Shown one piece after another: positions 1 to 64,000 of a DNA stretch of 64,000 nucleotides. The DNA comes from Vermamoeba vermiformis (Eukaryota). A program made the position numbers and the translations under genes. The stretch covers positions 1 through 64,000 of the forward strand of contig JBEWZL010000296.1 in NCBI GenBank assembly GCA_045837725.1. The letters run 5' to 3'. Under the pieces are notes generated by a model. It saw only the letters and a program-made list of their open reading frames with translations, did not search any database and was not told where the DNA came from. Each line of letters starts with the position of its first letter. The stretch's first letter is position 1.

Positions 1-1332
1 CAACACACAACCCATTGGGCGGAAGCAAAAAATATTATGAAAACTGGTACACTAACTTTTCGGAAATTAGGAGGTGAGTAACTCGTGCGTCGCAACTCGT
101 AATCACAAATTAATCTGATCGATCATCAGAAAAAAAGGATCGCACTGAAGAGGAAAAGAAGCTCTTGGATCTTTCTCTAGTATGGTTTGGCCTTGATACT
201 AACTATCTTGATTATCCATTGTCTGGAGGCTCTCGATATGGAGTTGCTCAATTCACGCTTAATCAATCTGGGTTGCTTGAACCATTTTTGGCAGAATTCA
301 ATCTAAAAGAATCTGATATAAACGTATGGAAGTGGGATCGAACGTACAACAAGTAAGTTTAGTGAATTAAGTTTATTTTTCTAACGTCCTTACAGAGAGG
401 TGTCAACGTGCTTCCTCTTTACTACCAAGGATCATCGCTCGAAATTTTTTGGTACCAAATTAATTTCGATAACAATTGAAAACTTTTACCGGGAGCACTA
501 CAATGCGCAAAAGCAGATGGTCTTTACTACAAAAAAGCGTTCGGTATGTTTCACGGGTTAGAATTAATTCGAAAAGCTAATTGAAACAGGACGGGCACTA
601 TGATACTTTCAGCTTTGCTTTCGAGCAGCCAGTTGGAGGAAACGTTTGGAGGATAAACCCATTTACGGCAACGCTCAAGATCGGCGTGCATCTTCCAAAC
701 AATTATACTTGCAAGAAAGGAACAAATTGCTGCGAAATAAATCCGAACAAGAGCACGAGGGATGAATGGAATAAAGCTAAAGATGAATGGTACGTGAATT
801 ATTCATTCATAATAACTACTGATGGTGTGCTAGGAGTCGCCAGGCTTCAGACCTCAGCGACGATGACAAGAATAAATTACGAGAGTTACGGTATGAAATT
901 GGAATGTTTAACCTGGACGACGAGAAATTACCTTCGAAGAAGCAATTTAAGAAAGAAGTAACACCTGCCTTGTTTGAAAGAATTTGTAACAGCTGGCATA
1001 ACTCACGCAAGTGCACAATCAAACGGAAGCCCCATGGACAACAAGCAATATCCGTGGAGGTTTTACAGAGCGAAGTTACTTTTACAGCTTTCTTTTATTG
1101 CGGAAAAATAACATTATCTGGTGGTTTACGAACTGGCAAAGACTCTCTCATGAATGCGATACGAGATGTAAATCCCGAGACCATTTTGAACACCGCCGCC
1201 GTCCGAAAACCATTGGGCGACATTACAAATAAGCTCTCAGCCGCAGCCGGTAACAAACTAGTGCCAACGAAGCCAGCGGCCATCCCACAAATAAAGCGTC
1301 CTAACGTTGCTGGCACTAATGTAAATATGTAA
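1..1332 (+). CDS. Multi-exon protein of unknown function, 5' end outside the window; C-terminal D-box-like motif
   Basis: ORF pieces 165-356, 581-790 and 834-1332 join in frame through GT-AG introns (e.g. GAATG|gtacgt...gctag|GAGTCGC gives W-S-R-Q-A...EIGMFNL). RKPLGDITN lies near the C-terminus. Confidence 0.6.
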
Positions 1333-1371
1333 AAATTAAACTTTATTTTATGTTACAGCACTGTACAAATA

Positions 1372-4170
1372 TTAGAAGAGTTTAGCAACAGTAGCGGGGA
1401 TATTGTACTGCGCGTAATCGATGGTGACAGTGTACCCAGTGTTATCATTAGGACCCACATAGAGCGTCAATTGACCGACGACATCGAGATGAATGATCTC
1501 CCAGAAAGCTTTGAACGGCAGATCCAGTGTCGTGGCCTTGACGGGCAACCTCGGTGTCTCGATTTTTGCAAGCGGAGGCATCACGATTGAAATGCCTGCT
1601 TTAACAAAATCTAAGTCGAGCACAGCGATCGATTCGTTCTTATAAATCACTCGGACGTTAGATCCGAGCATTCGAACTTCCGTGTTGAACGGGTTCGAGC
1701 AGTTCATGTTGGTTGGAATGGTCTTGGATTTCAAGAATAAAATCGCATCGAAATGCAATAAAGCGAAGGTCACGAGTGTTTCGTTGAGTGGTGGAATGGC
1801 CAGTGAGGTCGTAAAGTTCGAAAATCCAGCTTGCAAGTACGGATAATCTGTCGCGTTGCTAGCACCTGAAAGTGACACTTCCAATGCCTCGCCTGAAGAA
1901 CAATTGATGAGTTAAGTAGAAACGAACATATATGTCTATTCTTACCGGCAACGTAACGCGCAAGAAACTCTCGTGCCAACTCTGGATGTTCTGCTGACGC
2001 GACAAAGTTGCTGTAAACTAGCATGTTGTGATTGGGACCGGGTTTCGTGACAAAACTAGGCAAAGTGCTGTTGCCCATATGAACGCCCTTATAAAACAAA
2101 TCTAATGACACTGCAAAGAATAAACCATTAGTTAATAAAAAAAACATCAACGTTGATCAAAATATCGAACCTCGTCCGAGATCCAAGTACGCGTCCGAAG
2201 GATTGATAATGGTCAGGTGAAGGATCATCTTAATGCCGTTAAAGAATCCTCCGACAATCGATACGTCATCAATATTCATATAACCTTGCAAGTTCTTCAG
2301 ACCTACAATACGAATGTTAGCACGTGCGAAGAAATTGACTCGTTGGAAGTACCTTTAATAGTGACACTTTGGTCCAGTTCGACGCCTTGCACGGTGATAT
2401 TTCCAATAGACAAAGTGCTCAATGCGTCAGTCTTGCCGACTAAAGCAAAAGGCACCTCTGCTTGCGACAGAAAACTTGTGACAAAGTCGTCGAAAGTCGA
2501 GTCAACTGTCAGTGTTCCGTTCAACTGCGCCTCGTAGCTCAGCGGCGCTACTTCGGTCAAATCAATTTGGTCCGGGAAATTCTCGAATAAACCGGCCAAT
2601 CGTTGTTGGAACATCACTTTGGTGTCATGCAGCACCATACTAAATAATATTATTAAGACTTCATTACGATCATTAATTTTGACGTACCTTTGCATGACAA
2701 TAGGCGCCTCGGAGCCTAATGGATTGATAATCGTAACAGTCGAATCAGTGCGCAAAGTGAGTGAGTTGCGCGAGTTCGGATCAACGACTAAAGCAAGAGA
2801 ATTGATAGCGAATGACTTGACAAGTTCCATCTTCTGGCCCTGGATCTGGTTCTGAATGGCAAATCCACTAAACGCTCGGCTAAACAGCGGTACTGACGAT
2901 GCATTAGCAGCACCCACGACTGAAATATCGATCAATTGGCCCGCGAAAAACAACGACATCATTTCTCCGGCAATGGTTAAATTGTCCGGCTTAATAATTG
3001 CCTTGCTAGCCATGACGTTAACTACAAAATAATTAGAAAATTAAATTCTAAGAAAAAAATTTGACTTACGGCCAGGCACTAATGAAGCATTTGAAACGAC
3101 TACAGGACCCATATACGAATCTTTGTAATATAAGCCGAAATATAAGTCACCTAATGGCTCAATAGTGATATAAGTAGGATTGTAGCTCGTCATTGTCGTG
3201 TAGAGAATAATCTCGTCTTTTGTACTGTGCGTCATGTCCACATCCGAAATAGTCGTATTTTTCAACCCATCAAAACCTTAATAGTACCATCGTTAGTACG
3301 ATTATTACTAAATATGGCAATAGTTGTAGTTTAGATGTACCTGGCAAGGTGATTTCTTTTTCAATATTAACAGGACCAATAGTTACTCCGAATGCTTGCA
3401 CTTGCGAGTTCAATTGAAACGTTGTAGTGACATTAATGCTCCTAGTCAAGTCCTTATTGAATTCTACGAATGCTGTTTGATTCACTACTGCTGCAGTGCC
3501 ATTCAGAACCACATCTGTTGAATTGTTCGATGGCAGGAGCAGATCTGGCAGTGCTAGCGATAGAACTGCTTGGTTATTGTGCCATATAGTACAATTAACG
3601 CCAGTAGCTTTAGCGTCGATGGATCCAGGGTTGCGGATGCGTGCCTTGGTGATTAGCAGAAGCGAGTCCCGTTTTGGATCTGTTATCGTCAACTCGGTGA
3701 AAGTGATCTCTATTTGATTAGCCATATTCTGCGCTACTTTAGGTACAACAAAGAACCAAGACAGCACGCCAGCTGCCGCTAGAAATGTAATTATGGATGC
3801 AACAATAATTATATTCCGCTTCCATGGCTTCAATCCTGGTTTTTTCGGTGGCTGATAATATTCCTTTAATATTATTGTATAAATATAATAATATTTTCTA
3901 CAAAGCACAAGTATTATTCAATAGAAAAATCGAGATCTATTTATAGAGACTCTTTGAAATCAAAATTAATGATATAAGTTCAAAAATACGAATAATACAT
4001 ATAATTAGTGCTAAACTAAAATTTTGAATGAACAGTAATTAAATACTGTCTCAAGAATTATTTTCGTTTTGGAGAACAAGAAAATTAATCAATTGCCATT
4101 GAAAGTTATTAATTCTTACCTTTTCAAAGTCTAATAGTGGTACGTTGTCGTCATCATATGAATTTATCAT
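1372..4170 (-). CDS. Single-pass membrane protein with repeated LEA2/DUF3712 (Tag1-like) beta-rich domains
   Basis: First exon MINSYDDDNVPLLDFEK (ATG 4170, then a gtaag donor), then a TM helix (IIIVASIITFLAAAGVLSWFFVV). Repeated NP...LGDL.F.LYY....MG motifs occur in ORFs 3270-3908, 3041-3265, 2303-3013, 1770-2150 and 1372-1884. Confidence 0.7.
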
Positions 4171-5487
4171 TTTCAGGACAGATTGGACTACTCGTTCACG
4201 AACTCCTTAAGCATGCGATGTGCCAATATTAGTATTACACTAAATATTAACAATAAGAGTTCGTCTATTGTTGTTTCGCGACTGAAGCGCACAAATTAAT
4301 GTTCCTGGATCACAATCTCTTGGTTCTTCTGGAATTTTCGCTTTGCGCGCTTTTAACTCTTCTTAGGAAAACCAGAAACAGCACTTCACTCGTCATGCAC
4401 AATCTCAAAATCATGTACAAATATGAATAAAGGCAGTTTTTGCGAGAGATCGAGAACAGATCGCGTTGTTTCGCTATTAACAAGTGTTTTATTACAGTAA
4501 GTCAAATATTTACAATGCAATGCCCTAGAGCTAAAAATATAATGTTGAACTTCGGCTATTCACAGGAAAGGGTTTGTTGGCATTATTATCGCTCTCGATA
4601 AGCCCGGGGACATCGAGTGCTGCGGATTGGGTGTGGATTGGGCTCTGTGTAGGGCTGAGTTAATAAGGGCATTGCTTTTCTTAAGCAACTTGGATGGGCT
4701 TGAGGGAACTTGGTAGGATTGTTGCTGCTTTCGAGCAGGAAAGGTGAACCGAAGGTTGGTTCGTCGATCGACAGGGCTTGCTCCAGATGACATCGCTTTG
4801 TATATGGTCTACTTGACTTCAAACTGAATAGTTAAATAATTCAAAGGCGATTTTGCGGTTTTATGCTTTCGCCGAGAAGTTCGCTGAAATTTGACTAGGT
4901 TTGACCCTTCATTCATGAAAACACATCGCCAGCTGGAAAGGTGAGGCTTATTTCGATTTAGTGATAGATTTGGGCAATCAAATTGAAGATAATATCTATG
5001 CTTCGCGTTGGAAATATGTGAACCGATCGAGATCGCATAAATTACGATTGCTTAGAGCTGTTTAATCGCCACATTCCGACGAATACTTGTATTATTCAGA
5101 ATTACTTAGTACCGGTCGAATATCTTAATATAGCACATTCGGCATATTATTGACGTTTTAAGAAGTTTTTGATATCTTTGAGAGCAATTTGCAACAACTA
5201 TGCTTGATTGCTTATTATCTAACGCGCATTTATTAATATTATAGTATATACTAAACAAGGGTATCAATCGAGGGATAAACTTTAAACAAGGATGAATGGT
5301 ATGGGTGGATGTGGTTTGTGTGGCTTACGTGGTGAAGGGCGTAGTATACATAAGAAGTCAGGATGTTAAGTCGAATGTGCCCGCAAGCATTTCTAGCCAT
5401 TGAAGAGCTACCAAGCGATTTCTTACATTTTGGCGCCTTTCTCCGTTGCATGGAAATACTCCGACACCGCTGACTTCGATTGAATTT

Positions 5488-6929
5488 TTATACATTAGCC
5501 ACTGGCGGGACTGTGCTAGCCTTGCGCTCGTTGATCAAGAGCGGCGAGTAGACATTGACGGCGCTGCTAGAGTTCGTTGACTTGCCGCTGTTTGTTTTAT
5601 TGCTCGGGCGACCAGCAGGACGCAGAATGATAAGCTAAAGACCGAATAAGTGAGTCAAATAATACTATTATATAATATGAGTGATATATTTACCATCAGA
5701 ATCAAGGGGATAAGCTCTAAGCAGAAAAAGTACACGAGATCCAACCAGACCCAGTCCGCGAGCGGCATGAACGTGCCGACACTAACACAACATTAGATAT
5801 GGCTCATGTAGAGAAGGCATTATAGTACTACACTCGTGTAATGTGTATGTGGTGTAGTGTAATGAAAACTTACATTGTGATGACGGCACGAGCGACGAAA
5901 CAGAGCGTGCACAGCAGCGTCAAGATCTTCACTTTAGGCAACACAGTATCGCGCATTTTAGTCAACAAAGGTCCACCGTGCAAAAACTTGGCATAAAATC
6001 TGCAAAAGAAATGTTAGATTGAATTTCCAAATGTCGCTACGTCCTTTCGAACGAATTCTTGATAGAATTTTCTAATTGTAATTACGGAATAATAATAGTA
6101 ATATAATTAAATATGATAATAAGTACCTTCCACCGTATACTACAAATCCAATCGCTGTTGTTATGTACAATCCACCGTCAAAGCAGAAGAGGATCTGCTC
6201 AACAAGTGTAGAGGCATCAGGCACGTCAGTGTGGTCCTCGTGCACCGATTCATATAAAATCCAGTCGAGGCCTAATAGCGTAACTACAATTAAATACATC
6301 ACTGCGGTTACGCTAAAGTAGATTGGCCGCAGTCTTTGGATGTTCTTTTCTCCACCGCCATAAGCGTTGTGATATATTTCGGCCCTATAATTAACGTGTC
6401 AATAATAATATTCAAGATCAATGAGATGGGCGCGCATCTTGTTTCCATTTCTGATCGTTGCAAGTACAATCTGAATCCTCGGAACTGAAACAGGTCTTAA
6501 AGTTAATTGTTGTGCTTACCATAAGAACAAAATAATTAAGTAGCATGAAAAGAAGAAAAAGGAGGGAACCAAGTTCAACGCTAGGTTAATAAAGTTGAGC
6601 ATCTCGATTTTGTGCTCCATAACATAAGGCTGCAGAGCGAAAAATACAGTCCTCGCTAAATAAATTAGTTAGATATTAATAATATAATATTATAGATTCT
6701 AAATGTGGTTTATGAAATTTAAAAATAAAATTATTTGTTTTTTTTGATCGCGATTCGTACTTATCGTTCCCAATAGCAACATCGTCATAAATGTCCTTTG
6801 CCATAAGTGTGATAAATTTCCTGTCTTTTTAAGTCTATACATGCGATGGCCAATAACAAATAACAAAAGGATGTACAATCCCGTCAGCACAAAGTGGCTG
6901 ATGTCATATTCAGCGTGTGTTAACTCCAT
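5488..6929 (-). CDS. THH1/TOM1/TOM3-like multi-pass (about 7 TM) membrane protein
   Basis: Spliced exons give successive TM helices with NLVPSFFFFSCYLIILFL, GFVVYGGR, CTLCFVARA and YFFCLELIP. Stop after ...VPPVANV at 5488. Confidence 0.75.
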
Positions 6930-7659
6930 TATTGCGAACCATATATATCAGGTATTGTAAGCAACACGAGCAACTCGGTAAAATGAGAATAGCTTGCGCG
7001 CACAATCTTTTTACTTTTCTATTTTTGGCGGTTTTCTCCAAGCTGAAACAATTAATTTTACGCGAGAAGTGCCTTAGAATACAACAAAGATCGCTCAAAA
7101 AATATTTAATAAATATGCGGTGTAAATTTTAACCAGAAACAGCGGTTTGGGATCGATTTAATGTTGTCGTTAGTTCCGATCGAAAATGAAACAAAGGAGC
7201 TCGCGTAGCTCATTAGATATAATCATAAAGGCGATGGAAATAAATCCAGGAAGAATGGAATGCGGTTCGTGGTGCTTATTTTTCCGTGTTAAATAAAGTA
7301 TACCAAAAATTGGTCGGATCCACCCTCCACTCTTTTGTAGGTCAAGCAAATCTTATTTCACGGCATTAAGCATGATATATCGTAGCTCACATAATCTTTT
7401 TATACCAATCCGGGTGTCCTTATTCGAAGATTTTCTTGTGTGAATTCTCGTTGCGGAATTCGTTTGATTTTTTGTTTCCAATATTCGTTTTCATTTAAGG
7501 CCCATAAGAAGAACATACGAGGCAGTTAACAATATTTATTTTGCCTATTATTGTTCCGATAGGGCAGAAGATAATAAAGCCATACAGCTAGCGGATGGGA
7601 AGAGTATCTTTTCAATAATAAATTTTAATCGAAAATCATACGACAATTATTGCTAAGAA

Positions 7660-10606
7660 ATGGATAGTCGTTCTGCGGCATCAAGTCCAAGATTAGCACC
7701 CCTAGAAGTCATTCACAATGGAGAAGTCGTTCTGTCAGTCACTAGACCCTCATCCTGCCAAAAATCCAAGACCGGATCGAAGTTGTTGCAAGCAAATCGA
7801 GAGCCTTTGGAGTTATCAATTTACAACCATCAATTATTGAAGGACTATTTTTTGGAAATATCATTATTGGTCCATTACACGCCCAGCAATACTTCCGTAG
7901 TTTGCACGCATGTGATCAAACTCGACAAACTGGAACGAATAACGTTTGGAAACGAATCAAATTTACAACCCACAACTAGACCTTTATTAGTAGGCTTGCC
8001 TTTAATTTCTGACATTAAACGAGTCATTAAAAACGCGATCAACACCCACGTAATGGTCAAAAACTATGGATTGAAGATCTCCTTGCACCCAATGAATCCC
8101 AACGACACTACAGTAATAGAGTTCAACTATCCGGAATTATTCGAGATGAAAAATGAAAAAGAATTTTCAAAAAGCAAAACGCCGGGTTCGCCCTTCATTA
8201 AGGACGGACAACCGCATCTCGGTCAGTCCAACGAAATTGTGCGAGATAGCGAAAGAATGCTCGTGGAGCTATTAAGGACAAAAGAAATGTGGTCAGTCGG
8301 AGGCGATTCCGTCACATCCTCGCCTAGATCCGGACTGCTAGGATTATTCATGACCGGCTTATACGACAACAATCACGTATTGATCAAGAAATTCGATAGA
8401 ACACTAGATTTGCTTGGATTCTACAGCGAAGTTTACGTTTCAAGGTAAAATATCATTGCTGATTGTGTATTTCGAAATCACTCTGAATGGCCGATCGAGA
8501 TTCGAAATTTTGACTTTGATTGCAAATAGGAAATTATCACCGTGTCCTTACTTCCTCAAGTTCTTACGAGCCAATGATCAAGATGCCCCGTTTATTGTTT
8601 ACGAGTACTTCGAAGGAAAAGATCTTATTGAAGAACTACCTTCCATCCGACCTGGCCACGAATACTGCCTTGCTTATTACATTGCGGACGCTATGAAGAA
8701 CTTGGCTAGTGTCGGCCTCACTATCCTCAACTTATCTCCCAAAAATATAGTGGTAAGTTGCATTAATTAATCAGCTGAGTGGATCTGCCCGGAGATCGAT
8801 TTCTATAAATGGAAATGTCGAGCAATAGAGCGTTGTAGCGTTCAGTACACGTAGTAATCATACTATTGCATAGCTACGCAAGAGCGAAAACGGATGCTAT
8901 CAATTGAAGCTGATCCCGATCGAAGGAGCTTTTGTGCCGATTGACCTAAGCGCAAGCATGGACGGATCTGTTAGTCCGACTAGTCCTACGAGCAAACCAC
9001 CCACACAGAAGTAAGTCCGCTTCAATTGAAAAGATTCTATTTTCTTATTATGGTATTTCAATTCGCATTTCTGATTTTACTCGGGTGACATAGATTTTGT
9101 GCGTTATTTTAATTATTAGCAATACTTTGAAGTATATCTAGCTCAAGGTGTTATTATTTCGTATCATTACGCTCAATATTCAGAAAAATAATCATTAAGA
9201 AAAAAGTTCGAAAACATTGCTTGGGAATCAACTTTCGACTGAATTTCATACTACTAAATATAATACTAAGATTATTATCGTGCAATTAATTAATAAGCTA
9301 TGATAATTCCGCCACGATTTCGTACCTTCTAATTAAGGCAATTAAATGCCGTTATTCGAAAGCGTATTGTTCTAATAATTGGATTTATAGTGATTTGACA
9401 GCTTTTGGCCAGCTAGTATTGGGTATAATGCGAAGAGAATGGCCTTTGCGTTCATTTGATGTCGCATCCAGCGGTCAATCCCCGCGCTACCACCACTTAG
9501 TCTCTATAGCTCAGTATTGTTTGTCCACACGTTCAGCGACTGACCGAACAAGCTTTGAAGACATTTTGAAGCGGTTAGCTGGGTAAGTAGCGTTACTTCT
9601 CAATGCGTACATTTTTTGCCTAATTTGGCAATCTCGTTACGGCGAATAATCCTAATTTTCGGTCCGACGATCATAAAATTTAACGCTGCATATTATACCT
9701 TATTTAACAGTTCAAGTTAAGACTCGCAAAACGTTAACTCGGCATCCGTTTTATGTAGGTTCCCCAATAGTGTGCCTTGCAGTATGCAAGCTGTACCTTT
9801 ATCACCGAAGCCTACTCCTGCAGCATTTGACCGCAAAGAATTTCGATTGGCGTGCGTTAATATTGGCGCGTTGATGGCAGATCTCGAACTCGAGCTGCAG
9901 TTCAATTTGGTGAAGGTTCAAGCAATGCATGACACTAAGGTACGTTACCATATACAAATTGGTAGATAATTGGCATATTTTCTACGCTTTGGGTTGTCGT
10001 TGCGTTTATTTTCTGAAATTTTTCGAGTCTGCGTAGATCTGGTTTCGAGCAATAAGGAGTATTTATTCGTTTTAAGCCCCGTACTAACCGAGACACTATT
10101 CTACCCGACAGGTGCAAATGTTAAAGCATGCTATTGAAACTGAATTCCCCAAGCTTGCCGTGTTCCAACAGGAGTTTAGCGTGCTGATGGAGAAACTTCG
10201 ACCTCAAAACAGTTTGACACAGGCAGTCGTATTGACCAAAGAGTACATAGATTTGATCGACAGAGACGGAGGCAACCTACTGCTGTTAGTATTCTCGATG
10301 CACTATTATTTGAAACAGTTGATCGAAGGCTGCAGTTTGTTCGTGAACGAGAATTTGAAGCGGATCGAGGAGCTGTTCTTGCTCATCAAGCACTTATACA
10401 ACGATAGACAGTGCGTCGAACTCGGTGGATTGTTATTGAAGCTGCGCGAGTCGATCATATGGCAAGGCAAAGAAGATCAATATCGCGTGTTTGCACAGAT
10501 CAGATCCATTTGCGAATCTCCGTTCAAAATGGATCCGACTGTGCCACCAGTCAACATCACATTGCCATTCAATAGCAACGCAATGCAAATCGTAAATAAT
10601 AACTAA
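7660..10606 (+). CDS. Pseudokinase-domain protein with N- and C-terminal extensions
   Basis: Kinase-order motifs VLIKKF, FIVYEYFEG, ILNLSPKNI (HRD lost), LKLIPIE (DFG lost), DLTAFG and DRTSFEDIL, joined by GT-AG introns. Confidence 0.65.
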
Positions 10607-11126
10607 TAACGCCCTATTTATTTATCAATATTCGAAAAATAACAAAAACCAAAAATAATACTCTCAAATAATAATAATATTACTTCGCCTTACAAAATCA
10701 ATAATACGGTTCATATTCGTAAGAATAGGGGCCTTATTCTCTTGTAAGGCAATTTTGTCGAGAGAACCTTCATATTTATAGCAACTACAATTGTTTTGTG
10801 TGTTCAGTGTAAAAAGTTAAAATTTATAAATATCGTACGTCCAAACACGTTTAAATTTACCAAATTTGAGACTTTTTTAAATAAATTCTTGTGCGCATAT
10901 TATAATTATAAGTTACGCCGAACATAAAGTTGAATACAGATGATGATTGCAGGAGGTACATATAGAAGTACGTAAGGTATTTTATATAAAATAAACAAAC
11001 AGGGTACTTAACAGGATTAGATGGAAGATCTAAGCGGAAAAAGATTCGTACTGAATTAAATTTCATTTCTTAACGTTATTTATTCCAGTATGTACAATTA
11101 AAATAGACCTATATGAATAGGCCTCT

Positions 11127-12278
11127 CTAAAGAATGTTACAATTACAAATTTGTTTCTGGTACAAGCGAGGTTTAGCTATGTTGACATCATCTCCTCGAT
11201 CCAGTTTGTCCAAAATATAAAAATAATACATCGAGAATTCCTATAATAATAAAATATTAGATAAAAGATAAAAATTATGCAAAAAAAAGTATTTACAAGC
11301 TCGATCGAGATCGGCTTGATATTGATCTCGCCTCAAACCGAACAAAAGGCAAGAATAATATTGGTTTAAAAAAAAATTTTTTTAAAAAAAAAGAAAAAAA
11401 ATTTTTTTTTTTTTTTTTATAAAAAATTTTTTAAAAAATAAATAGCGTTATACAATTGGATGATATAAAATAGGATGTAATATGAATTAAATGGAAGAGA
11501 ATTATTTTCATTTTGATCTCGATAAAATCTCGCGAGAAAATTGACAATTAAATCGGCGGATATAAGACGTACCTCTTCCTCTAGCTGCATATTGAGCTTT
11601 GGCACATTGAAGTCTCGTAAAACGGCTAGTAAAGCCTCTTCAGAAATGCCGATCACAAAGCCAAATCTTGAAAAACGATCAAAATTCATCTTCTTCGTTG
11701 ACGGATCTGCTAATACGCTGAATATTCTACCTCCATATTTATACCTATCGTTGCAAATTAAAATAATGAGTTTTTGCTGACAGATGTAGGCCAAATTGAA
11801 TACTTACAAAAAAACGGTCAATTGTTTGCTCGCTTTGGCTGAAACTAAGGCCAAAAACATATAAAAATCTTCCCACATTATTCCACCTCGATCTTGCGTG
11901 TCTAAACGATTTAAAAAATAAATCCGTTAGAAATATCAAAAATTATTTGAATAATTAGTATTTTTGCATAATATACGTACCAAAAATATCAAATATTTCT
12001 AATATTTCGTAGTCGCTCAGATCCGTCAATTTATTACAAAAATTAACGAACTGATTTTCAGGTAAAATATTTTCTTCATTTACGTGGTCTAAAAACCATC
12101 GTTTAATATTTTGAGTGCCTTTATCTGTCAATAATTTATCGAATATTGTTTCTTTTGCTGTTCTAGCTGTCAGATTCTCTGAACTTGCTGTGTTGATCTT
12201 AGTTATCTCGTCCGTAGCAGTCTTGGGACTCGGCGCGTAATTGACTATTGTCGACACTAGCTCGGTATTAATTCTCAT
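11127..12278 (-). CDS. EF-hand protein, EFCAB9-like, ending in a CaaX motif (CNIL)
   Basis: Spliced product ...LTDLSDYEILEIFDIFDTQDRGGIMWEDFYMFLAL...FLYKYGGRIFSVL...LRDFNV...EEFSMYYFYILDKL...CNCNIL*. Confidence 0.7.
11366..11440. repeat. Alternating poly-A/poly-T low-complexity tract inside an intron
   Basis: Directly visible A and T homopolymer runs in the last intron of the EF-hand gene. Confidence 0.85.
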
Positions 12279-12868
12279 ACATAGGACTTAAAAATTAGAG
12301 TTGTGTTGTTGTGGATTTTGTTGGCAGCAAAAACAGAAACGCTACAGCGGCGCTCAAAGTCGTCAAATTTAATCCCCAAGATCACCAAACATTAGCAACT
12401 AAACATTAGAGACAATTAATTAATCCGACATTAGCCAGTCTTCTAACTTAAAGGTAACCGGTTAGTTGTTGTGAAAAGCCAATTTTGCAAGGAAGGTATG
12501 ACTATTTTCTGATAGAGTTTCATAATGCCCACATAGGTTCGTGTGCGTACGTACACTTGTCTCGAGGCAGATCTCAAATTATGTAATTATATCCGCTCAA
12601 AATGAAATTACCTTGCAATATCATCAACGGGGCAGAAAAGCACAGCCAGGTGCTTCATCCATGCAGCTGAAATTGACCGACGTCTCTCTTTGATTGTCTG
12701 GAAACTTTTGCTGACTGAAAATCATTCGCCAGTTTCGCTAAGTCAACGCTGTTGTCGGCCCGTGCGGGTACTCAAATACCATAGGAATTTACACAGTATT
12801 CTGAAGTGATTGAATTTTAAATGATTTTTTTAGTTAATTAGCGCCACTACAATAATAGTGTTCGTGGT

Positions 12869-15757
12869 TTAAAAGTTCACTTGAAAACCACTTTTGTTGT
12901 CATTGTCCTCGTGCAAACATTTGTCCAATACAATAACCGCTTGTAAAATCAATACCACGTCTTCGCCTAAAAAGGAAAAATGTCGTTAAATAACTGCAAA
13001 GTTTCCCGGATCCAATTTTTTTCACGTACCAGGCACAACTTCAACACCGTACACATCACGTGCTGAGAAGAATTTCTTGGAAACTGTTGCCACGAGACGA
13101 TCGCCGCGCTTAATAGTAAAATCATAGTTTGACACGTCGCCCTTAGCCACCAAATCTTCACCGAACTTCGGATCCACCATTTCAATCTTGAATTTGGGCG
13201 AGAAGAAAGTGAATTTTTGTTTCATCACTGCCATCTTTTGACCACGAATGCTTAGCTTAAAGTGAGGCATACCAAAACGGATCTGAAAAAAAGTTAGTCG
13301 TAGAAAATGATAAAATTTCACGATCGCTTCCATGACAATATTTTTTCACTGGTCATAAGAAATGATGATTACCTTTTGCTTTACTTCGCCCAATTGTTCA
13401 CCTCCAGGCGCATATACTTTCAAATCGTGACCCCATGAGAACGCTAGAATGAGAATGCTGGTTAGACAAGTTGAACCTAGCAATCAGATGCTTATCATTA
13501 TGTCCGTACCTTTTTGATGCGCGTACAAAATCTCCTCTCCGGCTTCGTTGTAAATCTTCATGTCACCAGAGAAGAATCTTTGTTTGATCTTGAACTTCAT
13601 CGGCTTATTGTACACGGTGACCTGGACATCCGTATTAATAATACTATGTCAAAGTTGTTGTGACACGTGTCAACTTACAGCAGGGCCAGTCACAATTGTT
13701 GTTTGTTGAATGATTTGTTGAGGAGGAGGTTGTTGATACACAACTTGACCTAACATTCTGTTAGTTGGTGCACGAGTGACTAATGAGCAAGTATTGCCTA
13801 CCTTGAGGAGGAGGTGCGTAGTGTTGAGGAGGATAAGGAGAGCCAGGTTGAGGCGCGTAGCCTTGAGGAGCAGCGTAGACAACAGGCGCGGGACTGCCGG
13901 GCGGGAGAGGGTTCTTCACAGCACCAGGTTGAGGTGAGGCATAACCAACGGCCACTTGAGGCATTGGCTGGCCTTGAGGAGCACCGTAAGGCTGTCCTTG
14001 TGGCGGTGGTGAGTAGACTATCTGCGGCTGTGAGTTTTGAGGAGGCATGCCGCCCTGTTGAGGAGGTGGCGCGTACATTGGTTGGCCTTGAACTTGGCCA
14101 TGAGGCGGTGGGTACTGACCGGGCTGTTGAGGGGTATTGGTTGGGGTTGTGTTGAGGTGCGTATTGTACTTGGCCTTTAGGAGCTCCAGGCTGTGGTGCG
14201 TATTGGCCCTGGGGAGGTACTTGTTGACCAGGCTGTTGCGGTGCATATTGTACTTGGCCCGGTTGACCAGGTTGTGGTGCGTATTGGCCTTGAGGGGGGT
14301 AAGGCTGCGGCACTTGTCCTTGGCCTTGTACGGGTTGACCAGGTTGTTGTGGCGCGTATTGCACTTGTCCTTGGCCTTGCACGGGTTGACCGGGCTGTTG
14401 TGGCGGGTACTGACCTTGAGGAGCATAGACTTGTTGACCAGGCTGAGGTGCTTGGCCTTGAGGAGGGTAAGGCTGAGGAGCTTGACCTGGTTGCTGTCGT
14501 TGAGGAGGTGGGGGCAGTGGTTTACCGCCTTGACTGCCTTGAGGCTGATGACCATACACGGGCTGTGCACCAGGTTGAGTTCCAGGCTGAGGTGCGTACA
14601 TTGGTTGACCTTGAACTTGACCGTGGGGAGGCGGGTACTGACCGGGCTGTTGAGGTGCGTATTGTACTTGACCTTTAGGAGCTCCTGGTTGTGGCGCGTA
14701 TTGCCCCTGAGGAGGCGCTTGTTGGCCAGGTTGAGGTGCGTACTGGCCTTGAGGAGCTCCTTGCTGGCCAGGCTGTTGTGGCGCGTATTGAGCTTGCGTC
14801 GGCACGCCGGGTTGAGGTGCGTATTGAACTTGACCTTGGCCCTGTGGAGGAGGCGCGTATTGGCCTTGCGGATAATAGTTTTGGCCTTGAGTACCCACGC
14901 CTGGTTGAGCTACAGTACCGTTGCTTTGGGGAGGTGCCTGCTGGTACGAAGTCGGGGGTTGTGGGTACGGGGTCTGGCCATGCTGAGGCGGGTATTGCCC
15001 GGGTGCCCCATACGGTGACTGGCCAGAATTGAAGTTCTGATTGGAGCCAGCGTGTGGTATTTGCGAGGGTTGTGGCGTTTGGACCACTGCGGCTTGTGGC
15101 GGAGTTAAGCCAGGGAACTCAAAGCGCAACAAAATATCACCCTTGACGGGATCTTTTTCTCCTTTCTTTTGGTACAACATATACCATTTTTCAATAGGAG
15201 CCGATTTTGCTGCTTTAATATCTTCCGTTGGAATAATAAATTCTCCCTAAATTTACCAAAAATTAATTTCCGTAAAATGATCCCGAAGAAATTGCGTTTC
15301 TGATCTGATGATGCTTATTGATATAATTACGCATATTTTTCGTCATATATTTTCTTACCATGCTGTCATCTCTACCAACCGCATCCCAATCGTAGCACTG
15401 GCAAGTGATCAAAGACGCGTCCGAAATGTTTCTAGAAAGCAAATTAGACAATCATGAATATTATTATATTATTGACATACTTAATGATAAATTCCTCGTT
15501 CCAAACGGGATCCTGCGTACGAAAGGAAAATTAAAAATTAATTTATTATTTCTTTTTGTATTCGCTTACCAAGGTCTGCTTTTGCTTCTTAGTTTTTTCT
15601 TGCTTTCCGTCTACTTTAAGAACGATATACGGATCCGACTTGCCGCTTTTATCTCTGGCAGCCAGATTTCGACCACGTAAAACTGCGTAAAGGATTCAGT
15701 TATCGTGCTCTTTAATATGATGGTTATATACTTACCAGTAATCTTAAAGTTACTCAT
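12869..15757 (-). CDS. C2 domain + long Pro/Gln/Gly/Tyr low-complexity region + C-terminal LURP-one/tubby-C (scramblase-like) domain; apparent frameshift near 14135
   Basis: C2 motifs SDPYIV, QDPVWNEEF, CYDWDAVGRDDSMG and KGDILLRF. C-terminal KQKFTFFSPKFKI, KGDVSNYDFTIKRG...VATVSKKFFSARDVYGVEV and EDVVLILQAVIVLD. The PQG frame switches between ORFs 13798-15180 and 13761-14570. Confidence 0.8.
13800..15020 (-). repeat. Coding imperfect tandem repeats (QYAPQQPG / PQGQ units)
   Basis: Recurring ggtgcgtattg/gccttgagg units. The block GAPKGQVQYAPQ..PGQYPPPHGQVQGQPMYAP occurs twice (about 14070-14215 and 14590-14710). Confidence 0.85.
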
Positions 15758-15959
15758 TGTGTTGGTTAGAATAAGATTGTGTTCAAAAGAGCGGTTATTA
15801 AAAATTTACGAGTTCTCCACAGTAACACACGTGCGATTATATTGCACCTTCAAGCCTCCTGATCGTAGAATATCTGTGTAATAAATTCAATTAGCGAGGA
15901 AAGCTCTGGCTGGGACTTTTTGACGGGATTGTACGGATGCGCCATTTATTTTTCAACAC

Positions 15960-16032
15960 GGGTTCGTGGCGCAATTGGAAGCGCGCTTGGCTTGCACCCA
16001 TGAGGTACGGGGATCAAAACCCTGCGAATCCA
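15960..16032 (+). tRNA. tRNA-Ala (anticodon UGC)
   Basis: 73-nt cloverleaf: acceptor GGGTTCG/CGAATCC with the G3:U70 Ala determinant, D-stem GCGC/GCGC, anticodon loop CT-TGC-AC, T-arm CGGGG-ATCAAAA-CCCTG, discriminator A. Confidence 0.93.
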
Positions 16033-16036
16033 ATTA

Positions 16037-16043
16037 TTTTTTT
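16037..16043 (+). terminator. RNA polymerase III oligo-T terminator of the tRNA
   Basis: T7 run 5 nt after the tRNA end. Confidence 0.75.
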
Positions 16044-16112
16044 GCCTAAATAACGTTTCTGTTTATTTTAGCATAACAAATCCGTTTTTTTTTGAAAACT
16101 TTCCATCTTTGA

Positions 16113-16865
16113 TTAGTAGGTCGCGGAGTATTCCTTCAAAAATGCAGCCAAGCTTTCGTGCGTTTCGAAGTGGAATCCGTGAGCCTTGCCCCACTCAAGG
16201 ATCTGCTCGTAGCTCATTTCTATAAGGAAAAAGCAAAAAATTAGATCCTTTGTGATTCAAAATTACTTAATTTGACGCACTTTGTTTCTTGGCTTCAACT
16301 AAAAGACCACCAACTGCGGCTCGTTGTCTGAACAAAGGTAAATACAAGATATTAATCGGCGCACGTGTTAATCGGCCTACCCTTGCATGCAGTGAATCAA
16401 GATGGGCTTGGGCATAGTTTCAATAGCTTCGATAATTTGAGGAGCGGAGTTCTTAAGTTCGCCAAGGTGCTACACAAGATCGAGCAAAATGTCAGATCTG
16501 GATCTAGAATTCCTTTTGATTATTTATCGTTTTACCTTTACGCAAACGTTCTTGTATTGCAAGCCTAATTGTTGAGCAACATCTCCTTCTTCTTTCATAA
16601 AAGCTGGAGACGGATCCGGAGTTAGTTGCATTAAACTCAATTAATTACTATTGCAACTTAGTAAGCGAATTGAATGATTCTTGATTCAAACATATGTATA
16701 TTGTAATTAATTGTAAAAATACTCACTTTGCTCTTCAGTGTCACGCAAGTTGAGAACAGATGCTATGCCCTTTTGTTCTTTAGTTTGCTTCAATGACTCA
16801 GCATCGGGTTGCGATGCGAATAACAAATCCTTAGTAATTTCGATGCCTACTTTTCTATCAGCCAT
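16113..16865 (-). CDS. DUF442 / Blh-type PTP-fold protein (putative sulfurtransferase or phosphatase)
   Basis: Spliced: ASQPD...GIASVLNLRDTEE...LGLQY...PKPILIHCMQGQRAA, a C-x4-R loop assembled across an intron. Confidence 0.75.
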
Positions 16866-17052
16866 GTTGTACTTTGTTTTGAGGTTGACTTTCAAATAAA
16901 TTTTTTAACGCTGTCAGCGCGACGAGCCTCCCTCACGGAATGTTCCGACCGAGTTAGTTTGGAAATTTACTTTGACAGTTTATTTAATATTACATTAATT
17001 TGAATACCTAAGAATACTTAATCTTCAAACACATCCGCTTAGATCTAGATCT

Positions 17053-19567
17053 TTAAGGGAGGATGCGAGAGACGACAGTCTTGTTCTCCAAGTAAGGACG
17101 AAGACCTTCTTCACCGAGCTCGCGACCGAGACCGGAGTTCTTGAAGCCACCGAAGGGCAATGCGGCGTCAAAGACGTCGTAGCAGTTGACGTAGACCTAG
17201 GAAAGGAGATCAGCATCTAGCTCAAACGTGGAAGATGAAAAACTACTTACGGTACCGGCACGCAACTTGCTAGTGAGGTAGTGAGCCTTTTGGATGTCCT
17301 TGGTGAAGACAGCAGCACCCAAACCGTAGATAGTGTTGTTAGCACGCTTGACGACTTCATCCAAGTCCTTGAAGGGCATGATGCTCATGACAGGGCCGAA
17401 GATTTCCTATTAACACAAGGCAATTAGCTACCTATGTTTTTGACACTAGATGTCGAGTTACTTACTTCTTGAGCGATCTTCATGCTATCCTTGACATCAG
17501 CGAAGACGGTGGGTTGCACGAAGTAGCCCTTGTCACCAACACGAGCACCACCAGTGGTGAGGGTGGCTCCTTCCTTCTTGCCCGAGGCAATGTAGCTGAG
17601 GACCTTGTCGAATTGATCCTTGTCGACTTGAGGACCTTGGCGAGTGTTGGGGTTCATTGGGTCACCGACAACACGTTCTTTGGCCAACTTGGTGCTACGC
17701 TCGACAACTTCGGCGTAGACCTTTTGTTCGACGAGCAAACGTGAGCCAGCAATGCAGCACTGGCCTTGGTTCAAGAACAGACCCAAGTGAGCTTGTTGCA
17801 CGGCGTGTTCGATATCAGCGTCGTTGAAGATGATGTTGGGAGACTTGCCACCGAGTTCGAGAGTGACACCTGCCAGAGTTTCAGACCGTGCACCAATCAC
17901 GTGATCAACACAATGCAGACTTACGCTTCAAGTTACCGCCCGAAGCAGCGTTCTTCAAGACGAGCAAACCGACTTCAGTTGAGCCAGTGAAGGCAACCTT
18001 GTCGATCTTAGGGTGAGTGGAGATGGCAGCACCAGCGGTGGGACCGTAGCCAGGCAAGATGTTCAAGACACCAGCAGGGAATCCAGCTTCAACGGCCAAC
18101 TCTCCGATGCGCAAAGCAGTCAAAGGAGTTTGTTCAGCAGGCTGCACGTTTCAACGTTAGCACCGGCTCTCTTTGTTCAAACTCATCTTATCTTACCTTC
18201 ATAACAACGGTGCAACCAGCGGCAAAGGCGGGACCGAGTTTCCAAGCTTGCATCAACAAGGGCTGTTCAGTGAATTAGTCTCGGAACACGCGTCACGAAT
18301 AAACGAGATTTGGATTATTATGCCATAATAGGCAACTTTACTCTATTTGAGGTAATACTTACGAAGTTCCAAGGAATGATTTGACCGACAACACCAACGG
18401 GTTCGTATTGAGTGTAAGTGAAGTGCTTGTTGCCAGCAACAGGGCCAGAGGCATTGACTACCTTGCCGTGGATCTTATCAGCCCCTATATTATTTCTTCG
18501 TATTAGTCTTGTTACGGAGTATGCATGCAGCACGGAAGCAAGTAAATCTCCGCGTCAAGCTTTGCGGCTTGTTAATACTTACATCCGGCGTAGTATCTGT
18601 AGCATTGAATAACCAAGGCAAGATCAACGTTGTAGGCCTCAAAGTAAGACTTGCCGTTGTCGAGTACTAAATGAAATCCGAAAGTTAAAGCGCGAAAATA
18701 ATCAGGTACGGTATTTCAAACCGGCAAAAATATTAATATTAATGTTAGGATAAAATTTCTAAGATTTACAACTTATCAGGGTTGAAGGAAAGGATTTTTC
18801 AGGATTCGCGAAATTGAATCCACAAAATTTTTCCTGAGGGAAATTTATCGATTGCGTAAATAATGAGCTTTATTACCTTCCAAACGAGCGAGCTCTTCTC
18901 TGTTCTTTTCAATGAGATCTGCCAATTTGTTCATCAAACGACCTCTCTCGTAGCCGCCCATTTGGGACCAAGGACCTTCATAGAAAGCCTTGTGCGCAGC
19001 CTCAACTACGTAATAATATTATTAGAATATTAGCACTTCCAGAGGAGATTCAGAGCGGTGCTATTTCGGTCGGATTTGCTAATTTTAGAAAATATCTCAA
19101 ATAAGAATGGCGAGCTCAAAAGAGTTGAAAATATTTAATTAAAATGATCCTCTAGTATTTGAGCTGATTTTCTCGCCTTTTTGCAAAGAGTAAATCACGC
19201 AACTAATAATTTCCGCCTTCTAACTGAAAACTTTTTCTTACCTGCAATATCAACGTCGGCCTTGTCAGCTTCAGCCACTTGAGTAATGACTTGTTCAGTA
19301 GCGGGGTTCAGAGTAGGGAACGTCTTTCCTGAAACAGCAGGAACGAACTGGTTGTTGATCAACAGCTTGGTTTGGTAACTTCGCTTAGAAGTAGAAAACA
19401 AGCTTGATCGGACCTATATAATATCGTGTCAATATTAAATATGAAATAGACTCATATTCAAGCCCGAAACTTAATTAGTAGACACAACGTTTCAATTCAA
19501 ATCTAAATTGATGAAGGGTTACCTTCTTAGAACCACCGCGGACGAGCTTAAGGGCGTTCGAGAGCAT
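17053..19567 (-). CDS. ALDH2: Aldehyde dehydrogenase, ALDH1/2 family, with a mitochondrial-type presequence
   Basis: [55 protein letters not shown] and [10 protein letters not shown]-terminus [14 protein letters not shown] is basic and free of acidic residues. Confidence 0.95.
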
Positions 19568-19973
19568 GTCGAATTAATAGTTAACAGATGTGGTGTTGAT
19601 ATTGAAGAGAAGAGTTGAAAAGAATCTTCTGGTTGGAGAAAAAAAAATAAATTTTGACGTCTTTCAGTGAATCACGATAAACACTTTTGTGGGAAGTAGG
19701 TCCACAATAAAGTTAAGTTAGCGCATACGATCTTGAAAATTGGAAATATGGAGGCAGATTTTACTAAAAATATCGGCTATTTTGTCCGCGCATCCAAAAC
19801 CACGAAGGAATCCTCTAAAATATTAAATCAAAGAATTTGATTACAATTAAATTTAAGAACGCAATTTCCATTGAGCTACTCTTTTTTTTTTTTCTTTTTT
19901 GGTGCGAGTGATCTTTTTGAGATTTGACTGATGACGCAAGTCCAACAAAATTTTTCAAGTTGAATACCACAAC

Positions 19974-22685
19974 ATGTTTGGCGGTATTAAGAAGCTCGTA
20001 GGTGCATTAGGCACTGTACGAAAGATAGCCGTTGGTGCACTACTTATCGGCGGTGTTGGTATGTACCAAGGAAATTTGACGAATTTAGATCTGGTAAAGT
20101 GAGCCCAGATTTTTTTGCAATTTTTAATATATCATCCAAGGGCGCTTAGTCAATAAATTATTCAAATAACGTTGTTTAATGCATTGCTAATTTATAGAAA
20201 TATTTTCTAATTTTTGAATTAGTTTATTATCAGAACCAAAAGCAGCTTATGCTAGAACGTGCCAAGAAATCAGTATACGTTCTCAAGGTATGTATTATTT
20301 GATGCCAATCAAAAATATTCCGGCTTGCCTAGCGAATGAAAGTGACGGCAAATTTTTTGGCTGCATCTAGTGAACTCATAGTGAATCTCCTCTTTTAGGT
20401 GGACTTCAACAAAGAGCAGTTCGAAGATGTTCAACCACGAGCATACTTCAATATGGGCGTTAAAGGTCCTGGTTTGACAATTTCGGATCTGGATCGCGTA
20501 CTGAAAATTGCAGCCGCTGACAAACGTACGAAGGGCCGTTAGTACTATCGATGGCACGTTAAACTCACCTGTTCGATTTATAGGAGTATTTGGCATCATC
20601 GGTGACGTTAGCGTGACGACTTCAGATCTCAAGTTCGCCAAAGTGCAAGAGCTCATCGAGGCTTTTGAGCGATTTAAATTTACCGAGTAAGTTTACATCT
20701 ATTAGTAGCAATAACAGCCAATTAATTATTTTTGTGATAACGTTACTCGTTTGTATTGACTTTACTTTTTCAGCCCGTCCAAGCCTGTTATCATGTTTGC
20801 AGACACGTTCGGTGAATTATTTCCCGCCAATATGGCGTACTCACTCGCGACAGTGGCCAATATTATTTGCATGCAGCCTTCAGGCATGGTCTCGTTGGGC
20901 TCATTAGGCGCTGAGATCCCGTTCTTCAGAGGCCTATTCGACAAGCTGAAAATCGAGCCAAAGTACGTACCTCGCAGGAGCTCTTGATTAATTAACTATT
21001 ACTGACTTAATTCGGCCAGGTTTGTGAAGAGAAGTGACTACAAGACTGCACCTAACAGTTGGACTGAAAGTAGTTTGACGGAGGCCCATAAACAACAAAC
21101 ATTTGATTTGCTATCATCGTTGAATGCGCAAATTCAAGGAATTATCTCTAAAGAGCGTGGTATTGGAATTAACAGAACACAACAGATCATGGACGGAGGG
21201 CCACTTTACGGTAAAATTTCACCGCTACTTACTTTTTAATCGACCCAACTGACTTACTATATTAGGCAATGAGGCAAAAGAAGCAGGTTTAATCGATGAA
21301 TTTACACCTAACGGCCCGTCAACACTGTCCACGTTGTGCGCTACTAGATTGAAAGAACGATTAGCAGAGTACAAAGTCACGCCACAACAGCTGCGTCAAG
21401 TCTCGCTCAAAGAGTACTTGGCAGATCCCATCGTGCGACAGGCTATGAAAACTGTCAAAACTGAGCTCGACAAGGACAAGCAAGAAGTCGCCGTACTCTA
21501 CGTTAACGGCATGATTGTGCGCGGTGGTGACAAACGGCCTGGCGTGGCTTCTGCACAAAAGATTTGCAAACGTAAGTACACCCCGAACTTAATTCAATTA
21601 GCTGCCGTCGCTCGAAATGATTTATAAGTGACACGTGATTGATCGAGTTGTTCGTAGAGCTGGAAAAGTTAGCGGCCAATCCCGAAGTCAAATCAGTAGT
21701 TCTGCGCATCAACTCGCCTGGTGGCTCATCAGTGGCCAGTCAAGCCATTTACAGCAGCGTGATGAACTGTAGAGCTGCAGGCAAGAAAGTCTACGTGTCA
21801 ATGGGTGACGTGGCAGCCTCGGGCGGATATTTAATTGCTGCTGGAGCGGACAAGATCTTTGCTACTGGTGCTACGTTAACTGGTTCTATTGGTGCCTTTG
21901 GTGGAAAATTCTTGGTCAAGAAGTTCTTGCACGACATTTTGGGCGTGAACATTGAAGAAGTGCAATTAACGTAAGTTCATACCGTGTATTTCAAACAAAC
22001 CTTAATCGCCTCTTTCAGTGAAAACTCGAATGCATTCTCGCTGATGAAAGATTGGGATGAAAAACAAGAAAAACAAATGAACCGATTGATCGATATCGTA
22101 AGTCACAATGATTGGCTAAAACATCTTCTCGATAGCTCATTCTTCGTTAGACGTACGATGACTTCAAGACAGTCGTCGCAGAGGGTCGCAAGATGACGAA
22201 GGAACAAGTCGAGTCCTTGGCCCAGGGACGCGTGTACACTGGCATGCAAGCCATGGCCAACGGTCTCGTAGACGACTTTGGCAGCTTGTCTGATGTCGTG
22301 CGCATTGCTCAGCAAGGTACGTAACGACGTCTCCTTAAGCGCGTTCAATGAACTTTGTATTCACTGAATCTCGTTCGCAGAATCTGGCGTGCGAAAGGTC
22401 GTGGAATATCCCAAGAAGAAAACACTTTGGGACTTGCTCAAAAAGAAGAAAGGCAAGTCAAAAAAGAGATATTTATCACGTGCATATCTAATGTACTGTC
22501 TTTTAGTTCCTAATGACGTCGTGGCCGATGTTAGTGCCGTCAAAACACAGCTGTTCGAACAAGTCCAGTTAGCGATGATCGAATCCAACCCTGTCATGCG
22601 TCACGTGCTCGAAGCTTATCGCAAGAACGAGTCAAACAGCGATATAGAGATGTCATCAGATCTCGATAAGATTAAGTTCAAATAA
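19974..22685 (+). CDS. sppA: Signal peptide peptidase SppA (protease IV, peptidase S49, two-domain type)
   Basis: SDYKTA (catalytic Lys motif), LRINSPGGS, SMGDVAASGGYLIA, TLTGSIG and AQGRVYTG..A..NGLVD. Short N-terminal hydrophobic anchor. Confidence 0.9.
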
Positions 22686-22748
22686 TTTGTAACGTCTTTC
22701 GTCGACTTGTTCAAAAAATGTAAATTTTTTCTCGCATCCCTCTTGACA

Positions 22749-23786
22749 ATGCAACAACAAGTCACAGTAAGAAACATTCGTAAATTATAACGAATGGTGA
22801 ATTAATACATGCCACCAGGTTGATGATTCGAGCGTTCTGGCTCAGACAAAGGATAGAAAAATACTTGGATCTTTTAATACTTTGTTCCCGAAAATAGTAG
22901 AAAAATGATCACAAATTCTACGAAAAGAAAGAGGCAAAATTAATTGGCACTAGAGGGGACCGAGAAACCCACCCGCACAACTCAAAAAAAAAAACGATAT
23001 CAAAATTAGTACCTCGTGTCAGATGATGCCATTGTCGTTATAAAAGCAAATCAATTGGAAGTAAAGTATATAGTTTAGAAGAAAACGCTGGACACGACAA
23101 AATATAAAGCCTTCAAGAAGAATAGAGATTTATTAGCACGGAAGTTTGTATGACGAGATCAAGAGGAGTTAAGAGGGATGGATTAAAAATCAAACGATTA
23201 TGCATCGTCGAGAGTACCAGCTGAGCGAGAAGAAGCAAAGCTATTGGCGGGTATAGAGAACCATCCATCTTTGGAGAAATTAACGTTACGCGATAATTTT
23301 CTTCAAGGAGATTCGGTCAAGTGGATTTGCCAAGGCTTAAAGCTGAACTCGTCATTGCAAAAGGTAGATATCGCACGCATCAATGCAACAATGGAAAATA
23401 TATCGTATATATGCGATATGCTGAAGTCTAACGAGTCCTTACTGCGCCTTAACATGTTTACGTACACTTCGCTTTCGAAAAATATGGTAGAAATGTTGAT
23501 AGAAGCAATTTCATCGAATAAGACAATAGAAGATATACGGATATATACAACAGGCTATTTAATCTGTCAATACGAACTCGACCAGAATAAACTCGGCAAA
23601 AAAGATCTGCAACGTGATTGGTGGATTTTATCGCACAACATTGCGCGCGCGATGAGACACGTGTCATTTGCAGTGTTTCCAAGCGAAGTGTGGCTGCTGA
23701 TCTTCTCGCACATGAGATATCGTGGCATCACTTCATTTGAAACTATTGCTCGTAAAGCCTTTAGAAAGTATCATCTGCTATCCTAG
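22749..23786 (+). pseudogene. Degenerate RNI-like LRR gene with a C-terminal F-box-like motif; paralog of 25701-27293
   Basis: Same first mini-exon and donor as the paralog (atgcaacaacaagtcaca|gtaagaaacat). Early stop near 22907, shortened and out-of-frame middle, intact only 23244-23786. Confidence 0.65.
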
Positions 23787-23983
23787 CCAATCGCAAGTTA
23801 GTTGTACCTAATTCGTTAATAGTAATAATAATAAAGATTTTTAATCGCTATTCGTAGAACGGCATTGACCAATAGCAGACGGAGAAAGTTTCAACGAATT
23901 TACACGTGCTTCAAATAAAGCATAAAGAAAACTAATGCCAGTTTCTGAAACCAAAACTCACTCTAAAATCAACACAAGACACC

Positions 23984-24115
23984 ATGGGCTATCCTAATGT
24001 TTTGGCTGACGTTTGGCAAGACGATAACGGAGATCTCAACTTCTACGGCAAAGAATGCGACGGTAACGGCATCCCTATTGCATCGACCGAAAACAACGCC
24101 TTTGTCACTAAATAA
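23984..24115 (+). CDS. Putative 43-aa microprotein MGYPNVLADVWQDDNGDLNFYGKECDGNGIPIASTENNAFVTK
   Basis: Intronless ORF with C-ending codon bias, an A/C-rich leader (aatcaacacaagacaccATG), a TAA stop and a downstream AATAAA near 24211. Confidence 0.55.
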   Translation: MGYPNVLADVWQDDNGDLNFYGKECDGNGIPIASTENNAFVTK

Positions 24116-24275
24116 TTGACCTCTTCAATGAATGGACCCTAGCATAGTCTCGGAAGCGGTCCACTGTTGCATTAAATTTGTTCCTTAACTTGGAACCCAG
24201 TACAATTATTAATAAATCTTATTTCATTGTTTATTTATTCAACGAATTGCTGTGTTATTGAGACATAGGAGGTGG

Positions 24276-25231
24276 TCACATCTGAATGCCTGCAAGAAGC
24301 GTCAGTTGAAGGTTTGTAGTTCGGATCAAGACCCCTGTTACTTACTGCAAGTATTAGGACCGTTTTGTACAAACTGCAATGTGTATTTGGGTTCAGTAAC
24401 ATCCACTGCTAAGCGATAATTGCCTACAAGAACATTTTGAGTTTAGTTGAAAAATTTCGAAGGATCGTTGGCCAGTACCTGGCGCTGGGTTATCGAGCGT
24501 CAAACAATCATAATAGCGAGTAGGCACCGCTTCCCACATGTTGCGGTAAACTGGATAATACAAAGTGGAGTTCGTGAGGTAAATCATGTTGGATCCGACG
24601 GCAATAGGATTGCCCTGGTTGACGGCTTGGAAACGTTGGACTCGGCGATCAATGGAAAGCTGATAGAAGACATATGAATTGACAATACCAGTGTCGTTTC
24701 TGGCTCGTCGATCTCTTAATGTGTAAGGGCCTTCAAATCTGTCAGATCTTCAAAGTGTTTACAAAGATACGCATACCTTGAGCCGTAGCTAGGAGAGAAT
24801 ACTTGGTGGCAGTGTATCCGTACACTCCAATATATAATCGTGTTTTGTTCATTACTCCCGTGTTCAGGTCGACGTTTGGATTCGGAATAGTTTTTGTAAA
24901 GTTGTTCGTATTTTCTTTCTTCCAAAAATAATTCGAAAACGTAGGCAACGAAGAGTATTGAAAATAGTAGAAAGGATCTCCCTGTTAATTAAAAACATGC
25001 GCTTAATTTAAACCCAGATTATTTATTACTAATGCAACGTACCGCAGAAGCAACCGAAGCAATGCTAACGTAGTTGATGGTAGATTCCGAAAGCTCTACG
25101 TAAAAATAAGACCACGATTGACGAGCTGTGCTAGCTCGAACAGTAAATCCAGGGCTAAGTTTTGTGGGGGTTTGCGCAGTGACCAAGACCAATAGCACTG
25201 CGATGAAAATCAGAACTCGCTGCATGTACAT
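24276..25231 (-). CDS. Secreted protein with two beta-sandwich (PPC-like) repeats
   Basis: Signal peptide MQRVLIFIAVLLVLVTA. Motifs WSYFYV...GDP..Y...LPT...LYIGVYG...YSL and a second similar unit (YVFYQL...NPAPGNYRLAV), joined by introns. Confidence 0.6.
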
Positions 25232-25700
25232 TGTGATGTGGTATCAATACGTGAACTGTCTTTGCAATGAGCGCTGAACCGGACTTCTTTTCGCTTTACG
25301 AAGGTTCCAGATCCTGTGAATTAGTAAGTACAGTGTGAATTCATAGGTCCATTGCACACAGGTATGCCCCAGTTAACCAGTACCATTCTTTCATTCACAG
25401 CAAACGTTGAGAATAGTTTTTTTGTTTAGCTCGTTTTTGGGTCACGTTCTAATGCTGTGACAAAGCTCGCCGCTGCAAACTCTAGCGCCGACACGATCTA
25501 AAAGAGTCAATGTACATCGCGTTAAAACGGTGCTACGTTAAGGTTTGTACCCGCCCTGTAGCTCTGTGGATCTGCTTGGAAGAACTGTTAGAACATATTT
25601 CGCGATGCTCAGCGGCACGGGACGAGATGTCATTAAGGAATTTCTTTGACACGTGTCAACAAGCTGGTCGTATTTTTTGTCTTGGAACAATATTTCACCA

Positions 25701-27293
25701 ATGCAACCACAACTCACAGTAAGAAACATAACATTGAAATTGTTTAATTATTAATAATTTGCTAGATCAGCAGTGCAAGCGACCTCCAAAAGGCACTGAA
25801 GTCGGATCTAAATCTGGATGTTGAGTGGAATCTTATTTGCCAGCGTTTTGATTTAAACAGTTATATTCCCAAAAAATATCACCAAAAATTAGCGAAAGGA
25901 ATCGCTGCATCGACAACCGTTAGGAATATTACTGTGGATGAATTTGATGACGACAGAATCAGATCGTGGCGAATCCGATGTTTCTTGGCTATGGACGGCT
26001 TTAAAATTAACAAAATCATTGACAACTCTAAAGTTTGTAAATTTTAAGTCGCTAGATATTGTCGGAGAACTCGCAGATGCGCTCAAACAAAATTCAACTG
26101 TTACCAAAATCTGCATCAAATTCTCTAAATTTACTCGCAATAACACACAAAAACTCTTGGATGCACTTAAACAAAACTCTACAATTACTAAATTGGATTT
26201 ACTCGAAGTAAAATCAAGAGAGACCGTCGAATTATGGCGCGATTTTTTAGCTGAAACAACTACGCTAAGAAGCCTCACACTATGCAAGGCGTATATTAAA
26301 GCAGAGACAGCGAAGATATTATTCGAAGGTTTGAAGAAAAATAGCAGCATCACAGCGCTATCTTTGGATTCAAATCCGCTTGGCGAAGGATTATCGGAGC
26401 TCATTAACATTGTGCTCTCAAAGCCTTTTTTGACAAAATTAAATATTAATTATATAGAAGCAAAAACACCACAAGGAGTTGAAGCCATTTGCAAGCTACT
26501 GAAAGCGAATCATTTGGAACGGTTGGAGATCTGTCAAAGTTTTAGAAAAGGAGACAAAGAGGCACATGACAAATTGATGGAAGCACTACAATATGACCGT
26601 ACGCTTAAAGATTTCACGTTGTGCGTATTCCTGGACGAGGCCCAAAGTGTCAAGCTCGGAGATTGGATCCAAAAATCAAATTCAATAGATCGTCTCCGAA
26701 TTTACCGTTGTCGTTTTGACGAGAGTGCAGGCAAAGCTATCGGAAATGCTATTAAGAACCACAGGTCATTAAAGCACTTGGAATTCATTATTGGCATATA
26801 TTCAGCAGCGGATTCGCTGGACTGGATCTTTGACGGACTCAAAACAAATACATCAATGCGAGAGATATATATATCGCCTGCAAATGAATTCGTATTAAAT
26901 ACAAGTAATATCGAGCGTATCTGCAGCATGCTTAAAACAAATGATTCATTGATAAAGTTTTCTTACTACCTGCCAGATCCAGTGCCAAGCGAATTAATTG
27001 ACCTGCTATTAAATGCGCTTTCAGTGAACAAAACAATCGAGGAATTTAGCATGAATACACGCCGACTCAGAGAACTCGACAATTTAGTCAAAAAAAACAA
27101 ACTCGACAAAGAAGAACTGCAACGTGATTGGTGGATTTTATCGCACAACATTGCACGCGCGATGAGACACGTGTCATTTGCAGTGTTTCCAAGCGAAGTG
27201 TGGCTGCTGATCTTCTCGCACATGAGATACCGTGGCATCACTACATTTGAAACTATTGCGAGGAAAGTGTTTCGCAAGTATCGTCTGCTATAA
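25701..27293 (+). CDS. RNI-like leucine-rich-repeat protein with a C-terminal F-box-like motif; possible frameshift near 25955
   Basis: Repeats L..ALK.NST.T.L.L throughout ORF 25938-27293 and a C-terminal FAVFPSEVWLLIFSHM. First exon MQPQLT at 25701. Confidence 0.75.
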
Positions 27294-28022
27294 TAAAGCA
27301 ATACTGTTGAATGTAACGTAAACTAGAAAGAAACTATTATTATTAACTTTACGAGGCCCTAACACGTCCTGCATTTTTTGAACTCGTTATCAATTGATGT
27401 GTGCGCAACAGAGCAAGGATAATATATGAAAATGGAAGCATTAGTAGTCAATATGCTTATTCTAACGAGTTGATATGAAGCAGAAAGCGAGACGTTTAGA
27501 TCTAAAATGGCACTACTCGGATTTAAATTCAAAAGGCATTAATAATCGAAAGAAAATTACCAAAAATTACAAACAGTATTTTATCATTGGGAGTCGTCGA
27601 GATCAAGGCAATGGAAGCTCATCTGAATTTTCAAAAAATTAATTTGGCCTGCAGCTCAACCTAATTGGATTCGCATTTCATCGGAAGATCTCGCAAGCAA
27701 ATAACCAAGTTAATCAACTCGTGAGTTACTAACTACAAAATCAAAAGCACGACTGACATCCACTGGATTAGATCGACAGACGTAAAGTTGTTGAAGAATG
27801 GTCCAGACTCTTTCAACGATACTGGTGCCACAAATGCCACAAAAACAGCTGACAATGTTGTCTAGATAGATTTGACGTTATTACCTATTTGTTTCAAGAG
27901 AGGAGGGAACGAGACGACATTTCCTTTTTTGGATCCGATCACCATCTGAAAAAAAGGTTAAATACGATCGGGTGCGTAGTATTGCCTTCATAATATTCAA
28001 CGTTGCACCACGCAAGATCAAC

Positions 28023-29932
28023 ATGCGCAACTTGTTCGGACTCGTGATCTGCATCTGCTTTGGCCTCGCTTTGAGCACCTCGTATCAATGGGCTAATGGC
28101 GCTGGTGGCAGCTGGTCGACGGCTACTAATTGGAGTCCTAACGGCATTCCTGGTGCTGCTGATGATGGTAAGTCTGATCTGCTCCATCTTGCAGATCAGA
28201 TCCGTGAAAAATATTTAATTGACACGTGTCAAATTATCTTCCATACAACGTGCTCAAAATCGATTTTAAATTGATTTATTATCGATACTATGGCTCCACA
28301 AAATCGGCCTGTTTATGAGCCTCGCGATCGAATCTGGTGAAACATTAATCGCCACCCTTAAGCTTATATTAACGCGATCGTATATATAGTTGTTATCTCT
28401 GGCGATGGCTCTACTGTCCAGAACGCTTTCATCACGCTCGGCGGCAGTTCGGTTTCAGTTAACTCCTTAAGACTGGATCAACGCGAATACAACTACTATT
28501 TGCTGGGAAATGGCGCTATTACTGTTGCCAATGATTTTTATATGTCTGGAGGATCCCTTTACAGACTCAATTTGACCCTTAACGGCGATTCAAAGTACGT
28601 CCAAAAAGTAGATCTTTTTTTAGTTGTCGTATTCTGATCTTTGCAATAATTTATTATATAGGATTTCATGCGGTAGAGACGATGACGTTTGTGTCTGCGA
28701 TAGCTGCAAAGTTAAAGTGGCTAAAACTTTGAGATTTACCTACGAATTTTTCAGCGGATTCCACAAGAAGAACAATGCTGAGTTCGTTAACTTACAAGGC
28801 GCTACTACTACTATTGAATATAATAGCGTCACTAATGAAGGCAATAACGGCGTTGCTAAAGGAACTTTGATCAACTACGGCAACTTAATCTTCCAAGCCA
28901 CGATGCTAGCCTCGCCTAGTACTCCTTACGGCGATGCTCAAGCTGCTAATACCGGTTCTTGGGCAGAAATTCTTAACTACGGTAAGCCAATCAGACATTG
29001 AATTATTTTTTTACCGGATTCTGATCCCACATCCGCATCCAGGTTTTCTCGAAATTCAAACTCCTTCATATGAAGTTGGCGTGCCACTTTATGCCGATGT
29101 TCTTCATTGGGGCCACTTGTCCGGCGCTAAAATGAACATGCGCATCTTCCAACCTTCAACGCTGACCGATTCGCTCTTCTACAACCCTGACTACGAATAC
29201 AACGATCACATTGCTACTGCCAGCAGAACTGATGTGTACAATTGCACTCTTGGTGGTGACCTTCACGTCATCTTTGGCCACATCGACGTCGCTCCAGGTC
29301 AAAACGATCGACCGTAAGTGTCATAACAAAACGTCAACTCGAATCTTTTTTACTTATGGATTTAATTTTAGATTCAACCCTCAGATCGGAGATTTCTTCC
29401 CAATTTTCGTGAACAATTTGTGCACTGGCCACTGGGGCTCGATCTCTTCTGAAGGCTTGCCCAGCGGCATGGTCCTTGGTCCTCTCGTTAACGGCTCGTC
29501 TGAGAACGAGTTGGTTCACTACGGGGTTGTTATTTGCGCTTCTACCGACACCTATTGCATTCGTAAGTTTTCAGCTCGGATCTGACAGATTTGGATCTAA
29601 GGCCTGATCTTATTTTCTTTTTAACAGAGGGTGGTGGCTGGGACTTGCCTATTCCTGATCATCGCGTGCCTTTCCAGGGCGGTGGTAACGAGCCTCAAGC
29701 TGGCGGCACCTCTCCCGACGGATCACCAAATGCGGCCAACTCACCTAGTGGAACCAATCCTAACTCGCCTAGCGGAGCCAATCCTAACTCGCCTAGCGGA
29801 GCCAATCCTAACTCGCCTAGCGGAGCCAATCCTAACTCACCCAGTAGCAATATTAAGGTGTCAATTGCTACTTCAACTACATTGATGAGCGTTTTCTTCG
29901 TCGCTATGATCGTGCTCTCATTGATGATGTAA
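28023..29932 (+). CDS. Cell-surface protein: signal peptide, W..G.W...NWSP..P...D beta-helix-like start, Ser/Pro/Asn stalk and hydrophobic C-terminus (probable GPI signal)
   Basis: MRNLFGLVICICFGLALS, WANGAGGSWSTATNWSPNGIPGAADD, SPSGANPN repeats and a terminal SVFFVAMIVLSLMM*. Confidence 0.75.
29738..29845 (+). repeat. 24-bp coding tandem repeat (NSPSGANP, about 4.5 copies)
   Basis: aactcgcctagcggagccaatcct units seen directly. Confidence 0.92.
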
Positions 29933-30061
29933 TAAACGATTATCTTAATTTGACAATATATATTGATTAATAATGATACAATAGTAATTTATTTCGCATA
30001 TTAAATTGATTTTCTATAATACAAAATTGAAGGAATATTTACAAAATTAATCGCGCTTTTT

Positions 30062-32802
30062 TTACAATTCTTTTTTCGGGTCTATACTGTCGCTGGATCT
30101 ACTCAAGTTGTCACTTGTACTGTCCTCTACATCATCTAATTTGATATACTTCATCAATACTGACTTCAGTTGTGACAATGAACATGGTTTGCGCACAAAA
30201 TCGTTCATGCCAGCATTGATCGCTTGATTCTTTTTCTCGTCCAATGTATGTGCTGTCAATGCTAATATCGGGGTCTTAATATTCAATTCGCGCATTTGCC
30301 GTGCTGTCTCGATGCCACCTTGAACCGGCATTTCCAAATCGAGGAATATTAGATCGTAAGTACTTCCCGATTTAATCTTTTCAACTGCTAACTGCCCATT
30401 ATCGACGATATCAACTTCGAGTCCTAATTTCTTAAAAATGCCCCTAGAAAAAATTAAGGTTAAATTTCCGCAAAGGCAACACCAAGTCAGATAGGCGATT
30501 AAATTTATGTGGAAATAAAATGTTTTTGAAAATGCGTACTTAAAGATGACTTGATTGACAGCATTATCTTCAGCCAACAATATGTCAGAAGGACGTTTCA
30601 GTTTGACTTCACCAGCACTCGCAATCTTCTTCAATTGACTGCGCGGTGACTCTAACTCCAAAGAGTTCTGTTCGCCGTTCAATGATTTTCGATTCGCACT
30701 TGCTGCTTCGAATGGCACGCACACCGTGAATTTGCAACCTTTGTTCACGCCACCGCTATGTGGTACAACAAATTAATATCACAGCGAATCAAAAACAATC
30801 AACCAGGATCCAATAATAACCGTAAGTTTTTGTTACTGGCGTGAGTGTGATTGGCGTAAACTGATCGATGTAGTCGTGGCATTGTACGTACCTTTTAACG
30901 TCTATAGCACCCTCCATCAACTTGCACAATAAGAGACAAATATTCAATCCGAGACCTGTGCCACCAATCGTGCTCTTTCGCGTGTCGGAGCTCTGCAGGA
31001 AAGATTCAATATTAGTTTCACTGAACAGAAATCTCATCGCCTTGAGTGGTGTAATATATAAGCCAAAGATGAGTATTAACATACCTGCTCAAAGGCAGAA
31101 AAAATGAGCTCAACTTCGTCCGGAGAAATTCCGCGTCCCGAGTCCTCAATCTCCAGCTTGAGATATTTTTTGTCGTTGTTTGCAGGGTTAAGGAACATTC
31201 GATCCTTATTCATCGTCTTTGAAAATTCTTCTGCCCACGTGATTGTACAGTTCACTGAAATTATTCCGCGTTGTGTAAATTTGACTGCATTCGACAGCAA
31301 ATTCAATAACACTTGTTTGAGCCTCATTTCATCGGCTAAAATTAGCTCGGGTACGTCGTCGCTAATATGAGCCTCGCACTTGACTCGATCTTTCTTCTGC
31401 GTGATCAACGGAGAAATGACTTCCATCGAGGTTTTGATTACTTTGCGAATATTCACCGTGCTTTTTGTAAGAATCATTTTCTCAGCTTCCAACTAAGGAA
31501 TAATCTTAATAAGAATTCAATTCGTCTCGATAGTACGGAGCAAAATAATTGCAAAAATTATATGACAAAATTAATAGTCTTAGGCATTCACTTAGAGTTG
31601 ATCGCTACCTTGGAAAAGTCCAAAATGTCGTTAATTACTTGCAATAAATTCTTGGAACAGGCCTGAGTGATTTCAACTAATTTTCGGTATTCATCGGCCA
31701 AGGGTGCAAACGCCATAATATCTGCGGCACCGATAATGCCAGATAAAGGAGTTCTGCACAAAGTATAAGACCGGATATTTCCATATAAGGCAATGCCATA
31801 ACGTACCGCAGCTCGTGGCTCATGCGACATAAAAAGTCGGATTTGTGTTTGTTGGCTTTTTCAAGAAGAGCAATTGCTTCTTGCATTTGCCATTGCGATA
31901 CTATAATAATCATAAACTCTAGCATCGTGTTCAATTGCGAGCATTGGCTGCACGAGAATAAAATTAATGAATTTGGATCCGATCCAAAACTTGTAAAGCG
32001 AATGTTGTGAGTCGTAGATTAAGCTATTTTTGCAATATTCTAATAGTATATCATACGATCGCAATATTATCTATTAGTTGATAACTTACTAGATTACTGT
32101 GACTTTTTCTTCTGGTGTCATATTCGGTGGAAAAAAGTTCACGCCGTTCATTTCCATTCGGTAAAATAAATGGTTCATCACTAACAAAGTTGCACTGCCT
32201 CCTATAAGTCCGTTTTCGCCTATTGGATGAAGGACCATTTAATTTAATTTTCGTGAATTAACCATTTTTAGCAATTTGAATTTAATTTTCGTCTATTATT
32301 AACGAATATAAGAGAAACATACCAAAAAATAGGCCAAGAAAGTATAATAATGAATGGCTTCTTATCGCGAGGGTTATAGCTCCGCCAAACAACAGATTTG
32401 CCATGAAAGTTAAACCCATTAAGATTGCAAATAATGTAATCGCTCCTAGTTTTTGAGAACCAGTCCATAATATTAGATATGATACAAAAAATATAGCGAC
32501 AAGTGAGCCGAGACCGCCGAGTGGAAACCAAGGGTCATCCGGATGTTCTAAATTTTTCTGTAAGTTCAAATTAATTTAATTGAGGTCCGCTTACTCGTAA
32601 TCGCTGCTGTAGTAACAAAAAATACCGCAAAAAATGCTAATCTGATCAAAGCTTTGAGCAATAATTTGATCTTTTCAACGTTTGTCGGCAGGCCCAGATT
32701 CCCACTGTATTGCTTCCGCCAAAACTTCTTGTACGCAACATTTGTTATAGCCTCCTCTAAGACTCTATATCTTTCGCAAAGGTCGTCCAATTTGCGAAGC
32801 AT
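30062..32802 (-). CDS. Membrane-bound hybrid sensor histidine kinase (TM sensor, HisKA, HATPase_c, REC)
   Basis: KSDFLCRMSHELRTPLSGI, RLKQVLLNLLSNAVKFT, EDSGRGI, GGTGLGL, LLAEDNAVNQ, LIFLDLEMP and AGMNDFVRKP. Several N-terminal TM helices. Confidence 0.93.
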
Positions 32803-33370
32803 TGTGGTGCACCAAGATCGTTCGTAACGGAAACAGAAATTCCTCTTTTGGAAGAGACCGTGCCTCGGAATTTAACTAAAATTACTAATAGCTTTTATCA
32901 TAATTACAAGCCATAAGCTCAGTGTTTGCATGCACCTTGCTCAATTCGGCGGATTTGCAGTCGTTTTTTTCGATCGAACAGAAATTATTTAATTTCGAAT
33001 ATTGTATTTGTAATTTTAATTAACTCGATCCGAAGCAATGTACTGATTGTTGGTTCCAATATCTGGTTTATTCCTCCGATTAATTAATTATTTTTTTCTT
33101 GTGTGGATCTGTGTTATTAAGTGCTCCAAGTGTGGATCATGATCTAGATCTTCGTGTAATCACGTATTATGTCTTGGATTGCTCTTTGGTCTGAAACTTA
33201 TGCATTACCGGTCATCCATCTCTCTGATCTTTCCGCAGTTTAGCAAATCCCTTGACTATTGCTGTGACAATACTCCTGACTACTGCATCAACTTGAAGCA
33301 CTAGAGATCGAGCCTAATACTTCAAGCAGAGGAAGCATTCAAGATCCGATCACGTATTTCATGAAGTAAC

Positions 33371-33453
33371 CTGAAGTTAGTTTAACTAATAGAAATGTAT
33401 TATGTATATTGAATATAGTAAATAATTCGACCAGTGAATCTAATCATCCTTAC
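33371..33453 (-). other. Spliceosomal intron in the extended 3' UTR of the RRM gene
   Basis: Minus strand AAG|gtaagg...AT-rich...ctaacttcag|G, 83 nt, flanked by more GC-rich non-coding sequence. Confidence 0.65.
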
Positions 33454-33779
33454 CTTGACTCCAAACAGCAACCGACTAACTTCGATCGAGTTCAAGGATT
33501 CAAGGTTCGGCTTGACTGAGGACCCCCTTCGATACAACGCAACATAATCACAACAGTTATGGGGGGATTTATTGAACGGCCTCACAGCCACGAGGAAAGA
33601 GCATTGGGGTCGATCGACTGAGTCCATCAAACGCAACAAACGCAACCATCGCACAATCGCTTTCAAGTCGCACAACAGAAGTCCAATAACTAGGGAATTA
33701 TACTAGGGCATATTTCGCATACAAAATTGTAGAGGATGAAGAGAGGGAAGGGGATTTGGGATGAGGATGGGAAGTGATT

Positions 33780-34423
33780 TTAGTAATCGTCGTGTCTGTT
33801 GTAACGATCACCGCCACCACGGCCACCGCGGAAACCGCCACCACGGCCTCCACCGCGACCACCACGGAAACCGCCACCTTCTGTTAATAAACCGAGTTAG
33901 ATTTGGATTTTGATGCGGTTGATCAAAAATTTGCAAAAAAAATCGAAATGAAGATCGGACCACAGGATAGTGATGGTCACGATTAGGATATTACTGATCT
34001 TATAAAGATCATATTTACCTCTTCTATCACCATAAGGAGAATCTCTGCGATCACCACCGCGGAAACCACCGCCACGGCCTCCACCGAAGCCACCACGGCG
34101 AGAACCACCGTCGTCTATATTAACAGTGCGTTAGTAACATGTTTTAACAATGATCGGAGAGTTTCTGACTTACCAGACTTGGGGGTAGCAAGATCGCATC
34201 GGATGTTACGGCCATCCAAATCGGCGCCGTTCATCTTAGCAATGGCAGCTTCAGCGTCATCCTTGCTAGCAAAGACGACGAAACCGAAGCCCTTGGACTT
34301 GCCGGTGTCGCGGTGAATAACGACTTGAGCAGATTCGACTTCACCGTAGGGTTCGAAAGCTTGACGAAGAGAATCGTCATTAGTAGCCCAGGCGAGACCT
34401 CCAACGAAAACTTTAGCAGACAT
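33780..34423 (-). CDS. Glycine-rich RNA-binding protein (one RRM + RGG tail; GRP/CIRBP-like)
   Basis: RNP2 VFVGGL, RNP1 KGFGFVVF and two downstream RGG/FRGG exons. Stop after ...RHDDY at 33780. Confidence 0.92.
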
Positions 34424-34583
34424 GATGTTTGATGTATGTGATGTGTTTAACGAATGAGACAGAAATTTTTTTGCTCTTTTGTCGTTTTTTTTTGCTGCGC
34501 AAAAATTTCAGCGGATGCAGATCGCGAAGAAATATTTCAACCAATCAACAACCAATCAAATTCTTCACCGTTAACCGTTCACA

Positions 34584-37500
34584 ATGGTACGCTCGGTTAT
34601 TAGGTTCTTCGGGCTGAACATTGTCAAGATCCATTGCAATGTCTGCGAGGAAGTGTTGGATGAGAAATTCGTCCCGTGGGATTACATGTGCTGGACATGT
34701 GCCAATTTCGATTTATGCGAGAAGTGCTACAAAAATAAAAAGAATAGGCACGGACACGAGTTTCATAAACAATTAGGTGGGTAGTTTATGAAATCCGGTA
34801 AGAAAAAATCTAAATTTAATTTGCTAGTAACTGGCAAACATCCGAGAAATGGCAAAACAGTCTGCCAAATATTATGGTAATATTGAATTCGCTTTTTTAG
34901 TATTTAATTTAACGGTCAAAATTAGCGAGTCATTCGAACTGTATGCCACCCGGCCAGTTCTAGGCTGGAGAACGAAGAAAAAAGATTTATCATGGGACGA
35001 AAAGTTCACGTGGATCACTTACCGCGAGCTAAAAACCATGACAGACAATTTTGCGCAGAGGATTATTGGAGATCGGTCTCAAAAAAGTAGAATGTCAACT
35101 GCATCAACGTTGTATACTAACGCATTTGTAGGAGGATATAGTGGGCGTATCAGGCATTAATAGAGTCGAGTGGTTCGTCGCCGATCTAGCAACGTAAGAT
35201 AAAATTTGTTTTTATAATACTTCTAACCTCCTTAATAAGGATATTTTCTAAAGCAGTAACAGTCCCTATTCATACTACGTATGGTAAGTCTAGCTAAGTA
35301 ATTGTAGCTTTCGTGGCTAATTTGATTTTAATTGCAGACGAAAAAGTCGTTGAATTTATTTTAGAGCAAACTGAGCTCAAAATTGTTGTCTGTTCCGTCG
35401 ATTTAATAGAAAAAGTACGTAATAGGCGTTTATATAGTGATAAAGGATTAAAATTAAGCGATAATTTTTTTGGCAGTTCGCGGTTGCTGAAGACTCGTGT
35501 CCTAAATGGGAAATCTTAGTTTGCATGGACAATGTCAAACAAAAGGACTTGCCAATGCAATTCAAGAGGATAAAGTACTACACTTTCAACGATATAATGA
35601 AGCTCGTAAGTCACAATAGATCTGACCCGCGAGAAAAGGGCGAAGTAACATTTTTGTTATTGTAGGGCAAGAAGTCAAAGCTCAATCCGCACGACATACC
35701 CGACCAGAACGAAAACGACATGTTCACAATCAATTACACGAGTGGCAGCACTGGCATGCCAAAGGGTGTCATGCACTCGAACAAGGCTTTTTTGGCTGGT
35801 AAGAGCAAGCGATTAATTAACTTAGTAGCTAAAGTTTGTATCCCATAACTTAATTACAAGAATGGTGAAATTTTGCAAACGGATCTGATCGACAGATCCA
35901 CCTATCTTCTGAATATGAATGGCGACTTTTACTGATTTTGATGCTTACGACTATATCATAGGCTTAACAAAGTTCCCCGACACGATGGCCGTAACATTCA
36001 GCTACGAGCCACTGGCGCACAGCACGCGTCAAAATGACATCCAATTCTTCACGAATGGTGGTCGAATAGGACTCATCTCAGAGCTTAAAAATCTGTTTGA
36101 AGACTGTCAAATGGTCAATCCGACCACTATGGCTGGCGTGCCTCGTGTGTGGAACAAATTGTACAGTGAGTTCAACGAGGCTTTGTCCGCTGCTACACAG
36201 GGCCAGCCTAAAGAGGTAAAGAGCATCAATATACTTACTATACACGTGCTAATATGACCTTATGTTTAGCAACATCGAGCTATTGAGCGAAAAGTGCTGA
36301 GAGAGTTCGGCAAATTGCTCGGCAATCGCATCGAGGTAATCAGTGTTGGCGGAGCTCCGCCGAGCAAAGCAGTGATGAATTTCTTGCGACGATGCTTCCG
36401 ATGCTTTGTCGTTGACGGCTATGGCATCACTGAGGTGGGAGGTGTTACTGCAGATAGCACAGTAGACAACGATGCTCGTAAGAAGTTCACTCCATTGATT
36501 TGTTGGACACGAGTACCTGACGCTAATTTTATGACAGAATTGAAGCTGGTCGATTGGATGGAGTATAAGACCACCGATGATCCTCCTCGAGGCGAGATCG
36601 TAGTAAAAAGGTATGACTTAATTTGGTTACTTTTTTTAATTCGCACTTTCAGTCGCCAAATGGCCGCGGGATATTTCAAGAACGAAAAAGCCACGTAAGT
36701 GCGTCAATACTAAGAATATAACGATTTAATGCATTTGTATGGTAGCTCTGATGCTTTCAAGGACGGGTGGTTTCATACGGGAGATATCGGCGAGATGACT
36801 AAAACAGGATTAAAAGTTATTGGAAGAAAGAAACAAATCTTCAAGTTAGCGCAAGGCGAGTACGTTAGCCCTGAGCGACTCGAAAACATCTTTCAAAAGA
36901 GCGAATTTATCGATCAAATATTTATTCATGGCGATTCTTATCAAACTTACTTGGTACGTTTCCAAAGCCTTTATTACCATAAAAGGAAAAAAATCTAAAA
37001 TTCTCCCTAGGTAGCCGTTATTGTCATCAATACGGGTATTGTTATTCATTGGGCGAAGGGCAAAGGATTAGACGTAAGTTTACACGGTACTTACGCAGAA
37101 CTCGTCGCTGAGCAATGTTCTATTTTTAGACTTCAAACTTGGACAAACTATGCACGTCAAATGAGCTTTTCGAACAGATCATGTTTGAAATAGTCAAGTA
37201 CTCCACGGTAGAGAAGTTACTGCCATATGAGATCCCGCGTAACTATCATTTGACTACGGAGAAATTCACTATTGAGAACAAGAGAATGACGAGCTCTGAA
37301 AAGATTTGCAGACCTCAATTGGAAGCAGATTACAAGCAGTTGTTGCAAGACTTGTACAAGACCGCTGATGGCGCGACAGGTTAGTGTTCTTATTTTCCTT
37401 TTATGGAAATATCGATTAATAATCATTTGCAGAGGACAAACTCGTGCTAAATGAAGCTAACATTAAGAGACTGATGAATAACTTCACGCAAGAGACCGTC

Positions 37501-39742
37501 GACAAAGTGTTGACTGACGCGTTGAATCTGCCGAGTACGTAACCCTTGTTTCATGAATATCGTTGTCTAATGACACGTGTCATATAGAGGGTGCCGACAA
37601 GAAGTCTTTTGTGCAGCTTGGTGGTGATTCTCTGTCGGCCGTGAAGTTTGTCAACCTTCTGAACAATACCCTCTCCATCAAGGTACGAAAACAGTTTAGT
37701 GCTAATGGACCAACAGAGTTTCGTATTAATTCTAATTTTAGATGCAACCCGAGGACGTGTTCAAGAACGATAACATTGAAGACTTTGCAAAGTTAGTCAA
37801 AGATCGATGGGAACAAAATTTTAAGGATCAACCTACGACACCTGCACAGACAAAGCCAGACGACAACAACAGCAGTGTTAACGACACTAATGCCAATAAT
37901 ACTAACGTAAAGCCCGAAGAGACTAACCCCACGGTCAGTACCACCTACGCGGAGCCAAAGGAGTCGATGCATACGCTGCCTTTCATGGTGACCAACACTG
38001 AAAAATTCGATCCGGAGTTGATTAAATTGGACGAGAGTATTCAATTTGCATCAGCAGAGACGCGTGTCGCTCAGCCAAAGAACGCGTTTTTGACAGGTGT
38101 CACTGGCATCCTTGGCGTGTTCATTTTGTCAGAGTTGATGGAACAAACAGAATTTACTATCTATTGCCTCGTCCGTGATCGTAAGTAATGCATATTTTCC
38201 GTAAACCAACTAATTGACTTATTTCTAAGTGACTAGCCTTGGTAAAACAAATCCAACATTTGACGATAAGAAGGCAAAGAAGCGCATAAAGTCTGCCATG
38301 AAAAGAGCAGGCCTGTGGAGACATAGATATGGAAAGAGATTAGTACCTGTAAGTATTTGTGAACGTGGTATTGTATAGCCGACTTGCGAAAACTGACTTC
38401 TCGACTAGATTGCTGGAGACTTGTCATTACCCCTCCTAGGCCTCTCGAAAGACCGCTTTGAGCAATTGTGCACCGAAATCGACATCGTCTATCACAACGG
38501 TGCAGCAGTGAACTCCATTCAAACCTACGAGTATCATCGTGCTCCTAATGTACTTGGCACGCACGAGGTCATTCGGTTGGCGGCCACGAACAAAATCAAG
38601 CCATTGCACCACGTGTCCACATTATCTGTGTTTGAAAACATTGGTGTTGGTAAGTACACGTGACCATAGACTTTGAACTGGTTGACACCAATTTTTCCTA
38701 TTTAGGCAAGTGGTTCAGAGAAAACACAAAAATTCGTACGGTGAATTGTCCTGAGTCCGGTTATGGCCGTAGCAAATATGAAGCCGAGTTACTTTGCGAA
38801 CTGGCGAGAGAAAAGGGCTTACCGATCGCTATGTACAGACCTGGATCTGTTTCAGGTACACGGTGGATCCGATTACATCTTTTCTTTATTATTTGCTTAA
38901 TTTGTTATCTTGTAGGTCATAGTCAAAGTGGCTATTTAAAAGAAACAGATTTCATTAATCGCATGCTGATTGGCATCATCAATATGGCGGCTTATCCCGA
39001 ACCATTGGCTTCAAGTCACATCGAATTTACTCCTGTAGATTACGTTACAAAGGCCATGGTCTATTTAAGGTAATGTCAACTTTTCATGAAAACAACTTCC
39101 TAATTTGGATCTCATGAAAAGTTTACGGCCAACGAGCATTGGTGAGGCGTTTCATTTGACCAGCCCGCCAGTATTGTACAAGAATATCTTTGCAGCTATT
39201 TCAAGCTACGGATATTTTCTCGAAGAAGTTCAACTCACCGAAGTTTGGGCGGCGGATCTGTACGACATGCCCGAGAACTTACTCTTCCCTTATTTAGACA
39301 TGTTCACTCGCAACGTTGTGCCGTACGCCAAAGAAGTCAACGACTTTAAGACAAAGCAAGCATTGAAAGGGTCCAATATCACGTGCCCGCCAGCCAATGA
39401 CGCGTTGTTTCACACCTACTTGAAGTTCATGGAACAAACCAAGCTGATTTTGCCACCAGATCCAAATGCGTCACCAATGCTCGACCGGCAAGTCCCTGCA
39501 CAGAAAATCAAAGTTAAGTTAGTCAGCCCGGGAAACATTTAAAAGGAATTCGCTCGTAAGTACAGAGATCAGATCAGTCAGGAAACTTGTTGACACTAAC
39601 CGCCGTATTCTTTGATAGGGAGAATAGTGGCAAGGTTTTTATAGCAAGATCTTGTCCTCGAGATTTTACTCGACGTAGTGCTGACGCGGTCAAACTTTGG
39701 TCAACGGGACCAAAACTGCCTAAAAGAGCGAAGACTGAGTAA
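34584..39742 (+). CDS. ZZ zinc finger fused to a carboxylic acid reductase-like A-T-R enzyme; apparent +1 frameshift near 35056
   Basis: ZZ: CNVC...CWTCANFDLCEKC...HGHEF. A domain: YTSGSTGMPKG, PLAHS, DGYGITE, WFHTGDIG and KLAQGEYVSPERLE. T domain: FVQLGGDSLSA. R domain: TGVTGILG, HNGAAVN, NVLGT, YGRSK and YRPG. The last exon (to 39742) is inferred; an alternative stop lies at 39542. Confidence 0.88.
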
Positions 39743-39804
39743 CAATTGTGAATTCATCGAGCAATTAATAACCACAAGAGGGTCATAGAGTATTAATAAT
39801 ACAA

Positions 39805-41267
39805 ATGTCTTGGACAGCGCACAAAGATCCTGAAGCAGTGAAAGAACACTTTGATCCCGACGACGTCGTCATAGAAAAAGTCAAACGTCTTGCTCAATGG
39901 GTGAGAGACAGCAAGCACTTTACTGCCTTTACGGGTGCAGGTGTTTCTACATCAGCAGGTAATAATTAGCTTGACAGTCTTTACTTAAAAATCAAAAATT
40001 TTAATTTAATTAGCCTAAATCCAATGTAAAATTTAAGATGCGTATTACTTCGCACAATTTATTGTAGGATTTATAACGCTTTCGCGTGCTTTTCGCTAAC
40101 TTGAAGAATCGCATCAGGAATCCCGGATTTCAGAGGTCCCACTGGTGTTTGGACCCTTCGCGCCCAAGGCAAGGAGCCAGCGAATCGATCTACTTCAACT
40201 TTGAAGGCCATGCCAACTGCTACACATATGAGTTTGGTGCAATTGCAAAATACAGGTACGTGTTGCGATAAAGGAGATCCTTAGGTTCAATACAAAAACT
40301 GATCTTATTAGGGTACCTGAAGTATTTAATTAGCCAAAATACCGATGGTTTGCACAGACGTAGCGGTATATCACCAGACAAGGTACGTTAGGATTTATTA
40401 TTATTTTGGATCAGATCTGGTGCTTACCGAAAACTCGTTTAGCTCTCAGAATTACATGGTAATTCCAACTTAGAGCGATGTATTTCGTGCGGAAAAGAAT
40501 ATTTCCGAGATTTTCGTGCCGTTTCGAGCTACAAAAACGGTGCTCACGATCACAAGACTGGCCGTTCTTGTGTATCTTGCGGCGGAGATTTGCACGACAC
40601 GATCATCAATTTCAATGAAAATTTGCCTGAATTGCCGTTAAAGAAAGGATTCCAAAACGCGCGAGCATCAGATCTGATGTTGGTCCTTGGATCCAGCTTG
40701 ACCGTCAGCCCTGCAAAAACGATGCCCGAAACAGTGGCTAATAACGGCAAACGATTGGTCATTGTAAATTTGCAGAAGACTTATTTGGACAATGACGCGG
40801 CCATGGTGATTCATGCCAAGACGGATCAAGTCATGAATCTGCTTATGACCGAACTTGGCTTAGAAATTCCACAGTTCATTTTGCGACGACGAATTAAAGT
40901 TGATAAAAAATTGGACGAATTGGAATTGAGCGGCATTGAAGTGGATGGAACTCCAGCAACAATCATCCAGGGCCTGGAATACAAGTTTAATCAGAATGGA
41001 TCAGCCACGAAAACTGAACAATTGAAGATCAAGCTGGATCTGGCTGCTTATCAAACGGCTTTTATCAAAGTATACTTTTTTGGTAATTATAATGAGACAC
41101 CTATTGATTTGGAGATCCCGTTAAATCAACAAAATGACTTCAGTATTGTTTACGAGATTGGATTCAACCCTCAGACTGGTCAATGGAATATCGAAGGTCC
41201 GTTTAATGTGGAGAATATTATCACTAATAATACCAATACTACATCACGATATTGTCTTGTCCAATAA
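39805..41267 (+). CDS. NAD-dependent deacylase, class IV sirtuin (SIRT6/7-like) with a C-terminal extension ending CLVQ
   Basis: [31 protein letters not shown], ELHGN, two CxxC Zn pairs, DTIINF, LGSSL and IVNLQKT. Confidence 0.93.
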
Positions 41268-41591
41268 TAATTATTTTTGCCGTCAATCATGTCAGTATAT
41301 TTATGGAATTGGATCCAACGCATTAGAAGTGATCTTCAAAGCGTATTAGTCATTGTACATAGACGCGCATTATCAAGAACTCAGAACGCGATCCCCAGAA
41401 TCTCCTCAGTTTGACTTTTGTTGACCACAAGTGACTACGAAATTTCATGCGTACCGACAGCGTGGGACCTGCTCGTCACACAATGGGACGAACGATTTCG
41501 ATAAAAATGAAAATGCTCGTAATTGTTGGGGTCAATTTACGGGAACAGAACGGTCCACCTGTTCAAATTGAATTTCAACAGATAATCAACA

Positions 41592-42500
41592 ATGTCTTCA
41601 AGCACATCCGCAGTATCTTCGACAATATTTTCGGACTTTGATGATTTTCAATGTTTCCTGCTTGGTCCTGAAGACAAGAGCCAGCTCAAGTCATTTGTGG
41701 GACCTGCTTTCGCGCTCGAGCCCTTAAACGCTCATTTAGGACAAGAAGGTCAGCTACAATCAACTAAATTCATCAACTTTGTCGTCGATAAGTATTCAGA
41801 TAACGGATACTGCCTCGCGATCAAAGAAAAAACCAGTAAGTTATCTCTTTTATTAACTCGCTGTCGCATCCAACAGAACACATTTGACGGCTATTAAGAT
41901 TATAGCAATAAATATGAAGATCATTTTACTAATATCCTATGATAGCCGGACAGATAGTAGCGACACTATTAGTCCTCGACTACATGGATGCGCATTCCAA
42001 GGATCTGGAGGCGTTTCTCAGCGCCGAGTGCGACGTCCTCAGCCCTATATTCCACCTTATTGATATGCTCCATGATAAATATTTCGAGACTAGGCCAAGG
42101 CCAACGGGAAGAGGCCAGGCGGTTGAGGTTATGGCGACTGCCGTGAATCCGATCTACTACAACAATGGACTGCTGAACATTATGTGCCATTTCTCCTTCT
42201 TAAACGTCATTCAGAAACACAAGGATGGAATTTTAATTTTATTAGAGCCAACTGGAGCTTTCTCTCAGGTAAAATTATATCTGCTTGGGATCCTCGAAAA
42301 GTCGTAATGAAATTCGGATTCTAAACAATAATTTTACATAGGCTGCTGGACTAAAAATAGGAGGTGTCAAGGTCGAAGAGATTTTGTACTCAGACTTCGA
42401 ATTTAATGGTACCAAGCCTTTCGAAACCGTCCCAAAACCGCACGATCGCATCACTCTGATAACTTTGCCAGCGTCTATCAAACCTGTAGCGCGACATTAA
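41592..42500 (+). CDS. GNAT N-acyltransferase, insect-AANAT-like
   Basis: F..EPL...LG, GQIVA.LL, AVNP.Y...GL and EPTGAFSQ....K.G......Y.DF...G..PF.....PH across three exons. Confidence 0.72.
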
Positions 42501-42678
42501 AAACTAGTTGCCGATGTATTTATATGCAAAGCAATAAATTCTTGGAGTTAAGGGACAGGTGCGGGGAGTTCAATAATTTTTTGAGAACGGATGTATTTTA
42601 TTTTGCACGCACCAATACAATACAACAGAAGGCGGGCAGTGAATATCTAGATAAAACTGTTTATACTATTGAAGGACT

Positions 42679-44013
42679 ATGGAAAGATACACTACTCTCG
42701 GTATTGACAATGGAACGAGTAAGTTTAGAGAAATTCAAAGACTTTCAAGACTTTCGCTTCTATTTTTAATAAATTAAGTAGTTTATTATAACGAGATCTT
42801 GATTTGAATTGACATTAGATTAAAACAAAAATTAAAAAATTAATTATTTATTTTTAATATTTAATTAATACAGCTCATGTACGAGCTGGATTTTGGGGCG
42901 GCGAAGGTCGTAGAGCAGTAACACCTAATATTGTTGGGCGAGATATGAAATCAAATGCTGATCCCCCTCAATGGTACGTTGGTGACGATCTAACAGACAA
43001 ACCACGTCATTATTCAAGACAACGACCAATGGTAAAGGGCGTAGTAAATAATTGGGACCATATGGAAATGGTATGGCAAAATGTTTTGACGGAAGATTAT
43101 TTTTGCGCGGGAGATCTGAAACAATACGCGTTTGTCCTTACAGATCTGACCTTTTCCCCGAAAAGCCAACGCGAAAAAATGACGCAAATTATGTTCGAAT
43201 CGTTTGACGCCCCCGTTCTTAGAATAATAGACCATGCAGTGGCTACTTTAGGGTCCTTGCAAGACCGCACCGGCCTCGTAGTTGACATGGGTTACGACTC
43301 TATTCGCGTGGTGCCAGTACACAACGGCCATGCCCTGGCCCAGCACGGCATTGAACTGGATTATGGAGGCGCAATGTTGACTGAATATATGCTGATGATA
43401 TCATCGGCTGAGAGTAGACAGACTGCTGAACTAATCAAAGAAAAATTGTGTTACGTTGCGTTGGATTATGAACAAGAATTGCTTAAGGCCAAAAATGAGC
43501 CTCATTTGGTACAGAAAACATGTGACTTGCCCAATTATGATGTTTTTACTCTCGGTAAGTGCAACAGATCCGATCACGCGAAATTTCAAAAATATCTTAA
43601 TTTTTTCACAGCTGTTACTAACGATATTTCCTTATTAGGTATTGAACGATTCCAATGTCCCGAAGTCATGTTTAATCCTTCAATGATCAGTAGTACAGAT
43701 CCAAGTCTGCAGGAGGCGATTTATGACGTGCTTATGAAAGTCAGTCCAGACATTCGAAGTGAACTAGCAAACAGAGTGGTGGTGGGGGGAATGCCTTCGT
43801 TAATGCTAGGACTGTGCGAGAGATTGACAGTCTGAATTTGCCAAGTTGTGGCCGAAACAAGAAAAATTTCGAATAATTTCACCGCCCGGATGTTTCATCG
43901 CTCCGTTGTTAGGCGCGTGTTATGTACATCCGGAATGGGAACGTGCAACTTTTATGACCAAGCAGCAATACGACGAAAGCGGAGTAAGCCTAGTGCACAG
44001 TTTGTTTTATTAA
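42679..44013 (+). CDS. Divergent actin-related protein; apparent +1 frameshift near 43827
   Basis: IDNGT..RAGF, YVGD, NWDHME.VW, REKMTQIMFESF, IKEKLCYVALD and ERFQCPEVMF. The C-terminus (TKQQYDESG.SLVH) lies in the +1 frame. Confidence 0.85.
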
Positions 44014-44145
44014 TACAACGTTTGCGGATCTGACAAACCAGGAAATTTTTTTCAGTTCGGAACTATTGGGCTCGATTTTGCCCATTGTAAATAGAGTTAG
44101 TTGTAAAAGCTCAATTTTTTTATAAATACACGTTCAATTAGAACT

Positions 44146-47100
44146 TTAAATATCGCTCCAGTTGAATTCTATTAATGCTGGGGCTTGTCGTTGTGGCCGT
44201 TGCGCATCCACTTTTTGTTGTTGCGATGCACCCGTAGTCAACTGTTGCAATCTCGCACGCAATTCTTCTCGTTGTTGCTCGCTCAAATTGTGTAGCACTT
44301 GTTGCGACGAGTTATTTTCAGTTGGTTTCTTCGTTGTTTTGTCACTTTTACTTTTAGGCGGTTTTGTCTTTGGTCTTTTGCCACTACTATCATATCCAAA
44401 TAACGGATTAACAGCCGTAGCCAGTGTTGGGGCTGTACAGCGGATGGTTAGACACGTCATCATCTTCATCGGTGTCAGATCTGCCTCCACAACAAAACCA
44501 TCGCCTTTTCACGGCCTCCTTCATCGAGCTACTTGCACTCTCGTCTTCATCCTCTGAGGCACTGTTTTGAATCGAGCTCAACATCTCTAAGATTTGACTG
44601 GCTTGGGTTTTGGTGAATTGACTCGGATCGAAGCCAAGCTTGCGAATGAGTGCTGCGGTGGCTTCATCCAGTTGTGCACTCTGAAAAGGTTGTTAGCAGT
44701 GTTTCTGGAACTATTTCCCACAGTAATTTTGAAATTAAGTAAAAAAATTTGTGCGCTGAATGATCACAATCTCGATCAATCTCCCGCCTTATCCAAATAT
44801 GGTATTCACGCCGATCCCGCATGACAATGATGCCACCGGGGACCATTATAGTGTTACAAAACTTCAAGGTTCCACGTGACTGTGGTGCGGAGTGGTAATG
44901 TTCGAGATTCATCACTTCACGAAATTTCACGAAAGAAAAATGTAACGGACACGTACCTCATCAACAGGCTTTTCAGAAGCATCAGCGTACATCTCACCCG
45001 AGTGATAGGCTTGTTCAAAATTGAGCGTGTTGAGGTCGTCAGGACTGCTCTGTTTGATCAGTTGAATGTTGTTCATGGCTGCCGTTGTTTGCGGACTGTT
45101 TGCGCCCACAGTCTCCATGAAGATTTGATGCGCTTTTTCAAAATAACTTAACGCCTCGTCGTATTTCTAAGAATCAAACGTTAGTTAGGCCACACATTTC
45201 GAGTTTCGTTCCGTACTTGTAACTTCAAATGCAACAGTCCCAAGTTGTTGTTCGTGATGCCCAATGCAACGTGCACGTCACCATACGTAGCTTTGAATAT
45301 AGACAACGCTTTTTCGTAGTAATTTTTGCACTCGTCCAAGACTACGGTCCTTGTCGGACTGATTGTTTTTAACTGTCGCCAACAAATTTGAAGCCAAATG
45401 GTCAAGCGTGATGCCGACGTAAGTGTGCGTGTCGCCAAATGCTTTGATTTTGATATTTTTAGCCTGTTCCAGCAGCTTTTGTGCGCGGTCTCGGCGGCCA
45501 GTCGCAGCGTAAATTTTAGCCAAATTGTCCAAGGCAATACCAACTTCCGAGTGCTCAGGACCTCGTTGTCGCGTCAAAATTTCAAGGACATCTTTGCAGA
45601 TCGGTTTAGCTTTGCTGAATTCTTTTTGCGCGAACAAGACCTGCGCCAAGTTGTTCAAGGACTTTGCGACTTGCCAATGAAAATTATCAAATTTAGCTTG
45701 TTTGACGCGAATCACGTCCTCGAGCATTGTTTTGGCCTCTTGGAATCGCTGTTGTTTCGTGTAAACATGCGCCAATTTATCTTTCAAAGCGACCACTGCC
45801 AAGCTGTCCTGCGAGAAGCCATTTTCTTTCAAATACGCGATTTTCAAATCGATCACTGTAGCGAGCTCGGCCTCGGCCTTGTCGAACATGCCAAACTTAA
45901 TGTAGAAATCTGCTCGCTTTTCCATCAAGTCCGCAATGTCAGCCTTGTCGGCTCCAACAGCCTTCATAATATCCAAAGCCTTATTGTATTGTTCTTCAGC
46001 TTGATCTTTTTTGTTTTTGTCGCTGTACAAATCAGCCAAGTTTATGTGCGTCAGCGCGAGTTGCATGTGCGCGTCACCCAAAATGTCACGACGACTCTTC
46101 AGCTCGTCCAAATAGAATTTTTCCGCCTCCTCAAAGTTAGCTCGAAGCACGTCTTCAATGAACGGCTTTACTTGAATGAACTTCGCAATCGCTTGAATGC
46201 TGGCGACATCACCTTCTTTGAACGGTTGAGAAGTGTCAAAAAACGTGTCATTTTTCTTCTTGATTTCCTTTGTAATGGACTTATCAAACTCCACGCCGGT
46301 CAAAGCGGTGACTCGTTCGAATAATTTGACTCGACAGCCTTGCCCCTGATTCACTATCTCGTGCATATTTGGCTCAAGCACGGATGACGCGTATTTGACA
46401 TGTTTTTCATAATCATCTGTACTATTGCATTCAGGACTATAGAAGCATTATAAACATCATATTCAATAATAATAGAAGTACTTACTAAAATATAAATCGC
46501 TTCACGATGGCTTCCTTCACACTAACATCCCAAAAATTATCCGCATCCGGCCTGCCGCCAAAAATTTTCCATCAGTTGGTCATATATGGTTAATACTAGT
46601 GGATATATAACTCACCCTTGACCTAGTAACAAGTTGAAGTAATTTATCGCGAGTTCTTTGCTGCGTGAAGGAATGTCATTGATGATGTTGCGCCATTCAC
46701 TGAACAGCACGCTTTTGAAAGCACGTGCCACCAACTCGATCAACAGCACGAGGTGCACATCGCGGTCATATTCACTGTGCGTGTTGTCCTTAGAATGTGC
46801 ATACACTGAGCCCAAGTACCGCACATTTACTCCGTGCGCGTGCATCTCGTCTTTAATGCCTCGCGCCAAAAATCCTTTGTTCCGGGCCAATTTGTTCGGA
46901 ATAATATCCGCCAATATTCGTCGAGTGGCAGCACGGACCTCCCTATAAGAACTAAATAAGACCAAATACAACCATTTAATTATCACTTACTCGTTGTGCT
47001 CCTCCTGATTCGGTCTGCCAAATTGACAGAACGCGTCTGAACTGAGCGGGACGGGATTAGATTTGACAAGTTCAGGCCTCAGCAGCTTGTACAGGTGACA

Positions 47101-48791
47101 GCTCTTTACCCTGTAAAAAATATCAAAGTCAATTCGGGTTTGCATCATTTTGTAAGGTCACGTGTAACAAAAATCTCGAACAAACATCTAAGTCCCGTGC
47201 AAAATAATAACGATTTCCAACGCATCCTATGTGTATCGATAACATGATGGGCGTCGGGGTATCGAGATTTTTCGCTGAAACTGTCAAAATGCAGCCCGGA
47301 TGAATTTCAATTTCAAAATGTTGCCCCATAGGAATTGTTTGTATATAAATTACTTGGGAATAGGTGCAGCAGCGGGAAACAATCGAGCAGTATCTACGAC
47401 GTAGTATCGGCCATCGAGACCTTGGTGACCCTCGATGTCGACAGGACCGTACAACGTCTTCAACAGCTTGGTACGAGACTCTATCACTTGATGAGGCTTC
47501 AGATTGAGTGTCTTTGTCACTTGCTTTAACATCTTTTCCATGTCGTAATTATCGGCTAATAATCATCGTCAGCAATCAGCGAGTGCAAGCGGATGTGGAT
47601 CGCTTACTTTTAATGTCAACAGCAGCATTAGCACTGCCATATATTAGCGTGTTGCTGCTTAATGGCAATTTACTAACTACGACAAGACAGTGTCCGTAGC
47701 ATTTAACAAGACACATCATTGGGAAGTGCAGATTCGGAACACCGCAAGAGATCAAGGCCGTCAACGACTTGAGCTAAGAGAAATCGAGTGTCAATTACGG
47801 ATATTAATAGTTAAGTCGTACTTCATGGAAAGCAGCCTTTTGAGCCCATTCATCGCCACCATAAAGCTTGATTTGGATGTGATCTCGCGCGAATTTCAAA
47901 AACAAATCTTTATGCAAGTATTTCTCGCCTCCTGCGATACCTCCAGCAGCTATTGGCTTGACCTATTATATGACGCGGTCAATAGCTGTAAACCGATCAC
48001 AGATTAGGGGCAGTACCTGTTTTTTCTCTACTGGCACGTTGATCTCCTTGACTATTTGTTCGCAAATTGGTTTTGCTACCTAAACGATTCAAAGATTATG
48101 GATTGTTATTGGTTGATAATTAAAAGGCGACAACATACTGTCACAAACTCTTGAATAAATTGATCTATGTCGGCTTGTCTTAATGCGATCTCCTTAGGCG
48201 TAAAAGTAGGCCGTTCTAATAATGCTTGGAACCCTAATTATACAATATTGATAAGTAGCGTTACTAATTGAATCGTCTATTTAATAAGTCTTTGTCGGAT
48301 CTCGCGAGACTAAGGAAGGACACTATATAAATTACATCAATTAACTTACGTTCATTCCAATAATAGCTCTTTGCAAAGTCTTGAATCGCACTGCTCAATG
48401 GCTTTTGAATTTTATTTCGAAAATCTTTAACCTCTTCCGACAAGCTTGCGCTCTCATCAAATGATCTGCGTTTAAGTGATTCAGAAGCGGGGTCATAATA
48501 ATTTCCGTCATTTTTGTAAAGCAAGCTGTACGCATCTGATTCTTTTTGAATCTTCTTCGTCTGTTCGATTACTTCAGGAGCTTCATAAAAAAATGCATCA
48601 TCAACGACTTCAATATTTTCGTATTCGTCTGCAGACTTTCGCACGTAATTATCGTCAGCAACAGGATCTAGATCGTTCGCAGGATTGTTGTTGATGGAGT
48701 TGTTTGATGCTGTAGAGGCCATTTGATCGACCTTAATAATTATAAATATACGTAATTACACAAAAATACTATTTACAAGCGTGTTCGCCAT
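44146..48791 (-). CDS. CLU-domain protein with C-terminal kinesin-light-chain-type TPR repeats; 3' end uncertain
   Basis: YYWNERFQ, GPVDIEGHQGLDGRYYVVDTARLFP, LLRPELV..PLSSDAF and MHAHGVNVRYLG. TPRs such as VAKSLNNLAQV and VGIALDNLAKIY. Confidence 0.85.
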
Positions 48792-48937
48792 TTTGCGGTT
48801 TAAAAAAAATGCCAGACCACGGAGATTTCTTACCGAACACCCTCAGGCATTCTTAGTTTAATTGCGAAAGAGAAAACACAAGCACTATTTTTAAATAATG
48901 ACGAGATAGTGTCCAATATTGAGGGCATCATCTCAAA

Positions 48938-50482
48938 ATGTCCTGCAAGCCACATCTGAGCGTGGTCGTTATTGGTCACGTTGAAGCCGGTAAAACAACT
49001 ACCGCTAACCGTTTGACCTATTTTTGCAGCTTAATTAACAGTATTGTTCGTAAGTAATTCAGTTTCGTATTTTCATTAATTTTTTAAAATCATATCTTTA
49101 CCTCGTATTGTTGCTAGTGTGACGAAAATACTGTAAATAGTTATTTATTAATTATGCATATTTATTTAATTTTATTCAGAACCGTGCGAGATAGAACTTC
49201 GATCCGCCAAACAACAGTCGAAGTATGCGTACATCCTCGAGAAATTCGGACATTACCGCGAGTTTCAAGCAACAGTTCACGCTAAGTCGTGGAAGTTGGA
49301 GTCCATCAAGTACTCATTTACTATAATTGACACACCTGGACTGCGAAACTACGCTAAAAACATCATCGCTGGCATCTCACAAGCTGATGCAGCCTTGCTA
49401 GTTGTGTCTGCTGGTGCGGGTGAATTTGAAGTGAGTATCAGTGTGCATGGCCAAGCGTACGAACAGGTGATAGTGGCGTATGCAATGGGCGTCAAACAAG
49501 TCATAGTCGCCATTAACAAAATGGATCTGATGCACGCCATGTACTCCGAAACACGCTATGCAGAGTGCAAAAATCAATTAGCCAATTTATTGAACAAAGT
49601 CGGGCAAGTTCGGGATTTGCATAAAATGACACGTGTCAAATTGAAAAACTTTCTGACATCTCTTATTTTAGATACAAGGCCAATATGATTACATTCGTGC
49701 CTGTTTGTAGCAAGACTGGCGTCAATCTAGGTTCAAATACGGAAGTTTTATCGTGGTACAACGGTCCTACTTTACTGCAAGCCCTCGACGAGCTGCGTGT
49801 GCCGCCTCGTCTGAGTACTCAGCCATTGCGGATCCCGATATTTGGCGTGCAAGAAGTGAAAGGTGTTAGTACGGTAGCTCTTGGCCGTGTCGAGACTGGT
49901 GTGCTCAAAGTCAACGACAAGATCGTCATTGCTCCTGGCAATACTGTTGCTGAAGTTAAGTCAATCGAGATGCACAATCAATCAATACAAGTGGCATGTG
50001 CAGGAGACAATATTGGCTTTCGTATTCATGGTGCCTCAGTCCAAGAACTGCGACGAGGGTTCGTTGTTGGACACGTGAATAATGACCCGCCAGCTGAAAT
50101 TGTTGACTTTGTTGCTCACATTGGTGCGTTATAATGTCTAATAGCCAACATCTAGTCACTACTAATCGATGCCATAGTGATGTTGCGCTTTACTGGTGAG
50201 ATTCAAGAAGGCTTCATTTCAGTGGTGCACGCTCACACATGCTATGTGCAGTGTAAATTTGTCGAGTTGCTGGCAAAGTACAACCGCTCTGGCAACGAGA
50301 TTGAATCAGCGCCCAACGTGACGGGAATCAAGAGCGGAGATAGAGCCTTAGTGCGCTTGGTGCCGTTGAAGCCAATGGTTGTCGAATCGTTCAGCGACTT
50401 TGCGCAATTGGGACGATTGATTCTGCGCGACAATAATAACACTATTGCCGTGGGTGTGGTCAAATATGTAAATAAGAAGTAA
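48938..50482 (+). CDS. Divergent eEF1A-like GTPase paralog 1
   Basis: VVIGHVEAGKTT, IDTPGL, NIIAGISQAD, GEFE, INKMD, GRVETGVLK, GDNIGF and LGRLILRD...AVGVVK. Confidence 0.9.
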
Positions 50483-50842
50483 TTAAAGGCAGTTAGATCT
50501 AAAGTAGTCACATCTGAAGTTTCGCAGGGTAATTCCTCAGCCTTCGGCCGGTACCGCTTTTTGTAGACAATAGCACTTTCAGTGACAGTCTTTTGGCTGT
50601 CCAGCTTTGGAATTTTTGCCCGATCTGTTTGAAAACACGTGTTTTGAAATTTCTAGCTAAACTCCCCAGCCCTGGCGACAAATGTGAAGACAAAAGATCA
50701 TTTTTCATCATGTTTGTAATTATTCTTGGTGCACCAGGCTCGTAAGTGAACTTCGGGCTCGTTGTTGTGGGCTGATCACTTCGAGAACCGAGATGCAACG
50801 AACAGCAGAGCGATTGACGTAGCCCTGAAAATAGCCATTCAA

Positions 50843-52471
50843 ATGTTAAAACGAGCAGCGAAGCCGAAGTTACTTTTAGCGGTTCTCGGTCACGTCGATG
50901 CTGGCAAAACGGCTGTTGTTAGTAGTTTGCTTGAAATAAACGACGAAATTAATAGGACCATTCGTAAGTAAATGCCTTTAAATGTTTATTATAATAAGTT
51001 GGTAATTAATTGGTATTTATTTCTTGTTAATTAAATTTATTTCTTAAATATTTGGATTTGACAAAAGTCGACGGCAACGAGGGATAAGAATAACCTAAAA
51101 TGTTATTAATTAACAAATTTATTTCAGAACCTTGCGAGAGGGTGCCGCAGACCGCGAAGGACTTGTGGGAAAAGTACCAGAAAAGCGTGTTGTCTGATGG
51201 AGTTGGCCGTACCACCCTCAAAGTGTTACAATTCGAGTCACATAGATACATTCTGACCGTACATGATGCTTCGGGGTTCCGCGACTACTTTAAGAACATG
51301 ATCACTGGCTTCACTCGAGCCAATGCAGGTTTGTTGGTCGTGGGTGCGGCTCAGGGAGAATTTGAATCTGGCATTTCTATGAACGGACAGACGCGCGAAC
51401 ACTTGGTCTTGGCGAGCACGATGGGCAAACAGTTACTCATTGCTGTCAATAAGATGGACACTGTTAATTACAGCCAAGAGCGTTTTGGCGAAATCAAACG
51501 TGAAATACTTGCTTTGATGAGAAGAATAGGGTAAGTTAAATATGACGTACGAAGTACTTTAAATCAAATCTGTGAAAAAATATCAATTATCGCACTGACA
51601 GTGTCAAATTTTGCTTCTGTACCTAACATTTGGTAACGTTTTCTAGGATGCAGTCCGACGCGTGCACGTTCGTGCCAGTCAGCTATAGAACTAAGGCTAA
51701 TTTTGATACTCCGGCAGACGAGTTCATGCCGTGGTACAAGGGTCCTACTTTGATGCAGGCCCTCAACGAGCTGAAGATGACGCAGCATCCTGTTGATCAC
51801 CAGTTACGACTGACCGTTCACGGCGTGTACAAAATCAAAGGTGTTGGTGTTGTAGCTGTTGGCCGTGTCGAAACTGGGGTGCTCAAAGTCAACGACAAAA
51901 TCGTCATTGCTCCTGGCAATACCGTTGCTGAAGTAAAGTCCATCGAGATGAATAACAAGCGTATTACTGAGGCATATCCTGGTGACAATGTCGGTTTCAA
52001 TATTGAAGGTGTTTCAGCGAAAGATCTGCGGAACGGATGCGTTGTTGGTCATGCAGATCACGACCCGCCAGCTGAAGTCATCGACTTTATTGCTCAAATT
52101 AGTACGTTACAATGAATAATACTCGCCACCTACTAGCTACTAATAACATCCGTATAGCTATCGTCGATCATCCTGGTGAGATCCGCGTCGGCTATTCTCC
52201 GGTGGTAGATTGTCATTCAAGTCACGTGGCATGTAAATTTGCAGAGTTTTTGTCCGCACACGACAAGCAAATGAAAGAGATCAAAGGGCCTGTCAATGTA
52301 CTTAAGAGAGGGTTTACGGCCGTAGTCCGCTTGGTCCCAACTAAGCCAATGGTGGTTGAATCGTGCACTGATTATGCGCCCTTGGGTCATCTTGTAGTGC
52401 GAGATATGAAAACTGTAGTGGCTGTTGGAAAAATCAAGTCTGTAAATAAGAAACGAAAGGATGTAAACTAG
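50843..52471 (+). CDS. Divergent eEF1A-like GTPase paralog 2
   Basis: LGHVDAGKT, HDASGF, KNMITG, GEFESGIS.NGQTREH, VNKMD, PWYKGPTL, GYSPVVDCH and VRDMKTVVAVG. Same intron positions as paralog 1. Confidence 0.9.
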
Positions 52472-52749
52472 AGTCGGGATCTTTCCTTTGTACAACTTGA
52501 TTGTCAGCATCGCCTAGATATCAATGATAATAATATATGTTTCCTTTCCATCAATAGAACAATGTTGCAGCTCAAAGAGCAAGTGCAGTGATCCGCGAAA
52601 AATTAATTTAACAAAAAACTGGCAAAAAGACCATTTTGCCTTAAATACGAACTCAACACAACAATTTTATAGGTTGCGTTAGTATAATAGTATTAGTATC
52701 TATATTAGTATTCGAGACAAGTTTGTTAGTCAAAATTTAACGGCACACC

Positions 52750-55230
52750 ATGGATGCGAGCTTGATTAATCTCCCTCATGAAATATTTTATTATATTGCA
52801 CGAGACATGGATTTAATAAGCTTTGGAGCAGTTTTATTAACGTGCAAAGAAGCATCAGTGAGGTTTGGGACCGATCTTCAATTACAAAAGCTTGCGTTTG
52901 AGAATACAACGTAAGTAATATTATCAATAATTATTATTAATAATTTACAAGTATATAGAATGTATTGTACAATTTTAGAGACCGTTAATCGAATTTTGGC
53001 GTAATTATTTAATTTTTTTTATTATTTTTTTAGTGTGGTGGCATGTTGTAATACTTTTGTAGGCGTAAGCTTATTCACTCCAAGGCCAAAATGCCGATAA
53101 GAACGCTATTTTCGGAGCATTTAACATTGGTAAGTAGATTCGACAAATAGTTTGTAAAGGCAGAGGATGGATGCAGTCTAATTATGGATCAGATGGCTTT
53201 AAAATCGAATGACGTTGAAATAGTGAAGTTTGGGCTTCCAAATATGTCATACAGATCGATTTTGCAGAAAATCAAGCCGATGCGTGACAAGATGGGAGTT
53301 GCACCTGTGAAAAGGCAGCATTTTCTCGCGGAAGTGTTCAAATATGATGCACATAAAGTATTGAAGCATTTAATAGACGTAAGATTGCCATAATAATATT
53401 TGTTATCTGGATCTAATTCTTGAACTTTTTCAGACTTGCATCAACGAACTCGAATACGATAAGAATGCCGGAATTAAGCATATTATAGGCATATTATCGA
53501 TATTGGGAGAATTTGCATTCAGTTTGAGCCCTTCTGACGCAATATCTGATTCAAAATCATTGCGTTACGTGCTCAGCCTGTTCAAAAAATTCGAACGCGA
53601 AGTATTAATTAGTCTTATCCATGTATCGTCTATAGATAACTCATATTGGGGCATATCAGTACGTTTAAATATTAATTTAGCCTTTCAACCTCATTCCAAT
53701 CGAATTTTTCCTTATTAGGTAGTCCCGTGCTTTGATTTCTTTAAATCGCTGCTGATTTATCAACAAAAATTCCCCGAATTTGCTTATAATTTAGACCGTG
53801 GCATTCCTGCTAACTATTTCGGCGATAAAATTGCTCACAAGTACCCAAATCCGAGGCAAATCGCGGGCCCTGGATACGAAAAAAGCGAGTCTAATATTAA
53901 TAAGAACGAAGTTAGTGAAGATAAGTGTGATAATGGTGAAGAATATATTGATCATAGTGCGAAATTTGGTCCCAGAATGCAAATTGAAGAAAAATTTAGT
54001 TTCTACACTGCGCCGGTATGAAGTTATTTATTATGATTATCATAATGTCGCTTAAATATAATTCTTCTACTTGTAGGTAACGCCGCTTGAATTTGCAGCA
54101 TATTGTGGCAGTCAAAAAGTATTTGACTTGTTGTTAGAATACGGTGCAACGTTCAATCCGAAATTGCCTTATTTGGCAATAATATTTTATCATCTCAAGT
54201 TTAGTCAAGAGGAATTTGTCAATCGATTGACTGAACTAGGCGCAGGTACGGAAAAATATTGGACGTCGCACAGGGAACTAACTTTCCTAATTTAGACATC
54301 AATCAACCTTTGCCGTTGTATATCGATTACCGTCAACGAGATATTTTGCGCTTTTTTATTCAAGAGCAAAAACTGGATAATATAATGTACGTAAAACTTT
54401 GCTTGCTAATCTGACACTTTTTTGACACGCGAAAAATATTTGACACGTGTCACGACTGGTCATCGTTCTTTTTCATAATCTGTTATGTTACTATCCAATA
54501 TTAATGATGTTTATTAGTATGTTGGAGATAGTGCTAGCACGTGGAGCCAAGTCAAAGATCCATGACCACGAACACGAACGATTAAATGACCCTACAATAT
54601 ATGCTCGTGACATGGGATTGTTAGCATTGAAGGCGCAATTGACCGATTACAAACCATTTCAACCGGTGTACGTACCTCGTGGACTTGAATGTGCATGGTC
54701 GCGAATCTGACTCAAATTTCCTTTTTAGGCAATTAACGTTCCCTGAGGGACAGAATTCTTCACGATTGTTTAAAACGTCATATTGGTCGGTTTTTATTCG
54801 AGTTTACGCCAACGGTACATTCAATCGTGATACGGGTAAGAATTTTTTACTTGTTTTTGAAATACTAATTAAAATTAGGAGAATATGTTGGTACTTGGGA
54901 GCAAGTCGACGGAAAATTAATTTGCACGGCGAAAAAGCGAATTATAAAGTATACCCGAGGAGGAAGTGGCGGATCTTACACGAGGGAGACTGAAATTGTA
55001 CCTACGACCTTCACTTTCCTCATATTTAAGTACGTTCATAATATATTCATACGAAATTATGGCTTATTTAGGAATAATTTTATTAATACGTTTCTTGCAG
55101 AGTTTTCAGCGGTGAATTCGCCTTGACGGAAGACTTGGCTGAGCGGTCCATCGATAAAAAGCTCTTGTTCATGATGTGGGACGAAGAAGTAACTAATACT
55201 ATGTACTACCATCAAAATTGGGGTTTATAA
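52750..55230 (+). CDS. N-terminal F-box-like protein with ankyrin-like repeats
   Basis: MDASLINLPHEIFYYIARDMDLISFGAVLLTCK and TPLEFAAYCGSQKVFDLLLEYGA. Many short introns, so the exon chain is only partly verified. Confidence 0.65.
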
Positions 55231-55361
55231 ATAAATTTGTGGCGAGTTTTTGTTTTCGATCTGGAATTTCCACCATTCTCGTATCTTTCTCATCACACGA
55301 GCACGTGTAGTTACTATTTATTGAAACATAACTGTTATAAAGATCTCAATAGAGTTACAAT

Positions 55362-56149
55362 ATGGAAGGCAAGCTGCAACGACAATATTTTACGGTAGTT
55401 AAAACAGATCGAGAGCCAAGTATTCCAAAAAATCCAAAAAATGCAGAATATTATTTCGGACATACAAATGCGCATATTGAAGTCGCAAATGACGAAAACG
55501 AGTTCTATGGAAGTAACTTTCAAGAAAGTAAACATTTGGATCCCGAAGTAGCAGCTCTCTTTACATGCGATTTTTGGCGAGAAGTGTTTGAAGAATTAAA
55601 TGCATGCGGAGAAGTAAAAATTCGAGAGTATGACGGATTTATGAGCGTAACAAAAGTTGAAAATTTAGATCGACTTTGCAACGGTTATCGAGAAACGAGT
55701 TTAAATAGCAGTTACGACTTTATTCCAAGTTGGAAAATGATGAACGTATATAAAGGATGCAATCAAATATTAGGACCACAGAATCTAAAAGAAGTAAGTC
55801 TCGGATGCGCTGTTAAAAATTAAAAATTATGAATTCATATTTAATTTGGTTATTGCAGGCCGTGGTTTCAGTAATTCTCCTGCGAGCATATCATTATGAT
55901 ATTTTTACGGTGGATCTACCAAACGCAACAATGTCAGAAACAGAGTTCAACAGCTGGGACGAGTTATGGTCTTACGCCTTCTATCATTGTAACGCGGATT
56001 GTCCGCACTGCGTTACACCGTACGAAATTTCCGAGAAATTTGACGGCAAACCTCGTGCTGTCGCTGTGATCAATAATAACTCGATGAGACTGACTTTTTC
56101 AGAACGAATGCCTGGCGAATATTATTTTACTTGTTCGTATACTATGTAA
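55362..56149 (+). CDS. Two-exon protein of unknown function
   Basis: ORF 55362 joins ORF 55829-56149 via GAA|gtaagt...ttgcag|GCC. Confidence 0.6.
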
Positions 56150-56255
56150 CCTATATATAGTTTAAATGATTTAAGGAAAAATAATTAGTGCCTTTATTTA
56201 CTGTTCGCCGACAGCCGATCTGATCCTGAACTGATCCTGCATCTTTGTTAGCTAT

Positions 56256-59066
56256 TTACGCGAGCCAATGCGGTTTGTAAGGAAGTATTTCCCTTTGTAT
56301 ATATCCAGGGTATGGCTCGTACATTAAGTCATGGGATAGCAGCAAAAAGAACATATCTTTTTTGTTGTGTAAGATCGCGCCCCAAGAAATCGGAATTGAT
56401 CTGTGCGATAACACTTCAGTTTTTTGGTCTAATTGTTCCTTTTTTATCTTCTTTTTTGATATCAATAACTCTATTATCTTCAATGCAAGAGACTCGTTGT
56501 CGGATGTGATCCAGCTCTTCAAAAACTCTCTTGAAATAACGATCTTATCTTCTGGGAACTTGTTCATAATAGTTTCTACGCAGTAATATAGTCTCTTTGA
56601 CAAAGCTTCATCGTTATTTTTGTTGTGTTTTTCGTTGCAAACGTAGATCCAATCTAACATTATTGTCGTTAAATACCGAAAATACCAGCCTTCACTACCG
56701 AAACATTTAAATTGTATGTTCAATTGCTTATTTTGCACAGCAAATTCTAGGAAATTTTCGATGGCGTCCATTCTCTCTAATTTGCCTTGTAATAAAAGAT
56801 GACCATCGTAAGTTCCAATGACGTATGTGACTAATTGATGAAATAATGGCGGAGTATTAATGTCGTATTCACTAATCTTCATAATAATCTCTGCTGGTAA
56901 CATTTTGAAATAATTATTGTCGTTTTCAGACTTCCATGCGTGTAAAATCAGATCGGATCTTTGGAACGTTGCTTGATGTTTCTGGATCCAGTATTGTTCG
57001 TTGAAAAGAAAATCTAATTCGTCTCTCTGACTCATCTTTTTATGCAGTCGCTGCAATACGAGCAATTTTTTGGAGGTTAAATTGTCCATCAGCTGTTTGA
57101 ACGCAATTTTCCGGGTGTGAAATTTCGCGATCCACAAATCTTTGCAAAGTTTGGGCGTGCACTTTTGCAAAGCTAGATTAAGAAGTTCTTCTGTTCCTGC
57201 AAATGGAATTCCTTTGTCTAGGAGCCAAGTAATAAGTTCTTCGTTGATAGGTTCGGCGTGAAGCAAGTGTTCCGAAACCAAATTGTTCTCGTGGAATTTT
57301 TTATCTTTCCGGAAATTAAATTCTAAATTCAAATTAATAGACTATAATAGTAATAGTAGTATTAACGGTCTTACTATAGTTCGGGGCTGGTTGACGTTTG
57401 CAAGCACTTAAATCTCCGTTCCTTACGTGCAAATAAACCAAATAATCTGCGACGTTTCGTTCGCTCAAGTTGTAAAGTCCAACGATCATTTCCTTTTTTG
57501 GTAATAATTCGATTAATTCTTCGCTCGAGTTGATTGGTAGAATCAAGTCTCTGTATCTTAAGTAGATTTGACATCCAATGGAGTACGTAAAGAATATCAT
57601 ATCCTTATTAGGAAGATCTAAATAGCCATCGTTAGCACTGAGTCGGATCTTGAATAACGAATAAAAATTAATTCTAATTAATTTAAAACTTCATCGTTAT
57701 GATCATTAAGTAGGTTAAAATTACCATTAAATTCGTTATTTAACTTATTGCGGTCAGGTGTGTCCAAAAACCCGAAGAACCAGGGCTGCTCGTGCAGTGG
57801 TTTTCGCAAAGACTCTTCCGTAACAGCAGTAATACGATGTGCCGTGAAAGTGTTGAATATTCGCTCAAACAAGTTCGCTTTGACCATTAATTCGTAGAAA
57901 TTTGGAGTTGTTATTCCGTTAAATTCGAATTGTCTGTCTTCCGTGGATTTGATCCGGATCGAGCGATGTAAATAGAAATGATCGTGCTTTTCCAGATAAC
58001 TGAACTCGTACACCCCATTTCTTATTTTTTCCAACTCGAAATTGCTTTTGTCTTCTTCTGAAAGAGAAATTCTTCTGTCCAATGGCGGATGTGGTTGAAC
58101 GAGTAATGTTCCACTTGGTATGACAGGGAAAGGAATGCCTATAATAATACCGTCCGTAAGTTATACTCAATAGATTTTAATAACTTACGCATCTTTCTAA
58201 AGTACCAGTTTGTACGTACAATTTGTCTATTTCTTTCGTAAGTGAACGCATCCAAATCCCTCAAATCTGTCAAAACCAACTTTTCGCCATTTTTTAAGGC
58301 GTCGTAAGTTTCCTTACATTAATATTAGTACTTCAATGGCTTATAAGTATAAATCATCTTACGCGCTGTCCATCTGGTTCGAGGCACTTTGAAAACCATA
58401 AAGGAACCAATAATAAGGCTGTCTCGTTACTTGCTTTAAAATTAGCGAGCCTAATTGCGTCAAATAAGATGCTATTATCGAAATCAAGTGCTTTGTCGCT
58501 GAGTTTAAAGGATAGAAATGATTTCAAGAAAGGCAAATCCGCATTGTCGACCACAAACGGCAATCTTCTGCTTAATAACTTCATAGCATCGTATTTAAAT
58601 GCGTTATGTTGCACTGCTAATCGAATAACTGCAAAATAAACAGAATTAGTTCGAGATCGAGCTGTAATCTTTAATTCTTACAACTTACACTTGTCAAAAC
58701 CGGCGAAATTATTGCGCCGTATAAGTGATACTATAGTAAGGTCGAGGAAGGCATACAGTATATCTGGTTAACAAACCAAGATTAGCTAAATAGTAATTGA
58801 GAAACAAATCTGGACTTGATCTCGATTTAATGGCTAATAATTCGTAACATATAGCTAGTCCTACCTTCCATAGAATATTTCTTCATTATTTGAATAATAA
58901 ATTCGTCGCTTAATAGTGCAGATAATTTTTTAGATGTGCATCTGCACGAACACAGCCAACGCAACCAACGAGATTCAGTATCAAAATTATCATGTATACT
59001 ATTCTTGTGCATTATTATTAAAATAAGCTCCCAACAATTCGGTGGGAGGAGCTGTATGCTTTCCAT
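56256..59066 (-). CDS. Multi-domain protein: N-terminal F-box-like, SH2-like segment(s), second internal F-box-like motif, degenerate ankyrin-like C-terminus
   Basis: IQLLPPNCWELIL...CRCTSK, HEQPWFFGFL...IRLS, YFKMLPAEIIMKISEY and PISWGAILHNKKDMFFLLL. Confidence 0.55.
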
Positions 59067-59547
59067 CTTGCAGGTAAGATTTCTTTTTAACACCAGCGCA
59101 GTATTGTTGCGGTCCGTGAAAATAATAATAATAATTGACATAAATATGATTTTTTCTGATAAAATTCGCTGGACAGAACATTAAGTTTTACGTAAATTAA
59201 CCGAATCCTGTTCCAAATCTCTTTTTCGTTTGCGTTGCACAACCTTATGATACGTAATATATTTAATGCTTTAGCTACTCGATTAAGAATAATATTATTT
59301 GTCGCGGTTGTAACGGTAACTTACCTTCAAAAGGATCAAGCGCGAACTACCAAATGCCTGCTCGGAGGTAAGAGCTCGCCAAATAGTGCTTATAAATATC
59401 ATTTAATTTGTTGTCTAATTTCGTAGCATTTAGGTGAATAAAAACAACGCGCATAACACAATTTAGTCTTGATTGCAATTGAACGAGATCGCGTCGACTC
59501 GTACACAACTTAATAAAAGCCAACGTCATTATTAAGAAGGTTTATAC

Positions 59548-61244
59548 ATGAACTACCACCCTCGCGATAATGTCGTTTTTGATCTTGGATCAGGTAAGCG
59601 CAATTTAATTAGGCAATAATTAATTAATATGCACGATGAATGTTGATTTAAATATACGGATATCTTCATTTTATTCGTAACTATTCAATTTTTAAGTAAT
59701 TTTAAAATTTAAGTCCATTTTAAATTCCTCCTTGACTAGCGACGAAATACTCAATATATTAATGAATTATGATTAATATATATTATTATGATTAGGTGTA
59801 ATTAAATGTGGTTTTGCAGCCACCGATGCTCCTCGTGCCGTATTCCCGACGATCGTCGGCTCGCTTCGTTACCCTGGCGCCATGACGGGCATTGGCGCTA
59901 AAGAGAGGTGTAAGTCGAGCGTGCATGAACGAAATTAATTATAAAATTAAGCTAATTTCTCATTAAAGATGTTGGCGATGAAGCACAGTCTCAAAGAGGA
60001 ATGCTTTCTTTGACGTATCCAATAGAGAACGGTACGGCTCTTTATTAAATATTTATTAATTTTTAATTTGGTTCATCAAAATAAGGCTTATTAGTCTATC
60101 AATATTGATACTTAACATTCTATTTATAGGAATTGTCAAACACTGGGACGCGCTAGAATGTATCATTCACCACACATTTTACAACGAACTGCGTGTCTCG
60201 CCAGAGCAAGGACCAGTCTTAATGAGCGAACATCCAATGACTCCGGATCGCAAACGCGAGAAATTATGCGAACTCTTGTTTGAGACGTTCAATGTGCCAC
60301 AGTACCTCCCTGCACTATCTCCTATTCTTGCCGCTTATGCTTCGGGACGAACTACAGCTGTTGTCGTGGATATTGGTACGTTACAAACTTTTAAGATTTA
60401 ATGCCAGATCCGCGTAACTGAACGAACTAAAACTATGAATTATTACTAAATATGGTGTTGTAGGCGACGGAGTGATGACAGTAATGCCTATAACGAATGG
60501 CTTCGTATTGCGAAGCTCTATCAGACGAGTCAATTTTTCAGGACGGGATCTCACATATTACATGCAAACGTTGCTCGCAAAGAGAGGGTAAGTTAGTTAC
60601 TATCGTGAATATATAACTAAGTACTTATTACTGTAATTGCTAGGTATTATATGAATCGGACATCGGACTTGGAAATTGTGCGAGATCTGAAAGAAAAGCT
60701 ATGTTACGTACCACTTGATTACGAAACAGAAATACATCGGTCATTGGTATCGACTGAACTTGACAAGAACTATGAACTGCCTGACGGTCAAATCATCACT
60801 CTAGGTACCACATTGATTTCATACAAGTTGACGACAATAACATTAATTCTCTTTACAGGCCACGAACGCTTCACATGTCCCGAAGCATTGTTTCAGCCAT
60901 CATTAGTGGGTCGTGAAGGACCTGGTATTCATGAACTGGTGTTCGATGCGATCAACTCTTGCACGATTGATTCTCGAAAAGAGCTGTGGGGCAATATCGT
61001 TCTGACTGGTGGCACTACAATGTTGAATGGCTTTGCAGATCGAATGCACAAAGAGATGACTCAGTTAGCACCGCCGAATATGAAAGTAAGAATCATCGCA
61101 CCACCTGAACGAAAATACTCGGTGTGGATCGGAGCCTCGATATTGGCTTCCGCTATTCACAATAGAATGTCTAGTTGGATCCACAGAGAAGAATATGACG
61201 AGGTTGGTCCTCGTATGATTTATCAAAAATCTCACACGTTGTAA
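59548..61244 (+). CDS. Divergent actin-like protein A
   Basis: [51 protein letters not shown] and [14 protein letters not shown]. Confidence 0.92.
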
Positions 61245-61656
61245 ATAAACTTCCTTGGTAATACTCGAAACTGTTTGTAAAAATTACAATGCCGTGAGAA
61301 GATTCCGAAGAAGTCCAAACAGAACTCGCGTCCCATAGCTCGTGTCCTGTCCCTTGCTAGGGAGATCCATGACGCTCCACTACGTTCGCGATCAAGACGT
61401 TTACTGATGCTCTAAATCCTACCCTATTAGCCAAAAAACCTCAATGAGACACAGGTAAAATTTAATAATTAAAATTTAATGATTTTCACGTGTTTCTTTT
61501 ATTTCGGTTGGCCTCACTCTTTGTCTCCTCTATGGGACCTGAGTCACGCTAATTGCAACCATACCAGTTAATTTAGTTTTTATTCGTTAAACGATGATAA
61601 CAACATATCGACTATAATCTCCATACGTATTTTGGGCAAGGTTGTTCGTTTGGCTG

Positions 61657-63327
61657 ATGGCTGAAAATGAAACAATAGTTGTTGATCTTGGATCAAGTAA
61701 GATAGAGTTTAAAAATACCGATTTAAAAATTATTCCATAATATATGATCATGATGCTGATCGCCTGACGAAGAAATGATAAATGTAAAAATAAGGAAAAA
61801 ATCTATTCTCGAATTTATGTTACAAATTATAGTATTTCCAATGAATTACCCCGTGTGATTGTACAATTATTTGTATATTTAGTATTATAAATATTTAGGC
61901 TTGATTAGAGCTGGATTCGCGGGTGAAGATGCGCCCCGCTCCGTATTTCCAAACATAATTGGAGGATCAAGACTTCCAATCGTAATGTGCGGCGCGACAG
62001 TCAAGCAAAATTGTAAGCATTAGCTCCTAAGCTCATCAGTAAATATTTTTTATTTGTCCAAATGACAGATGTCGGCGACGAAGCACAAGCCCGACGAGGA
62101 TTGCTCGCATTGAGATATCCCATTGAAAATGGTACGTTACAGATGATATACTGATATTTTAATGTTCACTGAATGGCTTACAGTTCTTTTTTCCTTTTTA
62201 GGCAAAATAATGGAATGGGACGCGCTCGAACAAGTTCTCCGTCACACTTTTGATAACGAACTGCGACGAGACCCGCACCATCATCCGGTTTTGATGAGCG
62301 AACAGCCACTTGGTTCTAGACGTGATCGCGAGACATTGTGTCAACTCATGTTTGAAACGTTCAATGTGCCAGCCTATCACGCAGCGCTCTGTCCTATTCT
62401 TGCGACGAATGCTTCTGGACGAAACACAGCCTTAGTAGTCGATGTTGGTACGTTGAATTGGACCTTCTCTCCTCAGGTGTTATATAGCTCGAGACGATCG
62501 GACACTTAACAATCATATTCAGGTGATGGCGTGATGACAACAACGCCTATAACGCGAGGCTATGCAGCTAGACAAGCAAACCGAAGAGTGCACTTCTCGG
62601 GACGAGATCTCACGCATTACTTGACGAGACTGCTGATCGATAGAGGGCAAGTAAAACTTTACTGATACTAGTGGAATCTATTAATGAATATCACTGTTTT
62701 AGATATTATTTTACGCGGTCGTCGGATTTTGAAACAGTGCGAGAATTGAAAGAAAAGCTCTGTTACGTACCACTTGATTATGAAGCAGCATTGCATCGGT
62801 CATTGGTATCGACTGAACTCGACAAAAACTATGAACTGCCTGACGGTCAAATCATCACACTAGGTATGTCTCCGTTAAATTGGTTTGCTGACTTTGGATC
62901 CACTACGGGACAGCACTAACATTAAAACTCTTGCCTTATAGGCCATGAGCGCTTCACATGTCCCGAAGCGTTATTTCAACCATCATTAGTGGGTCGTGAA
63001 GGACCTGGCATTCATGAACTGGTGTTCGATGCAATCAACTCTTGCACGATTGATTCTCGAAAAGAGTTGTGGGGCAATATCGTTCTGACTGGTGGCACTA
63101 CAATGTTGAATGGCTTTGCAGATCGAATGCACAAAGAGATGACTCAGTTAGCACCGTCAAATATGGAAGTCAGAATCATCGCTCCACCTGAACGAAAATA
63201 CTCAGTTTGGATTGGTGGCTCGCTATTGGCACGTATCGTTGGCGTTGTGATGCTGTGGATCTGCAAAGAAGAGTACGATGAAACCGGTCCTGCAATGGTT
63301 CACAGAAAATGCTACGCTGGTGATTAA
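61657..63327 (+). CDS. Divergent actin-like protein B
   Basis: Same motifs and intron positions as A. Ends VHRKCYAGD*. Confidence 0.92.
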
Positions 63328-63568
63328 AACTTTTTCACTATAATTCTCACCACAGTCCCAAGCAAGATACATTACCTTAGGAGATGCTATACAAAAGCGT
63401 TTAATGTTCCTCATCCAAACAACGTGAATTCCCATCGATCCGGAGCTATTTTTGTCTCGACGTTTTACAAACAGAAGCAAGTAAAAGCACACGCGAATAA
63501 AATGAGAACAACAGAATCTTGATTTAATGCTCGTTTAATAGACAAGAATAGATAGCGCGAAACAACGA

Positions 63569-64000
63569 ATGGCGGACGAGTACTTCCCTTTAGTGTTAGA
63601 TCTTGGTTCAAGTAGGTAATGTTGGGCTAGCATGTCAACTTAGTCGCCAAAAAAATAATAAAAGCTGCCCCACACCGAATTATTTTTCGTTGCAGTATTT
63701 TATTTCCGGTTTCGAGGCTGTTCAATTTTTTGAAAATTAAATCATAATTTAATAATTCAAAATTGCGGTTTTATATCGACCATTCGGCAAGATTACAACT
63801 AAAAAGACTATAAATAATAAACAGCAACTCTTAATAATAACTTTAATGCCAGGTATGGTTAAAGCAGGCTACGCTGGCGACGATGCTCCTCGTGCAGTGT
63901 TTCCGAATATCATTGGCGCACCGAGACATCCTGCAGTTCAAATCGGAATGGGCGCTAAGAATCGCTGTAAGGATCAGTTGAAAGATTCAATAGACACGGC
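63569..64000 (+). CDS. Actin-like protein C, truncated by the window end
   Basis: [40 protein letters not shown], with the same first two intron positions as A and B. Confidence 0.88.

Follow-up and report, generated by a model that had tools for sequence, protein, structure and literature searches.

A single eukaryotic gene joining a ZZ zinc finger in frame to an enzyme that resembles carboxylic acid reductases (CARs) was found at 34584-39542, on the plus strand of the window, the 64,000-nucleotide stretch of Vermamoeba vermiformis DNA analysed here (contig JBEWZL010000296.1). The gene has 23 exons, and its product of about 1218 residues carries, in this order, a ZZ domain, an AMP-binding adenylation domain (A), a PP-binding carrier (T) and an SDR-type thioester reductase (R). 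We consider it highly probable that this ZZ-A-T-R gene is one member of a conserved family and that its product is a CAR-like enzyme, whose ZZ domain may dock or regulate the reductase; one extra base in the window copy is a frameshift or an error of assembly.

The reading frame is opened by the ATG at 34584-34586, with an in-frame stop closely upstream (34572-34574), and all exons are in frame across GT-AG introns of 42-163 nt up to the stop codon at 39540-39542. Exon 1 (34584-34776) holds the start codon and the Pfam ZZ match in 64 whole codons, and exon 2 (34828-34876) encodes a 16-residue linker from the ZZ to the adenylation domain. Exons 3-15 (34926-37379) encode an acyl-CoA-synthetase-like adenylation domain, with AMP-binding matches on three exons, followed by the carrier, or thiolation, domain (37433-37800), a low-complexity Asn/Thr-rich linker (37801-38080), where conservation is lowest in the protein and the alignment is poor, and the thioester reductase domain (38081-39542), with NAD_binding_4 matches on four exons. 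The intergenic stretch 34425-34583 lies between the ZZ start codon and a divergent RRM gene on the minus strand (ATG at 34423; RRM_1, 89.2 bits on 34118-34423), and is presumably a promoter shared by the RRM gene and the ZZ-reductase gene.

Splicing was assessed with the contigs of run X1, which come from a close relative and whose RNA nature is only guessed. Clean GT..AG joints were present in these contigs for 10 of the 22 introns, introns 1 and 2 included, and an in-frame 60-nt intron at 36478-36537 was revealed by them. Intron 1 (34777-34827; 51 nt, GTGGGT..TAG, phase 1) is crossed by the joint 34776>34828 (shorter flank 51 letters), and intron 2 (34877-34925; 49 nt, GTAATA..TAG) by the joint 34876>34926 (shorter flank 47 letters); both joints are carried by one X1 contig of depth 2.5, similar to that of the other exon contigs (2.0-5.9). 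The splice sites proposed in the initial annotation, TTAG/GTGGGT...GCTAG/TAACT and TTATG/GTAAT...ATTAG/CGAG, were exact, and removal of the two introns gives VTGKHPRNGKTVCQILCESFELYATRPVLGWR. Three raw RNA runs with the same species label (X4-X6) gave no reads on the ZZ exon; of the reads that could be placed (142, 141 and 170), most mapped to the neighbouring RRM gene or to a conserved AMP-binding motif that belongs to another gene. These runs derive from a more distant organism and are silent on the expression of the window gene.

The ZZ open reading frame (34584-34784, 69 aa unspliced) could be a separate small gene or an upstream ORF, with the enzyme starting at ATG 34788 (MKSGKKKSKFNLLVTGK...) or ATG 34850 (MAKQSAKYY...); the initial annotation had itself named an independent ZZ gene ending at 34784 as the alternative to a fusion. 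Neither ATG frame is interrupted in the window, and of the gene's donors GTGGGT, at intron 1, looks weakest; retention of intron 1 would stop the ZZ frame at TAG 34782-34784. Against this, exon 1 is joined to exons 2 and 3 in the X1 contig, and a start at ATG 34850 would put intron-coded residues in place of the conserved block before ESFELYATRP. Two further lines of evidence came from relatives. A metagenome relative (L003/L004; 78% protein identity, 944 of 1207 aligned residues for L003) holds the whole gene in an intact frame over 1213 aa; all 22 window introns map to L003, which has two more, intron 2 is kept, and intron 1 occurs at the same position and phase with a GTAAGC donor, while neither alternative ATG is conserved. 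In the slime moulds Physarum polycephalum and Ceratiomyxa fruticulosa, transcript ORFs place the ZZ within one polypeptide with the enzyme. The separate-gene reading is thus largely refuted and in our estimate very improbable, and the fusion of the ZZ exon to the A-T-R enzyme is upheld by the X1 joints, the metagenome locus and the two transcript-derived proteins.

The two slime-mould proteins are unnamed EukProt transcript ORFs that have the four domains of the window protein in equal order, with the ZZ inside the first 65 residues: in Physarum (P0101) ZZ at 16-59, AMP-binding at 102-465, PP-binding at 676-731 and NAD_binding_4 at 785-1020, and in Ceratiomyxa (P0216) ZZ at 27-65, then AMP-binding, PP-binding and NAD_binding_4. 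Identity to the window protein is only 36% in the slime-mould comparison (401 of 1108 aligned residues), and P0101 has the N-terminus MV(R/H)..FFG in common with it. The four ZZ-A-T-R rows form one group in a quick tree built from adenylation domains (SH-aLRT 93, below the tool's mark of 95) and lie outside a separate clade of 24 long-chain acyl-CoA synthetases (ACSLs; support 100). The window protein, its 78%-identical metagenome relative and the Physarum and Ceratiomyxa proteins form a conserved ZZ-A-T-R family; the architecture is not unique to the window and is present in at least three distant lineages. The initial annotation had allowed that it might already be common and characterised: it does occur in those lineages, but no paper characterising it was found. 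No publication linking a ZZ to a CAR, to a thioester reductase or to an acyl-CoA synthetase came up in a literature search, with subscription journals and supplementary files outside its range.

The ZZ motif was present in 3 of 218 retrieved proteins. When longer proteins were word-searched with the ZZ exon, two candidates came up, neither of which scored, and no match to this exon was found in prokaryote genome contigs; 20 of the 22 metagenome loci matching it lacked a following A-T-R and were other ZZ proteins or weak matches. The reductase exon gave 6 matches from 129 candidates, none with a ZZ. The last exon, searched against the whole protein library, gave 88 matches at E <= 0.001 and only one close relative, the 109-aa fragment P0007, whose 4.4-kb contig belongs to an assembly labelled cyanobacterial; in that contig and in the whole assembly, only the 3' end of the gene is present. 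The second last-exon match, P0008, was spurious, a NACHT-LRR protein matched via 34 short repeats.

The comparison with L003 also allowed the constraint on the ZZ to be estimated. The ZZ exons are 77% identical, with synonymous differences at 28.5 of 34.0 sites and non-synonymous differences at 18.5 of 158.0; the corresponding values for the adenylation domain are 281.7 of 359.7 and 132.3 of 1377.3. The exon 2 linker is looser than the neighbouring exons (dN/dS 0.27 over 16 codons). On these counts, purifying selection on the ZZ is as strong as on the enzyme part.

The protein alignment of the window with its relatives is broken only near 35057, where the window has one base more than both relatives: one letter is left out in X1, and L003 shows a one-base gap at the same site. 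The extra base lies just beyond the range covered by the initial annotation (34584-35030). The conserved GLLEIGLKK is pushed by it into the +1 frame, where the ORF 35042-35131 reads ..RGLLEIGLKK... Comparison with L003 and the reading frame leave two acceptors for intron 3 (35087-35141). The orthologous acceptor 35131 (45-nt intron) is the first AG past the TACTAAC branch site, and a loose X1 end at 35091 fits it, but in the window sequence as given it leads to a stop soon after; acceptor 35141 (55-nt intron), 10 nt further on, restores the frame at a cost of about 12 altered and 3 lost residues. For the extra base there are two explanations, an assembly error and a recent frameshift. If the window copy were spliced as in its relatives it would yield only the ZZ and about 80 residues, and we think it rather unlikely that this copy is a pseudogene or a product of misassembly. 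The absence of the base from both relatives, the +1 position of GLLEIGLKK and the place of acceptor 35131 speak for it. Against it, a single-base assembly error would give an identical picture, no break occurs in the other 3.6 kb of coding sequence, where purifying selection is strong, and acceptor 35141 puts the frame right at the cost given above.

CARs (EC 1.2.1.30) are defined by the order A-T-R, with the adenylation domain at the N-terminus, in the text available from PMC5396282, which also sets out their mechanism. Adenylation, phosphopantetheine-binding and thioester reductase domains follow in order on one chain in the window protein, as in L003, P0101 and P0216. Its adenylation domain is not N-terminal; since the ZZ exon and the linker come first, we class the protein as a variant architecture and not as a canonical CAR. 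The AMP-binding matches score 44.9, 46.2 and 26.8 bits per exon, the third below the 29.9 cut-off, and the adenylation motifs TSGSTGMPKG, GYGITE and the WFHTGDIG...GRKKQIFKLAQGEYV block are present. PP-binding scores 26.1 bits (cut-off 20.8) on exon 37588-37682, which contains the phosphopantetheine serine in LGGDSLSA, and NAD_binding_4 scores 26.4, 84.2, 28.3 and 23.3 bits on its four exons (cut-off 20.1). The Rossmann motif TGVTGILG and the catalytic Tyr/Lys motif YGRSK are kept in L003, together with LGGDSLSA. The initial annotation had likened LGGDSLSA and GYGRSK to bacterial CARs; they could be placed in the PP-binding exon and in the NAD_binding_4 exon 38706-38855, respectively.

The resemblance to CARs held only in part. 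Four of the top five PDB matches of the C-terminal adenylation exon were CAR-type (6oz1, 5msc, 5mso and 5msp), the fifth being a designed repeat protein. Entry 6oz1 is deposited under the bare title 'Oxidoreductase'. However, this same C-terminal adenylation exon (36747-36953) is 55-65% identical to many eukaryotic ACSLs, and the whole adenylation domain is 31-34% identical to ACSLs over about 600 residues. At the level of primary structure, the adenylation domain is nearer to ACSLs than to bacterial CARs; it is of ACSL type, and the protein is not a stand-alone ACSL within the ACSL clade. In the reductase part, CARs are among the top matches but are preceded in the PDB ranking by MxaA (4u7w) and then 8v1x. 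MxaA, known by its title alone, scored 82.9 bits against 51.6 for the best CAR, and a PKS reductase also outscored the CARs.

If the enzyme works in the manner of CARs, as its domain families suggest, an acid, probably a long-chain fatty acid, would be adenylated with ATP; the acyl group would then be transferred to a pantetheine arm on the Ser of LGGDSLSA, and reduction with NAD(P)H would release an aldehyde, possibly reduced further to an alcohol. In CARs this is an ATP- and NADPH-dependent conversion of a free acid to an aldehyde that needs a phosphopantetheinyl transferase. Since MxaA outscores the CARs on the reductase exon, a product other than an aldehyde could be formed. The enzyme might be a four-electron, fatty-alcohol-forming reductase, or a loading or release module of another pathway; two- and four-electron reductases are not separable from sequence alone. 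We regard such a non-CAR activity as doubtful: the best solved match of the reductase exon favours it, whereas CARs have the same domain order and motifs.

The ZZ itself was recognised with confidence. Residues 15-59 of exon 1 match Pfam ZZ (PF00569) with 31.3 bits (cut-off 21.4, E 1.8e-7), and the L003 exon scores 29.7 bits. The eight predicted zinc ligands (C18, C21, C36, C39, C45, C48, H56 and H58) are invariant in five aligned rows, as is D43, and the pattern expected for two zinc ions (CxxC...CxxC...CxxC...HxH) is complete in the window ZZ. An AF2 model of the 64 residues had a mean pLDDT of 76.7; its top Foldseek matches in the PDB were the ZZ domains of p62, p300, HERC2, CBP and Ada2, with probability 1.00, a TM-score normalised to target of up to 0.77 against the p62, p300 and HERC2 structures, and no match of this short model at E <= 0.001. 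Among the PDB matches of the ZZ there was no CAR, and the word 'zinc' is absent from the available text of the CAR paper (PMC5396282), which fits the initial claim that characterised CARs have no ZZ.

ZZ domains are peptide readers in ubiquitin, autophagy and chromatin proteins. In the HERC2 ZZ, three Asp residues (D2709, D2728 and D2730) hold the free alpha-amino group of N-termini, according to the accessible part of PMC9001736. The HERC2 segment DDFDFC aligns with ANFDLC in the window, with one Asp kept (D43) and one replaced by Asn (at D2728). The third pocket position, after the first Cys, which we take to correspond to HERC2 D2709, carries Asn in the window and in L003, and Asp in both slime-mould proteins (P0101 and P0216). 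The window and L003 pockets thus keep one Asp of three, with Asn at the two others; all three mapped positions are Asp in Physarum P0101.

The recruitment of the enzyme to protein N-termini that the initial annotation suggested stays hypothetical. More tentatively than the catalytic scheme, we propose that the ZZ, about 15 residues before the adenylation domain, may serve as a protein-contact module for docking the reductase or regulating it, by binding an N-terminal or other peptide of a partner, or the conserved MV(R/H) end of the enzyme itself. Quite possibly, at somewhat short of an even chance, the ZZ is instead integral to the adenylation domain, with a structural or regulatory function, and reads no N-terminus, for example by packing on the N-terminal subdomain or by replacing ACSL N-terminal extensions. 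The short linker and the two Asn in the pocket of the window and L003 agree with this; the bacterial relatives P0003 and P0004 have other N-terminal extensions there (164 and 271 residues), and some ACSLs have hydrophobic N-termini, although the pattern is mixed and N-terminal hydropathy across 24 ACSLs gave no clear support for a ZZ replacing a membrane anchor. The full set of Asp in P0101, the invariance of D43 and the nearest solved folds, which are peptide-binding ZZ domains, argue against it, though that fold is common to all ZZ domains. A more specific version of our docking proposal, which we put forward as speculative and quite unlikely, is that the ZZ is a putative reader of a free N-terminus, by which a fatty-acid reductase is gated or positioned, the end being that of a partner or the protein's own MV(R/H) acting as a latch in cis. 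If true, it would be the first N-degron-type reader wired straight to a metabolic enzyme, and in slime moulds and related organisms the making of lipid aldehydes would be tied to the state of protein N-termini.

CARs are much-used biocatalysts. The chemistry proposed here is not new in kind, and the architecture was already in public protein sets, unnoticed. Since ZZ-A-T-R persists across the distance from the window's lineage to Physarum and Ceratiomyxa (36% identity), and the ZZ is constrained like the enzyme, the architecture points to an undescribed layer of control or targeting in eukaryotic acid reduction. The family would supply eukaryotic CAR-like enzymes of ACSL type, for which the Physarum transcript ORF is a ready construct.

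Compared with known systems, the window protein has the A-T-R order of the bacterial type I CARs (Nocardia iowensis, Mycobacterium marinum and Segniliparus; 5msc, 5mso and 5msp) and shares with them the carrier serine motif LGGDSLSA, the Rossmann motif TGxxGxxG and YxxxK. In CARs, according to the accessible text on them, the adenylation domain is the N-terminus, without a ZZ, whereas the window gene is eukaryotic and intron-rich; the nearest bacterial A-T-R protein retrieved (P0004) has about 30% overall identity to its product. With the ACSL/FACS family the window protein shares the WFHTGDIG...GRKKxIFKLAQGEY block typical of ACSLs, presumably the 'FACS signature'. ACSLs, however, stop after the adenylation domain and pass the acyl group to free CoA, whereas the window protein adds its own carrier and reductase and has a ZZ in front. 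That ZZ shares its Pfam family and eight zinc ligands with the ZZ domains of p62/SQSTM1, HERC2 and p300/CBP, which are nearest to it in predicted fold; the second Asp of DDFDFC in HERC2 aligns to the invariant Asp, and the window ZZ has a longer loop from its first to its second zinc knuckle. Known peptide-binding ZZ domains occur in ubiquitin, autophagy or chromatin proteins, whereas the window ZZ heads a metabolic enzyme.

The window is eukaryotic DNA, since it holds many short GT-AG introns with TACTAAC-like branch sites. On its + strand, an ATG at 34584, preceded in frame by a stop at 34572-34574, opens a 193-nt exon whose 64 whole codons match the ZZ zinc finger family (Pfam PF00569, residues 15-59, 31.3 bits; cut-off 21.4) and whose 3' end lies in phase 1 (TTAG in the exon, GTGGGT in the intron). 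A 49-nt second exon, flanked by introns 34777-34827 and 34877-34925, links it in frame to ESFELYATRPVLGWR, where an adenylation domain begins. The remaining gene was modelled manually on open frames and splice signals, with one correction from read data, giving 23 exons and 22 introns that encode 1218 amino acids up to a stop at 39540-39542 (+ strand). Pfam matches were scored on individual exon translations; in genomic order, the ZZ is followed by AMP-binding on three exons (44.9, 26.8 and 46.2 bits; cut-off 29.9, with the 26.8-bit exon falling below it), PP-binding on one (26.1 bits; cut-off 20.8) and NAD_binding_4 on four (26.4, 84.2, 28.3 and 23.3 bits; cut-off 20.1). The gene thus reads as ZZ, adenylation, carrier and thioester reductase (ZZ-A-T-R), and the motifs LGGDSLSA, TGVTGILG and YGRSK were found in it. 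A glycine-rich RNA-binding protein gene (RRM_1, 89.2 bits; 33800-34423, - strand) diverges from it, with some 160 nt between its start and the ATG of the ZZ, and a sirtuin-type gene (39772-41267, + strand; Sir2 family, 37.8 bits on ORF 40443-41264) lies directly downstream.

On the window alone, ZZ and enzyme could also be two products. Retention of intron 1 would bring the ZZ frame to a stop at 34782-34784 and the enzyme would then start at ATG 34788, which opens the exon 2 frame; alternatively, the enzyme would start without the ZZ at ATG 34850, whose frame continues unspliced into exon 3. Contigs from X1, a sequencing run of a relative with roughly 2-6% divergence from the window across the listed pieces, count against both readings. 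Ten introns of the model are skipped in these contigs with precise GT..AG borders, and an eleventh imprecisely. Among the joints are 34776>34828 (shorter side, 51 letters) and 34876>34926 (47 letters), both from a single contig of depth 2.5 (other exon contigs, 2.0-5.9). We guessed X1 to be RNA or cDNA, which fits because many introns are lost precisely and depth on the neighbouring RRM gene is 131. The in-frame joining through these two introns, as proposed in the initial annotation, is thereby borne out by both the window sequence and the X1 joints. Six raw RNA reads in all from a more distant organism (runs X4-X6), with slightly different letters, skip intron 36695-36745 (window 36694-36750), so that organism transcribes a homologue in which this intron has the same position.

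When the ZZ exon was scanned against metagenome contigs, 22 loci emerged; two of them, L003 and L004 (4 mismatches between them in 6769 nt), contain the complete gene downstream of that exon, each matching all 64 of its residues at 77% identity. In L003, introns 1 and 2 are present and the ATGs at 34788 and 34850 are both missing, which again speaks against a separate enzyme start. The L003 ZZ exon, too, ends in phase 1, at a donor (GTAAGC) better than that of the window, and all 22 window introns map to L003, with donors as mapped GT in 21 and GC in one (one acceptor was placed by hand). Its protein is unbroken (1213 aa) and 78% identical to that of the window (944/1207). Between the two, the ZZ exon shows 28.5 differences at 34.0 synonymous sites and 18.5 at 158.0 non-synonymous sites; for the adenylation domain the values are 281.7 at 359.7 and 132.3 at 1377.3. 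Synonymous sites are near saturation and few non-synonymous ones have changed, in much the same way in both regions; the ZZ is therefore under selection as a protein, as strongly as the enzyme part. L003 also has two introns absent from the window (3083-3234, 152 nt; 4047-4100, 54 nt), which means that introns were recently gained or lost inside this clade; its last intron (5918-5968) is GC-AG with donor GCAAGT. Apart from these metagenome loci, a contig filed under a cyanobacterial genome assembly, L001 (4435 nt), contains at 76-721 the 3' end of the gene (76-86% protein identity in two matched segments), the last exon being annotated as hypothetical protein P0007. The rest of the gene was not found elsewhere in that assembly, and L001 looks like eukaryotic contamination.

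The conserved exon 36747-36953 was also searched, and two of the best 120 of 2504 matches, P0101 and P0109, carried PF00569. The ZZ-A-T-R architecture is not unique to the window, since slime-mould proteins in public sets share it. In Physarum polycephalum, a transcript ORF (P0101, 1152 aa) contains ZZ (16-59), AMP-binding (102-465), PP-binding (676-731) and NAD_binding_4 (785-1020), and a Ceratiomyxa fruticulosa isoform (P0216, 1138 aa) has the same full order. Its sister isoform P0109 (760 aa) carries only ZZ and AMP-binding and ends after the adenylation domain, a difference that could reflect alternative splicing or an assembly artefact. The slime-mould proteins are 36% identical to that of the window (401/1108), and P0101 and P0216, with ZZ and enzyme domains in one protein, likewise oppose both separate-start readings. 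Given three independent lines of evidence (X1 spliced contigs, metagenome orthologue, slime-mould transcript proteins), the fusion of the ZZ to the A-T-R enzyme is real and old, and the case of a separate ZZ gene ending at 34784, raised in the initial annotation, is countered. In a quick adenylation-domain tree of 32 hand-picked rows (4 ZZ-A-T-R, 2 bacterial A-T-R, 24 eukaryotic long-chain acyl-CoA synthetases (ACSLs), 2 NRPS-like), the four ZZ-A-T-R rows clustered (SH-aLRT 93) and the ACSLs formed a clade of their own (100). Full-text searches of the main text of openly accessible articles found no paper joining ZZ to a carboxylic acid reductase (CAR), thioester reductase or acyl-CoA synthetase, and the architecture appears uncharacterised.

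Alignment of the window protein with L003, P0101 and P0109 is broken at a single spot, where the window reads FAQRIIGD..RSQKM and the others FA.GL.EIGL.... One base near 35057 is present in the window and absent in both close relatives (left out in X1, a one-base gap in L003), and the conserved GLLEIGLKK sits in the +1 frame (ORF 35042-35131). Spliced at the orthologous intron 3 (35087-35131), the window frame hits a stop; the model stays in frame only through the next AG at 35141 (intron 35087-35141). The extra base reflects an assembly error of one base or else a recent frameshift, and in either case leaves the ZZ fusion untouched.

The eight zinc ligands and D43 of the ZZ are invariant in five aligned rows, and MV(R/H)..FFG ahead of it is common to the window and Physarum proteins. 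An AlphaFold2 model of the ZZ exon (mean pLDDT 76.7) found as best PDB folds the ZZ domains of p62, p300, HERC2, CBP and Ada2 (probability 1.00, target-normalised TM-score up to 0.77); for this very short model, no PDB match reached E <= 0.001. In HERC2, free N-termini are held in an acidic pocket (D2709, D2728, D2730), and binding is lost with either D2709A or D2730A (PMC9001736, in excerpt). In the HMMER alignment, HERC2 DDFDFC lies against ANFDLC of the window, with D43 as the Asp kept and Asn at one position. The position following the first Cys, which we take to correspond to HERC2 D2709, is Asn in the window and L003 and Asp in P0101 and P0216; the motif is again ANFDLC in L003, PDFDIC in P0101 (Asp at both positions) and GNYDLC in P0216 (one Asn, one Asp). 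Judged by these three mapped positions, Physarum would have the full acidic pocket and the window's clade a weakened one. Our best guess is that the ZZ is a protein-contact module docking or regulating the reductase; the prediction that it reads a free N-terminus we regard as unlikely.

The resemblance to bacterial CARs, first noted from the carrier and reductase motifs, holds in part. LGGDSLSA and YGRSK are present, and four of the five best solved-structure matches of the exon with the adenylation-domain end are CAR-type (6oz1, deposited as 'Oxidoreductase', 5msc, 5mso and 5msp; 41.4-31.7 bits), the fifth being a designed repeat protein. Yet this exon shares 55-65% identity with ACSLs (31-34% over the whole adenylation domain, where the bacterial A-T-R protein P0004 reaches 34%), and the reductase exon is nearer to MxaA (82.9 bits), with a PKS reductase also above the CARs (51.6 bits). 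Since the adenylation domain is ACSL-type, a long-chain fatty acid is our best guess for the substrate. With the CAR mechanism (PMC5396282, in excerpt) as model for the chemistry, the enzyme most likely follows a CAR-like route from acid to aldehyde: the acid would first be adenylated, the acyl group would then pass onto the pantetheine arm, from which reduction with NAD(P)H would release the aldehyde. The nearest full-length bacterial relatives, P0003 and P0004, are about 27-30% identical, and an APWWEID stretch is common to their N-terminal regions. Ahead of the adenylation domain, both carry unrelated extensions (residues 1-164 and 1-271, respectively), in which neither a Pfam match nor a ZZ was found. 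The N-terminus of this enzyme type seems to be an attachment site for accessory modules.
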